Source: Pristiophorus japonicus
Taxonomy: Eukaryota
Length of the DNA stretch: 64,000 bases
Assembly (NCBI RefSeq): GCF_044704955.1
Contig: NC_091999.1
Coordinates: 53,692,001-53,756,000, forward strand
Reading direction: 5' to 3'
In this document: piece after piece, positions 1 to 64,000 of the stretch
Layout of the letters: every line of letters starts with the position of its first letter
Numbering within the stretch: position 1 is the stretch's first letter
Made by a program: the position numbers and the translations under genes
Notes under the pieces: generated by a model
The model's input: the letters and a program-made list of their open reading frames with translations, nothing else
The model's database searches: none
What the model was told of the DNA's origin: nothing

Positions 1-440
1 GTAGAGAGAGTTTGAATCCTACCATCCCGTACACAGAATGGCAGCGAGCTCCAGGCGGGCAATGGCCCGTCCTCACCAGCGAGAACGGGGAGGAAAAATG
101 AGCTTCTGAAGTCGACGATGTCTTAAAATAATTTCTTTAATTCTTACCTTTATCTTTTTTATTTAAATAACTGAAAATATCCTGACTGCCCCAACTAGAA
201 TTTCTACCCAGTGCCAGTTCCCCATCCAACTCCCTCTCCAGAAAGGTCGCCATTTTATTACGTGTCAGTGTTTTTAGGCAGGGGGATTAAATATATATAT
301 ATATTAGCCATCGCTCTCTCTCTTATTTGATAATATAATATTAAAGCTCGCTGAAGGAATTGGGTGCAGAAAATTCCATCTGAGGAATCCTCATCGATGG
401 GAGCAGATAAACTGCAAAGGGAAATAATAACAATCGGTTG

Positions 441-720
441 GCCTGAGGGAGGCATGGCGGGAGGGAGGAGTGGAGCAAGGGAGCGGTGGAGTGATGGAGG
501 GGTGAGGAATGGACGGAGAAAGGGAGTGAAGTGTGCAGGGAGGGAGAGATTGACGGAGCGACATATGGAGGTATGGAGGGCGGGAGGGATGGACGGAGGG
601 GGGGAAGGAGAGACGGGTGGAGGGTGGAAGAGATGGTGGGAGGGAGCGATGAAGGGAGGGAGTGAAGTAGAGACGGGTGGAGCGTGGGGGGGATGGAGGA
701 ACGGAGTGATGGAGTATATG
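441..720 (+). repeat. GGA/GGAGG purine-rich low-complexity tract (paralogues ~11641-11850, 31670-31980, 41110-41430)
   Basis: Direct inspection; source of the Pro/Ser-rich and Gly-rich spurious ORFs. Confidence 0.9.
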
Positions 721-1082
721 TCAATTTACCCGAACAAATTTCTGACTGATTTTGAACACCTCTATTAAGTGGCCCATAACCTGCTCGGCTCTAAGCAGAA
801 AAGTCCCAGCTTCCAGCTGCACTGATAGTGCATCTGACACAGTGTAACATTCAGGTTCCGTGAGTCCTTGTGCTTCGGGCACTTCCAGATGTTCCTTGCG
901 GAATCGCTGACACTTTTACATGGACCCAGTGGAAATACCAGTGAGGGAATGACATCCCAAGCAAGATAAGCGAACTCGCTCCTGATAATAAACCAATCGG
1001 AGTAAGACTGAACTCAGTCCTTGAACTTCAGACACGATGAGCTGAATGGCAACATTTTAAAATACAAGCTGTGACATGTTCA

Positions 1083-1537
1083 AGCCTTGGCTCAGTGGGA
1101 TCACTCTCGCCTCTGATTCAGAAGGTCACAGATACTAAACCCCACTCCAGAGACTTGAGCACATAATATATGCCGACACGCCCGGTGCCAGTACTGATGG
1201 AGTGCTGCACGGTCAGAGGTGCCGTCTTTCGGGGCAGACAATAAATTGAGCCACATCTTCCCGCTCAGGTGGATTTAAAGGACTCATGGCACTATATTGA
1301 AGTGCAGAGGAGTTCTCCAGGGTTTACAGCGCAAATATTTATCCCTTAACGAACATCTGAAAAATAGCTGATCAGATCATTATTTCATTGCTGTTTGCGT
1401 GATCTTGATGTGCACCAATTGGCTGCCACGTTGCCTACATTACAACAGTGACCACACTTCCAAAGTAATTCATTGTCTGTAAATCATTTTGGGACACCAT
1501 GAGATAATGAAATGCGCTATATAAATGCAAAGTGTTT
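1083..1537 (+). mobile_element. tRNA-derived Deu-domain SINE (SacSINE1/AmnSINE1-like)
   Basis: tRNA-like head GGCTCAGTGG...CTCGCCTCTGA.TCAGAAGG, central CAGTACTGA.GGAGTGCTGCAC..TCAGAGGTGCCGTCTTTCGG Deu core, L2-like tail GCGCTATATAAATGCAA. Confidence 0.85.
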
Positions 1538-1575
1538 CTAAATGTCAACATTTCAAAATAAAAGTTGCGATATGT

Positions 1576-2340
1576 GAAATGCTCAGATAATCCTGTGATT
1601 GCCGGTACTCCTCTGGTCACTGCTTTAAATTGCTTAGTTTCAGTTAGTTAAATATTCCATTAAATGGAGATCCAGTGGAATAACAGTCTGTTCAGAAATG
1701 TTCCACTGATTTCAGCAGCAGAACTTTCAGAACTGAATTATTCATTTTAATATTTATTCCCTTTGATATAAATCACATCTGTTGCAATTGAACAAAACTG
1801 CAGCTAACGTCGCTGTTCGACATATTTCTATTTCTGTCAATATTCTTAAAATAAGCCGTTGTTGTGAGTTGAGGCTGATCAATAAGTGATTCTGTTGATC
1901 TGATTTTGCTGCCATGAACACTTCATGGCCAGCAGTGAGGCGTTTATGTAAATAAGCACAGAAATAGAAGTCCCAGGTTAGATCATTGAGCGACAGAGAC
2001 ACAATAACCATTTCTCCACCAGCAAAGCATAGAAATATAGACAGAGAGAAATGCAAATCTCTCAACAGATTCCAGCAACAATTGTTTTTCGTACATTTCT
2101 CTACATTATAGGAGAATAAAGTAAAGATGATACCCCCGGACAGAATGGGGAAAGATTGCTTCTCGTCAGCATATACAGCAACATCACAAAGGTGATAGTG
2201 GAGATTTGTGTATCCTCTGCCTCTCAATTTTCCATTTTCCTCCTATCTCTCAACAATGGATCATTGGCATTCCCCCACAATTAGATGTCAACATTTAACA
2301 AAATATTTCCCTCGGCCATAAGAATATGCCTCGGACCAAA
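1576..2340 (+). pseudogene. Unit-conserved unique block with putative decayed Ig C1-domain relics (paralogues ~12704-13490, 32823-33425, 42285-43060, 54290-55050)
   Basis: Frameshift-tolerant reading across copies gives PTVNIL..SP..EL...NKVTLL, FAPINTSWK, SKLKVNK, QNGERFY and IIGFPPQLDVK, resembling C1 A/B/C/E/F strands; no intact ORF. Confidence 0.4.
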
Positions 2341-2349
2341 TTGATTGGA

Positions 2350-2610
2350 GTGCACAGAGGGAGCTTTATTCAAAAATGTGACCTGTGCATTAAATGGCAT
2401 GGGAGTTTTTGATGGGACAGTTTGGAGGGATCTTTACTCTGTATCTAACACGTGCTTTACCTGTCCTGGGAATTGTTTGATGGGATGTTATAGAGGGAGC
2501 ATTGTTCTGTACCTAAACCGTGCTGTTACTGTTCTGTGAATGTGTGATGGGAGAGCATAGTGGGAGCTCTGCTCTGTATCTGACACATGCTGTACCTGCC
2601 CTGGGAGTTA
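2350..2610. repeat. 67-bp tandem repeat (CTGCCCTGGGAGTGTTTGATGGGACAGTGTAGAGGGAGCTTTACTCTGTATCTAACCCGTGCTGTAC); also ~13495-13870, 33440-33720, 43065-43315, 55060-55395
   Basis: Period measured directly (CTGGGAGTG at 13612 and 13679). Confidence 0.9.
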
Positions 2611-2949
2611 TAGGATCTCGAGAAGTAATAACTGACATCGCGTGTAGTGTAATATAAAGAGACACATGGTCTAGTGCAGTAATAACGGTGACAGGGTCTA
2701 GTCTAATATAAAAAAGAGACATAGTATAAGGCAGTAATGTGAGAGGATGCGGCTACTGTAATATAAGCAATGTCCTTGTCTAGCTTAATATAAACAGAGA
2801 CAGGGTCTTTTGTAATAGGAAAAAAGCATGGCATATTCCATTAATATCTGAGACAGGGTCTAGCACAATATTAGTAGTTCAAGTGCAGTACGAACAGAGG
2901 TAGTGGCTAGTACTGTAACGATTGATACAGGGACATTGTTTTATTGGTT

Positions 2950-3360
2950 CCTGACATGTGGGTGTGCGTGTCGCTGGCAAGGCCAACATTGATTGTCTTT
3001 TCCTAATTGGCCTTGAGAAGCAATTGGTGAGCTGCCACCTTGAACCGCTGCAGACCGTGTGGAGAAGGTACTCACAAAGTGTTCGGGAGGGAGTTGAAGA
3101 ATTTGGCCCAGTGTTTATGAAGGAAAGACAATAAATTTCAACGCCAGATTAGTGTGTGATTTGGAGGAGTACGTGGAGATGATGGTGTTTGCATTAGCCA
3201 GCTGCCCTTGTCCTTCTAGTTGGAAGAGGTCGTAGATTTGGAAAGTTCTGTTGAAGATGTCTTGGCGAGTTACTGCAATGCATCTTGTAGATAGTAATCA
3301 CTGCAGACATGGTACGCCAGTGGTGGAGGGGGTGAATATTTAACGTGGTGTGTGGGGTTA
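2950..3360 (-). mobile_element. 3' end of a CR1-group/L2-group LINE ORF2 (paralogues ~14310-14675, 34010-34420, 43605-43990)
   Basis: Paralogous ORFs 14313..14702 and 34066..34605 give LNIPSL..R..., RSFIVAGSNSWNPLPN...GLQRFK, a typical non-LTR ORF2 C-terminus (WNxLP). Confidence 0.7.
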
Positions 3361-3416
3361 TATAAACTGGAATAGTGTCTTGTGTAGTTATAACTGAGAC
3401 AGGTTCTGGTGTATTA

Positions 3417-4560
3417 TAGAATCATAGAATGGTTACAGCACAGAAGAGGGCCATTCGGCCCACATAGCCCGTGCCGCTCTCTGCAAGAGTATTTCAACTA
3501 GTCCAGTCCTCCGCCCTTCCCCGAAGCCCTGTGAATTTTCTTCCTTCAAGTACTTATCCAATTCCCTTTGGAATGCAATGATTGAATCTTCGCCCACCTC
3601 CCTTTCAGGCAATGCTTTTCAGATCATAACCACTCGCTGCATAAAATCGTTTTCCTCATGTAGCCTTGTTTGTGTCAATCACTTTTAATCCGTGTCCTCT
3701 GTTCTCGACCCTTCTGCCAATGGGAAAAGTTTCTCTCCAGCTACTCTGTTTAGACCACTTATGATTCTGAACGCCTCGATCAAATCTCATCTCAAACTTC
3801 TTTGCTCTAAGGAGATCAACCCCAGCTTCTCCAGACTAGACCACATAAACGAAGTACCTTATCCCTGGAAACACACGTAAATCTTTTCTGCACCTCTCTA
3901 AGGCCTTCACATCCTTCCTAATGTGCGGTGCCCAGAATTGGACACAATACTCCAGTTGAGGCCTAATCAGTGTTTTATACAAGTTCATCATAAGTTCTTG
4001 CTTTTGTATTCTATGCACTATTTATGAAGCCCATGATCCACTATGCTTTTTAAACCAATTTCTAAATCTGCCCTGCGTCATTCAATGATTTATGCACAGA
4101 TAGCCTGAGGTCTCTGTGTTCATCATACCCTTTAGAATTATACCCTTTGGTCACTTTGACTCTCCTCGTTCTTCCTACCAAAATGTATCACTTCAAAATT
4201 TTCTGTGTTTCATTTTCCATGTGTCCGTCTATTCTGCAAGCAAGCCTATATGCTTTTGAAGTCTATAACAACCCTCCCCACTGTTCACTATACTTCCAAA
4301 TTTTGAGTCGTCTGTAAATATTGAAATTGTGCCCTTAAACCCAATGTAAGTCATGAATATAAATCAAGAAAAGCAGTGTTCCTGGCACCAACTGCTGCAG
4401 AACACCACTGTATACCTTCCTCCAGTCCAAAAAAAACACTACTCTCTGATTCCTGTCACTCAGTCAATTTCACATCCAGGCTGCCACTGTCCCTTTTATT
4501 CTATGGGTTTCAACTTTGCTGCCAGGGATATTATCAAACCACTTTATCAAACACCTTTTG
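3417..4560 (-). mobile_element. 5'-truncated decayed CR1 LINE (shared by units 1-4)
   Basis: TAGAATCATAGAA tail complement; LYKTLIRPQLEYCVQFWAP motif (ORF 3836..4018). Confidence 0.85.
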
Positions 4561-4660
4561 TAAGTCCACCACATCAACGATTTAAACTGAGCCTGGATCT
4601 AGTGCAGTAATGAGAGAAACAATAAGTCAGGTAATTACATATTTATTAACTACATGCCAG

Positions 4661-4890
4661 GTACAAGTGCAGTTTCATGTTTACCATCACTTGCACCAAT
4701 CATCATACACTTGAGGTGTATATCAGGAGACTCTGTTTGATGGTGAGGTGATTGCTGGAAAATAAAGCGCATAGACTGGTGGCTGGCTGCTCATTATCCT
4801 CGGTGTAATTTAATCCCCTTTCCCACTGAATACTGCGGACAGACATGGTCACCTTGGTAATGGAATCGTCAGTGTGACATCACTTTCTAA
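4661..4890 (+). pseudogene. Putative decayed Ig C1 exon (paralogues 25617-25845, 36059-36776 split by CR1, 45281-45510)
   Basis: CCAG acceptor; reading IHLRC.ISGF(C).D.EVI.W in unit 2 (cf. LxCxISGFYPDxIxVxW) and a later W...CQ..H-like segment; needs frameshifts. Confidence 0.35.
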
Positions 4891-5057
4891 AGTAGAGCGT
4901 GCAAGACAATGTGTTATCAATAAATGTTAAAAGTATTAAACGATCAGCAATTAGCTGTTGAATAAAATAAAATGCTGAAAAATGATGGTTGAAGCTAATC
5001 ATTTATCTTTCTGGAATGTACTTGCACACATTATAATTTGTAGACACACGCACATAT

Positions 5058-5270
5058 NNNNNNNNNNNNNNNNNNNNNNNNNNNNNNNNNNNNNNNNNNN
5101 NNNNNNNNNNNNNNNNNNNNNNNNNNNNNNNNNNNNNNNNNNNNNNNNNNNNNNNNNNNNNNNNNNNNNNNNNNNNNNNNNNNNNNNNNNNNNNNNNNNN
5201 NNNNNNNNNNNNNNNNNNNNNNNNNNNNNNNNNNNNNNNNNNNNNNNNNNNNNNNNNNNNNNNNNNNNNN
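5058..5270. other. Assembly gap (N run) at a CA microsatellite; further gaps 26179-26330 and 59459-59610
   Basis: N characters; the equivalent site in unit 3 (~36939-37060) is a resolved (CA)n tract. Confidence 0.95.
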
Positions 5271-5284
5271 TGTTCTCTTTTCAG

Positions 5285-5673
5285 TTGATCGTCGTAAGGG
5301 AATGAACTCCAGTGGATATTGGGACCCTGTGGCCGCCCATCCGGCGGTGCTTTGAGATCACGATTCCAGGCTCTGTCTGACGCAATCAGTGGTTCAAGTG
5401 AATGCTCAACAGAAAATACTGCAGGAAAAACAATCCTTAACATTAAAGAACTGGGAGCAATTGGCACAGGACAACACAAGTGTGAATTATTGAAATTTAA
5501 AACACAGGGTGCCATTAAGTAGTGCAATGTGCAGTGAATTGCTCACCTTCAGTCCTGTCCCTCACTCCCAGTCCATCTCTGGGAGATTGTTACAAGATTC
5601 ACCCCATCGTCTCAACATAAGTATTACAGACACAATACCAGATCGATTCGACAGTGTCCACAACTCTTGATAG
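5285..5673 (+). pseudogene. Putative decayed Ig heavy-chain C exon (Cmu3-like) followed by a tailpiece-like end (paralogues 26346-26740, 37083-37479, 45725-46124)
   Basis: Polypyrimidine-YAG acceptor in all 4 copies; frameshifted motifs PVDIRTLRP(P/S)I, EVTV, IISG, QEKQSL/WTKDNP, QDNTSV, LSSAK, CTIAHL, KSI, then P..NTNIT...D...SC-stop; about 300 nt to the CxIAH segment. Confidence 0.5.
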
Positions 5674-6019
5674 CTATTAACGAAATTAAACGTATGTTCC
5701 AACCAAAAAAAAGTATTGCATCTTCCTACCCACACGCATAAATATCTTTATCTATATTAATATCTATCCATCGTCGATATAACTTCTGTCTCTCTAACAG
5801 ATGCATGGCAGAAATAACTGCCAACAGTGTCTGTTGTACAATAAATAGAGATATAGTCCCTGGAGAGGGAGTTCATCCAAAACTATCTCAGACCGAGGAG
5901 AAAGTGAGACACCCTGAGCCTCGGTTGACACAAACAGGCATTGTCTTGTGAAGTCAATGGATACATGGCCCAGTCTAACATAAAGGCAGACAGGGCCCAG
6001 TGTTACAGGAAGAGGGACA

Positions 6020-7195
6020 AGGTCTAGGGTAATATAAACAGAGACATGGTCTAGTGTAATATAAACAGAGACAGGGTCTAGTGTAATATAAACAGAGACC
6101 GGGTCGAGTGTAATATAAACAGAAACAAGGTCCTGTGTAATACAAACAGAGACCGGAGATAGTGTAATATAAAGAGAGACATGGTCTAGTGTAATATAAA
6201 CAGAGACATGGTCTAGTGTAATATAAACAGAGACAGGATCTAGTGTAATACAAACAGAGACCGGGTCGAGTGTAATATAAACAGAGACAAGGTCTAGTGT
6301 AATATAAACAGAGACATGGTCTAGTGTAATATAAATAGAGACAAGGTCTAGTGTAATATAAACAGAGACAGGGTCTAATGTAATATCAACAGAGACAGGG
6401 TTTTGTGTAATATAAACAGAGACAGGGTCTCGTGTAATATAAACAGAGACAGGGTCTAGTGTAATATAAACAGAGACAGGGTCTAGTGTAATATACACAG
6501 AGCCAGAGTCTAGTGTAATATAAACAGAGACAAGGTCTAGTGTAATATAAAGAGAGACATGGTCTAGTGTAATATAAACAGAGACAGGGTCTAGTGTAAT
6601 ACAAACGGAGACAGGGTCTAGTGTAAAATATACAGAGACATGGTCTAGTGTAATATAAACAGAGACAAGGTCTAGTGTAATATAAACAGAGACATGATAG
6701 AGTGTATATTAACAGAGACACGGGCTAGTGTAATATAAACAGAGACAGGGTCTTGTGGAATATAAACAGAGACAGGGTCTCGTGTAATGTAAACAGAGAC
6801 AAAGTCTTGTGTAATTTAAACAGACACAGGGTCTAGTGTAATATAAAGAGAGACAGGGTCTCGTAAAATAGAAAGAGGAACCGGGTCTAGTGTAATATAA
6901 ACAGAGACAGGGTCTAGTGTAATATAAAGAGACTGGGTCGACTGTAATATAAACAGAGACAGGGTCTAGTGTAATACAAACAGAGACAGGATCTAGTGAA
7001 ATATAAAAAGAGACATAGTCTCGTGTAATGTAAACAGAGGCAGGGTCTTGTGTAATACAAACAGAGACAGGGTCTAGTGTAATATAAACAAATACAGGGT
7101 CTAGTGTAATTTAAAAGAGACAGGGTCTAGGGTAATATAAACAGATACAGCGTCTCGTGTAATATAAGAGAGACAGTGCCTAGTGTAATGTAAAC
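6020..7195. repeat. 27-bp minisatellite (GTCTAGTGTAATATAAACAGAGACAGG)n
   Basis: Direct; translates on the - strand as (YITLDPVSV)n or (YYTRPCLCL)n. Confidence 0.97.
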
Positions 7196-7196
7196 A

Positions 7197-9216
7197 AAAG
7201 AACATAAGAAAAAGGAAAAGTAATCGGCCACCTGGCCCCTCTAGCCTGCTCGCCATTTAATAAGATCATGGCTGATCTGATCATGGACTCAGCTCCACTT
7301 CTCTTCCCGATCCCCATAACCCTTTATTCTCTTATCACTCAAACATCTTTCTATCTCCGCCTTAAATATATTCCATGACCTAGACTGCACAACTCTCTTG
7401 GGCTGAGAATTCCATAGATTTACATCCCTCTGAGCGAAGAAATTCCCCGTTAGCTCAGTTTTAACTGTGCAGCTTGTTTTTCTGAGACTATGTCCCCTAG
7501 ATTTAATTATCCCTATGAGTGGAAGTATCCTCTCTGCATCCACATTGTCGAGTGCCGTCATTATCTTATAATTTGCAATAAGATCACCTCTCATTCTTCC
7601 GAACTCCAATGTGTATAGGCCCAACCTACTCACAATATCTTCATAATTCAATACCATCATCTCCGGAATCAACCTTCGCTGGAAAGCCTCCAATGCAGGT
7701 ATATCCTTCCTTAAATAAAGGGGCCAATACTGGACGCAGTACTCTAGATGTGGCTTCACCAATATCCTGTAGAGTTTTGTCCACTCACTTAGTCTGTCCA
7801 TATCTATTTACAGATTATTGGTGTCCTCCTCACAATTTTCTTTCCCACCCTTCTTTTTATCATCTGAAAACTTGGCTACATTACACTGGGTCCCTTCATC
7901 CAAGTCATTACTATCGATTGTAAATAGTTCAGGTTCCTCCACCGATGCCTGCGGCATACCACAATATACTGTTTTCCAATCGGAAATTGACCCATTTCTC
8001 CCGACCCGCCGATCTGTTAGTTAGCCAATCATCTATCCATGCCAATATATTGCCCTCAACCCCAAGAACTTTTATCTTGTGCAGTAACCTTTTATGCGGC
8101 ACCATATCGAATGCCTTGTGGAAATTCAAATACACCACATCCAGTGGATCCCCCTAATCAACCCTGCTCGTTTCATCCTCAAAGATCTTCAGCAAATTTG
8201 TCAATCATGTCGTCCCGTTCATGAAACCATGCTGATTCTGCTTGATTGAATTTTGCTTTTCCAAATCTCCCACTACTGCTTCCTTAATGGACTCCAGCAT
8301 TGTCCCAATGACAGATGTTCAGCTCACTGGTCTATAGTTTCTTGCTTTTTGTCTGATTATTTTTTTAAATAGTGGCACTACATTTGTAGTTTTCCAATCC
8401 GCGGGGCCAGCCCCAGAATTCAAGGAAGTTTGGTAGATTACAACCAATGCATCAACTATCTCTGCTGCCACTTCTTTTAGTACCATAGGATGTAACCCAT
8501 CAGGCCTTGGGGACTTGTCCGCCTTTAGTCACATCATTTTACCGAGTACGACTTCATTAGTGATAGTGATTGTAATAAATTCCTCCCTCCCTATAGCCCC
8601 TTCATTTTCCACAATTTGGATGGTTTTAGAGTTTGCTACCATGAAGACCGATACAAAATATTTGTTCAACGTCTCTGTCATTTCTCTGTTCTCCATTATT
8701 AATTCCCCAGTCTTATCCGCTTGATGACCAACATTTATTTTAACCTCTCTTTTGCTTGTTACCTGTAGAAACTCTTACTATCTGTTTTTATATTTTGCGC
8801 TAGTTTACTTTCATAATCTATCCTCCCTCTCCTTATCATTTGTTTAGTTGTTCTTTGCTAGCTTTTAAATGTTTCCCAGTCCTCTGGACTCCCACTAGTC
8901 TTGGCCACATTGTATGCCTTTGTTTCCAATTTGATACCATCCCGATTTCCAGAGTTAGCCACGGATGGTTACCCCCTCTCTTATAGTCTTGCCTTCTAAT
9001 TGCGTTATTTTTTTGTTGCGAGTTATGAATTATCTACTTAAATGCCTGCCACTGCTCATCAACCGTCCCATATTTTTATCTATTTTCCTAGTCCGCTTTA
9101 GCCACCACTGCCCTTATACCTTTGTCGGCTCGTTTATTTAAGCTTTGGACAGTGGTTTGAAAACCAACTCTCGCACTCTCCAATTGAATTTGAAATTCAA
9201 CCGTGTTATGGTCATT
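7197..9216 (-). mobile_element. CR1 LINE, 5'-truncated, with internal deletion near 7775
   Basis: AAGAACATAAGAA tail complement; ORF fragments VYLNFHKAFDMVPHKRLL and HLEYCVQYWP...VNLWNS. Confidence 0.92.
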
Positions 9217-9644
9217 CATAGATTAGTACAGCACAGGAGGTGATAATTTAGCTCATAGAGTCTGTGCCGGCTCTTTCGAAGAACAACCCAGTTAGTCCCA
9301 TTCCTGTGCACTTTCCCTATATCACTGCATTTTTTCCTCCTTCAAGTATTTGTACAATTTATTTTTGAAGGAAACTATTGAGTCTGTATCTACCACCCTA
9401 CCACGCAGTACAATACAAATCCTAACCAGTGGTTGCATAGAAAATTGCGTCCAAATATCGCCTCTGGTTTTTTTGTTAATCACCTTACATCTGAAACAGT
9501 TTCTATTTATTTACTCTATCTAAACCTTTGATGATTTTCAATAGATCTGTCAAATCTCCTCTTAGATTTTTCTCCTCCAAGGAGAACAATCCCATATTCT
9601 CCAGTCTCTACACATTAATTGAAGTCCCTCATGCCTGGTACGAA

Positions 9645-10998
9645 TATTGGTGGGAAAATGTCGGAGCCCATTAATAAAGAGCAGTAGCAGTACATTTGGA
9701 AAAGCAAAAATCGGTGAGGCAGAGTCAGCATATATTTATGAAGGGGGGAAGTCATGTTTGATAAATTTGCTGGCGTTCCTTGAGTATGTCGCAAACAGGG
9801 TGGATAAAGGGGAACCATTAGATAGGGTGCTTTGGACTTCCAGAAGGAATTTGACAAGGTGCCACATAAAAGGTTACTGCACAAGATAAAAGCTCAGGGG
9901 CCTGGCGTAATATATTAGCATGCATAGAGGATTGGAACAGAGAACAGAGAGTCGGGATAAATGGCCCATTCTCTGATTGTCAACCAGTAACTAATGGCGT
10001 GCCGCAGGATCAATGCTGCGACCTCAACTAATTACAATCTACATTAACTACTTGGAAGAAGGGACTGAGTGTAACATAGCCAAGTTTGCTGGCGATAACA
10101 AAGATGGGAGGAAAAGTAATGTGTGAGGAGGAAACACGTAATCTGCAAAAAGACACAGACAGGCTAAATAAGTGAGAAAAAAATTGCTAGATGGAGTATA
10201 ATGTTGTACAGTGAGAGGTCATGCACTTTGGCCGAAAAAAAACGAACAGCATTATTATTTAAATGGAGAATGATTGCAAGTGCCGTAGTACAGCGGGACC
10301 TGAGGGTACTTGTGCATGAAACACAAAAGGATAGTATGCAGGTACAGCAAATGATCAGGAAGGCCAATGGTATTTTGGACTTCATTGCAAAGGGGATGGA
10401 ATATAAAAACAGGGAAGTCTTGCTACAGCTATATAAGGTATTGTTGAGGTCACACCTGGAATACTGCGTGCAGTTTTGGTTTCCATATTTGCGAAAGGAT
10501 ATACTTGCTTTGGAGGCAGTTCAGAGAAGATTCATTAGGTTGATTCCGGGGATGAGTGGTTTGACTTATGAGGAAAGGTTGATTAGGTTGGGCCTCTACT
10601 CATTGGAATTCAGAAGAATGAGGGGTGATCTGATCGAAACGTATAAGATTATGAGGGAGCTTGACAAAGTGTATACAGAGAGGATGTTTCCACTGATGGG
10701 GGAGAGTAGAACTAGCGGGCACGATCTTAGAATGGGGGCCGCCCATTTTAAAACAGATATGAGGAGAAATTTGTTCTCTCAGAGGGTTGTAAATCTGTGG
10801 CATTCGCTGCCTCAGAGAGCTGTGGAAGCTGGGACATTGAATACATTTAAGACAGAGATAGACAGTTTCTTAAACGATAAGTGGATAAGGGGCTGATTCC
10901 ATGGTCAGATCAGCTATGATCGTATTGAATGGCGCAGCAGGCCCGAGGGGCCGTATGGTCTACTCCTGCTCCTTTTTATTATGTTCTTATGTTCTTAT
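9645..10998 (+). mobile_element. CR1 LINE 3' part (RT region and C-terminus), unit-1 specific
   Basis: ORF 10201..10896 (LYKVLLRSHLEYCVQFWFPY, RRMRGDLIETYKIM) and a (TTCTTATG)n tail. Confidence 0.93.
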
Positions 10999-12218
10999 AA
11001 TTTACTAAATCTCGTCTTAACCTTTTCTGGTCAAAGTAGAAAAGCTCCAATTTCTCCAGTCTCTCCACAAAATTTTATTCCCCCATCCCTGATGCGTTTC
11101 CAGTAAGTCTCTTCTGCGTCCTCTCGAAGTTTTCACGCCCTTCCTAAAGTGTGGTGCCCAGAATTGGACACAATACTCCAGTTGGGGCTGAACTAGTGTT
11201 TGACGTCATTAATTCCTGGTACCAGTCTGGTAAATACCCCGCACCCTTCTCTGCTATAAGGAGAACAGCCCCAGCTACTCCACGTTTGTCCGCGTAGTGA
11301 GAGCTTGAATCCTACCGTCCCGTACACAAAATAGCAGCGAGCTCCAGGCGGTCACTGCCCCGTCCTCAACCGCGAGAAGGCAGAGGAAAAAAGAGCAGCT
11401 GAAAGCCGACGATGTCTTGAAAATGTTTTCAAAATTGTTACCTTATTTTTTTTATTTAAAAAAGGAAAGATATCGTAACTGCCCCAACCAGAATTTCTAC
11501 CCAGTGCCAGTTCCCCAGCCAACTCCATCTCCTGAAAGGTAAGAATTTCATGTCTTGTCAATTGGATGCAGAAAATTCCAGCTGAGGAATCGTCATCGAT
11601 AAAAGCAGAAACACTACAAAGGGAACAATAATAATCGTTTGGGCTGAGGGAGGAAAGAGTGGAGGGTGGAGTGGAGCAAGGGAGGGATGAAGTGATGGAA
11701 TGCTGGAGGGATGGAAGGAGGGACGGATGGCTGCAGGGAGGAAGCGATTGATGGAGGGAGGGATGGATATATGAACGGAGGTAAGAATGAAGGGAGGGAA
11801 GGAAGGAGAGACGGGTGTAGGGCGAGAGGGATGGTGGGGGCAGTGATGGAGTATCTCCCAATTTACCAGATCAAAACTCTTCATGATTTGGAACACCTCT
11901 ATTAAGTGGCACATAACGCGCTCGGCTCGAACGAGAATAATCCCAGCTTCCAGCTGCTTTGATGGTGCAGCTCACACAGTGTATAACTCAAGTTCCGTGA
12001 GTCCTTCTGCCTTGGGCACATCCAGATGAACTTGCGGATTCGGTGTCACTTTTATATGGACCCAGTGGAAATACCAGTATGGGAATGACATCCCGGGCAA
12101 GATAAGAGAACTCGCCCCTGATAATAAATAGATAGGTTTAAGACTGGGCTCAGGCCCTGAACGTCAGACACGATGAGCTGAATGTGAACATTTTAACATA
12201 TAAGTTGTGATATGTTCA

Positions 12219-12667
12219 AGCCTCGGCTCAGTGGGATCACTCTCGCCTCTGATTGAGAAGGTCACAGATACTAAACCACACTCCAGAGACCTGAGCCAAT
12301 AATCTATTCCGACACGCCCGGTGCCAGTACTGAGGGAGTGCTGCACGGTCAGAGATACCGTCTTTCGGGGGAGACAATAAGATGAGGCCCCATCTTTCTA
12401 CTCAGTTGGTTTTAAGGGATTCATGGCACTATACTGAAGAGCAGATGAGTTATCCAGGGTTTCCAGCGCAAATATTTATTCTTCAACCAATAACTGAAAA
12501 ACAAATTACCTGATCAATATTTCATGCTCTTTGTGGGAGCTTGCTGTGCACATTAACGTTTCCTACATTACAACAGTGAGCACACTTCCAAAGTAATTCA
12601 TTGGCTGTAAAGCACTTTGGGATATCATGAGGTCAAGAAAGGCATTATATAAATGCATGGTGTTTCT
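12219..12667 (+). mobile_element. Deu-domain SINE (unit 2 copy)
   Basis: Aligns by eye with 1083-1537. Confidence 0.85.
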
Positions 12668-14991
12668 AAATGTCAACACTTGTAAATACAAGTTGAGATA
12701 TGTGAAAAGCTCAGATATTAATGTGATTGTAGGACACTTCTCTGGTCACTGGTTTTACTTTCAATGTTTAGTTTCAATGGGTTAAATCTTCCACGAAATG
12801 GAGATCCAGTAGAATAACAGCCTGTTCAGAGATGTTCCATCAATTTCGGCAGTAGATCATTCAGAACTGAATTATTCATTTTACTATGTATTCCTTTGAT
12901 ATAAATGACATCTGTTCTAAGTGAACAAAACTGAAGCAAACCTCACTCTTGGAGATTTTTCTATTAAAGTTGTACCAACTGTCAATATTTTTACAATAGA
13001 CACTTGTTGTGAGAGGAGACTAATCAAAAAGTGACTCTGTTGATCTGATTTTGCTGCCATGAATACTTCATGGGAACCGGTGAGGCGGTTATGTAAATAA
13101 ACACAGAAATAGAAGTCCTCGATTCGAGTATTGAGTGACAGAAACAATTTAAATGTTTCCCCACCAACACAGCATAGAAATAAGCAGAGAAATAAATGCA
13201 AATTTTCCAACGGATTCCAGTAGCAATTGTTTTGCGGGACGTTTTTCTAAATTATAAGAGAATAAAATAAAGATGATACTCAGGGACAGAATGGGGAAAT
13301 ATTCTATTCACCGTATATAGTAACATCACAAATGTGTCAGTGGAGATTTCCTGTACCCTCTCCCTCTCCTATTTCCATTTTGTGTATTGTCTCTCAAGAA
13401 TGAATAATTGGCCATCTCACACAACTAGATATTAAAATCTAACAAAAGTTTTTCTTGAACCCTAATGATACGCCCCGAACCAACTTCATTGGAATGCGTA
13501 GAGGGGGCTTTAATCCAAGATATGACCTGTGCATTAAACGATCTTGGAGCGTTTGATTTGACAGTGTAGGGAGAGCTTTACTCTGTATTTAAAGTGTGCT
13601 CTACAGTGTCCCTGGGAGTGTTTGATGGGACACTGTGGAGGTCGTTTTACTCTGGATCTGACACATGCTGCACCTGTACTGGGAGTGTTTGATGGGACAG
13701 AGTCGAGGGAGCTTTACAATGTATCTAACCCGTACTGTACCTACCTTTGATGGGGCAGTGTATAGAGTCCATTTTTCTGTATCTAACCCGTACTGTACCT
13801 GTCCTGGGAATGTTTGATTAGACAATGTAGAGGTCGGTTTACTCTGTATCTGACACATGTTGTACCTGACCTGTGATTTACAGTGTTTAGTGCATTAATA
13901 ACGGTGACAGGGTCTAATTTAACATAAACAGAGGCATTGCTTAGTTTAGTAAAGTGAAATGATGGGGCTAGAGTAATATAAACACCGTCCTTGTCTAGTT
14001 TAATATAAACAGAGACAGGGACTTGTACAATATTAATAGTTCGAGTACTGTAATAACTGAGGCAGGACCTAGTGCAGTAATTACTGATACAGAGACATTG
14101 TTTTATTCGTTCCTGTCATGCGGGTGTGAGAGTCATTCGGCCCATACAGACCATGCCGCTCTCTGCAAGAGTATTTCAGCTAGTCCACCCACCCGCACTT
14201 TTCCGTAGCCCTGTGATTGTTCTTTCTTCAGGAACTTATCCAATTCCATGCCATGATTGAATCTGTCTCCACCACTCATTCAGGCAGTGCAATCAACGCC
14301 AAAATTAATTGTCTATCCATAATTGATCTTGAGAAGCAGGTGGTGAGCTGCCCCTTTGACCTGCTGTAGACCGTGTGGTGAAGGCACTGCCACAGTGTTA
14401 GGGAGCGGGTTCCACGAATTTGAACCAGCGACTATGAAGCTATGGTAATAAATTTCCAAGTCAGGATGGTATTTGATTTGGAGGCGAACTTGGAGGTGAT
14501 GGTGTTCCCAGGAGCCTGCTGCTTTTCTTCTTCTAGGTGAAAGAAGTCGTAGGTTTTGAAAGTGCTGTCGAAGATGTTTTGGCGAGTTGCTCCAATGCAT
14601 CTTGTGGAGAGTAATCACTGCAGACATGGTGCGCTGGTGGTGGGGGGAGGGAATATTTAACGTGGTGGCTGCGGTAATATAAACTGGAACAGGGTCTAGC
14701 ATAGTAATAACTGAGACAGTTCCTGGTGTATTATAGAACTATAGAATTGCAACACAGAAAATAGTCATTCGGCCGATATAGACCATGCCGCTCTCTGCAA
14801 GAGTATTTCAGCTAGTCCACTCCCTTGCCATTTCCCGAAGTCCTATGATTGTTCTTCCTTCAGAACTTATCCAATTCCATGCCATGATTGAATCTGTCTC
14901 CACCACTCTTTCAGGCAGTGCATTACAGATCCTAATTTTTCCTCGTGTTGATTTAGGTTGTTCTGCCAATTGCGCTAAATCTGTATCCTCT

Positions 14992-15567
14992 TGTCGAGGA
15001 AACTTAGCTTAAATTAACTCAGGCGGAGACTTTCAGAATTTGCTTCGAGAGCAGTTTATTACTAAAACTAGCAAGATATCTTGGAGAGCCCGCTTAGTCC
15101 GTACCAAGGCAGAACTCTGAAGTTTAACAGGCAAATATGCTCTATTCTTATACTATTGAAACAGGAATTTTATCTGTAACTTACCACTCAAGTACATTAT
15201 TCATACATTCTTTGTAAATGCCATCAAAGCAAGAACTTTATCTAAAACTCCACACATAAACATTATTCATATATTCCGTGAGTACAAAGGTCATCTATTA
15301 CACATGAGCATTATTCATACATTACAAAGGTCATCCCGGTAGGCACATTTTATCTCTTTCTTGCATAGTTTCTCCCTGTCCTTTTTTGATAACCAGCTAT
15401 CTGGATACTCATATAAACACCAGATAGTCATGTATATAGAATTTTCTGTTCTTTGAGGTTGATAAGGTTCGGTAATTCTCTCCAGCTTCGTGAATTGTAC
15501 AGAGTCAGCAAAAGCGAACTTAACCCTTCCTTCAACCTAGGACAAGGATTGGGTTTCTTCTTCTACA
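14992..15567 (-). repeat. ERV 3' LTR (576 bp; TGTAG...CGACA)
   Basis: TG...CA termini on the - strand; AATAAA at 15060-15055; matches 24072-24643. Confidence 0.96.
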
Positions 15568-17672
15568 ACTCCCTCCTTGTTGATCCTTTTCAGATCAACA
15601 TTTTCCCATATGTTGGAAAAAAGGGGCTCATATCCATCCGGGTAGGGTCGCATTTCCAGGCATTTCTCCTCATCGTAATCATCGATATTTTCTTCTATGC
15701 GATTTAACCTTTCTTTTATGAACACACCCTTTCTTTCTACTCTGGATACTAGGCTCATTACTTGACCCATCAATTTTTTCACTTTTAACCATATTGCACA
15801 AATGATTATCAATAGCGCAAGCATAACTGCACCCATGATTACTATGGGGTGTATAGCCAGTTTCAATATGGCTGAGGCCCTTGGGGACCATCCGTAAAAC
15901 ACATCCCACCAGTGGCGGTCTGTTAAGGCGGTGACCTCATCAGCGATTCTTACTAGTTGTCCCTTCCTGTAAGTCATTTCAATTCTAAACTGGTGGATGT
16001 CTCTTCCTCGTTTAGAAAGAGCTTCCTCAATTTGCTTGTCATTACGTATCAAATTGTGCAGTCTGGTCAGATTAATTATAGTGGGTAGGGGGTCAATCCT
16101 GTGCACAGAGAGGTATTTTTTAACATTTTGCCATTGCCCAAAGGTATAGGTTCTTTTTTCTTCAGGGTCATACAAGGTGTATACTTCTCTTACACAAGTA
16201 TTAATGGGGGGCCTATATAGAATTCCATCCAGATAGACCGATTTATTTTCCGTCATACAGACTTCATTCGGACCAATTTCTGCAATCTCAGTGTCATTTG
16301 TCGGCCTCAGTTCCCACTTACATACTCCCGTGGGGTGTTTCAATGTACATGGTTCGTAAATGACAGTCTGATAGGGGCAGACCATCCCGAATGGCCATCT
16401 ATCACATCCCCTATGGTGATGAGTCAAATTCTTTTCATCGACCCAATCTCCTTTAAACTCCGGATACCAGAAATTCTGTCCAAACAACTGGGGCATTACT
16501 TGAAACTGACACCAACTTTCTTGCTTTGTCCTAGTTACTGTTTCCATAGTTATATTACATCCGTTTGAATCACAACTGGTATATCTTTCTTGGGGCTTAA
16601 TAGTTAAATTAAGAAGCTTATCCTTCTGATTGATTCTTAACAACCTTTCCCATGTGTCAGCATGGAAGGACAATATTTTCCTCTCCAGCTCGGCTCTCAA
16701 TAGCTGCCTGATCAGTTCTCTAAACATGCACTGGGAGTACTTATTTATTCCCTGCTGCTCCTTCATCAGGTTCTCCATCTCCTTTTCTATCCTTTCATTC
16801 TGCTTCCAGGTCATTTTGTCCGTTACGTAACCTGATACTTGTAGTTGTTGCAACCCTTCATCCCAGGCGTTCCTTATTCTTATGCCTTCTCCTACCAGTC
16901 CTCCGACGACCTGGATCTTATTTTGTAGGGCCTCAATGTCCATAGTGTTTAATGCTCCTATCCCGGCTCCTATCCCACCTAGCACAGTCCCTAACACATC
17001 CTGTTTCTTTCTCGGAGGCTTCTCTATTCTAAACGACACTTCAACATTAGTGGTGTTGCAGCCGCCTTTTTCTTTTGGAGGATATTTAATTTGAACTGTT
17101 AAATTTAATACTCCTGGGGACCTTACCACGGGGATGCAGGTGGTCAGCATCCCTTTCAAGTGTCCCGGAACTTTTGGGGAATGCTTATTTTGGTTGTGGG
17201 TCCACTGTTTAATATAAGTTATTCCGTTTATTATTTTTGTGAGATTCATACACTTTACCCATTCGCATCTTCCTATTAAGAAGTGACAATTCTCCTCTGG
17301 TCCACATAATGTGCCATTGGTTTCCTGATTCTCACCTTGGTCCGTGCTGCTCAGGCAATTCATGTCCACCTCCCAGTTTAGAGATATATTAAATCCTTCC
17401 TCACTGGTCACTTTCACCTCTCCTGATTGCTGATCTATTCCTACTCAGCAAGCTTTACACCTCACTGTGAAATTCCCTATCTTGCAGTTTTTTCGTTCTG
17501 GGCATATAAAGTTGCCTTGCTGCGTCGTCTTATCAATTTTCTACCACTTCACATCTCCCTTCCATACCTTCCCTTCTTCAAGTAATTCTTCCTCCTGTCT
17601 GACTCTCCTTACTGCTAAAAGGATTCGAACGCCCAGTGTCCATTTATAGTTCTTCCAACAATCCCACCTCAT
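15537..17672 (-). pseudogene. env: ERV envelope glycoprotein; probable ATG 17672, in-frame stops at 17543 and 17447, then 636 open codons
   Basis: RKKQ (degenerate furin site, 17012-17001) plus fusion peptide DVLGTVLGGIGAGIGALN, heptad region, Cys-rich region, HWWDVFYGWSP, TM HPIVIMGAVMLALLIIICAIWL, YEPL tail; ends 31 nt inside the LTR. Confidence 0.9.
15569..15578 (-). promoter_or_regulatory. Polypurine tract (AAGGAGGGAG)
   Basis: Purine run one base before the TG of the 3' LTR. Confidence 0.85.
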
Positions 17673-17884
17673 CTTCTCTTTTCTGTTTATTCCGATAACA
17701 CTCTTGAACTAGTTCGTTACAATAACCACACGCAAGCACGAAAGTAACAGTAACCAGAACAATGAAGGCCCAAGTTGGCGCACAAATGAGTTCGGATATT
17801 CGGCCCTGGATATAAGGGCAGGTACAGTTCTTTTAGCGAGAAGATGGCTGTTTTCTTAGTCGGGCAACCGTAGCTCGTCCTGGT

Positions 17885-20800
17885 TCAATTCTTTGCTTTC
17901 GGCTGTGATTCGTCGGGGAAATAATATTTACAACGGGTCGCATGCACCCAGTTCGGGTGCTTTTCCAACTTCAAAGCGGTTCGTGTTGTGAGGATGATCT
18001 GATATGGTCCTTTCCACCGAGGAGAAAAGGATTCTTTGTTTAAAGTTTTTACTAACACTTGCTCTCCAGGCCTAAAAGGGTGCATATTTCCTTCCGACGG
18101 GGGCACCTGTGTCTGCTTTATTTGTTCGTGCAGACTCCTTGCTATTTCACACATGGCTTGAGCATACTTTAATGATTTTTCATCATTCCAAATTAATGCT
18201 ATTTTTATAGCCACCAATGGTGGTTTTACGCCGGTAGGCATGGGTCTTCCCAGCAAGGCTTCATGTGGTGTCAAACCGGTATTTCGGTTCCTTTGGTTTC
18301 TTATCGTATACAGCACCAAAGGTAAGGCATCTGGCCACTTTAGTCCTGTCTCCTGACATACCTTGGTGAGGGTAGATTTTATTATCCCATTTACTCGCTC
18401 TACAATTCCTGAGGACTGTGGCTGATATGCTATATGTAACCTCCACTGGAATCCTAATGCTTCTGCAAGATTTTTCACTACTTTTCCTGTGAAGTGTGTT
18501 CCCCTGTCACTGTTAATTCCCATAGGTATCCCATATCTTGGTACTATTTCTTTAAATAGAATTTTTACTACTGTTCGGGCATCGTCTTTCCTGGTGGCGG
18601 ATGCTTCCACCCACCTCGTGGACATATCTACTATGACTAATAGGTACTTGAGACCTGATACTGGAGGCAAGTGAACAAAATCAATTTGTAAATTTTCAAA
18701 GGGCATACTTGGTTGGGGTAGATGATCATATTCAGCAGGTGTTTTACCTCTGTTATTTTGTTGACAAATTTGGCATGTTCTAGCACCTTTTCAATGATCA
18801 CTGTTATTCCTGGTGCATACCACTGTGCATTAATAGCTTGTATCATCCCTCCCTTGCCCATGTGAGCCTGACCGTGTGCTAGGCGAGACAGGGGCAAAAA
18901 TAGAGATCTTGGGCAAACAGTTCGCCCATCAGGGTGATACCAGATGTCGTTTTTCAGAAAACAAGTCTGGTTTTCCCAAGTCCTTCTTTCTTGCATGGTA
19001 ACTTGTTGCTGGGCTGTTTTAAGTAGTTTGGTGTCAAGTGTCTGTGGAAGGGAGACTGAGACTGCTTGAAGGCAGTTTGTCTGTGCCAAAGCGGCCTGTT
19101 TGGCTGCCTCGTCAGCCCTCCTATTTCCTACCGACACTGCATCCTTACCGGTTGTGTGAGCTGCACATTTGATAACGGCCACCCTACTTGGCAACTGAAT
19201 GGCGTCTAATAAATTAAGCACCAATTGAGAGTGCTTAATATGCTTTCCTCCAGAGGTGATAAAGCCTCTGTTTTTCCATAGTTGTCCAAAATCATGGACC
19301 ACACCAAATGCATATCTAAAATCAGTATAGGTCTTGGCAGTTTGATCTTTTGCTATTATACAAGCTCTGGTGAGGGCAAACAATTCAGCAGCCTGAGCCG
19401 AGGTTCCGGGAGGCAGGGCAAATGCTTCAACAGTTTCATGGGGGTTTACGATTGCATAGCCTGCCAAGAGTAAATCATCTGACGGCCTGTTCGACGATCC
19501 ATCTGTGTAGAGAATGAGATCAGGATTGTCCATAGGCTCTGTGAGCAAATCTGGTCTTGGCAAGGTGGCTATTTCCACTGTTAATAGACAATCATGCTGG
19601 TCTGGATCTTCTACTTCAGTAGTAGGAAGGAAAGTGGCTGGGTTTCCTACTGGTGCGCCCCGAAAGGTGTAATTAGGATGTGACAGCAGCAATACCTCAT
19701 AACCGGTTCTTCTAGATGCTGTAAAATGTTGTGTGGCAGCGGAATTCAACAGTAATAACACAGCGTGAGCTGTCACGACAGTGCATGGATAGTCCAAAAC
19801 AATAGGTACCGACTTCTCAACCATGACCGCGGTGGCTGCTACGGCACGCAGACATGCTGGCATTCCGTTTACCACTGGAGGCAGCAAAACCGAATAATAA
19901 GTCACTGGTCTATTTCCCCCACCGTGTTCTTGGGTTAGTACGGCTGTTGCGAATCCTTCCTTTTCATTTACATACAGTTGAAAAGGTTTTCCATAATTTG
20001 GAAGTCCCAGCGCCGGGGCATTAGTGATCGCTTTCTTTAACTGTTTGAATGCTTCCTCCCTCTCAGGGGTCCATTCCACCTTGGGTGGGGCATCATTCAG
20101 TGCAGCTGATCTTAGGACTGCATCCCATTCCCGATAATCAGGGATAAATTGTCTACAGTACACAACCATCCCCAAAAATGACAAGATATCCTTCTTTGTC
20201 TTAGGTATGGTGGCTTTTTGAATTGTCTGAATTATTTCTGGTCCTATGTGCCTTTGCCCTCGAGATATGCGAAAACCCAGGTACTGGACTTGAGTCTGAC
20301 AACATTGTAACTTTTGTAACGACACTCGGTGCCCTCTTTCACATAGGTGTTGTAATAGTTTCAGGGAGTCCTGCATACAACTATATCCGTGGTTGGAAGC
20401 CACAAGCAAATCGTCCGCATACTGCAGCAGTATGGCATGGTCTGAAAAGGTACAATCTTCGAGGTCTCTCTTTACTGCAGCGGCATACACTGCGGGGCTT
20501 TCTGTATACCCTTGGGGCAACCTGGTCCAGCTGTACTGCTGTTTTTTGTAGGTGTAGGCAAACAGATACTGACTCTCTTGACTTAATGGGATGGAGAAAA
20601 AGGCTCAGCACAGATCTACCACCGTAAAGACAGTTGCTGTTGGTGGGATAGCAGATAGTATAATGTTGGTGTCCGGTACCACAGGGGTGATAGGGACCAC
20701 TATCTTGTTAATAGCTCTCAGATCTTGCACAAATCTCCACTCATTTGGCCTATTAACCTTCGGTATGGGCAGTATCGGAGTGTTACACGGGCTCTGTGTC

Positions 20801-22017
20801 TTTTCTTGAACTCCTTGATCCAACAATGCAGAAATGACTGGCTTTATCCCATCTTCCGCCTCTGGAGGCAGTCTGTACTGCCTAATGCTTGGTAACACGG
20901 CGTTCTTTATCAATTGTACCCGATGGGGTACTGCAGACTCTACTTTCCCAACATGATTCTTATGTTTTGCCTAAAGTTCCGAAGATACTTGATTCAATGC
21001 CATTGGCAGCTTAGGGCTCGGTTGCTCAGGGGACTGCTGTTTTTTAAAAGTGGAGGCATGACCCTTACCCTTCCACCAGAGAATCCCACTATTGCGGGTG
21101 ATACATTCTATCTGAACAGTTTGTAATCCTATTACTGCCCAAGGTTTATAATCTGGTTGCTGTTTTTCATTATCGATTTCCACGATCATTGGACCCATAT
21201 CTCTGGGATTCGCCGGCGGTTTTACGGCTAATGTCAAATGGGGTGTCGAGTTTTCTTCTTTAAACCGCTCCTGCTGTAATGGTGTCAAATCCATGGCTAC
21301 CCCTAATCCTTCTGGTCCGAAATAGATACGGGGTGTGGCTTCTATTATCTCTTCTTTGTTGAGAGAGGGCTGTATTAAGCACTGGTAAGTTTCAGCTTTC
21401 TGTCGAGTGTACCAGGCTGTGCAGTGAAGCTGAACTGCCTCAAAGCTTGTTAAAATTATATACATCAATTCTTCGGTATTAGAGTCGAATTTAGTTTTGA
21501 ATTTTTGTATTATCTCATGTATAAAAGGGGAATAGAAGTTGCCATTCAACTGCCAATAATAGAGAGTCGCCGTTTCTTTGCTCTCTTCCCCCTTTTCCCC
21601 CTCAGTCCCTTTGAGGAATTGATGGATTTTATTAGGTGGGAGTTCCATGAACATTCCCTCCTGTGTACAATAAATTGTGGCTCCCAATTTACATAAAGTC
21701 TGTCGTCCTAATAAAGGGAGAGGCGCTGTTTTAGAGACTATCAAAGCTTCGTCATTAACCTGTTGTCCTTCAATAATCAATCTGGTAGGTTCAGATAAAA
21801 AATATTTCATGGGGATACCGGCCACGCCCATGCTTAAGACGGTTGTGTTGCTTACAGATAATCCCACAGAGGGTGGTACAGAAGACATAGTAGCACCGGT
21901 ATCCACCAGGAACTTCACATAAGTGTTCCCTATTTTTACTACTGCTGGAGGGTTTTCTTCTATGTCGGCTGATAAGCGGAGGGCTGCCGCTTGTACCACC
22001 ATGCCTCCGGGGCATCC
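17885..22017 (-). pseudogene. pol: ERV pro-pol: protease, 2H phosphodiesterase, RT, RNase H, integrase; stops at 20973 and 20607, frameshift near 18778
   Basis: FLVDTGA (D codon at 21903), LLGR, LPQGYTESP, QYADDLL (YADD 20421-20410), YTDGS/SAQAAEL/IKCAAH, H..H..CQIC, IDF/SDRG/VER integrase core, WKGPY. ORFs 20971..22002, 20605..20913 and 18637..20520 share one frame. Confidence 0.97.
21040..21570 (-). other. CNPase-like 2H phosphodiesterase domain inside Pol
   Basis: Two HxT motifs, LHCTAWY (His codon 21426) and PHLTLAV (His codon 21240), 62 aa apart, with intervening IYFGPEGLGVAMDL matching the vertebrate CNPase pattern. Confidence 0.85.
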
Positions 22018-23723
22018 CTATGCTGATTGGTGTGGGTTGGGGTTCGAGAACGAAAACTGAGGGATCAATGAAGGTGGAGGTTCGGGCAAGTTCCCTTGTA
22101 ACCTTCCAGGCTGCTTCGGTGGGCATCTGCAATCCCGGGCCCAATGTCCTTTTCTTCCACAATTTCTACACTCATCTTGGGATCGATCTCGTGATTCCCA
22201 CTGTATCTTCCCCTTCCTCGTCCTTATCCCCCAAACCCTCCTTTATTATTCTGTGTGTACCCTCTTCCTTTTTGCTGATAGTATTGACCTGTCGTTTTGG
22301 CCTTATTGTCTCTGTAGGTGAATAGTCCCTCTCTATCCATATTGGCTAGTACTGTAATGGTCTCTTTCCAACCGTTTCCTTGCCAGTCTAGAACCTTTAT
22401 ATTATAGGTTCTCGCGTGTTGTTGAAACATACAATTTAACAAGGTTTGTACTGCCAATGGTTCATGTTGATCCATGGGTATTCTGGCATGTTCGTCCCAA
22501 CTATTTTTCCATCTGCCGGCGAAGTCTATCATTGATTCTTCGGCCTTCTGTAAGCAGCGGGTGACTTCCCCTATATCCCCATGCTTTTTAGCCCCTTGCA
22601 TAACTGCATTCTTTCCTCGGTGTTTCAGCCAATGGTTTAATGACTCATTGCCGGCCTCTACCAAGTCATCATTAACTCTCCAGTCTCCGTGTTCCCCTGC
22701 TGGGATGGGGAACATATCCTTTACCCCCTGCCAGGAAGATCCATAGGCTGCTTGCAATAGTAATTTAACATCTCCTCGGAGTGGATTGTAAATTGTACAT
22801 GTTTACTCAAGCCAGTTGTGGAATGCTACCGGTTTCTTCACCGGATTTGGGGCGGCCGAGATCATATCTCTGGCTTCTCCGGGGGACCATGGTTTTAAGA
22901 CTGCAGTAGTTCCTATTATTACCCGAGGCAGTTGTACAGTAGAATCGGCCTGTGCCTGTTCTCCTTCTCGTTCTCTGGCCGTTTGCAGCCTTGTTGGATA
23001 GGGATTTCTTTCTCCCTGGTCCCAACTTACTTCTCCGTGCTCTATAGGTCTAGCTTCCCCTGCCCCTGATGCTTCCGGGTTTACTCCACCGGCCCCGTCA
23101 TTAGGTGACCGAGCCGGAGGGGCTGCTAGTTCCCTCGGAGCTTGATTTCTATGGGCAGTGATTATTTCTATAAGTTCCTGCCAGCTATCTTGTTTTGGGG
23201 GTTTTATGCGAGGGTAAAGTCCTACTACAGGTGCTGAGGGGATAGGAAAACCCGGAGGACTGTAAGAGGGAGGGTTTTCACCTTTTCCCTTTTCTTTTCC
23301 TTCCGGTTTAATTTTGGGGGGTTGATGCCTCTTGGCAACCTCTGTCCATTTTTTAAAACAGTTTTCCATGTAGTCCTTATCCCATGTAGGATCTCCCCCT
23401 TCTTCTCTGGTTATTTTTCTCCATTCCTCTATTAAGGATAACTTAAAACTTCCTCCATACGGCCAGTCCCCATCAGACCAACCGTACAAATCGCTGCTAA
23501 ACGTTACCGCGTATCTGTCGTCTCCGGTTTCTTTAATTACAGTGTCCGCCGGCGAGACGGGCGGCACGATGGGATCTCCTACCTTCTCTCGTTGCTTTAT
23601 TACCTTACGGATTTTCTTCTCGGTTTGAGGATTTAACTTCATTCTTTCAGTCGAGGGATCGTCCTTCTTTCCTTCTCTAGGAACTAGGCGTAAGCGCCCT
23701 GCTCGACTAGAGCCATTTCCCAT
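22018..23723 (-). pseudogene. gag: ERV gag; stops at 22805 and 22226, frameshift between ~22200 and 22170; terminal TAG in frame with pro
   Basis: MGNGSS myristoylation signal, WPYGGSF matrix motif, PPSY/PSAP/LYPRI late motifs, QKAEESMIDFAGR MHR-like motif, CRNCGRKGHWARDC knuckle (22170-22129), TAG GGA TGC CCC readthrough context. Confidence 0.95.
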
Positions 23724-24048
23724 TATTCCGGGTGCAACTTCTCGCGGTTTTTTTTCGGAAATGAGAGTTAGAACACTCCTACAAAATATACAATAATTTA
23801 CAAAAGCGCTCACCGGTGTTCTCTTTTCCGCTCAGCTCGGAGTCTCCTTTGTGCCTTTTTGTTACTTTAGCTTCTTTACGGTAGCTACCTTAAATGCCTC
23901 ACCCCCTCCAGGGGATCTCGGCGGCCTGTCCTTTGTCTTTTGGACTGCCTAGGTACCTTCCTCCTTTCAGCTAGGAAGGTCCTCTTTTTAATTCCTCTTT
24001 TCTTTAAAAGTGACATTTTAGTTATTTTTTGGATCTCGTTTAAAAGTG

Positions 24049-24066
24049 ATCCTGCCGACTACACCA
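24049..24066 (-). promoter_or_regulatory. Primer-binding site, tRNA-Ser
   Basis: + strand ATCCTGCCGACTACACCA is a 17/18 match to the vertebrate tRNA-Ser(AGA/TGA) 3' end ATCCTGCCGACTACGCCA (recalled); 5 nt from the LTR CA. Confidence 0.88.
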
Positions 24067-24071
24067 AAAAC

Positions 24072-24643
24072 TGTCGAGGAAACTTAGCTTAAATTAACTC
24101 AGGCGGAGACTTTCAGAATTTGCTTCGAGAGAAGTTTATTACTAAAACTAGCAAGATATCTTGGATAGCCCGCTTAGTCCGTACCAAGGCAGAACTCTGA
24201 AGTTTAATAGGCAAATATGCTCTATTCTTATACTATTGAAACAGGAATTTTATCTGTTACTTACCACTCAAGTACATTATTCATACATTCTTTGTAAATG
24301 CCATCAAAGCAAGAACTTTATCTAAAACTCCACACATAAACATTATTCATATATTCCGTGATTACAAAGATCATCTATTATACATGAGCATTATTCATAC
24401 ATTACAAAGGTCATCCCGGTAGGCACATTTTATCTCATTCTTGCATAGTTTCTCTCTGTCCTTTTGTTGATAACCAGCTATCTGGATACTCATGTAAACA
24501 CCAGATAGTCATGTATATAGAATTTTCTGTTCTTTGAGGTTGATAAGGTTCGGTAATTCTCAACAGATTCGTGAATTGTACAGAGTCAGCAAAAGCGAAC
24601 TTAACCCTTCCTTCAACCTAGGACAAGGATTGGGTTTTTTCTT
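24072..24643 (-). repeat. ERV 5' LTR (outer ~5 bp missing)
   Basis: 14 substitutions and 1 indel versus the 3' LTR by manual count; TATAAG at 24232-24227. Confidence 0.95.
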
Positions 24644-25885
24644 TTCTCGACCCTTTCGCCAATGGGAACTCTTTCTCTCCAGCTACTCTGTCTCGACCCC
24701 TTATGAATCTGAACACCTCTATCAAGTCTCATCTCAACCTTCTCTGTTCTAAGGAGAACAACCCCAGCTACTCCAGTCTATCCACATAATTGAAGTACCT
24801 TATCCCTGGAACCACAGGGAAATCTTTTCTGCACCCTCTCAAAGGCGTTCACATCCTTCCTAAAATACGGTGCCCAGAATTGGACACAGTAATAGCTTGA
24901 GGCCGAAACCGTGTTTTACACAGGTTCATCAGAATTTCCTTGCTTATATATTCTATGTCTCTATTTATGAAACCCAGGATCCCATATGTTTCTTTAAAAC
25001 ACTTTATGAACCTGCCCTGCCACCTTCAAAGACTTTTGCATATATACCCTCAGGTCCCTACGTTCATCACAGCTTTTAGTATTGTACCCATCGGTTACTT
25101 TTCCTCTCCTCGTTCTTCCTTCCAAAATGTCCACTTTTCTGCGTTCCATTTGCCACGTGTCCGTCTATTCCACCAGCATGTCGCTGTCGTCTTGAAGTCA
25201 TCACTATCCTCCTCTCCTCACTGTTCACTAAACTTCCCAGACTTGAATAGTTTAAAAACTTTGAAATTGTGCCCAGTACACCCGAATCTAGGTCATGAAT
25301 ATAAATCAAAAAAAGCAGCTTTCCTAGTACCAACCGCTGCGAAACACCACTGTATACCTCCCTCCAGTCCTAAATAAAACACAGCTCTCTGATTCCTGTC
25401 ACTCAGCCAATTTCATATCCATGATGCCACTGTCCCTTCTATTCTATGGGATTTAACTTTGCTGGCAATGATATTATCAACGCACTTTATCAAATGCCTT
25501 TTGGAAGTCCATCATAAACTGAAACTGGGTCTACTGCAGCAAAAGCTGCGATGGGGTCTGGTGTAATGAGAGAGACAGTAAGTCAGATATTTACAGATTT
25601 ATTAACCTCATGCCAGGTACTGGTGCAGTTTCATGTTTACCATCAGTTGCACCAATAATCATACACTTGAGGTGTATATCAGCGGATTCTGTGTGATGGT
25701 GAGGTGATCACTGGGCACCAAAGCGGAGAGACTGGTGACTGGCTGCTTATTATTCTCGGAGTGATTTAATCCACTTTCCCACTCAATACTGCAGACAGAC
25801 ATGGTCACTTTGGTAATGGAATTGTCAGTATGACATCACTTTCTATAGAAGAGCACGCAAGACCAGATGTTATCAATAAATGTTA

Positions 25886-26075
25886 AAGGTATTAAACTAT
25901 CTGCAATTAGCTGTTGAATAAAATAAAATGCTGAAAAATAATGTTTGGAGCTGATAATTTATCTTTGTTGAATGCACTTGAAGGTATAAAACGATCTGTA
26001 ATTAGCTGTTGAATAAAATAAAATGCTGAAAAATAATGTTTGGAGCTAATAATTTATCTTTGTGGAATGCACTTG
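25886..26075 (+). repeat. Local 95-bp tandem duplication, unit-2 specific
   Basis: AAGGTAT.AAAC.ATCTG.AATTAGCTG...GCACTTG at 25886 and 25981. Confidence 0.85.
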
Positions 26076-27029
26076 CACACGTTATGAATGATGTGCTTTT
26101 TACATAGACACACACACAAACACACACACATACACACACACACACGCATATACACACAATTACATACACACACTTACANNNNNNNNNNNNNNNNNNNNNN
26201 NNNNNNNNNNNNNNNNNNNNNNNNNNNNNNNNNNNNNNNNNNNNNNNNNNNNNNNNNNNNNNNNNNNNNNNNNNNNNNNNNNNNNNNNNNNNNNNNNNNN
26301 NNNNNNNNNNNNNNNNNNNNNNNNNNNNNTGTGTGCTCTTTTCAGTTGTTCGTCTTAAGCAGATGAGTTATTATTCCGGTGGATGTTTGGACCCTCCGGC
26401 CGTCCATCCGGCGGTGCTGTGAGGTCACGGTTCCAGGCTCTGTCTGACACAATCAGTGGTTCACGTGAAAGTTCAGTCGAACATACTGCGAGAAAAACAA
26501 TCGTTTACATTAAAGAACCGAGAGCAATTGACGCAGGACAACACAAGTGTGAGTTAGTAACCTTTAACACACAGAGTGCCACTAAGTAGTGTAAAGTGCA
26601 GTGAATTGCTCACCTTCAGTCCTGTCCCTCAATCCCAGTCCATCTGTGGGAGATTGTTACAAGATTCACCCCATCCCCTCAACACAAATATTACCGACAC
26701 AATACCAGATCAATTAGACGTTGCACACAACTGTTGTTACCTATTATTGAAACTAAACGTATGTTCTCACCAAAAAATATTGAATCCTCCTAACCACACA
26801 TATAAATATCTTTATTTATATCAGTATCTATCCATCGTCTTTCTATATTCTGTCAATCTAACAGACGTATGGTCAATTGCAGAAATAACGGAGACAGGGT
26901 CTATTGTACAATAAATAGAGATATATTCCTTGGAGTGGGAGTTTATCCCAAAACTATCTTAGACAGGGCGAAGTGAGACACACTGTGCCTCGGCTGACAC
27001 AAACAGACATTGTAACATTAGAAGACCGT

Positions 27030-28455
27030 AAGGATATAAGAACTAGAAGCATGAGTAGGCCATATGGTCCCTCGAGCCTGCTGCGTCATTCAATATGATC
27101 ATGGATGATCCGATCATGGACTCAGATCCATTTCCTTGCAAACTCGCCGTAACCCATTAATCCCTTATCGCATAAGAAACTGTCTATCTCTGTCTTAAAT
27201 TTATTCAATTTTCCGGAATCCACAGCTCCCTGAGGCAGTGAATTCCAGAGATTTACAACCCTCTGAGAAAAGAAGTTCCTCCTCATCTCAAAGTTAAATG
27301 GGCGGCCCTTATTCTAAGATTATGCCCCTAGTTCTAGTCTACCCTATCAGTGGAAACATCGTCTATGTATCCACCTTTTCGATAAGATCACCACTCATTC
27401 TTCTGAATTCCAATGAGTAGATGCCCAAACTCCTCAACCCTTCCTCGTAAGTCAAGGCCCTCATTTCTGCAATCAACCTAGTGAACATTCTCTGTACTGC
27501 CTACAAAGCAAGTATAACCTTTCGTAAATATGGAAAACAAAGCTGTACGCAGTTTTCCAGGTGTGGCCTCACCAACACTCTGTATACCTGTAGCAAGACC
27601 AACCTGCTTTTATACTCCATCCTCTTTGCAATAAAGGCCAACATTCCATTGGCCTTCCTGATCATTTCCTTCACCTGCACAAATACCCCCAGGTCCTGCT
27701 GTACTGCAGCACTTTGCAATTTTTCTCCATTTAATTAAAAAGTTGCTCTTTGATTTGTTCTGCCAAAGTGCATGATCTGACACTTTCTTACATTATATTC
27801 CAGCTGTCAATTTTTTTCCCACTCACATGGCCTGTCTGTCCTTTTGCAGATTTTTTGTGTCCTCCTTACACATTGCTTTTCCTCACATCTTTGTATCGTC
27901 AACAAACGTCTCTGTTTTATACTCGGTCCCTTCATTCAAGTCGTTAGTATAGATTGTAAATAGCTGGGGCCCCAACACTTATCCCTGCGACACGCCACCA
28001 ATTACTGATTGCCAAACCGAGAATGAACAATTTAGCCCGACTCTCTGTTTTCTGTTAATTAGACAATCCTCTATCAATGCTAATATATTACCTCCAACCC
28101 CTTGAAGGTTTACCTTGTGATGTAACCTTTTATGTGGGACCATGTCAAATGCTTTCCGGAAGTCCAAATACACCACATTAACTGGTTCCCTTTTCTTCAC
28201 CCTGTTCATAACATCCTCAAAGATTTCCAGCAAATTTGGCAAATATGACTTCCTCTCCATAAACCTATGCTGACTCTGCCTGACTGAATTATGCTTTTCC
28301 TCATATCCTGCAAAGCTTCTTTAATAATGTACTCCAACAATTTCCCAAACACAGATTTTCGGCTATCTGATCTATGGTTTCCTGCTTTCTGGATGCCTCC
28401 TTTTTTTAAATGGGGTCTTACATTTGCAGTTTTCCAATCTTCTGGGTCTACTTGT
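27030..28455 (-). mobile_element. CR1 LINE fragment (RT region)
   Basis: VYLDFRKAFDMVPHKRL, PEDWKTANV and RPHLENCVQL in ORFs 27501-28472. Confidence 0.9.
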
Positions 28456-28629
28456 GAAGTGCAATGATACATGACCTAGTCCATCATAAAGGGAGACCGG
28501 ATCTAGTGTAATATAAACAGAGGCAGGGCCTAGTGTAATATACAAAAAGACAGGGTCTAGTGTATTATAAACAGAAACAAGGTCTAGTGTAATATAAATA
28601 GCTACAGTGCCCAATGCAAAATAAATATA

Positions 28630-30640
28630 AAAACATAAGTACATAAGAAATAGGAGCAGGAGTAGGCCAACTGGCTGCTCGAACCTGCTCCGTCATATAA
28701 TAAGGTCATGGCTGATCTGATCATGGACTCAGCCCCACTTCCCTGCCCGCTCGACATAATTCTTTATTCCCTTATCGCTCAAATATCTGTCTGTCTCCGC
28801 CTTAAATATACTGCATGTCTAGCCTCCACAGCTCTCTGGGGCATAGAGTTCCATAGATATACAATCCTCGCTGAGAAGAAATTCCTCCTCATTTCAGTTT
28901 TAAATGTGCTTCCCCTTATTATGAGACTATGTCCCCGAGTTTCTTTCTCCCCTTTGAGTGGAAATATCCACTCTGCATTCACCTTGTTGAGCTCTCTCGT
29001 TATCCTATGTTTCAGTAAAATCACCTCTCATTCTTCTGAACTCCAATCTGTAAAGGCCCAACCTACTCAACCTATCTTCATAAGTCAACTACCTCATCTC
29101 CGGACTCATCCTAGTAAGCCTTCTCTGGACAACCTTCAATGTAATATATCCTTTCTTAAATACGGAGACCAAAACCTTACGCAGTACTCTAGTACAATAT
29201 CCTATACAGTTCTGCCCACTCACTTAGCCTGTCTATATCCCTTTGCAGATTTTTTGTGTCCTCCTCACAATTTGCTTTCTCACCCATCTTTATATCATCA
29301 GCAAACTTGGCTACATTACACTCAGTGCCTTCATCCAAAGTCATGACTATAAATTGTAAATAGTTGAGGACAAAGCACCGATCCCTGCGACACCCCACTA
29401 GTCACTGTTTGCCAACCGGGAAATGACCCAAATATCCCGACTCGCCGATCTGCTAGTTAGCCAATACGCTACCCATGCTAGTATATTAACCCCAATCCCT
29501 GAACTTTTATATTGTGCAGTAACCTTTTATATCGAATGCATTCTGGAAATCCAAATACACCATATCCAATGGTCCCCCACTATCCACCCTGCTTGTTACA
29601 ACGTCAAAGAACTCCAGCAAATTTGTCAAACATGTTTTCCCTTTCATTAAACCATGCTGACTCTGCTTGATTGAATGATGCTTTTCCCAATGTCCCGCTA
29701 CCTGAATGGAATCCAGCTTTTTTCCAATGGCTGACGTTCGGCACATTGATCTATAGTTCCTTGCTTTTTGTCTGCCTTCTTTTTTTAATAGGGGCGTTAT
29801 ATTTGCAGTTTTCCAATCTGCTGGGTCCGCCCCAGAATCCAGGGAATTTTGGTAGATTACAGCCAAAGCATCCACTTTCTCTGCAGCCACTTCTTTTAGG
29901 ACCCTAGGATGTAAGCCGTCAGGTCCTGTGGACTTGTCCGACTTGAGTCCCATTATTTTACCGAGTACTACTTCATTAGTGATCGTGATTGTAATAAATT
30001 CCTCCCTCCCTATAGCCCCTTGATGTTCCACTATTGTAATGTTTTTAATGTATTCTACCGTGAAGACAAATACAAAATATTTATTCAACGACTTTGCCAT
30101 TTCCTTGGTCTCCATGATTAATTGCCCAGTCTCATCCTCTAGGTGACCAATATTTACTTTAGCCAAACTTTTATTTTTTATGCACCTGTAGAAACTCTTA
30201 CTATCTGTTTTTATATTTCGTGCTAGTTTACTTTCATAATCTATCTTCCCTCTCTTTATCATTTATTGTTTCTTTGCTAGCTTTCAAAAGTTTCCCAATC
30301 CTCTGACCTCCCACTCGTCTTGGCCACAATGTATGCATTTGTTTGCAATTTGATACCTTCCCTTATTTCCTTAGTTAGCCCCGGATGGTTATCCCTTCTC
30401 ATGCAGTGTTGCCTTCTCATTGGGATATATTTGTTTTCAAGTTATGAATTAGCTCCTTAAATGTCGGCCACTGCTCATCAGCTGTCCCATCCTTTTATCT
30501 ATTTTCCCAGTCCACCTTAGCCAACTCTGCCCTCATAGTATCCCTCATTTAAACTTAGGACACTGGTTTGTGAACCAACTCTACCCCACCACCTCCCCCA
30601 CCCCCAACTGAATTTGAAATTCAACCATGTTATGGTCATT
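28630..30640 (-). mobile_element. CR1 LINE paralogous to 7197-9216
   Basis: Same 5' truncation point (GAAATTCAACC.TGTTATGGTCATT) and same internal deletion; ORF 29507..30262 has KSTGPDGLHPRVLKE...QHGLMKGKTC. Confidence 0.92.
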
Positions 30641-32339
30641 CATAGATTAGTACGGCACACAGTGTGGCCATTCAGCCCATAGAGTCTGTGCCGGCTCTTT
30701 CAAAGAGCAATCCCATTAATGTCAATCGCCCGCTCGTTCCCTATATCCCTGCATTTTTTCTCCTTCAAATACTTACACAATTTCCTTTTGAAGGCTACTA
30801 TTGAATCTGTATCTACCACCCTATTATGCAGTACACTCTAAATTCTAACCAGTGGTTGCATAGAAATTTTGTCTACATATCGCTTCTTGTTCTTTTGTCA
30901 ATCACCACCCATCTGAAACAGTTTCTGTTTATTTACTCTGTTAAATGATTGATATTTTCAAAAACGTCCAGCAAATCTTCTCTTCGACTTCTCTCTTCTA
31001 AAGAGGAGAATCCCATCTTCTCCTGTCTCTCCACATTAACTGAAGTCCCTCATCCCTGGTACCATTCTATTAGATATGCCCTCAACCTTGCCTCCTCCAA
31101 GGAGAGCAATCAAATCTTCTCCAGTCTCCGCTTTAACTGAAGTCCCTCATGCAGGTACCAATCTACTGAATCACCCCTCACCCTTCTCTGCTGTATAGAG
31201 AACAGCATCAGCTTCTCCAAGTCTGTCCGTGTAGCGAGAGCTTGCGAGCTACCATACCATACATACAATGGCAACAAGCTCCAGGCGGGCACTGGCCCAT
31301 CCTCAACAGCCAGAATGGGGAGGGCAAACGAGAAGCTGAGAGTTGACGATGACTTAAAACAATTTTTAAAGCTGTTACCCTTCTTTTTGTTATTTATGAA
31401 AAGTAAAAATATCCCGACTGTCCCAACTAGAATTTCTACCCAGTGCCAGTTCCCCAGCCAACTCCCTCTCTGGAAAAGTCACCATTTTATTTATCATGAG
31501 TATTCTTTTAGGCAGGGGGGTTAAATATATACATTTGCTGTCACTCATTCTCTTATTTGTTAATATACATGAAAGCCCGGTGAAGGAATTGTGTGCAGAA
31601 CATTCCAGCTGAGGAATCCTCATCGATGGAAGCAGAAATACTGCAACGGGAAAATAAGAATCGGCTGAGCTGAGGGAGCGATGGAGGTAGGGAGGAGTGG
31701 AGCAAGGAAGGGGTGGTGTGATGGAGGGGTGGAGGGATGGTCGGAGGGTGTGAGCGATGGGTGCGGGAAGGGAGAGATTGATGGAGGGAGGGATGGAGGT
31801 ATGGAAGGCTGGAAATGGAAGGAGGGTGGCAGGGATGGTGGGAGGGAGTGATGAAGGCAGGGAGGGATGGAGAGACGGGTTGAGCGTGGGAGGGATGAAG
31901 GGAGGGAGGGATGATGTGTGGGAGGGAAAGAGAGACGTGTGGTGGGAGGGAAGGATAGTGGGAGGGAGTGATGGAGTATCTCCAATTTTACCTGATCAAA
32001 ACTCTTCATATTCTTGAGCACCTCTAGTAAGTGCCCCATAACCTGCTCGGCTCGAAGGAGAAAAATCCCAGGTTCCAGCTGCTGTGATGGTGCAGCTGAC
32101 ACAGTGTAAAACTCAAGTTCCATGAGTCTTTCTACCTCGGGCACTTCCAGCTGTTCCTTGTGGAATCGCATTTATCTAGACCCAGTGGAAACCCCAGTGT
32201 GGGAATAACATCCCGGACAAGAAAAGAGAACTCGCCTGTGATATTAAATTGGAACAGAGTAAGACTGGGCTCAGGCCCTGAACTTCAGGCAGGATGAACT
32301 GAATGGCAACATTTTAAAATACAAGCTGTGATATGTTCA

Positions 32340-32785
32340 AGCCTCGGCTCAGTGGGATCACTCTCGCCTCTGACTCAGAAGGTCACAGATACTAAACCCC
32401 ACTCCAGAGACCTGAGCCCATAATGTATGCCGACATTCCCGGTGCCAGGACTGAGGGAATGCTGCAAGGTCAGAGCTGCTGTCTTTCGGGGCAGATATTA
32501 AACTGAGGCCCCATCTTCCCACTCAGGTGGATTTAAAGGATTCGTTGCACAATCTTAAACAGCTGAGGAGTTCTCCAGGGTTTCCACGGAAAACATTTGT
32601 CCCTCAAACAACATCTGAAAAACAGATTATCTGGTCATTATTTCATTGCTGTGTATGGGATCTTGCTGTGCACAAATTGGCTGCCTGATTTCCTACGTTG
32701 CAACACTTCCAAAGTATTTCATTGGCTGTAAAGCATTTGGGACATCATGAGGTCATGAAGGGCGCTATATAAATGCTAGTTGTTT
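32340..32785 (+). mobile_element. Deu-domain SINE (unit 3 copy)
   Basis: Aligns with 1083-1537. Confidence 0.85.
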
Positions 32786-35700
32786 GTAAATGTCAACATT
32801 TTAAAATACACGTTGCGATTTGTGAAACGCTCAGATATTACTGATGGTCGCTGGTTGAACTTAGTTAGTTTCAATGGGTTAAATCTTCCACGAAATGGAG
32901 ATCCAGTGGAATACTGGTTTCAGCAGCAGAACTTTCACAGCTGAATTATTCATTTTAATATTTATTCCCTTTGATATAAATCACATCTGTTCTAATTAAA
33001 CAAAACTGAAGCCAACGTCACTGTTCGACATATTGCTAACTCTGTGTACCCACTGTCAATATTATTAAAATAAGCCCTTGCTGTGAGTTGAGACTAATCA
33101 ATAAGTGACTCTATTGTCATGATTTTGCTGTCGTGAACACTTCATAGGAAACATTGAGGCCTTTATGTAAATAATCACAGAAATAGATGTCCCAGATTAG
33201 AGTATTGAGCATCAGAGACACAATAATTTTTTCCCCACCAATAGAGCATAGAAATAAAGATAGACAGAAATGCAAATCTTTCAACAGATTACAGCAACAA
33301 TTGTTTTTTTGGTACATTTCACTAAATTTTATTATAATAAAGGAAAGATGATACCCATGGACAGAATGGGGAAATACTCCTTCTCGTCAGAATATACAGC
33401 AATATCACTAATGTGATAGTGGAGGTTTATGCTTAAAGGTGTACCTGCCCTGGGAGTTTGTGATGGGACATTGTAGAGGGAGTTTTACTCTGTATCTGAC
33501 ATATGATGTACTTGCCCTGGGAATGTTTGATGGAGCAGTGTAGAAGGAGCTTTTCTCTGTATCTAACCCGTACTCTAGCTGCCCTGGGAATATGTGATGG
33601 GGTAGTATAGAGGGCACTTTACTCTGTATCTGACAGATGCTGTACCTGGCCTGGGATTGTTTGATAGTGCGGTGCAGAGGGCGTTTTACTCTGTAGCTAA
33701 CACATGCTGAACCTGGCCTGAGAGTTACAGAGTTTCGTGCAGTAATAACTGAGACAGGGGCCAGTGGAATATAAACAGAGACATGGTCTAGTTTAGTAAT
33801 GTAAAAGGTTGGGGCTAGTGTAATATAATCCATGTCCTGGTCTAGTTTACTATAAACAGAGACAGGGTCTTGTGTAATAGGAACAAAGGCATTACATATT
33901 CCAGTAATATCTGATACCGGGCCTAGTACAATATTAATAGTTCTAGTGCAGTAATAACTGAGACAGGGCCGCGTGCAGTAATTACTGATACAGGGACAGT
34001 TCTTTATTCGCTCCTGGCATATGGGTGTGGGTGTCGCTGGCAAGGCAAACATTGATGGTCTATCCCTAATTGGCCTTGAAAAGCAGGTGGCGAGCTGCCA
34101 CCTTGAACCGCTGCAGTCCATGTGGTGAAGGGACCCCCACATTGTTCGGGAGGGGGTTCCACGAATTTGACCCAGCGACTATGAAGGAACGGTAATTAGT
34201 TTCCAAGTCAGGATGATGTGTGATTTGGAGGGATACATGGAGGTGATGGTGTTCCCATGAGCACGCTGCCATTGTCCTTCTAGGTGGAAGAGGTCGCAGG
34301 TCTGGAAAGGGCTGTCGAGGATGTCTTGGGGAGTTGCTGCAAAGCATCTTGGGGATGTTAATCATTGCAGGCATGGTGCACCGTTGGGGTAGGGATGGAA
34401 TATTTAACGTGGTGGATGGAGTAAAATAAACTTGATAATGGTCTACTGTAGTGTAGTAGAGTATTTTTCTGTCCTCGTCATACATTGCTTTTTCTCCCAT
34501 CTTTGTTTCATCAGAAAACTTGGCTATGTTGCTCTCGATCCCTTCTTTAAAGTCGGTAGATTGCATATAGATGGGTTCCCAGCACTGATCCCTGCAGCAC
34601 CCCACTATTTACTGATTGCCAACCCTAGAATGAACCATTGATCCTGACTCTCTGTTTTCTGTTAGTTAGCTAATCCTCTATCCATGTTAATATATCAGCC
34701 CCAACCCCGTGACTGTTTATCTTGTGCAGTAACCTTTTATGCGGCACCTTGACAAATGCCTTCTGGAAGCCCAAATACATCACATCCACTGGTTCCTTTG
34801 TATCCACCCTGTTTTTTACATCCTCAAAGAATTCCAGAAAATCTGTCAAACATTACTTCCCCTTCATAAATCCATGCTGACTCTGCCTGACCGAATTTTG
34901 CTTTTCCAAATATCCTGCCACTGCTTCTTTAATAATGGGCTCCAACATTTTCCCAGCACAGATGTTAGACTAACTGGTTTATAGTTTCCTGCTTTTTGCC
35001 TACAACCTTTTGTAAATAGGGGCATTAAATTTGCAGTTTTCCAATCTGCTAATCATCTGAAATCTGTGTCCTTTGTTCTCGATCTTTCCACCAATCGGAA
35101 GTTTCTCTCTATCTACTCTGTCTAGACCCATTATGATTCTGAACACCTCTATGAAATCTCATCTCAACCTTTCTGCTCTAAGGAGAACAATTTTAGCTTC
35201 TGCAGACTATCCACGTAACTGAAGTACCGTATCACTGGAACCACAATTGTAAATCTTTTCTGAATCCTCTCCAAGGACTTATATCCTTCCAAAGAATAGG
35301 ACACAATACTCGAGGTGAAGCTTAACCAGTGTTTTATAAACGTTCATCATAACTTCCTTTCTTTTGTACTCTATGCGTGTATTTATGAAGCCCAGGATCA
35401 TGTAAGCTTTTTTGACCATTTTCTCAACCGGCCCTGCCACCTTCAATGATTTGTGCACATATACCATCAGGTCACTGTGTTCATGCACCTCCTTTAGCAT
35501 TGTACACTTTAGTTTATTTTTCCTCTCCTCATTCGTCTCATAAAAATGATTCATTTCACACTTTTCTCCGTTTCATTTGCCCCGAGTGCACGCCTTCCAT
35601 CGGCATGTCTATGTCCTCTTGAAGTCATCACCATCCTCCTCACTGTTCACTCTACTTCCAAGTTTTGCATTATCTGCAAATTTCGAAATTCTACCCTGTA

Positions 35701-36100
35701 CTCCTAAGTCTAAGTCATGAATATAAATGAAGAAACGCAGTGTTCCTAGTACCAACCGCTGCAGAATACCACAGTATACCTTCCCCCAGTCCAACAAAAA
35801 ATAATTGGTCACCACTACTCTGTGGTTCCTGTCACTCAGCCAATTTCATATCCATGCTGCCACTGTCCTCTTCATTCTCTTGATTTAAATTTTGCTGGCA
35901 AGGATATTATTAAGGCACTTTATCAAACACCTTTTACAAATCCACCACATCAACCTTATAAACTAAGTCTGGGTCTAGCGCAGTAAAAACTGCGACGGGG
36001 TCTGGTGTAATGACAGAAATAATGCTAGATAATTACAGATTTATTAATCTCCTACCAGGTACAAGTGCAGTTTAATTTTTACCATCATGGGCACTAATCA

Positions 36101-36600
36101 GAGAAACATAGAAAATATGTGCAGGAGCAGGCCATTCGGCCCTTCGAGCCTGCAGCACCATTCAATATGATCATTGCTGATCATACAACTTCAGTACACC
36201 ACTCCTGTCTTCTCTCCATACCCCCTGATCTCTTTAACCGTAAGGGCCAAATCTAACTCCCTTTTGAATATATCCAACGAACTGGACTCAACAACTTTCT
36301 GTGGTAGAGAATTCCATCGGTTCACATTTCTCTGGGTGAAGAAGTTTATCCTCATCTCTATCCTAAATGGCTTACCCCTTATCCTTAGATTGTGACTCCT
36401 GGTTCTGGATTTCCCCAACATCGGGAACATTCTTCCTGCATCTAACCTGTCCAATCCCGTCGGAATTTTATATGCTTCTATGAGATCCCCTCATTCTTCT
36501 AAATCAAGTGGATATTAGTCTAGTCAATCCAATCATTCTTCATATGTCAGTCCTGCCATCCCGCGAATCAGTCAGGTGAACTTTGGCTGCACTCCCTCAA
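36101..36600 (-). mobile_element. CR1 3' fragment inserted into the unit-3 copy of the 4661-4890 block
   Basis: ORF 36191..36454 (FFTQRNVNRWNSLPQK); flanks resume the conserved block. Confidence 0.88.
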
Positions 36601-36956
36601 GGTCTATATCAGTGTTTTCTGGGTGATGCTGAGGTGATCACTAGACGATAAAACGCGGAGACTGGCGTCTGGTTGCTCATTATCCTCGGTGTGATTTAAT
36701 CCCGTTTCATACTGGATACTGCGGACAGAAATGTTCACCTGGTAACAGAATGGTCAGACTGACTTCATTTTCTAAACAAGAGCACGCAAGAGAATGGGTT
36801 ATCAATACATTTTTAATCTATTAAACGACCTGTAATTGCATTTTGAATAAAGTATTATGCTGAAAAATAATGGTGAAGCTAATCATTTATCTTTGTGGAA
36901 TGCACTTCCACGCATTATTAACGTGTGCAAGTATTTTGTACACACACACATACACT

Positions 36957-36996
<40 letters not shown>

Positions 36997-37769
36997 CACA
37001 CACACATACATAAACCCACAAACGCACATACACGCAAACACACATACACATATACCAAACACTTTTTCTGTTCTCTTTTCAGTTATTCATTTCACAAGGT
37101 GAGAACATTTATTCCGGTGGATATTAGGACACTGCGGCCGCCCATCCGGCGGTGCTCTGAGGTCACGGTTCCAGGCTCTGTCTTATATAATCCGTGGGCC
37201 ACGTCACAGCTAAATAGAAAATATTGGACGAAAGACAATCCTTAACGTTAAAGAACTTGGAGAAATAGGCACAGGACAACACAAGTGTGATTTAGTAACC
37301 TCAAACACACAGATGGTGCCAGTAGTTCAAAGTGCAGTGCACGATTGCTCATCTTCCGTCCTGTCCCTCAATCCAAGTCCATCACTGGAAGATTGTTACA
37401 AGATTCACCCCATCCTCTCAACACAAATATTACCGTCATAATACTTGATCAATTAGAGATTGCACACAGCTGTTGATAGCTGTTAACAAATCTAAACATA
37501 TACTTCCAAACAAAAAAGTACTGCATCCTCACAGCCACACATATATACATCTTTATTCATATTAATATCTGTCGATCCCTCTTTATATCGTCTGCCTATG
37601 TAACAGACGCATGTGCAAGTGCAGAAATAACTGAGGCGGGGTCTATGGTATAAGAAATAGGGACAGGATCCAGTGCACGAATAGTTTAGACAAGATCGAG
37701 TTTAATATCAAGAGAGACAGCATTTAGTATAATATATTTCAGCCATGGTCTATGGCAGGAATAACTAAG

Positions 37770-38170
37770 ACAGTGCCTAGTGTAATATAAACAGAGACAT
37801 GGTCTAGTGTAATGTAAACTGAGACGATCCAGTATAATATAAAATGGGGCCGAGTATAGTGTAATATAATCTGAGACAGGGACGAGTGTAATATAAATAG
37901 AGGCAGGGTCTAATGTAACATAAACAGAGACAAGGGCTAGTGTAATATAAACAGTAGCTGGGTCTAGTGTAATATAACCAGAGACAGGGTTTAGTGTAAT
38001 ATAAAGAAAGACAGGTTCTAGTGTCATATAAACAGGGACAGGGTCCAATGTTATATAAACAGAGACAATGTCTAGTGTAATATAAATAGAGACAGGGACG
38101 AGTGTAAATTAAACAGAGACAGGTTCCAGTGTAATATAAACAGAGACTGGGTCTAGTGCAGTTATAACTG
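37770..38170. repeat. 27-bp minisatellite array (degenerate continuation ~40300-40980)
   Basis: Same unit as 6020-7195. Confidence 0.9.
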
Positions 38171-38274
38171 TGACAGAGTCCAGGGCATCGATAATCAAGA
38201 GAGGGACTGCTGGGAGGATGAGTAAACTGACCACAACACGGAGTGAATGGAGCCATTCAAGTGAGAGTGTAAAA

Positions 38275-39205
38275 ATAAATTTTGGGTGCAAAAGCAAATG
38301 GTAAGGAAGACACTAAAAAAATCTGCAAGGGGATATAGACAGGCTAAGTGAGTGAACAAAATTTGGCAGGTGAAGTATAATGGTGAAAATCTCAGATTAT
38401 CCACTTTGGCAGAAAAGAATAATAAAGCAAATTATAATTTAAATGGAGAAAAATTGAAAAGTGCTGCGGTACAGAGGGACCTGGGTGTAGTTGTGCATGA
38501 AACACAAAATGTTACTTTGCAGGTACAGCAAGTAATCAGGAAGGCAAATGGAATGTTGGCCTTTATTGCAAAGGGGATGGAGTACAAAAGTAGAGAATTC
38601 CTGCTACAACTCTACAGGGTATTGGTGAGGCCACATCTGGGGTACTGCATAAAGTTTTGTTCGCCGGATTTAAGGAAGGTTATACTTGCATTGGAGACTT
38701 TTCAGCGAAGGTTCATTGGGTTGATTCCGGAGAAGATGGGGTTGATGTATGAATAAAAGTTGACTAGATTGGGCCTCTACATGTTGGAGTTCAGAAGAAT
38801 GAGTGATGATCTTAGCGAAACATATAAGATAATGGGGGGCCCGAGAAGGTGGATGCAGAGAGGACATTTCCACTCACAGGGGAAACTAAAACTAGGAGGC
38901 TTCATCTCAGAATAAGGGGCTGCCATTTAAAACTGAGATGAGGAAGAATCTCTGCTCTCAGAGGGTTGTAAATCTGTGGAATTCTCTGCAACAGAGAGCT
39001 GTGGAGGCTGGGTCATTGTATATATGTAAGGCAGAGATGGACAGATTTTTTGAGCGATAAGGGAATAAATGGTTAGGGGAAGCGGGCTGGGCATTGGAGC
39101 TGAATCCATGATTAGACCAGCCATGAACTTATTAAACGGCAGAGTAGGCTCGTGGGGCCAAATGGCCTACTCCTGCTCCTATTTCTTATATTCTTATGTT
39201 CTTGT
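38275..39205 (+). mobile_element. CR1 LINE 3' fragment
   Basis: ORF 38352..38756 (QRDLGVVVH, LYRVLVRPHLGYC); TTCTTATG tail. Confidence 0.9.
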
Positions 39206-41789
39206 GTTCTAAAGTCTTAGCGTGATATAAAAAGATGCCTTGAATAATAACTGTGGCATGAACTAGTGTTTTATATACCGAGACGGGTCTTAGTGTAATA
39301 TGAACCGAGACATCATGTAGATATAGAATCACAGAATGGAAGAATGATACAGCACATAACGTGCACATTCAGCCCTCTGGTGCATGTGCCTACACTGAGT
39401 TGAAACAGCTAACCAATTGGTCCCACTCCCCCTGCTTTTTCCCAATAACCCTGCATATTTTTCTAGTTCAATTATTTATCCAATTGAATTTTGAAATTTA
39501 TTATTGGAACTGCTTCCAGCACCCTATCAGATAGTGTATTCCAGATCATAATAGCTCGTTGTGTATTCCTTTTTCCTCATTCCGCCTCGGGCTCTTTTGC
39601 CAAGTTCCTTAAATGTGTGCCATCTGGTTACAGACCCGTCAGCCACTGAAAAATTATCTTCTTATTTAAAGTGTCAGAACCATTCACAGTCTTGAACATG
39701 TTTGTAAAAGCTCCTTTTAACCTTCTCTGCTCTAATGACAACAATCTCAATGCCTCGAGTGTCTTCACTTAATTGAAGTATTTTATCCAAGGTACTATTC
39801 TAGTAAATTCCCCAAGCACCCTTTCCAACGCCGTTCAATCTTTCCTAAATGTGGCGCTCAGAATTAAACACAATACTCCAGCTGGAGTATAACCAATGTT
39901 TTACAGATGCTAAGCAATAACTTCCTTGCATTTAAACCCTATATCTCTTTTTATAAAAACGAAAGATAGTGTATAGCTTCTGCATTCCAGATCAGAATCA
40001 CATGATACATTAAAACATCTCCTCATCTCCCTGCTGGCTTTTTATTGCAAATGATCCTAAATATGTATCCTCTGGTTACCGACACTCCTGTCAGTGTAAA
40101 CACTGTCTCACTTTTAACCGTATCAAATCCCTTCATAAAAGGAAGGCTATGACAGGCAGATATATTATTTTCCGATTGCTGCCAGAGATTGTTTGGTAGA
40201 TTTTGGTTCGGTTAGGAGATTGCAGATGATGGAACCAGTGCTGGTCGATGGAGTTAAGATGCCGATCATCCATAATCTAATTGAATAGCGGCATGGTATA
40301 GTTCAGTAGTAATTGAGAAAGCGTATCGTGTAATTTAAACAGAAGAATGGTCTAATCCATTAATAAAAGAGACAAGAGCAATATAAAGAGGAGACGTCGT
40401 CTCGTGTGGTAATAACTGCGACAGTGCCTAGTATAATATAAATAGAGACATGGTATAGCTTGTAATAACGGAGAGTGCCCAGTGTACTATAAACATAGAC
40501 AATGCCAGTGCATTATAACTGAGGCAAGCATTCGTGTAATATGAAAGATACATACAAGAGGGCAGCAATAAATGAGACAGTATTTAATATAACACTATAT
40601 GAAAAGGGGCACGGTCCAGTGCAGTAATAGCTGAGACAGGGCATCGTGTAATGTAAACTGAGACAATGTTGAGTGAAATCTAATCACAGGCATGGTCTAG
40701 TGCAGTGATAACAGAGGCAGGGCCTAGTGTAATATAAAGAGAGACGTATTCTCATGCAGTATAACATAGAGAGCATTGTGTAATATAAACAGAGACATGG
40801 CTTAGTGCAGTCATAACTGAGGCATGGCCCAGTGTAATATGAACAGATGCAGGGCCGAGTGTAATATAACTAGTCACCTGGTCTAGTGCAATAATAAATT
40901 TGGCAGGGCATGGTGCAATATTAACATAAACAGGGTCTAGTACAGTACTAACGGAGAGAGAACCTAGTGTAATATGCCAGCGAAATGCTCTCTTATTTGT
41001 TAATATATATGAAAGCTGGGTGAAGGAATTGGGTGCACAGAATTCCAGCGGAGGAATCCTCATCAATGGAAGCAGAAACACTGCAAAGTGGAAAACAAGA
41101 CACGTTTGAGCTGACAGAGGGAGGGATGGATTTAGGAGTGGAGCAAGGAATGGGTGGCGAGTTGGAGGGGTTGAGGAATGGACGGAGGTAGGGATGGGTG
41201 CACGGAGTGATCAATTGATGGAGGGAGCGATGGAGGGAGGGAGGAGTGGTGCAAGGGAGGTGTAGTGTATTGGACGGGTGGAGTGCGGCTGGAGGGAGGG
41301 AGAGGTGGATCCAGGGAGGGAGCGATTGATGGAGGCAGGTATAGATGGCGGGAGGGATAGAGAGAGGGAGAGATGAAGGGATGGAGGGAAGGAGGGATGG
41401 GAGGGATGGTCAGAGGGAATAATGGTGTATATCTCAATTAACCCGATCAAAACTTTTCATGATTTTGAACACCTCTACTAATTGGTCCAGAACTTGCTCA
41501 GCTCTAAGGAGAACAGTCCCAGCTTCCAACTGCTCTGATTGTGCAGCTCACACAATGTAAATCTCAACCCCCGTGTGTCCTTCTGCCTGGTGCACTTCCA
41601 GATGTTGCCTGCGGAATCACTGACACTTTTATATGGACCCAGTGGAAATCCCAGTGTGGTAATGACATCTCAGGCAAGATAAGAGAACTCGCACCTGATG
41701 ATAAACGGAGCGGTGTAAGACTGGGCTCAGACCCTGAACCTCAGACATGATGATCTGAATGACAGCATTTTAAAAGCTGTGATATGTTC

Positions 41790-42247
41790 AAGCCTCGGCT
41801 CAGTGGGATCACTCTCGCCTCTGACTCAGAAGGTCACAGATACTAAACCCCACTCCAGAGATCTGAACCCATAATCTAAACTGACACGACTGGTGCCAGT
41901 ACTGTGGGAGTGCTGCACGATCAGAGGTGCTGTCTTTCGGGGCAGACATTAAACTGAGTCCCAGTCTTCCCACTCAGGTGGATTTAAAGGACTAATGGCA
42001 CTATCGTAAAGAGCAGAGAAGTTCTCCAGGGTTTCCAGCGGAAAAAATTATCCCTCAACCAACATCTGAAAAATTGATTATCTGATCATTATTTCATTGC
42101 TTTTTATGGGATCTTGCTGTGCACAAATTGGCGGCCACGTTTCGTACATTACAATGATGACCACACTTCCGAAATAATTCATTGGCTATAAAGCACTTTG
42201 GGACAACTTGAGGTCATTAAAGGTGCTATATAAATGCAAGGTGTTTC
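41790..42247 (+). mobile_element. Deu-domain SINE (unit 4 copy)
   Basis: Aligns with 1083-1537. Confidence 0.85.
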
Positions 42248-45200
42248 TAAATGTCAACATTGGAAAATACAAGATTTGAGATGTGAAAAGCTCAGATATT
42301 ACTGTGATTGTCCGACACCCCTCTGCTCACTGGTTTAACGTATTAAGTTTCAATGGATTAAATATTCCACTAAATGGAGATCCAGTGGAAAAGCAGCCTG
42401 TTCAGAGATGTTCCACTGAGTTTGGCAGCAGAACTTTCAGAACTGACTTATTCGTTTTAAAATTTATTCCCTTTGATATAAATCACATCTGTTCTAATTG
42501 AAGAAAACTGAAGCCAAAGTCACTGTTCGAGATATGTATATTTTTGTGTACCAACTGTCAATATTCTTAAAATAAGCCCTTGTTGTTAGTTGAAAAGAAT
42601 CAATAAGTGAGTCTGTTGATCTTATTTTGCTGCCATGAACATTTCATGGGAACCAGTGAGACGTTTATGTAAATAAACACAGAAAAACAGTCTCAGATTA
42701 GAGTATTCAGCGACAGGAAGACAATACATGTTTCCCCACCAACACAGCACAGAAATAAAGATGGAGGGAAATGCAAATCTCTCAACAGATTCCAGCAACA
42801 ATTGTTTTTTGGTACCTTTCTCTAAATTAAAGGTGAATAAAGTAAAGATGATCCTCATGGACAGAATCGGGAAAGATTCTCATTCTAATAGTGACATCAC
42901 AAATGTGTCAGTGGAGATTTCCTGTATCCACTCCCTCTCTTATTTCCACTTTCCGTCTTGTCTCTCAAGAATGGATAATTGGTTTTCCCCCACAACTAGA
43001 TGTCAAAATCCAACAAACGTTTTCCTTGAGCCCTAATGATATGCCTCGACCCAAATTGATCAGAGTGCACAGAGGGAGCTTTAATCCAAAATGTGACATG
43101 TGCAATTAATTACCTGGCAGTTTTTGATGGGACAATGTAGAGGGATCTTTACACTGTATCTAACCCGTGCTTACCAGCTCTGGGCGTGTGTGATGGGACT
43201 GTGTAGAGACAGCTTTACTCTGTATCTAACCTGTGTTGTACCTACCCTGGGACTGTTTGATGGAATGGTGCAGAGGGAGCATTACTCTGTATCTGACATA
43301 TGCTGGTCCTGCCCTGTGAGTTACATAGTTTAGTGCAGTAATAACTTAGTCAGGATCTAGTTTAATATAAACAGAGGCATGATCTAGTTTATTAATATGA
43401 AAGAATGGGGCTAGTGTAATATAAAGAGTGTCTTTGTCTAATTTACTATAAGCAGAGACAGGGTCTTATGTAATGGGAACAAAGGCATGGCATATTCCAG
43501 TAATATCTGAAACAGGGCCGAGTACAATATTAGTGTTTCTAGTGCAGCAATAACTGAGGTAGTGGCTCGTGCAGTAAGTACTGATACTGGGACATTGTGT
43601 ATTGGTTCCTGGCATGTGGGTGTGGGTGTCGCTGGCAATGTCTATCCCTAATTAGCCTTGAAAAGCATTTGGTGAGCTGCCACCTTGAAGCGCTGCAGCC
43701 CGTGTGGTGAAGGTTAGTGTGGGTGTTCCACAAATCTGACCCAGCGATTATGAAGGATCGGTAATAACTTTCCAAGTTAAGATGGTGTGTGATTTGAAGG
43801 GTTATGTGGAGGTGATGGTGCTCTCATGAGCCCGTAGCTCTTGTCCTTCTCGGTGGAAGAGGTCGAACGTTTGGAAAGTGCTGTCGAAGACATCTTAGCG
43901 AGTTGCTGCAATGCATCTTGTAGATAGTACTCACTGCAGCCATAGTGCGCCGGTGGTGGAGGTAGTGAATATTTAACGTGGTGGATGGGGTAATATAAAC
44001 AGGAACAGGGACTAGTGTAGTAATAACTGAGACAGGTTCTGCTCTATTATAGAATCATAGAATGGTTACAGCACAGAAGAGGGCCATTTGCCCCATATAA
44101 CCCATGCCGCTCTCTGCATGAGTATGTCAGCTAGTCCACTCCCCCGCCCTTTCCCCTAGCCCTGCGAATTTTCTTCATTGAGGTAATTATCGAATTCCCT
44201 TTGTCATGCCATGAGTGACTCTGCCTCCACCACCCTTTCAGGCAGTGCATTCCAGATCCCAACCACTAGCTGTATAAAAACGATTTCCTCATGTCGCCTT
44301 TGGTTCTTCTGCAATCACCTTAAATCGCTATCCTCTGTTCTCGACCCTTACGGCAATGGGAACAGTTTCTCTCCAGCTTTTCTGTCTTATGATTCTGAAC
44401 ACCTCTCTCAAATCTGATCTCAACCTTCTCTGCTCCACGGAGAACAATCCCAGCTTCTCCAGTCTATCCACAAAATTTAAGCGTCTTATCCCTGGAACAA
44501 CAGGTAAATCTTTTCTGCCCCCTCTCTAAGACCTTCACATCCTTCCTAAAGTGCGGTGCCCAGAATTGGACACAATACTCCAGTTGAGGCCTAACCAGTG
44601 TTTTATACGCGTTCATCATAATTTCCTTTTGTATTCTAGGCCTCTATTTATGAAGCCCAGGATTCCGCATGCTTTATAAAACACTTTCTCAACCTATCCT
44701 GCCATCTTCGATAATTTGTGCAAACATACCTCCAGGTTTCTCTGTTCATCACACCTTTTAGAAATGTACCCTTTGATTTATTTTCCCTCTCCGCGTTCTT
44801 CCTACAAAAAGAATCACTTCAAAATGTTCTCCGTTTCATTTGCCACGTGTCCACACATTCCACGAGAATATCTATGTCCTCTTGCAGTCAGCACTATCCT
44901 CCTCACTGTTCACTATGCCTCCCAGCTTTGAATGATATGAACATTTGAAATTGTGCCCCGCACACCAAAATCTATGTCATGAATATAAATCAAGATAAGC
45001 AGAGTTCCTATTACCTCCCACTGCGGAACACCACTGTGTACCTTCCTACAGTCTAAATAAGAACACTCCTCTCTGATTCCTGTCACTCAGCCAATTTCAT
45101 ATCCATGCTGACACTGTTCTTTTTATTTTATGGGCTTCAACTTTGCCGGCAAGGATATTATCAAGACACATCAACCATATAAACTGAGATTGTGTTTAGT

Positions 45201-46176
45201 GCAGTAAAAACTGCGATGGGGTCTGGTGTAACGAGAGAAACAGCACATCAAATAATTACAGATTTATTAACCTCATGCAAGCTACAGGTGCATTTTCATT
45301 TTTGCCAACACTTACACTAATCATCCACAGTGGAGGTAAATCTCAGGAGCTTCTGTGTGACGGTGAGGTGATCACTAGACAATAAAGCACAGAGACCAGC
45401 GGGGGGCTGCTCATTATCCTCGGTGGGATTTAATCCCCTTTTCCACTGAATACAGCGACAGACATGGTCACCTTGGTAACGGAATGGTCAGTGCGACATC
45501 ACTTTCTAAACAAGAGCATACAGGACAATGGGTTATCAATAAATATTAAAGTTATTAAACGACATGCAATTGCATTTTGAATACAATAAAATGCTGAAAA
45601 ATAATGGTCGAAGCAAATCATTTATCTTTGTGGAATGCACACATAATGAATGATGTGTTTTCTACATATACACCTACACATACACATACACATTTAGCAA
45701 AAAGTTTGTGTGTGCTCTTTTAAGTTGTTCATCTTAACGAGACGAGAGGATTCTTTTAGGTGGATATTAGGACCATGCGGCCGCCCATCCGGCGGTGCTG
45801 TGAGGTCAAGTTTCCAGGCTCTGCCTGACATAATCAGTGGGTCACGTGAAAGCTAACGAGCAAATACTGCAGGAAAAACAATCATTAACATTAAAGAACT
45901 CGAAGGAATTGGCACAGGACAACACACGTGCGAATTAGCAACCTTTAACACACAGAGTGCCACGAAGTAGTACAAAGTGCAGTGCACTATTCCTCAACTT
46001 CAGTCCTGTCCCTCAATCCCAGTCCATCTCTTGGAGATTGTTACAAAATTCATCACATCTTCTCAAAACAAATATTAACGAAACAATACCAGATCAAGCA
46101 GAAATTGCAGACAGCGCTTGATAGCTGTTAACAAAACTAAACATATACTTCAAACCAAAAAAGTATTGAATCCGCA

Positions 46177-49140
46177 CAGGGTCTAGTGTAATTTAACATA
46201 GACAGGGTCTAGTGCCATATAAAGAGATACAAGATATAGTATAATATAAGCAGGGACAGAGCCTAGTGTAATGTAAACATCGGCAGGGTCTCGTGTAATA
46301 TAAACAGGGTAAGGGCTTTGTTTAATATAAACAGAGATAGGGTCGAGTGTAATGTACACAGGGCCTGGGTCTAGTGTAATTTAAACAGAGACAGGGTCTA
46401 GTGTAATATAAACAAAGACAGGGTCTACTGTAATATGAACATAGACAAGGTCTAGTGTAACATAAAGAGAGACAGGCGTAACATAACATAAACGGGGACA
46501 GGGACTAGTGTAAAATAAACTGATCAGGGTCTACTGTAATACAAACTGAGACAGGGTCTATTGTATTATAAACTGAGACAGGGTCTAGTGTAATGTAAAC
46601 AGAGACACAGCAACAGAGCCTAGTGTAATATAAACAGAGACAGGGTCGAGTGGAATATAAACAGAGACAGTGTCTAGTGCAATATAAACAGAGACGCGGT
46701 CTAGTATAATATAAACAGAGACAGGGTCTAGTGTAATATAAAGAGAGACATGGTCTAATGTAATACAAATAGAAACAGGGTATAATGTAATATAAACAGA
46801 GACAGGATCCAGTATAATATAAACAGAGATAAGGCCTAGTGTAATATAAACAGAGACAGGATCCAGTGAAATATAAAAAGAGACAGGGCCAATTTAACAT
46901 AAACAAAGACAGGGTCTCGTGCAATATAAACAGCGATAGGGTCTAGCATAATATAAACAGAGACATGTCCTCGTGTCGTATAAACAGTGACAGCGGCTAG
47001 TGTAATGTCAACAGAGACAGGGCACAGTGCAATATGAACACAGACAGTGTCTAGTGTAATATAAACAGAGAGAGGGTCGTGTTTATTATAAAAAAAAGAT
47101 GGCCAAGCTTAGTAAAATCAGGGACAAGGCCTCGTATAATCTAAACAGAAATAGGGCTCAGTGTAATACAAACAGAGACAGGGCTTAGTGTAATATAAAC
47201 ACAAACACGATATAGTGTAACAAAAATAAGAACATAAGAACATAATATCCTGGAACAGGAGTAGGCCGCCTGTCCCCTCGAACCTGCTGTGCCATTTAAT
47301 AAGAACATGGCTGATCTGATCACTGATTCAGCCCCACTTCCCTGCCAGCTCCCCATTACCATGTATTCCCTTATCGTTCAAAGATCGATCTATCTCCGTC
47401 TTCAATATATTCAATGACCTAGCCTCCACAGCTCTCCATGGCAGAGAATTCCATAGATTTACAGGCCTCTCAGAGAAGAAATTCCTCCTCATCTCAGGTT
47501 AACTGGGCGGCCCGTTATTTTGAGACTATGTCCCCTCGTTTTATTTTCCCCTATGAGTGTAAATATTCTCTCTGCTTCCACCTTGTCGAGTCCCCACCGT
47601 ACCTTAAAGTTTCAATAAGGTTACCTCTGATTCTTCTGAACTCAATTGTGTATAGTCCCAACCTACTCAACCTATCTTCATAATTAACCCCCTCCTCTCC
47701 GGAATCAACCGAGTGAACGTTCTCTGAACAACGTCCAATGCAAATACATCCTTCCTTAAATAAGGAGACCGAAACTGTATGCAGTACGCTAGATGTACAC
47801 TCACGAATACCCTGTAGAGTTGTAGCAGGACTTCTCTGCTTTTATATTCTATACCCTTGCAATACGGTCAACATACCATTTTCCTTCCTGAATTTTTGCT
47901 GTAACTGCATGCTAACTTTTTGTGTTTCATGCACAAGGACACCCAGGTCCCTCTGTACTGCAGCACTTTTCAATTTTTCACCATTTATATTAAAATTTGC
48001 TTTTCTATTTTTTCTGCCAAAGTGGAAACATCACATTTTCCCACATTATATTCCATCTGCCAAATTTTTCACCACTCAGTTAGCCTGGCTATATCGCTTT
48101 GCAGATGTTTTGTGTTCTCCACCCATCTTTTTATCATCTGCAAATTTGGCTATATTGCACTCAGTCCCTTCATCAATGTCATTGATATAGAATGTAAATA
48201 GTTGAGCCGCAGCACGATCCCTGCGGCACCACACGATTCAGTTTGCCAACCGGAAAATGACCTATTTATCCCGGTTCTCTGTTTTCTGTTATTTAACCAA
48301 TACTCTATCCATTCTAATATATTACACCCAACCCTGTGAAATTTTTTCTTGTGCAGTAACCTTTTATGTAGCAGCTAATCGATTGCCTTCTGGAAATACA
48401 AATACACTACATTCACTTGTTCTACTTTATCCACCCTGCTCGTTACATCATTAAAGAAATCCATCAAATTTGTCAAACATGTTTTCTCTTTCATAAAACC
48501 ATGCTGACTCTGCTTGATTGAATTACTGCTTCCTTATTAATAGACTCCAGCATTTTCCCAACGACAGAGGTTAGGCAAACAGGGTCTCGTGTAATATATA
48601 AAGCGACATGGTCTCGTCTGATATAACAGATACAGGGTCTAGTCTAATATAAACAGAGACAGGGTCTAGTGTAATATATAAAGAGACATGGTTTAGGATA
48701 ATATAAACAGAGACATGGTCTAGTCTAATATAAACAGAGACAGGGTCTGGTGTAATATAAACAGAGATAGGGTCTAATATAATGTATACAGAGACACTGT
48801 ATATAAACAGAGATAGGGTCTAGTATATTATATACAGAGAGGGTATGGTGTAGCATAAGCAGAGAGAGGGTCCAGTGTAATATAAACAGAGACAGGGTAT
48901 AGTGCAATATAAACAGAGACAGCGTCTGGTGCAATATAAACAGCGACAGTGTCGAGTGTGATATAAACAGAGACAGGGTCGAGGGTAATATAAACAGAGA
49001 CAGGATCTCATACAATATATATAGACAGGCTCTAGTGTAATATAAACAGAGATAGGGTCTAGCGTAATAGAAACAGAGAGAGGGTCTAATGTAATATAAA
49101 TAGTGACAAGGTCTCGTGCAATATGAACAGAGACATGGTG
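46177..49140. repeat. 27-bp minisatellite array interrupted by a - strand CR1 (47225-48575)
   Basis: Repeat units on both sides; CR1 tail complement AAGAACATAAGAACATAA at ~47228. Confidence 0.9.
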
Positions 49141-49389
49141 TCGTGGAGTAATAATTGAGAAACAATCTGCTGTGATTTCATGGTGTCACAGACAATTACG
49201 GCATAAAGGAAGCCATTCGTTCCATCGTGCCTCTGCTGACTCTGAGTGAAAACAAATTCTGCTCTTCTCCGCTCTAGATCTTTTGCCAATGCTTTTAAAT
49301 CTAGGACCTCTGCTTAGTGAGAGCCGATACACTCTATCATAGAATCTTAGAAATTGACAGCACAGAAGGAGGCCATTTCAGCTCAGCTG

Positions 49390-52146
49390 ACAATTCGGAA
49401 AGATAGACAAGAAGGGAAAGGAGGTGGGGTAGCTCTGTTAATAAAGGATGATATCAGGGCAGTTGTGAGAGACAAGATTGGCTCTAATGAATAAAATGTT
49501 GAATCATTGTGGTTGGAGATTAGAGATAGTAAGGGGAAAAAGTCACAGGTGGGCGTAGGTTATAGGCCCCCAAGTAATAACTTCACGGTGGGGCGGGCAA
49601 TAATCAAGGCAATAATGGAGGCATGTGAAAAAGGAACGGCACTAATCATGGGGCATTTTAACCGACATATCATTTGGTCAAATCAAATCGCACGGGGTAG
49701 CCTGGAGGAGGAATTCATAGAATGCATACGGGATTGTTTCTTCGAACATTATGTTACAGAACCTACAAGGGAGCAAGCTATCTTCGATCTGGTCCTGTGT
49801 AATGAGACAGGAATAATAAACGATCCCCTAGTAAAAGATCCTCTCCGAATGAGTGATCACAGTATGGTTGAATTTGTAACTAATTTGAGGGTGAGGAATT
49901 AGTGTCTCAAACGAGCATACTATGCTTAAACAAAGGGGCCTACAGTGGGATGAGGGCAGAGTTGGCTAAAGTAGACTGGGAACACAGACTAAAGGGTGGC
50001 ATAATTCAGGAACAGTGGAGGACTTCTTAGGAGCTCTTTCAAAGTGCTCAACAAAAATGTATTCCAGTGAAAAAGAAGGGTGGTAAGATAAGGGATAACC
50101 AGCCGTGGATAACCAAGGAAGTAAAGGAGAGTATCAAATTAAAAACCAATGCGTATAATGTGGCCAACGTTAGTGGGAAACTAGAATATTGGGAAAATTT
50201 TAAACGACAGCAAAGAATGACTAAGAAAGCAATAAAGAAAGGAAAGATAGATTACGAAAGTAAACTTGCGCAAAACATAAAAATAGATAGTAAAAGCTTT
50301 TACAGATATATAAAACGGAAAAGAGTGACTAAAGTAAATGTTGGTCCCTTAGAAGATGAGAAGGGAGATTTAATAACGGGAAATGTTGAAATGGCTGTGA
50401 ACTTAAACAATTATTTTGCTTCGGGCTTCACAGTGGAAGACACAAAAACCATGCCAAAAATTGCTGGTCACAGCTATGTGGGAACGAAGGACCTTGAGAC
50501 AATCGCTATCACAAGAGGGTAGTGCTGGACAGGCTAATGGGACTGAAGGTAGACAAGTCCCCTGACCCTGAAGAAATGCATCCCAGAGTATTAAAAGAGA
50601 TGGCGGAAGTTATAGCAGATGCATTCGTTATAATCTACCAAAATTCTCTGGACTCTGGGGAGGTACCATCGGAATGGAAAGCAGCTAATGTAACGCTTCT
50701 GTTTAAAATAAAAGGGGGCAGACTAAAGGCAGGTAAATATAGGCCGGTTAGTTTAACATCTGTAGTGGGGAAAATGCTTGAAACTATCATTAAGGAAGAA
50801 ATAGCGGGACATCTAAATAGAAATAGTGCAATCAAGCAGACACAACATGGATTCATGAAGGGGAAATCATGTTTAACTAATTTACTGGAATTCTTTGAGG
50901 ATATAACGAGCATGGTGGATAGAGATGTACCGATGGATGGGGTGTATTTAGATTCCCAAAAGGCAGTCAATAAGGTGCCACGCAAAAGGTTACTGCAGAA
51001 GATAAAGGTACACGGAGTCAGAGGAAATGTATTAGCATGGATCGAGAATTGGCTGGCTAACAGAAAGCAGTGTCGGAATAAATGGATCCTTTTCGGGTTG
51101 GAAATCGGTGGTTAGTGGTGTGACACAGGGATCGGTGCTGGGACTACAACTGTTTGCAATATACATAGATGACATGAAAGAGGGGACAGAGTGTAGTGTA
51201 ACAAAATTTGCAGATGACACAAAGATTAGTGGGAAAGCGGGTTGTGTAGAGGACACAGAGAGGCTGCAAAGAGATTTAGATAGGTTCAGCGAATGGGCTG
51301 AGGTTTGGCAGATGGAATACAATGTCTGAAAGTGTGAGGTCATCCACCTTGGGAAAAACAACAGTAAAAGGGAATATTATTTGAATGGGGAGAAAGTACA
51401 ACATGCTGCGGTGCAGAGGGACCTGGGGGTCCTTGTGCAAGAATCCCAAAAATTTAGTTTGCAGGTGCAGCAGGTAATCAGGAAGACAAATGGAATGTTG
51501 GCCTTCATTGCGAGAGGAATGGAGTACAAAAACAGAGAGTACAAAAGATGCAACTGTATAGAGTATTAGTGAGGCTGCATCTGGAGTGCTGCGTGCAGTT
51601 TTGTTCACCTTACTTAAGGAAGGATATACTAGCTTTGGAGGGGATACAGAGTCGATTCACTTGGCTAATTCCAGAGATGAGGGGGTTACATTCTGATGAT
51701 AGATTGAGTAGACTGGGCCTTTACTCGTTGGAGTTCAGAAGGATGTGGGGTGATCGTATAGAAACATTTAAAATAATGAAAGGGATAGACAAGATCGAGG
51801 CAGAGAGGTTGTTTCCACTGGTCGGGGAGACTAGAAGTAGGGGGCGCAGCCTCAAAATACGGGGGAGCCAATTTAAAACCGAGTTGAGAAGGAATCCCTT
51901 CTCCCAGAGGGTTGTGAATCTGTGGAATTCTCTGTCCAAGGAAGCAGTTGAGGCTAGCTCATTGAATGTATTCAAATCACAGATAGATAGATTTTTAACC
52001 AATAAGGGAATTAAGGGTTATGGGGAGCGGGCGGGTAAGTGGAGCTGAGTCCACGGCCAGATCAGCCATGATCTTGTTGAATGGCGGTGCAGGCTCGAGG
52101 GGCTAGATGGCCTACTCCTGTTCCTAATTCTTATGTTCCTATGTTC
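49390..52146 (+). mobile_element. Long CR1 ORF2 fragment (APE endonuclease through RT), nested in an older LINE 3' end
   Basis: YRPP, GHFN, EPTREQAIFDLVL and SDHSMV endonuclease motifs; KSPDPEEMHPRVLKE, YRPVSLTSVVGK, QGSVLG and FADDTK RT motifs; TTCTTATG tail; several frameshifts. Confidence 0.95.
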
Positions 52147-52619
52147 ATTATATAGCGCCAGCCGACCAAGAGCTATCCTGCCTAATCCCACTTTCCAGCT
52201 CGTGTTCTGTAGCCTGTAGGTTACGACACGTTAATTGAACATCCAAGTATCGTTGAAATATGGTGAGGATTCCTGCCTCTATCAATATTTCATGCTGTGC
52301 GTTTCAGACCCCCACTACCCTCTCGGTGAAGACATGTCCCCTCATATCTCCTCTACATTAAAAAAACAAGTTAGCTTGTTGAAGACATTTATTAGGTCCC
52401 CAATTAAACTTCTCTGTTAGAAGGAGAACAGTTCAAACTTTTGAACTCTCTAATTGAAGTCCCTCATCCCTGGTAACAGCCCGTTAAACCTCTCCGGTAC
52501 CCTTTCTAGTGTCTGTACATCGTTATGGAAATGTGGTGCCCAAAATTGTCCATAATATTCCATCTGAGATCTACGGCCTAATATAAGCAGAGATATGTTG
52601 CAATACATTAATAACTGGC

Positions 52620-53445
52620 CAGTGTCTAGAGTGATTTAAATAGAGACTGGGTCAAGTGCAAGATAAACAGAGACAGGCTCTAGTGTAACATAAAAAGAGA
52701 CAGGTTCTAGTGTATTATAAACAGAGATATGGGCGAGTGTAACATAAACAACGAAAGGGTCTAGGTTAATATAAACAGAGACAGAGTAGTGTAATATAAA
52801 CTGAGACAGGATCTAGTGTAATATAAGCAGAGACAGGGTCCAGGGTACTATAATCAGAGACAGGATCTAGTGTAATATAAACTGAGACAGGGTCTAGAGT
52901 AATATAAAGAGCGACAGGGTCTAGTGTAATATAAACAGAGACAGGGTCTAGTGTAATAAAAAAAAAGAAACAGGGCCTGGTGTACTATAAACAGAGACAA
53001 TGTCTAATGTAATATAAAGAGAGATAAGGTCTAGTGTAATATAAACATAGACAGCGTCAAGTGTGATATAAACAGAGACAGGGTCGTGTAATATAAACTG
53101 AGACAGGATCTAGTGTAATATAAGCAGGGACAGGGTCCAGGGTACTCTAATCAGAGACAGGATCTAGTGTATTATAAACTGAGACAGGGTCTAGTGTAAT
53201 ATAAACAGAAACAGGGTCAAGTGTAATATAAACAGAGACAGGGTCTAGGGTAATATAAACAGAGACAGGTTCTAGTGTAATAAAAAAAGAAACAGGGCCT
53301 GGTGTACTATAAACAGAGACAATGTCTAGTGTAATATAAAGAGAGACTGGGTCTCGTGTAATATAAACAGAGACAGTGTCTAGTATAATGTAAGCAGGGA
53401 CAGGGGCTTGTGTAATCTCAGCAGAGACAGGGTCAAGTGCAGTAA
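52620..53445. repeat. 27-bp minisatellite array
   Basis: Direct. Confidence 0.93.
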
Positions 53446-53554
53446 TACATTTTAAATCTCTGGCTTGTGGTTACTGTACGTCCTACCAGTGGAAAAGTTT
53501 TCTCACTAATTACTCGTTTAAAACTCCTCATAATTTTGTTCGCCACTATTAAAA

Positions 53555-55395
53555 CAGCCTTAAAATTCTCGGATCTCAGGAGCACCGTCCCAGTTTCCAG
53601 CTGCTTTACTGATGCACCTCATGAACATCCAGATGGGGAGTCGCGAAGATTTGATATGGAAATCCCATTTTACATCAGTGCCAGAATATCATCCCAGGCA
53701 AAATAAGAGCATTATCCCCGGGAATTCAACTGACTGTGCAAGACTCGTCTCAGGCACTGAACTTTGGGCACTCTGAACTAAATGACAACATCTAAAAAAT
53801 AAAGCTGTGATGTGCTAAAGCCCCGGTACAATGGGATCAATCTAGCCTCTGACTGAGAAGGCTGTGGGTTCAAACCCTTCTCCAGAGACTGAGCACATAA
53901 TATCGGCTGGCACTCCCGGTGCGAGTACCGAAGGTGAAGGGTGGGGGGACTATATTCTCGGTAGTGCAGTCTTTCGGAAGAGACGTTATATCTGTTGAGT
54001 CTCCCCTCACAGTTGGATGTAAGAGATTGAATGACACTATTTTAAACAGCAGTGGAGTTCACCTCGGTGTCCATTACACATATTTATCCATTAACCAGCA
54101 TCACTAAAGAACAGATTCTGTGGTTATTATCATGTTACGTTTGTGCGCAATTTGACTCCACGTTTCCTGCATTACAAAAGTGACTACACTTCAAACGTAC
54201 TTCATTGTAAAGTGCTTTTGGACATTCCGAGGACGTGAAAGTCGTGAAAGTTATTTCTAAATATCAACATTTAAAATACACGTTGCAATGGGTCACTACT
54301 CTGGTCGCTGTTCTAACTTGTTTAGTTTAACTGGCTGGAATCTTACGCTAAATGGACATCCAGTGTATCACTGATCTGTTCAGAGAAGTTCCACTGACTT
54401 TGTAGCAGAATTTTCATAAATTAATTTTTAATTTTAATATTTTCCCTTTGATATAAATCACATCTCTTCTAGTAGAACAAACCAAAAACCGACGTCACTG
54501 CTGGAGATATTTCCATTTCTTTGTAGCAGCTAACAATATTCATAAAATAAACCCATGCTGTGAGTTAAAACTAATCAGTAACGACTTTGTGGATTTGCTT
54601 TTGCTCCCATAAACACTTCATGGAAACCAATGAGGTGTTTATGTAAATAAACACAGAAATAGAAGTCCCAGATTAGAATATTGAACGGCAGAAACAGAAT
54701 AAATGTTTCCTCATCAATACAGAATAGAAATAAATGGAGAGAGAAATGCTAATGTCTCAACGGATTCCAGCAACAATTGATGTTTCGGATATTTATTTCA
54801 GTTATTGGTGAACAAATCAACGATGATATCCACGGTCAGAATGGGGAAAGATTCTACTCACCGTATATAGTGACAGCTCAGATGTATTAGTGGCAATTCC
54901 CTGTATCCCCTCCCCCTCTGCCTCTCTCTACTATCCCCACCTTCTGCCTTGCCTTTAAAGAATGCCTCATTATCTTTATCTCACAATAAGAAGTCAATGC
55001 CTAACAAAATTGTTCCCTAAGATCTATTTCCAGGCCTCAAACCAAATTGGTGGGGGTGCGGAGAGGCAGCTTTATAATAAAATATGTCGTGTGAACTCAA
55101 AGATTCTGGGTGTTTGATGGGACTCTGTAGAGGGAAATTTACTCTGCATCTAACCCCGTGCTGTATCTGCCCTGGGAGCGTTTGATGGGACGGCTTCGAG
55201 GGAGCTTTGCTCTGCATTGACCAGTGATGTAACTGCCCTGGAAGAGTTTGATGGGACGGTGTAGAGGGGGCTTTACTCTCTATCTAAACCGTGCTGTACC
55301 TGCCCTGGGAGTGTTTGATGTGACGGTGTAGAGGGAGATTTTCTCTGCAGAGACCCGCGCTGTCTCTGCCCTGGGAATGTTTGATGGCACAGTGT
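53555..55395 (+). repeat. Partial, most diverged unit 5 (SINE 53818-54258, unique block, 67-bp repeat)
   Basis: CCCTTTGATATAAATCACATC and TTTATGTAAATAAACACAGAAATAGAAGTCCCAGATTAG anchors shared with units 1-4. Confidence 0.85.
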
Positions 55396-55629
55396 GACAT
55401 CCCTATCGCAGAAAAATTTTATTATCAGTGCAACTTCCTGTATATTGCATTTCGTTTTTACGTGTTTGACATCATCACGTCAGCAACACGAAACAATGGG
55501 TGACGTCATTGTTTACAAAAATGCAGCGTCATCAACGTGACTTGCTCGCCATAGCTACATCAGTGCAACCTCTGACCCTCAGCCACACGCATTGCTCGAT
55601 TTGACCTATATAGACACATCTATACTCCA

Positions 55630-57250
55630 GCGTCCAGTGCAGTAACAACCGAGATAGATCCAATTGTAACATAGACAGAGAGAGGATATAGTGTAATATA
55701 TACAGTGACAGGGTCTAGTGTAAAATAAACAGGCACAGCGTCCAGTATAATATAAACAGGGACAGGGTCTAGTATAATATAAACAGTGTCTAGTGTAATA
55801 TAAACAGAGACAAGGTCTAGTGTAATATAAACAGAGACAGTGTCTAGTGTAATATAAAAAATACAGGATCTAGTGTAATAGAAACAGAGACAGTGTCTAG
55901 TGTAATATAAACAGAGACAGTGTCTAATGTAATATAAACAGAGACAGGGTCTAGTGTAATATAAACAGTGTCTAGTGTAATATAAACAGAGACAGGGTCT
56001 AGTGTAATACAAACAGTGATAGGGTCTAGTGTAATATAAACAGTGTCTAGTGTAATATAAACAGAGACAGGGTCTAGTGTAATACAAACAGAGACAATGT
56101 CTAGTGTAATATAAAAAATACAGTGTCTAGTGTAATATAAACAGAGACAGTGTCTAGTGTAATATGAACAGAGGCAGTGTCTAGTGTAATATAAAAAATA
56201 CAGGGTCTAGTGTAACATAAACAGAGACAGTGTCTGGTGCAATATAAACAGAGACAGTGTCTAGTGTAATATAAAAAATCCAGGGTCTAGTATAATATAA
56301 GCAGAGACAGGGTCTAGTGTAATATAAATAGAGACCGGGTCTAGTGTAATATAAATAGAGACAGTGTCTAGTGTAATATAAACCGAGACAGGACCCATCT
56401 ATTATAAAGAGGCATGGGATAGTATAATATAAACAGTGACAGGGTCCAACGTAATATAACAAAGGATATCGTGCACTAATCATAACTAATACATGATCTA
56501 TTGTATTAGAAACATTGACATTTTCTAGTGCAATATAAACTGATACAGTGTCTAGTGTAATATAAAGGGAGACAGGGACTAGTGAAATATTGATATAAAT
56601 AGGGTGTACGGTAATATAAACAGAGACAGCGTCCAGTTCAATAGTAACTGAGAATGGTTCTAATGTATTATAACGGAGGGCCTAGTACTGTGATAACTGA
56701 TACAGAGCCTAGCATAATACAAAAAGAGACAGGGTCCAGTGCAGTGTAACTGAGACAGGATTTACAGTATTAAAATAGATCCCGAGACTAGTGCATACTA
56801 ACTGAGACAGGACCTTGTGCAATCTGAATAGAGAGATGATCTAGTGCAGTTATAATTAAACACGGTCGAGAGTAATCTAAACATATATAATGTCTAGAGT
56901 AAATTGATAGCAACATTCTAGCCATGCAAATCTTCATGTCTGTCTGACTGTCTATCTGTCTGTCTGTCTGTCGTTCGGTCGGTCGGTCCGTCCGTCTGTC
57001 CGTCCGTCCGTCGATTCGTACTTCTATCCATCTATGGGTACTTCTATCTAATATTGCACTAGACCCCGTCGCTGTTTATATTACACGAGACACTTTCTCT
57101 GTTTATATTCTTCCAGACATTATCCATGTTTATATAACACTGGACCCTGTCTTTGTTTATATTACACTAGACCCTGTCTCTCTTTATATTCTTCCAGACA
57201 CTATCCCTGTTTATATTATCCTCGACACTGTCTCTCTTTTTATTACACCA
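55630..57250. repeat. 27-bp minisatellite array (55630-56830), (GTCT/GTCC)n microsatellite, and inverted minisatellite copies (57050-57250)
   Basis: Direct; CCCTGTCTTTGTTTATATTACACTAGACCC is the reverse complement of the unit. Confidence 0.9.
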
Positions 57251-58039
57251 GATCATCTTTCTTTTTCAAATATATATTGATTTCCCTATTTGAAATTTAT
57301 AATTGAATCTGCTGCCATCACCCTTTCTGGCATTACATTCCAGGTTATTACAACTCGCTTCTTAAAATATCTCCTTATCTCCCGTCTAGATTTATTTTAT
57401 CTTTATCCTCTGGTTACCGATAGACCTGCCAATGGAAACCCTACCTTACTATCAACTCTATGAAACCCCTTCACAATTTTGAAAACATCTGTTAATTCTC
57501 CCCTAAGCATTCCCTGCTGTAATAAGAATAATCCCATCCTCTCTCGTCTCCACATAACTGTATACCAATCTCCTCTGCATCCTCGGCAAGAGCCCGACAA
57601 TCTTCCTAAAATGTGGATTGAAATAAATGCAATCTTTATTTGCCCTTCAGAATATTTCTAAGGATACATGCTCCCTTCAAATTTGACTGACTGAATAGCA
57701 TTAATTATATTGTTTTACTTGTTTTGACAATGTAGACGGTGACTGAAATGCTCAGCAACATCCGTCTCCACATGACTCATGTATCGATATGATCACTGTC
57801 GCCACCTGCTGATAAATGACATCTACTGCATGCCCCAGAGCTTACTTTAAACATGATTCATAATTTCAACCACAATAACTTGCTTGAACGTTAACCCAGA
57901 GGATTTATTTTAGAAGAAACCACAAGAGGTGCAGATGATCAGGTAGTATCAAGGGCGGAATTAGCAACATTATTGTTGCAACTTCACTTTCAGCTCATCA
58001 TACATAGCCGTCAGATTAGATAAACTTCCATAATGAATA

Positions 58040-58860
58040 AAAACCTCACAGGAAAAATGGTGCGACCGTGGCTAACAAGGGAAGTTAAAGATAGTATTAG
58101 ATTAAATGAACAGGCTTAGAATGCTGACAAAAAGAATAGTAAGACCGACAATTGGGAAGATTTTTCAATGCTGCAAAAGATGCACATGCAACTGATAACA
58201 TGGCAGAAAATATAAAATTAAATAAGCTATCAAAAACCTAAAAACAGATTGTTAGAGCGTCTACACGTGTACAGAAAGATGACTTAAATTAGTGTCCTCT
58301 ACAATACAAAATTAGGTGGGACAGTAAACAGTGAGGAAGAAGTAAGGAGGCTGCAAAAGGATATTGACAGGATAAGTGAGTGGGCAAGAACGTGGCAGAT
58401 TGAGTATAATGTGGAGAAGTGTGAAGTTACGCACTTTGGTAGGACAAATAGAAACGCAGATAATTTTTTGAATGCTGAGAAACTGGGTAATGTTGTTCTT
58501 CAGAAAGACCTGGATGGCCTTGTACACGAATCACAGAAAGCTAACATAGAGCCAAAGTGAGCAATTATGAAAGCAAATGGTAAGCAACATTTTATTGCAA
58601 AGGGATTGGAGTATTAGAGCAAAGAAGCCTTCATGCACTTATATCGGGCCCTGCTAAGACTACACCTGGTTTATTGTGTACAGTTTTGTTTTCCTTACCT
58701 AAGGATGGATACATTTGCCTTGGGGGGAGTGCATCAAGGTTCATCAGACTGATCTGATTCCTGGGACGGCGGCGGGGTGGGGGGCGGATAGGGTGCAGGG
58801 GTTGGGGGCTGTCCTATGAGGAGCTATTGAGTATCTAATGTCCATATTCACTAGAAAATC
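58040..58860 (+). mobile_element. Decayed CR1 fragment
   Basis: AGGCTGCAAAAGGATATTGACAGG..AAGTGAGTGGGCAAG and GAAAGCAAATGG CR1 RT-end sequence. Confidence 0.75.
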
Positions 58861-61139
58861 AGAACATAAGAACATAAGAATTGGGAGCAAGATTAGGCCA
58901 TACGGTTTCTCGAGCCTGTTCCGTCATTCAACGTGATCATGGCTGATCTTCTACCTCAACTCCACTTCCCTGCACTATCCGGAACTCTGAATGGAAACAT
59001 ATGCAGGGCTTCGGGGAAAGGGCAGGGGATTGGGTCAATTATGCAAAGTACTTCAAGTGTCGTCTAACCAAGTTCAGCATAACTTTTGCACTTTTCAATT
59101 CTATCCCTCTAGAAATAAACCCGAGTGCAGGTTTTCTTCTTTTTATGGCATTATTAACCTGCGTCACTACTTTTAGTGATGTGTGTATTGTTCCTCCATC
59201 CCACTTAGATTCTTATTTTAAAAGTGATAAGTGACCTCCTTATTTTTCTCACCAAAATGTAATACCTAATACTTGTCTGTGTTGAAATTAGTCAATTCAT
59301 GTATTCTTGTAATTCGTTGCAGTGTTCCACAGTATTGACCCCCCGACCCGCCCGCCCTTCGTGCATTCGAAAATTTAGAAGTTGTGTTTTTGACTCCAAA
59401 ATCTAAATTGTTAATATAAGTTGTGAACAATAGTGGACCCAGCACAGATCATTGTGGTNNNNNNNNNNNNNNNNNNNNNNNNNNNNNNNNNNNNNNNNNN
59501 NNNNNNNNNNNNNNNNNNNNNNNNNNNNNNNNNNNNNNNNNNNNNNNNNNNNNNNNNNNNNNNNNNNNNNNNNNNNNNNNNNNNNNNNNNNNNNNNNNNN
59601 NNNNNNNNNNACTGATACTCCAGCTGACTGCTGCTATTGACATAGTGTCTGAGACATTGGATATATTTCCTTTCCTGGGATATGGGAATAGTTACACACA
59701 TTTACACAACGAAAAAATTAAACTTATCTCCAGCACTGTTACTGGGTAAATGTGTATATAAATAGGTCTTTTGACAATGTAAAGATATTGAAGTTGGCTT
59801 CCAGGCATGCGGTCAGTAGTGAGAAAAGAGACCTTTGATTGACTGCACAAAACCCCACATGCTTCCTATAAATGACACTGGTGTTCGAGGCTCGCGGACG
59901 GCAGTCGGTTGGGTTACTGGTAAATATTGTGTGGGTCAGATTAGCGTGAACAAGAATGGGAGAAAGATGATATTTAACTATTTGAACATTAAATTATTCA
60001 GTCGAACTTTTAAAATAAGAAACATTTTACATGGTATAACATCTCAAGAATGATTTTCCGTAAATTCCATGCTCACCATATTATAAAATAGGATCAGAAA
60101 ATAATGAATTGATCGACACAGTATCTAATGAAAACCATTTCCAATAAAGAACATTCCAGATTATTCAGTCCCTTTATTCAGTACAGCATAAAGTGCTGGA
60201 GAGAGGTTTAATGGCCCCGCCCCACACTGTAATGAGATGACTGGGATTCGCAAAGTAACTAAAACAAGTTGTATTGCCTTGAATATTCTCACAGAGAAGT
60301 GCCAGCTGCACTTCTTTAATATTCTCACAGAATTTTGTGCCTGGTCTAAACTAATGTCTCCATTATTCCTGATTAGTAGCCGCGCAGTTTGCGATGTAAT
60401 TTGAGCTGATTTGGATCCCTGAACAACCCCTCTCATAGCCCGGCTACCATTGGGTGGTGAAATGTCCAGATTGTGATCTGTTTCTGCTGGAGATTAAGCA
60501 TTTATTCCTGTGATATTCTGTAACATACCGCTATCTCCTCATACACCGTGTTCATGTTCCCCGTGTCTATTACACATTCGGTCGCTATTAAAGTTAGCAG
60601 CAAGGATTTGGACGTCGAGGTTTGCTGATCACATTATCGGTTCTGATTCACAAGCTTCTCTCATGAAACGCAGGTCTGAAGCGGGCGGGCCCCACATTCT
60701 TATGTGTCTCCGTCAACTCACTCCTTAATCATCAGTCAAGCGGACTTATTTTACAGCTAATTTTACAAACGGCGGACTTAGGGTCACAGACTCAGGGGCA
60801 GTTCGTGAAATGCAATGAGAGACAATTGTATAATGTGAGGAGTATGATTTCATCTCCAGACCAAAAGTGTAGCTTTAGCCACTTACACCGTAAACAGAAT
60901 CACATTACTCATCTCCCGCACTCGGTTACATAGAGTGATAACAGTTCAGATTATAGGGGACAAGTTATTGGTACAGATGCATGGATAGATAGAGGGAGAT
61001 AGAGAAACACAAACTGGCAGTGTATTTAGAACCTGATAATTTAATTCAATCTCAGAGATCCACATCTCCTGTGAAACAGTGAGGAAATAAAAATATTTAA
61101 TTTACAGTCCAGATGTGAGTCCATTCTGTTGGTGATGTG

Positions 61140-61230
61140 GAAGGTGTGACGTGGATCCAGAAACCGCCCCTATCAGGGAATCAATGGGCGGCGTCTGTAA
61201 CCTCGCCCCCAGCTCCCGGGTATTTAACTG
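61140..61230 (+). promoter_or_regulatory. IgH V promoter: CRE-like TGACGTG (61147), GC boxes (61164, 61186), TATTTAA (61221); no octamer
   Basis: Motifs seen 90-170 bp upstream of the leader ATG; chondrichthyan IgH promoters are known to use a CRE-like element rather than the octamer. Confidence 0.75.
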
Positions 61231-61318
61231 CTGTCACTGGGACCGCAATACAACAGTCCGGGGGTGGGTTTGCCCAGTGAGTTCTTGCCGGAACCATTCA
61301 CCACACATTGCCAGGAGG

Positions 61319-61364
61319 ATGAGGTCGGCGATTGCGCTCAGTCTGTTGCTGGCTTTCTTTTCCC
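61319..61364 (+). CDS. IGHV: IgH V leader exon (MRSAIALSLLLAFFS)
   Basis: Signal peptide, phase-1 GTGAGT donor at 61365, 126-bp intron. Confidence 0.95.
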
Positions 61365-61490
61365 GTGAGTAGTTTTTATCGTCCAATCTCTCACTGTTAC
61401 TGTCTCAGTGTTAGTCTCTCTCTGGAATGTTACAGAGTCAGGAATGATTTCACCAGGATTGATCCTCGGAGTTTTTGATTATTTTTACAG

Positions 61491-61796
61491 GTGTCCACTC
61501 GGATGTGGTGTTGACTCAGTCCGAGGCAGAGACCAGGATTCCCGGAGGCTCCCTGAGAGTGACCTGTAAAACCAGCGGCTTCAATCTTGGTGGCACCTCG
61601 ATGTACTGGGTCCGCCAGGTTCCCGGACAGGGGCTAGAGTGGCTGGTTTACTACGACAGTCCATCGAGCAAGTATTACGTCCCAGGGATTGAGAGACGAT
61701 TTACTGCGTCCAAAGACACTTCAAACAACATCTTCACGTTGGACATGAAGAAACTGAAGAGCGAAGACACCGCCATCTATTACTGTGCAAGGGACC
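61491..61796 (+). CDS. IGHV: IgM-type heavy-chain variable exon, open and intact
   Basis: TTTTACAG acceptor; [56 protein letters not shown], typical of shark IgM VH. Confidence 0.98.
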
Positions 61797-61835
61797 CACA
61801 GCGAGATGAACCAGGGCTGGACCCGTACAAAAACA
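61797..61835 (+). promoter_or_regulatory. VH recombination signal, 23-bp spacer (CACAGCG-23-ACAAAAACA)
   Basis: Counted directly. Confidence 0.95.
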
Positions 61836-62234
61836 GATCGAGGGGGAATTCAACAACTTCCATCATAACGGTCAGTAATTGTGTCAAATGCAATGTTACC
61901 CGCAGTGTACAGAACAATACCATAAACCGCTTCTTACAAAACTAACACACTGAGAATTAAATGGGAAAATCTAACACACTAACCCATCGACGGAGGGGAG
62001 GTTTGATTGTGCTCCTGTTTAATGTTAAAGTGTCAGCAATTGCAGAGCTGGAAATGATACTCGATTCACTGTGCCTGGTACATGCAGGGAGTTGGGTAGA
62101 ACTGTGTTTACTCTCTAGTGTGTTGTGCAAACTGTTGGCTAAATTCTAAACTTGATCAGAAGCGAATGTGTATGTGAAGTGAATGTCTATTTGACGTGAA
62201 TGTTGAGAGTCAGTACTGAGCAGAGAGTGAGTGC

Positions 62235-62317
62235 AGTATATGTGCGGGTTCCTGTCACTGTGGGACTACAGCAGTGGGCCACGGTGGTATACAGAGCGAG
62301 CTCTCAATACAAAAACC
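62235..62317 (+). other. IGHD: DH (D1-type) segment GGACTACAGCAGTGGGC (62263-62279) with 12-RSS and 22-RSS
   Basis: AGTATATGT-12-CACTGTG on the 5' side; CACGGTG-22-ACAAAAACC on the 3' side. Confidence 0.93.
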
Positions 62318-62652
62318 CCAGACAGGGAGTTTGGTCAAACCTGCGATCATTAAAACGCCAGGAGCGTCGAAGGAACTGAGGCTTAAATAAAAATAAATAG
62401 AAGTAAAATATTTATCTATCTATATATATATATATATATATATTTAAATGCATAAAAGTTTTCTTCTTTATTACTATTGATTGCCATGCTGAATCTGCAC
62501 AGATGCTTCAGAATTATTCCAATCATTTTTGTAAATATAATGAACGGTACAAAATGAAATATCTCGCTGAGTCACTCTTACAGGAGTCGGAATCGGGTTT
62601 TTAGAGCTGGGTGGAATTTAATCTCTGTATTTTACAGTTAACAGTCCACCGG

Positions 62653-62680
62653 AGTATGTGACACGACGTGTCTCACTGTG
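62653..62680 (+). promoter_or_regulatory. RSS in front of JH, best fit 12-bp spacer (AGTATGTGA-12-CACTGTG)
   Basis: Nonamer matches the D 5' nonamer at 7/9; positions expected for 22/23 spacers (AGTCCACCG/CAGTCCACC) are not nonamer-like. Confidence 0.7.
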
Positions 62681-62730
62681 TAACGCAATGGACTACTGGG
62701 GACAAGGGACCATGGTGACGGTGACTGCAA
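62681..62730 (+). CDS. IGHJ: JH segment (NAMDYWGQGTMVTVTA), possibly germline-joined D2J
   Basis: WGQG motif, phase-1 GTAAGG donor at 62731. Confidence 0.96.
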
Positions 62731-62769
62731 GTAAGGAACATTCACTCATTCAGTGACTCTTGTATTTGT

Positions 62770-64000
62770 GTCTTTATTTTATATTTCTGTTTATTTTAAT
62801 AATTATTTTTTTCACTGAAATTTGGGTTCGGTGGATTTTGTTTTGAGAATTTTTTTGCAATGTTCAATGTTATTCTGCTGCAAAGTGATTATAGAATTCA
62901 ACTGTTTCTCCACTGAAAATGTTGTTGGTGTGATTTGGTATTTATTTGCTGACGAGACATGTGCCTGGGTTACTCTAAATACGTTATGGCTTTTACACTG
63001 TTTGATGTTTCTGCAATATTTAATTTTGGTGACCTCTAATTGCTGCAGTTTTTCTGATCGAATGCAAACATTGTGTATAAATATGTTTAAAAGAACATTG
63101 TAGGCACAAAACAGAAAGCTTAGCGATCAGTAAATAAGCTTAAGGAATTTTAAGTTTTTTTTTAATGCAAATTGCATTGTCATCTACTGACCGAATGTTT
63201 CCGAACGCTCAGATTCAATACATGAGATGCTACTGTACTTAAGAACTGGAAAATTAACATATTTCACGCTAGGACACAGTTAAATTAATATTATTAACAT
63301 TAATATAATGTAGCAATATCACCACGTTTTATTAAATATGCTATAATATCAACATTAATGTATTAAACATGATCCGTTTGATCGCAATTCTGCTTTCATT
63401 ATTTTATATTTCTGTTGAATTCAATCTTTAGTTATTTCAGTGTTAGGCGGGTTTGGTGATTGTGTAATGAGATTTTTTGCAATGATACATTTGATTCTGC
63501 TGAAAGGGTTTATAAAATGAAGCGTCTGCTCCATGAAAGGTTCTGTCGAGGGATTTCGCCCCTCAGTGATGTGATTTAGTGTTGATCTGCTGAGGAGAGG
63601 TATGCCTGTGTTACTCAGAATACCTATAATTTGTGAAACTGTTTGGCGTTTCTACAATGTTTAATATCAGTGCCAGCGGGTAGCATCAGGTTTCTGCTCG
63701 AATGCAAACACGATATGTGTTTGAAACTGTTTGAAAACAGATTATAGGCAGAGAACAGGACGGGTTTAGAAATCAGAAATCATTGAAAGGTATTTTAACA
63801 TAACAATTATACAAGTGATAAATATATATTCAACTATTAATCTATCTTTACGATGCTGATATTTTATTGTGTGAAATGTAACTAATTTCCATCTACATAA
63901 TTAATGTGTTCAGGTTGTAGTTGAATTAAATTAATATTAAGCAACCGATTATAATGCGATAATATCTCCCAGTGTTGTTAAAATATGCTATAAGTCTAAT
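62770..64000 (+). repeat. Old ~625-650-bp tandem duplication in the J-C intron
   Basis: Paired anchors ATATTTCTGT 62781/63406, AATGCAAACA 63061/63701, AAATATGCTATAA 63334/63982. Confidence 0.75.

Follow-up and report, generated by a model that had tools for sequence, protein, structure and literature searches.

We find that the Pol polyprotein of an endogenous retrovirus (ERV) in the shark Pristiophorus japonicus carries, between its protease and its reverse transcriptase (RT), a 2H domain that is predicted to have the fold of CNPase (2',3'-cyclic-nucleotide 3'-phosphodiesterase). The domain is real, conserved and selected, and it is already known in fish retroviruses; because it is an old, little-followed observation, the copy described here, which lies in a window of 64,000 nucleotides (NC_091999.1, positions 53,692,001 to 53,756,000), contributes one more host lineage and no new kind of system. 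By analogy with the nearest enzymes, we consider it likely, at a probability of roughly 55%, that the domain is a virion-borne enzyme acting on RNA ends that bear a 2',3'-cyclic phosphate, or on small nucleotides, in or near the particle.

The provirus spans positions 14992-24643 of the window on the minus strand. From the 5' to the 3' LTR its features are as follows:

24072..24643, minus strand: 5' LTR, its outermost few bases unlike those of the 3' LTR
24049..24066, minus strand: primer-binding site, read from the sequence, starting with TGG 5 bases inside the LTR and presumably similar to the end of a serine tRNA
22021..23831, minus strand: gag, split over several frames; its one CCHC zinc knuckle, at the end of Gag, shares the reading frame of pro
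22018..22020, minus strand: in-frame TAG at the gag/pro junction, probably of the read-through type
21673..21960, minus strand: retroviral aspartyl protease (ORF aa 20-115; PF00077, E 5e-9)
21052..21585, minus strand: 2H phosphoesterase domain predicted to be CNPase-like, with no break in this copy (ORF aa ~145-322, the range of the model that aligned to CNPase)
21418..21426, minus strand: first catalytic motif, H198-C-T200, with an aromatic residue at +5, the position of CNPase Phe235
21232..21240, minus strand: second catalytic motif, H260-L-T262
21163..21207, minus strand: predicted helix past the second motif, placed as CNPase helix alpha7 (model helix 132-146, pLDDT 81-89)
18637..20973, minus strand: RT and RNase H (PF00078, PF00075), in the same frame as the protease and the 2H domain
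17885..18790, minus strand: integrase core and MLV-type C-terminal domain (PF00665, PF18697), in another frame
15537..17444, minus strand: env-like ORF of 635 aa, called from its position and reading frame
14992..15562, minus strand: 3' LTR, preceded by a purine tract

Protease and 2H domain share a single minus-strand ORF of 348 aa (20971..22017), in which the protease motifs DTG and LLGR lie at 21903-21895 and 21714-21703, and the Pfam families follow one another along pol in the order protease, RT, RNase H, integrase. At the stop of WDSV that corresponds to the TAG between gag and pro, stop suppression has been predicted (PMC3185560). The two LTRs are 97.4% identical (572 columns; 14 mismatches, 1 gap), and no target-site duplication was recognised at the provirus ends. 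RT is broken by in-frame stops at 20973-20971, directly after the 2H domain, and at 20607-20605; with these stops, and with the reading frame shifting within gag and again ahead of the integrase core, the copy in the window is defective, a dead fossil of such a virus. A second copy, 99% identical and sharing the first RT stop, is located 25 Mb away on the same contig, and the nearest named protein, also from P. japonicus, is 78-81% identical. The env-like ORF abuts the 3' LTR with no accessory ORFs downstream, and it yielded neither a Pfam family at a useful E-value nor an HxT-type motif in a motif scan. The provirus itself sits within a degenerate tandem array (window 400-64000) of ~9-12 kb units containing 27-base repeats and LINE fragments.

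The first-pass annotation had described extra residues after the protease with motifs of the LHCTAWY and PHLTL types, 62 residues apart, and had proposed that they form a CNPase-like 2H domain. Both motifs are indeed there, as H198-C-T and H260-L-T with exactly that spacing, and the extra length is ~180 residues: Pols that carry the domain are ~180-195 residues longer between protease and RT than those without it, the distance between protease and RT motifs being mostly 280-310 in carriers as opposed to 93-154 in the others. Assigning the insert took more than its motifs, since Pfam gave no meaningful family (PF05881, the CNPase family, was unmatched at E-values up to 1) and a PDB search with the single insert sequence gave no match; when the full alignment served as the query, RT matches crowded out all else in the PDB. 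BLASTP of the insert against the host's own CNP found no match, and a search of the host genome with PF05881 recovered the host CNP gene alone. A local alignment to the catalytic domain of host CNP nevertheless brings both HxT motifs and an ETY stretch into register, with a score of 55 compared with 31 +/- 4.9 for shuffled sequences, of which 1 in 2000 scored as high. A profile built from 16 retroviral inserts reached host CNP at an E-value of only 0.007 (among 93 sequences). Taken alone, the sequence evidence for a relation to CNPase is weak, and it is the predicted structure that settles it.

A fold predicted from the single sequence was unusable (pLDDT 32). We rely on a model whose underlying alignment comprises 30 retroviral sequences and no host CNP; it has a pLDDT of 66 and a pTM of 0.68, its C-terminal 35 residues falling below 50. 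With this predicted model, every match that Foldseek listed from the PDB was CNPase or its relative RICH (best E 1.7e-5), and in a structural comparison with 48,161 chains CNPase came first (Z 13.7, rmsd 4.1, 171 residues aligned), the runner-up standing at Z 7.9. The CNPase-like fold proposed at the outset is thus borne out at the level of a model. Taking the structural comparisons together, human and mouse CNPase score 13.4-14.4, RICH 13.2, a fungal kinase-CPD (6u05) 11.0 and the NMR structure of rat CNPase 9.6; lower down come Acb1 (7.9), LigT (7.8), Usb1 (7.4-7.5), ns2 (6.7) and AKAP18 (6.6-6.7), and lowest are VP3 (6.4 and 5.8) and the penguinpox cGAMP phosphodiesterase (5.9). The top 20 of the 48,161 chains (Z at least 5.5) are nearly all 2H proteins, by their titles or, for part of them, by families that we take to belong to the 2H group. 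Both HxT motifs lie on strands of the model (E59-65 and E121-126). A language-model search likewise pointed to clusters of the tRNA-ligase CPD and of 2H proteins, at a recognition value below the tool's threshold. Together these results identify the insert as a 2H domain with a predicted CNPase fold.

The predicted active site is CNPase-like in some respects and altered in others. Pro and Gly follow the second catalytic His at +11 and +15, the same layout as in CNPase, with the Gly also found in host CNP, and past the second motif the model contains a feature resembling helix alpha7 together with the loop that precedes it. Helix alpha7 is conserved in vertebrate CNPases and absent from other 2H enzymes, and it has been tied to stereospecificity and substrate size (PMC4643303). 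The positions of CNPase Arg307 and Val321, which we mapped by their offset from the catalytic His through an alignment of host and human CNP, are occupied by Thr and Arg in the viral domain. In mouse CNPase, mutation of these two residues is reported to raise KM and not to lower kcat (PMC4643303).

Copies of the provirus in the same genome indicate that the domain has been maintained. Searching the genome with the domain gave 1292 candidates, and the 150 scored were all 78-100% identical to it. We examined 50 copies of the family, the 30 best matches and 20 more distant ones picked for long frames, and all 50, chosen as they were by similarity to the domain, retain both HxT motifs. The conservation of these motifs in related proviruses, and a dN/dS comparison across ERV copies, had been put forward as checks, and both come out in favour of a maintained domain. 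Over 765 pairs below 93% identity, pooled Nei-Gojobori dN/dS is 0.16 (0.09-0.30) for the 2H core and 0.26 for the whole domain, and 0.20 for both the protease and the start of RT, values that are biased low by the choice of copies and come from pairs that share history and are not independent. Among 291 close pairs the values are noisy and higher (core 0.48, whole domain 0.51, protease 1.38, RT 0.33), as expected after integration. The domain was nevertheless clearly constrained during the replicating life of the virus, its core being, between sub-lineages, under purifying selection like that on protease and RT.

Other loci of the host genome also bear sequences of this kind. A second large ERV family (L035-L064) has its own, distant 2H domain, with 30 of 30 loci matching the profile, and in several of its copies the first motif has gone with an internal deletion. 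At G000:C3:232.76-232.92 Mb the domain recurs more than 20 times, regularly every ~5.35 kb, in a tandem array of a proviral fragment. The host CNP gene (G000:C21:4.66-4.67 Mb; L033, L031) was read as three coding exons; in the exon read, the end of the predicted protein shows no obvious prenylation motif, and the gene may have one more exon.

For host range we turned to 87 related Pol proteins picked by likeness of their RT; as queries, the domain alone recovered one longer relative and the protease plus the domain four, and a scan of viral contigs with the ORF of the window gave no match. The profile matches 34 of the 87 Pols at E <1e-6, 13 of which had contributed to its seed. The domain precedes RT in 33 Pols, in some of them as a partial copy, and follows RNase H in one. 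In 26 Pols without the domain the protease adjoins RT, another 26 lack the start of the protease, so that their slot gives no score, and in one more the insert is an unrelated one. Named carriers are mostly teleosts, with a skate in addition; named non-carriers include WEHV-1, WEHV-2 and elements of amphibians, reptiles, birds and a bat, and the named amniote Pols in the set are all without it. The domain is no speciality of sharks, being common among the elements of teleosts.

By RT, the shark family groups as sister to a clade that includes elements of tuna and of an Antarctic fish (SH-aLRT 94), and the 2H tree recovers the same pairing of shark and teleosts (support 82), with the shark's own CNP far away. 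Both come from quick searches with unstarred support values, the RT tree covering Pols with 200 to 300 aligned RT residues and the 2H tree leaving aside five domains that were partial or duplicated others. Support is strong in neither, and the pattern would fit a single old capture of the domain followed by its descent with pol. The RT of the window is 43% identical to that of WEHV-1 and 60-64% identical to those of a teleost ERV clade. By RT grouping, in-frame gag-pro stop and single CCHC knuckle the provirus fits the epsilon-like (class I) fish ERVs; it lies outside the genus Epsilonretrovirus itself, the WEHV Pols falling elsewhere in the tree and the env of the window being short and abutting the LTR. 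One Pol (P0015) that the RT tree places close to this family has a different insert of ~170 aa in the slot between protease and RT (aa about 105-265); it has no HxT motifs, Pfam was silent on it and the language-model search was uninformative.

The domain is found in two further positions of retroviral polyproteins. In a distant retroviral Pol (P0093) it lies between RNase H and integrase (aa 763-899), with both motifs. When our model was compared with viral models by Foldseek, WEHV-1 Env (E 3e-8), an unnamed entry and WDSV Env (E 2e-7) led the list, within a range of 3e-8 to 2e-7, and after a gap the next match stood at 3e-3. A walleye-type epsilonretrovirus contig (L086) gives the same picture in sequence: it is 12,708 bases long, its pol is 67% identical to that of WEHV-1, and its 1229-aa Env ORF (5962-9648) contains the domain at aa 1028-1115 (E 8e-13), with the motifs 62 residues apart. 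Its length equals the size given for WDSV (PMC3185748). Two further ORFs accompany this Env, and the Pol of the contig lacks the 2H domain. A hydrophobic segment near aa 851 precedes the domain, which by hydropathy would form a cytoplasmic tail. Occurrence of one domain in three polyprotein positions suggests an accessory that acts in trans rather than a structural part of RT, and the three placements point to a movable accessory enzyme.

That the domain might be a neutral passenger, either a functionless host fragment or a recent capture of shark CNP, could be argued from the many retroviral lineages that do without it. We regard this as barely credible and as largely refuted: selection and distribution contradict it, in that dN/dS is 0.16-0.26, the motifs are kept across distant lineages, the domain occurs in three placements and the shark's own CNP is at a great distance. 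The recent-capture variant was considered separately and is ruled out by that distance together with the ancestry common with teleost elements.

Catalytic residues are not kept everywhere. Of the 34 divergent retroviral domains, which are roughly 13-26% identical to that of the window, 27 have both motifs, one is truncated and in six a catalytic residue has been lost; the sister clade of the shark family accounts for four of these six. Of 16 tuna proteins, 14 extend across the second motif, and every one of these has Tyr in place of His in a Pol frame that is otherwise long. The teleost sister clade (the P0008 cluster, P0010, P0011 and P0013), with one or both catalytic histidines replaced, provides candidate pseudo-enzymes. 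These losses, and the many Pols without the domain, indicate that catalysis is dispensable in some lineages. The domain thus behaves like an accessory that is useful in some settings, a pattern that would also be typical of immune antagonists in elements confined to the germ line.

Retention of the domain in six of 34 cases despite lost catalytic residues, a state that is fixed in the tuna family, is what would be expected if its role were non-catalytic: the domain might bind RNA or nucleotides, serve as a spacer, or act where the virus buds as a decoy against host CNP/RICH. A further point for this reading is that host CNP, by being targeted to the membrane and contacting Gag, blocks the assembly of HIV-1; this restriction needs C-terminal prenylation and Asp72 of the P-loop domain (PMC10761555). 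The viral domain has neither the prenylation tail nor the P-loop domain, so the connection to HIV-1 restriction drawn in the first-pass annotation is a weak one. Moreover, both motifs persist in 27 of the 34 domains at only ~13-26% identity and in all three positions, and we think a purely non-catalytic role unlikely.

We return to the enzymatic reading, on RNA ends or small nucleotides with a 2',3'-cyclic phosphate. CNPase and the fungal CPD are 2',3'-cyclic phosphodiesterases and the model includes the CNPase-specific helix, from which we infer His/Thr catalysis with a 2'-phosphate product. The enzymes nearest in fold open 2',3'-cyclic phosphates (PMC5434554), and this chemistry is therefore the one we prefer; Iyer et al. 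have likewise proposed that some RNA-virus 2H domains process cyclic 2',3' ends (PMC9503650). The RNA-end processing mentioned in the original annotation is compatible with it. In such a scheme the domain would be made by Gag-Pol read-through and packaged into the virion, where, at or close to the RNA inside the particle and its primer tRNA, it would open 2',3'-cyclic phosphate ends to 2'-phosphates. Its targets would be the cyclic-phosphate ends or small cyclic nucleotides left by metal-independent RNases of the host, and the effect would be less ligation or sensing of such ends. Its origin may have been one early capture from a CNP-like host gene, with descent along pol, losses and moves thereafter. 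Against this stand the 15-18% identity to CNPase, the middling model and the changed Arg307 and Val321 positions. The fold ranking also leaves specificity unfixed, since 2H enzymes readily change substrate (PMC11410667).

Release from the polyprotein can be considered in terms of WDSV, whose protease sites have Gln at P2 (PMC3185560). A Gln-hydrophobic pair is present after the protease in 13 of 21 carriers, which are kin and not independent, and before RT in 8 of 21, the background being 354 of 1393 windows (25%). The copy studied here has such a pair after the protease and none before RT.

Retroviral DNA triggers cGAS, cGAMP can be packaged in virions and fish have cGAS-STING. These facts favour a different substrate, 2',3'-cGAMP, whose destruction, including that of any packaged cGAMP, would make cGAS-STING less able to sense reverse-transcribed DNA. 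In each of its three positions the domain would moreover face the cytosol or the particle interior, and phage Acb1 and the 2H enzymes of avian poxviruses do hydrolyse cGAMP (PMC11410667). We keep this reading because 2H enzymes switch substrates, but hold it to be rather improbable: Acb1 (Z 7.9) and the penguinpox cGAMP phosphodiesterase (5.9) score far below CNPase (13.7), and the CNPase helix has been linked to a limit on the size of substrates and to 2',3'-cyclic specificity (PMC4643303). In addition, amniote retroviruses meet the same sensor, yet the domain is missing from every named amniote Pol in the set of 87.

The first-pass annotation had also drawn an analogy to ns2 and VP3 as destroyers of 2-5A, according to which the domain would be a 2-5A phosphodiesterase that antagonises OAS-RNase L. 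The host does possess a cluster of about five OAS-like genes (G000:C8:218.42-218.60 Mb), with 16 exon matches to PF10421. A KEN-domain search of the host genome found two loci, which from their motifs we take to be IRE1, and no clear RNase L, from which absence does not follow. The OAS-RNase L system is functional in a cartilaginous fish and was lost in the ancestor of ray-finned fish (PMC10400998). As ray-finned fish are the hosts of most named carriers, which are teleosts, 2-5A is unlikely to be the common substrate. The analogy fails in structure as well, with ns2 (6.7), AKAP18 (6.6-6.7) and VP3 (5.8-6.4) some 7 Z units below CNPase (13.7), and we consider a 2-5A phosphodiesterase highly improbable.

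Strong purifying selection, the three polyprotein positions and retention in hosts that lack OAS-RNase L, when combined, leave cyclic-phosphate ends or cyclic dinucleotides as the substrate. In its most far-reaching form, which we put forward as a doubtful proposition, the picture is of a host-derived CNPase domain kept through most of jawed-vertebrate history, movable, directed at the particle interior and erasing a cyclic-nucleotide immune signal, for example cGAMP or cyclic-ended RNA. If this were true, retroviruses would have their first second-messenger nuclease, and the AKAP7-like and Acb1-like enzymes would be joined by a third route of independent origin to such a defence. The answer on substrate would also bear on the long-open question of the natural substrate of CNPase, since viruses are not expected to keep the domain for a role in myelin.

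The caution in the original annotation that 2H domains had already been noted in fish ERVs agrees with two reviews, one stating that some ray-finned fish elements encode a CNPase (PMC4977317, citing Basta et al. 2009), the other placing 2H domains in a fish retrovirus and WDSV (PMC9503650, citing Mazumder et al. 2002). The main text of a paper on elephant shark ERVs (PMC4422223) does not mention a phosphodiesterase, nor did we find one mentioned in the accessible portions of PMC8672886, PMC3185748 and bioRxiv 2021.11.23.469661; the accessible portions of PMC11410667 do not mention retroviruses. In our literature search no retroviral 2H domain had been tested for function, and neither a shark nor an Env tail was reported to have the domain, the scope of the search being main articles, and supplements, Basta 2009 and Mazumder 2002 may place the domain alike.

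CNPase and RICH (PF05881; PDB 1woj, 2xmi, 2i3e) are the best fold match to the viral domain (Z 13.2-14.4), and CNPase shares with it both HxT motifs, an aromatic residue at the Phe235 position, the helix past the second motif and the matching Pro and Gly. The viral domain differs in being just 15-18% identical, in falling outside a PF05881 match and in its changed Arg307 and Val321 positions; compared with the whole CNPase protein it also lacks the N-terminal P-loop domain and the C-terminal prenylation motif, and it is embedded in a polyprotein with protease and RT as its flanks. The CPD of the fungal tRNA ligase Trl1 (PF08302; PDB 6u05) is the second-best fold class (Z 11.0), and PF08302 accounts for 22% and 63% of the members of the neighbouring language-model clusters, but identity is 11% and the provirus has no kinase or ligase partner. 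The anti-immune 2H enzymes of viruses (Acb1, MHV ns2, the C-terminal domain of rotavirus VP3 and the poxvirus cGAMP phosphodiesterase) have in common with the domain the superfamily, the two HxT motifs and the viral setting. Their structural scores are clearly lower (Z 5.8-7.9), and they probably represent an acquisition separate from the CNPase branch. The epsilonretroviruses WDSV, WEHV-1 and WEHV-2 resemble the provirus in their single CCHC knuckle, in-frame gag-pro stop, fish host and possession of the same domain; in these viruses, however, it is absent from Pol and located in Env, and the env of the window is half as long as theirs, with no accessory ORFs behind it. Closest of all are the CNPase-like and 2H domains noted earlier in fish retroviruses, which belong to the same domain family and virus group, in a slot common to 33 of the 87 Pols, and from which the domain described here is set apart by its host, a cartilaginous fish.

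Follow-up and report, generated by a model that had tools for sequence, protein, structure and literature searches.

The window, i.e. the whole 64-kb stretch of Pristiophorus japonicus DNA that was analysed, carries one immunoglobulin heavy-chain cluster, located on the + strand at its 3' end (Table 1). No second Ig cluster was detected in the 64 kb by tblastn and blastn searches combined with a J-motif scan. The cluster starts with an IgM-type leader and a VH exon with a 23-RSS, as a canonical minilocus does. In protein searches, the leader matched the horn shark leader of P0001, and the VH was 74% identical to a VH of Heterodontus (horn shark) and 81% identical to a sawshark gene model; no identical V was returned. 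The full-length IgM P0027 has a V with 74% identity, a J reading YAMDYWGQG and a long CDR3, and it cannot be tied to the window cluster. A metagenome scan gave no VH relatives among 252 pattern matches. Judged by the likeness of its V and J, the cluster is probably a shark IgM-type gene; the window ends 1.3 kb past J, and the Cmu exons lie outside it. Upstream of the leader, positions 61169-61226 hold promoter-like elements, namely a CAAT-like box, GC boxes and a TATTTAA box.

The J-C intron comprises a diverged tandem duplication (62771-63153 and 63396-63798, 68% identity, period of ~625 bp), and the duplicate copy contains no second J. Positions 1-60000 are without an Ig gene and consist mostly of LINE-like reverse transcriptase fragments, seen in ORF translations, and of satellite-like repeats in tandem; three sized N gaps interrupt the stretch. 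An endogenous retrovirus lies on the - strand at 15537-23831. It encodes, in several frames, a protease, a reverse transcriptase/RNase H and an integrase with an MLV-type C-terminal domain (Pfam). Frames that resemble gag lie upstream of these, and a frame of 635 aa resembles env but has no Pfam match.

Table 1 Features of the IgH cluster (positions in the window)
Feature	Positions	Strand	Details
Leader exon	61319..61364	+	MRSAIALSLLLAFFS and first base of an Arg codon; open frame; read from sequence; GT donor at 61365
VH exon	61491..61796	+	open frame; both Cys and FR2 Trp present; Pfam V-set; IgM-like
V 23-RSS	61797..61835	+	heptamer CACAGCG (1 mismatch), 23-nt spacer, nonamer with 1 mismatch
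D1 5' 12-RSS	62235..62262	-	heptamer perfect, nonamer with 3 mismatches
D1 coding segment	62263..62279	+	17 nt, unjoined
D1 3' 22-RSS	62280..62317	+	heptamer CACGGTG, nonamer perfect
D1-D2 intersegment	62318..62652	+	without RSS; (TA)n repeat at 62408-62443
12-RSS before JH (D2 5' RSS)	62653..62680	-	heptamer perfect (62674-62680), nonamer with 4 mismatches; assigned from sibling contigs
Junction	62681..62682	+	TA in window; TT in the deeper family of siblings; no bases in a second sibling contig
JH	62683..62730	+	NAMDYWGQGTMVTVTA; open frame AMDYWGQGTMVTVTA; putative start at 62683
J splice donor	62731..62736	+	GTAAGG; exon base -1 is A, G in all aligned contigs

Canonical elasmobranch IgM miniloci have a D1 with a 5' 12-RSS and a 3' 22/23-RSS, and D1 of the window cluster is built in the same way. 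V is not fused to D1; the two are separated by 466 nt and their RSSs are intact. To locate further segments, 61700-62800 was scanned on both strands for RSSs with at most 2 heptamer and at most 4 nonamer mismatches and with spacers of 11-13 and 22-24 nt. This permissive scan detected no RSS between 62318 and 62652. It thereby agrees with a preliminary description of the locus, in which no second RSS-flanked D was seen in this interval, and confirms the overall layout given there (V23 / 12-D-22 / 12-J without a second D). The distance of ~340 bp reported from D to JH holds from RSS to RSS (62317 to 62653), whereas the end of D1 and the junction are 401 nt apart.

JH of the window cluster lacks a 22/23-RSS of its own: the nonamer before it has 4 mismatches at a spacer of 12 nt and 7-8 at spacers of 22-24 nt. 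This nonamer is identical to the D1 5' nonamer at 7 of 9 positions, and the aligned D1 and J flanks are alike only in nonamer and heptamer. Taken alone it is weak evidence, since 6.6% of the 9-mers in the window reach 4 mismatches or fewer; the firm identification of the RSS comes from sibling contigs (see below), and none of the 15 other perfect heptamers in the window has such a nonamer at a 12-nt spacer. At a spacer of 14 nt, the nonamer has 3 mismatches. A 14-nt spacer is not physiological. The earlier claim that the element fits only a 12-bp spacer with a D-like nonamer is thus right against 22-24 nt and slightly overstated with regard to 14 nt.

Seven public sequencing runs matched 61300-62800, none of them listed as an RNA run. 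Four of these, all from one sample, contain about half of the words of this region. Contigs of the runs X1, X3, X4 and X5 were aligned to 61740-62860 at 80% likeness, and the results below refer to the best 26 of 330 aligned pieces, 20 of 63 loose ends and 40 of 159 difference rows. Runs X1, X3 and X4 represent one sample, of which the tissue is not stated and which is perhaps the source of the assembly itself. The region 62386-62423 is uncovered because the alignment skips repeats, and this gap is evidence neither way; none of the aligned contigs runs through the (TA)n repeat. From X5, another sample, came one contig in which a different V is joined to J and followed by Cmu1-like sequence (translation by eye). 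This contig resembles the spliced transcript of a different cluster and has no bearing on the window cluster.

Contigs of both X1 and X3 that lie on the flank before JH diverge from the window at 62680 and continue into a 13-nt D2, GTACAGTGGGTGG, followed by a heptamer CACAGCA. These contigs identify the flank, at the level of sequence, as the one that lies 5' of D2 in ordinary siblings with two Ds. A free D2 between two RSSs is thus present in the siblings and absent from the window cluster. The siblings show the flank before D2 and not as a normal J RSS, which leaves the D2-J reading of the preliminary description standing. The possibility that J has a native 12-RSS was rejected, as the flank continues into D2. 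In X3, J is also found unjoined, behind a heptamer of its own and with another flank before it; this J starts with AC and aligns to 62683 at equal length. Among the 13 joints listed, 9 end in J and none of these begins upstream of 62683. Together with the equal-length alignment, this places the probable start of JH at 62683, although the 20 of 63 loose ends show a single start of an unjoined J and a single D2 sequence. The junction in the window would then consist of an intact D2 heptamer, 2 nt and an apparently untrimmed J. The stretch TAACGCAATG, previously taken for D2/N remnants, is mostly J sequence; J covers all of it but 62681-62682, and the former reading was rejected. The two remaining nucleotides fit a D2 remnant, P bases or N bases. 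What the window cluster has lost is the D2 body with its 3' RSS, the spacer between D2 and J, and the RSS that belonged to J, and the break sits at the heptamer edge: two segments are fused, and the RSSs and spacer between them are gone. Both the D2 and the J heptamer are the same 7-mer, CACTGTG. We take it that a canonical J carries a 23-type RSS and D2 a 3' 12-RSS; the contigs showed heptamers, not spacers.

The same junction position recurs in other copies. Contig X3#16 (depth 181.7) bridges it from 62459 to 62719 with 12 substitutions and X4#22 (depth 111.4) from 62457 to 62719 with 13 substitutions, both with 0 gaps, with TT instead of TA and with more than 31 letters on either side of the junction. 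The TT variant also occurs in X1 at a depth of 108.1. A second form, in which no base separates the heptamer from J (0-nt form), is present in X1 (X1#7, depth 40.8) and in X3 (74.9), and is not among the aligned X4 contigs. Contigs identical to the window upstream have depths of 35, 67-71 and 35 (X1, X3 and X4), and contigs bridging D2 flank and J are ~3x deeper. With the caveat that contig depth is not copy number, joined contigs make up about half of the flank depth (148.9 of 290.6 in X1, 256.6 of 474.4 in X3 and 111.4 of 246.5 in X4), the remainder probably belonging to D2-bearing siblings, judging from where those contigs end. The window copy itself differs from every aligned contig at 62489, 62494, 62514, 62582, 62658 and 62730, and its exact allele is not among them. 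The D2-J join is likely germline, inherited and duplicated rather than somatic, since the same junction position is found in deep contigs, which would not be expected of a somatic joint confined to one clone. The germline origin proposed in the preliminary description is accordingly regarded as likely, based on deep bridging contigs in three libraries of one sample.

As for the way in which the join arose, RAG would have joined D2 to J in the germ cell of an ancestor, with D2 trimmed to at most 2 bases, and the joined form would then have been inherited and duplicated among the cluster copies. Such a germline RAG-made coding joint, with D2 trimmed away, is the account towards which we lean modestly; we infer RAG as the agent, a germ cell as the place of origin and an ordinary coding joint over a hybrid joint. 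The contigs of X1, X3 and X4 also contain a V-D1 join, four D1..J joints and V..J joints with N-like bases; as far as contig sequences tell, RAG-type joining is pervasive in this sample. Three of the four D1-anchored joints retain 4-6 of the 17 D1 bases, so a loss of 11-13 nt from the 3' end of a D occurs here, with the reservation that these D1..J joints, used as a yardstick for trimming, have depths of 5-45 and could be somatic. The sibling D2 starts with GTAC and J with AC, and a GT remnant with an overlap at AC is one substitution away from the TT family. Compared to the GT of D2, the TT and TA junctions show one or two substitutions, and the 0-nt sibling retains no base. The bases between heptamer and J, 2 nt or none, are compatible with a D2 remnant, P/N bases or later mutation. 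Against a coding joint stand the absence of any recognisable D2 base and a break that falls precisely on the heptamer edge, which is what a hybrid joint would give. If the 0-nt contig is independent, exact total trimming would have happened twice, which is unlikely.

The preliminary description offered two mechanisms, a RAG-made germline join and a deletion between the two heptamers. A third route, the deletional hybrid joint, was missed there. In this case, the D2 5' 12-RSS would have paired with the J 23-RSS in the germline and the signal end would have been joined to the J coding end. Both RSSs have the same orientation, 0-2 P/N bases would be added and the RSS of J would change from 23 to 12 in one step. 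The pair obeys the 12/23 rule, and an intact 12-class signal end is indeed found joined to a coding end of the other class (J being presumed to be of the 23 class). The intact heptamer on an untrimmed J, the 2 or 0 extra bases and the lack of a D2 trace all speak for this route, the T beside the first A of J in the TT family can be read as a P base, and the 0-nt form is explained as well. It does require that the D2 5' RSS, which to judge from mammalian work is rarely used, pairs with J. The heavy trimming of D 3' ends in three of four D1-anchored joints means that an ordinary joint suffices, and both types of joint can yield an identical sequence. One germline hybrid joint, an inversion between D1 and D2, is described for horned shark/skate in PMC2193153 (citing Kokubu 1988), where RSS swapping is proposed and hybrid joints are named as the less common outcome. 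There too, a signal end at a new coding end changes the RSS type of a segment; that case is an inversion between D segments, whereas the event in the window would be a deletion giving J a 12-RSS, or else an ordinary coding joint. We consider the hybrid joint a serious contender, yet clearly less probable than the coding joint.

A further question concerns the layout and is compatible with any mechanism. The window could be a mosaic, due to assembly or to a crossover, of an unjoined V-D1 half and the 3' half of a VD1-D2J cluster, joined at the (TA)n repeat. The linkage of an unjoined V-D1 to a joined D2J is taken from the assembly, and the scaffold contains gaps (N runs of 213, 151 and 152). 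Moreover, the V-D1 join has depths of 83.7, 173.5 and 92.6 in X1, X3 and X4, close to those of the main D2J family (108.1, 181.7 and 111.4), so many copies may be of the classical VD1-D2J type. Identity to the aligned contigs is also patchy, with 0-1 differences over 61929-62382 versus ~5% over 62459-62719. On the other hand, a repeat of ~36 nt is within the span of short reads, and the 3' half of the window does not reproduce the deep family. The summed joined depth (148.9, 256.6 and 111.4) exceeds that of the V-D1 join in all three runs, a weak argument given that depth is not copy number. A mosaic is judged unlikely.

Improbable is an origin without RAG, in which the identical D2 and J heptamers recombined by deletion or by unequal crossover. 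The same 7-mer is present at both sites, and the predicted product is exactly the 0-nt sibling contig. The 2 extra bases in the window and in the deeper family are left unexplained by such a deletion and would require a later insertion at the same spot, and RAG-type joins with N bases abound in the sample. Of the two mechanisms proposed at first, the RAG join thus fits better.

Somatic V-D-DJ intermediates are known from shark thymus and spleen (PMC2435157, in part), and one of these could in principle have been caught in the assembly from lymphocyte DNA. The junction position recurs in three DNA libraries, in two forms, in contigs that are deeper than the window-identical ones and ~5% diverged from the window, whereas somatic joints are unique to each clone (PMC2435157, in part). 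A somatic origin, which we hold to be very improbable, was rejected on account of these recurrent, deep and diverged junction contigs. A separate ancient single-D IgH design, in which a 12-RSS belonged to J from the start, as it does in TCR beta/delta, has the formal V23 / 12-D-22 / 12-J order in its favour and is hardly credible, as the flank is highly identical to the D2 flank of two-D siblings and its RSS is derived, with the divergence at 62680 contradicting such a design.

Partly joined germline clusters are known from cartilaginous fishes, as the preliminary description stated. Horned shark and little skate have VDD-J, VDJ or VD1-D2J germline clusters (PMC2193153, in part), a review mentions germline VD-J and VD-DJ clusters (excerpts of PMC5192425), and VD-J and VDJ clusters also appear in excerpts of PMC4279169 and PMC3308330; PMC12227049 contributed nothing further about joined H clusters. 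Since germline D2J joins are in print as VD1-D2J and VD-DJ (PMC2193153 and PMC5192425, in part), the novelty claimed earlier was overstated. According to excerpts of PMC2193156, germline joins are made by RAG and show short deletions, P bases and sparse N addition, and adult expression of joined H genes of the horned shark was not detected. The window cluster resembles the part-joined clusters of horned shark and skate in having an inherited fusion at RSS boundaries beside unjoined siblings, and it shares its D2-J join with the VD1-D2J clusters. It differs in that, according to the assembly, V has not been joined to D1, and in that D2 is unrecognisable, so that two somatic joins, or a direct V-J join, are still possible. 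The same configuration, with the same set of remaining RSSs, arises in the nurse shark as a somatic one-step V-D-DJ (1R) product or intermediate; that product is clone-specific and absent from red-cell DNA, whereas the join in the window appears inherited and multi-copy (PMC2435157, in part). The literature searched, mainly open papers without the 1988 and 1990 primary reports, yielded neither a germline V-D1-D2J cluster nor a second germline hybrid joint, which does not establish their absence from print. The joined forms observed in the sample are V-D1 (at high depth), D1..J with an unjoined D1 5' flank (V-D1D2J type), V..J and the two D2-flank/J junctions. On contig evidence, this lineage may have an unusually complete set of part-joined IgM clusters, of which the low-depth forms could be somatic.

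The TCR-beta/delta-like geometry noted in the preliminary description is correct as to RSS order. TCR beta/delta (V23, 12-D-23, 12-J) and the window cluster, with a D1 spacer of 22, have the same formal order, in which the 12/23 rule alone allows V-D-J as well as V-J joining. The likeness ends there: the window holds a single Ig cluster and not a TCR locus, and the 12-RSS of its JH is the D2 5' RSS, so that the unit resembles a finished DJ. In TCR beta, J has its own 12-RSS, which is barred from V by a restriction beyond 12/23; V can use the 12-RSS of D and not that of J (PMC2642999, in part). By analogy, a block on direct V-J joining is not expected in the window cluster, because its J-side 12-RSS is D-derived.

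In B cells, the cluster would work as a pre-made DJ and would need either two joins (V-D1 and D1-J) or one (V to the 12-RSS). The untrimmed CDR3 template was computed as 43 nt via D1 and 26 nt for direct V-J joining, compared to ~54 nt (10+17+13+14) in a canonical sibling; the window cluster would have one junction fewer. The D-less joins and the bias toward short CDR3s put forward in the preliminary description have the standing of predictions. A precise V-J join of 26 nt would be out of frame, so an in-frame precise product was rejected. Joining of V to the D2 5' 12-RSS is already 12/23-legal in canonical clusters, where it represents the D1-skipping step, and a D-less product is predicted to be the sole novelty of this step in the window cluster.

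The window copy is possibly partly decayed, to judge by its sequence. Position 4 of the J-side nonamer (62658) is C in the window and A in all aligned contigs, and further changes of a decay type affect the D1 3' heptamer (62283) and the exon base before the J donor (62730), both as given in Table 1. A variant in the D1 5' nonamer, at 62240, is common to some contigs. In mammalian data, a purine-A/T-purine pattern is favoured at nonamer positions 4-6 (PMC12711392, in part), and the J-side nonamer of the siblings also falls short of this full, mammalian-derived pattern.

The window cluster likely adds V-D1-D2J to the inherited part-joined configurations of shark IgH. In that case it also shows that a cluster joined in the germline can keep its capacity for rearrangement, now with a different order of RSSs. 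If the join is a hybrid joint, it would be the second known germline case of RSS swapping, and a deletional one; such swapping has been proposed as a route between locus layouts. More speculatively, and we regard this as doubtful, a hybrid joint, perhaps formed twice (2-nt and 0-nt forms), would have made a heritable active family with a signal order of the TCR-beta/delta type and D-less V-J chains. If true, this family would be RSS swapping caught in the act and would bear on the 12/23 layouts of Ig versus TCR. The cluster also lends itself, as a natural experiment, to asking whether direct V-to-J joining occurs in shark IgH where 12/23 permits it, and whether such clusters supply short-CDR3, low-diversity antibodies.
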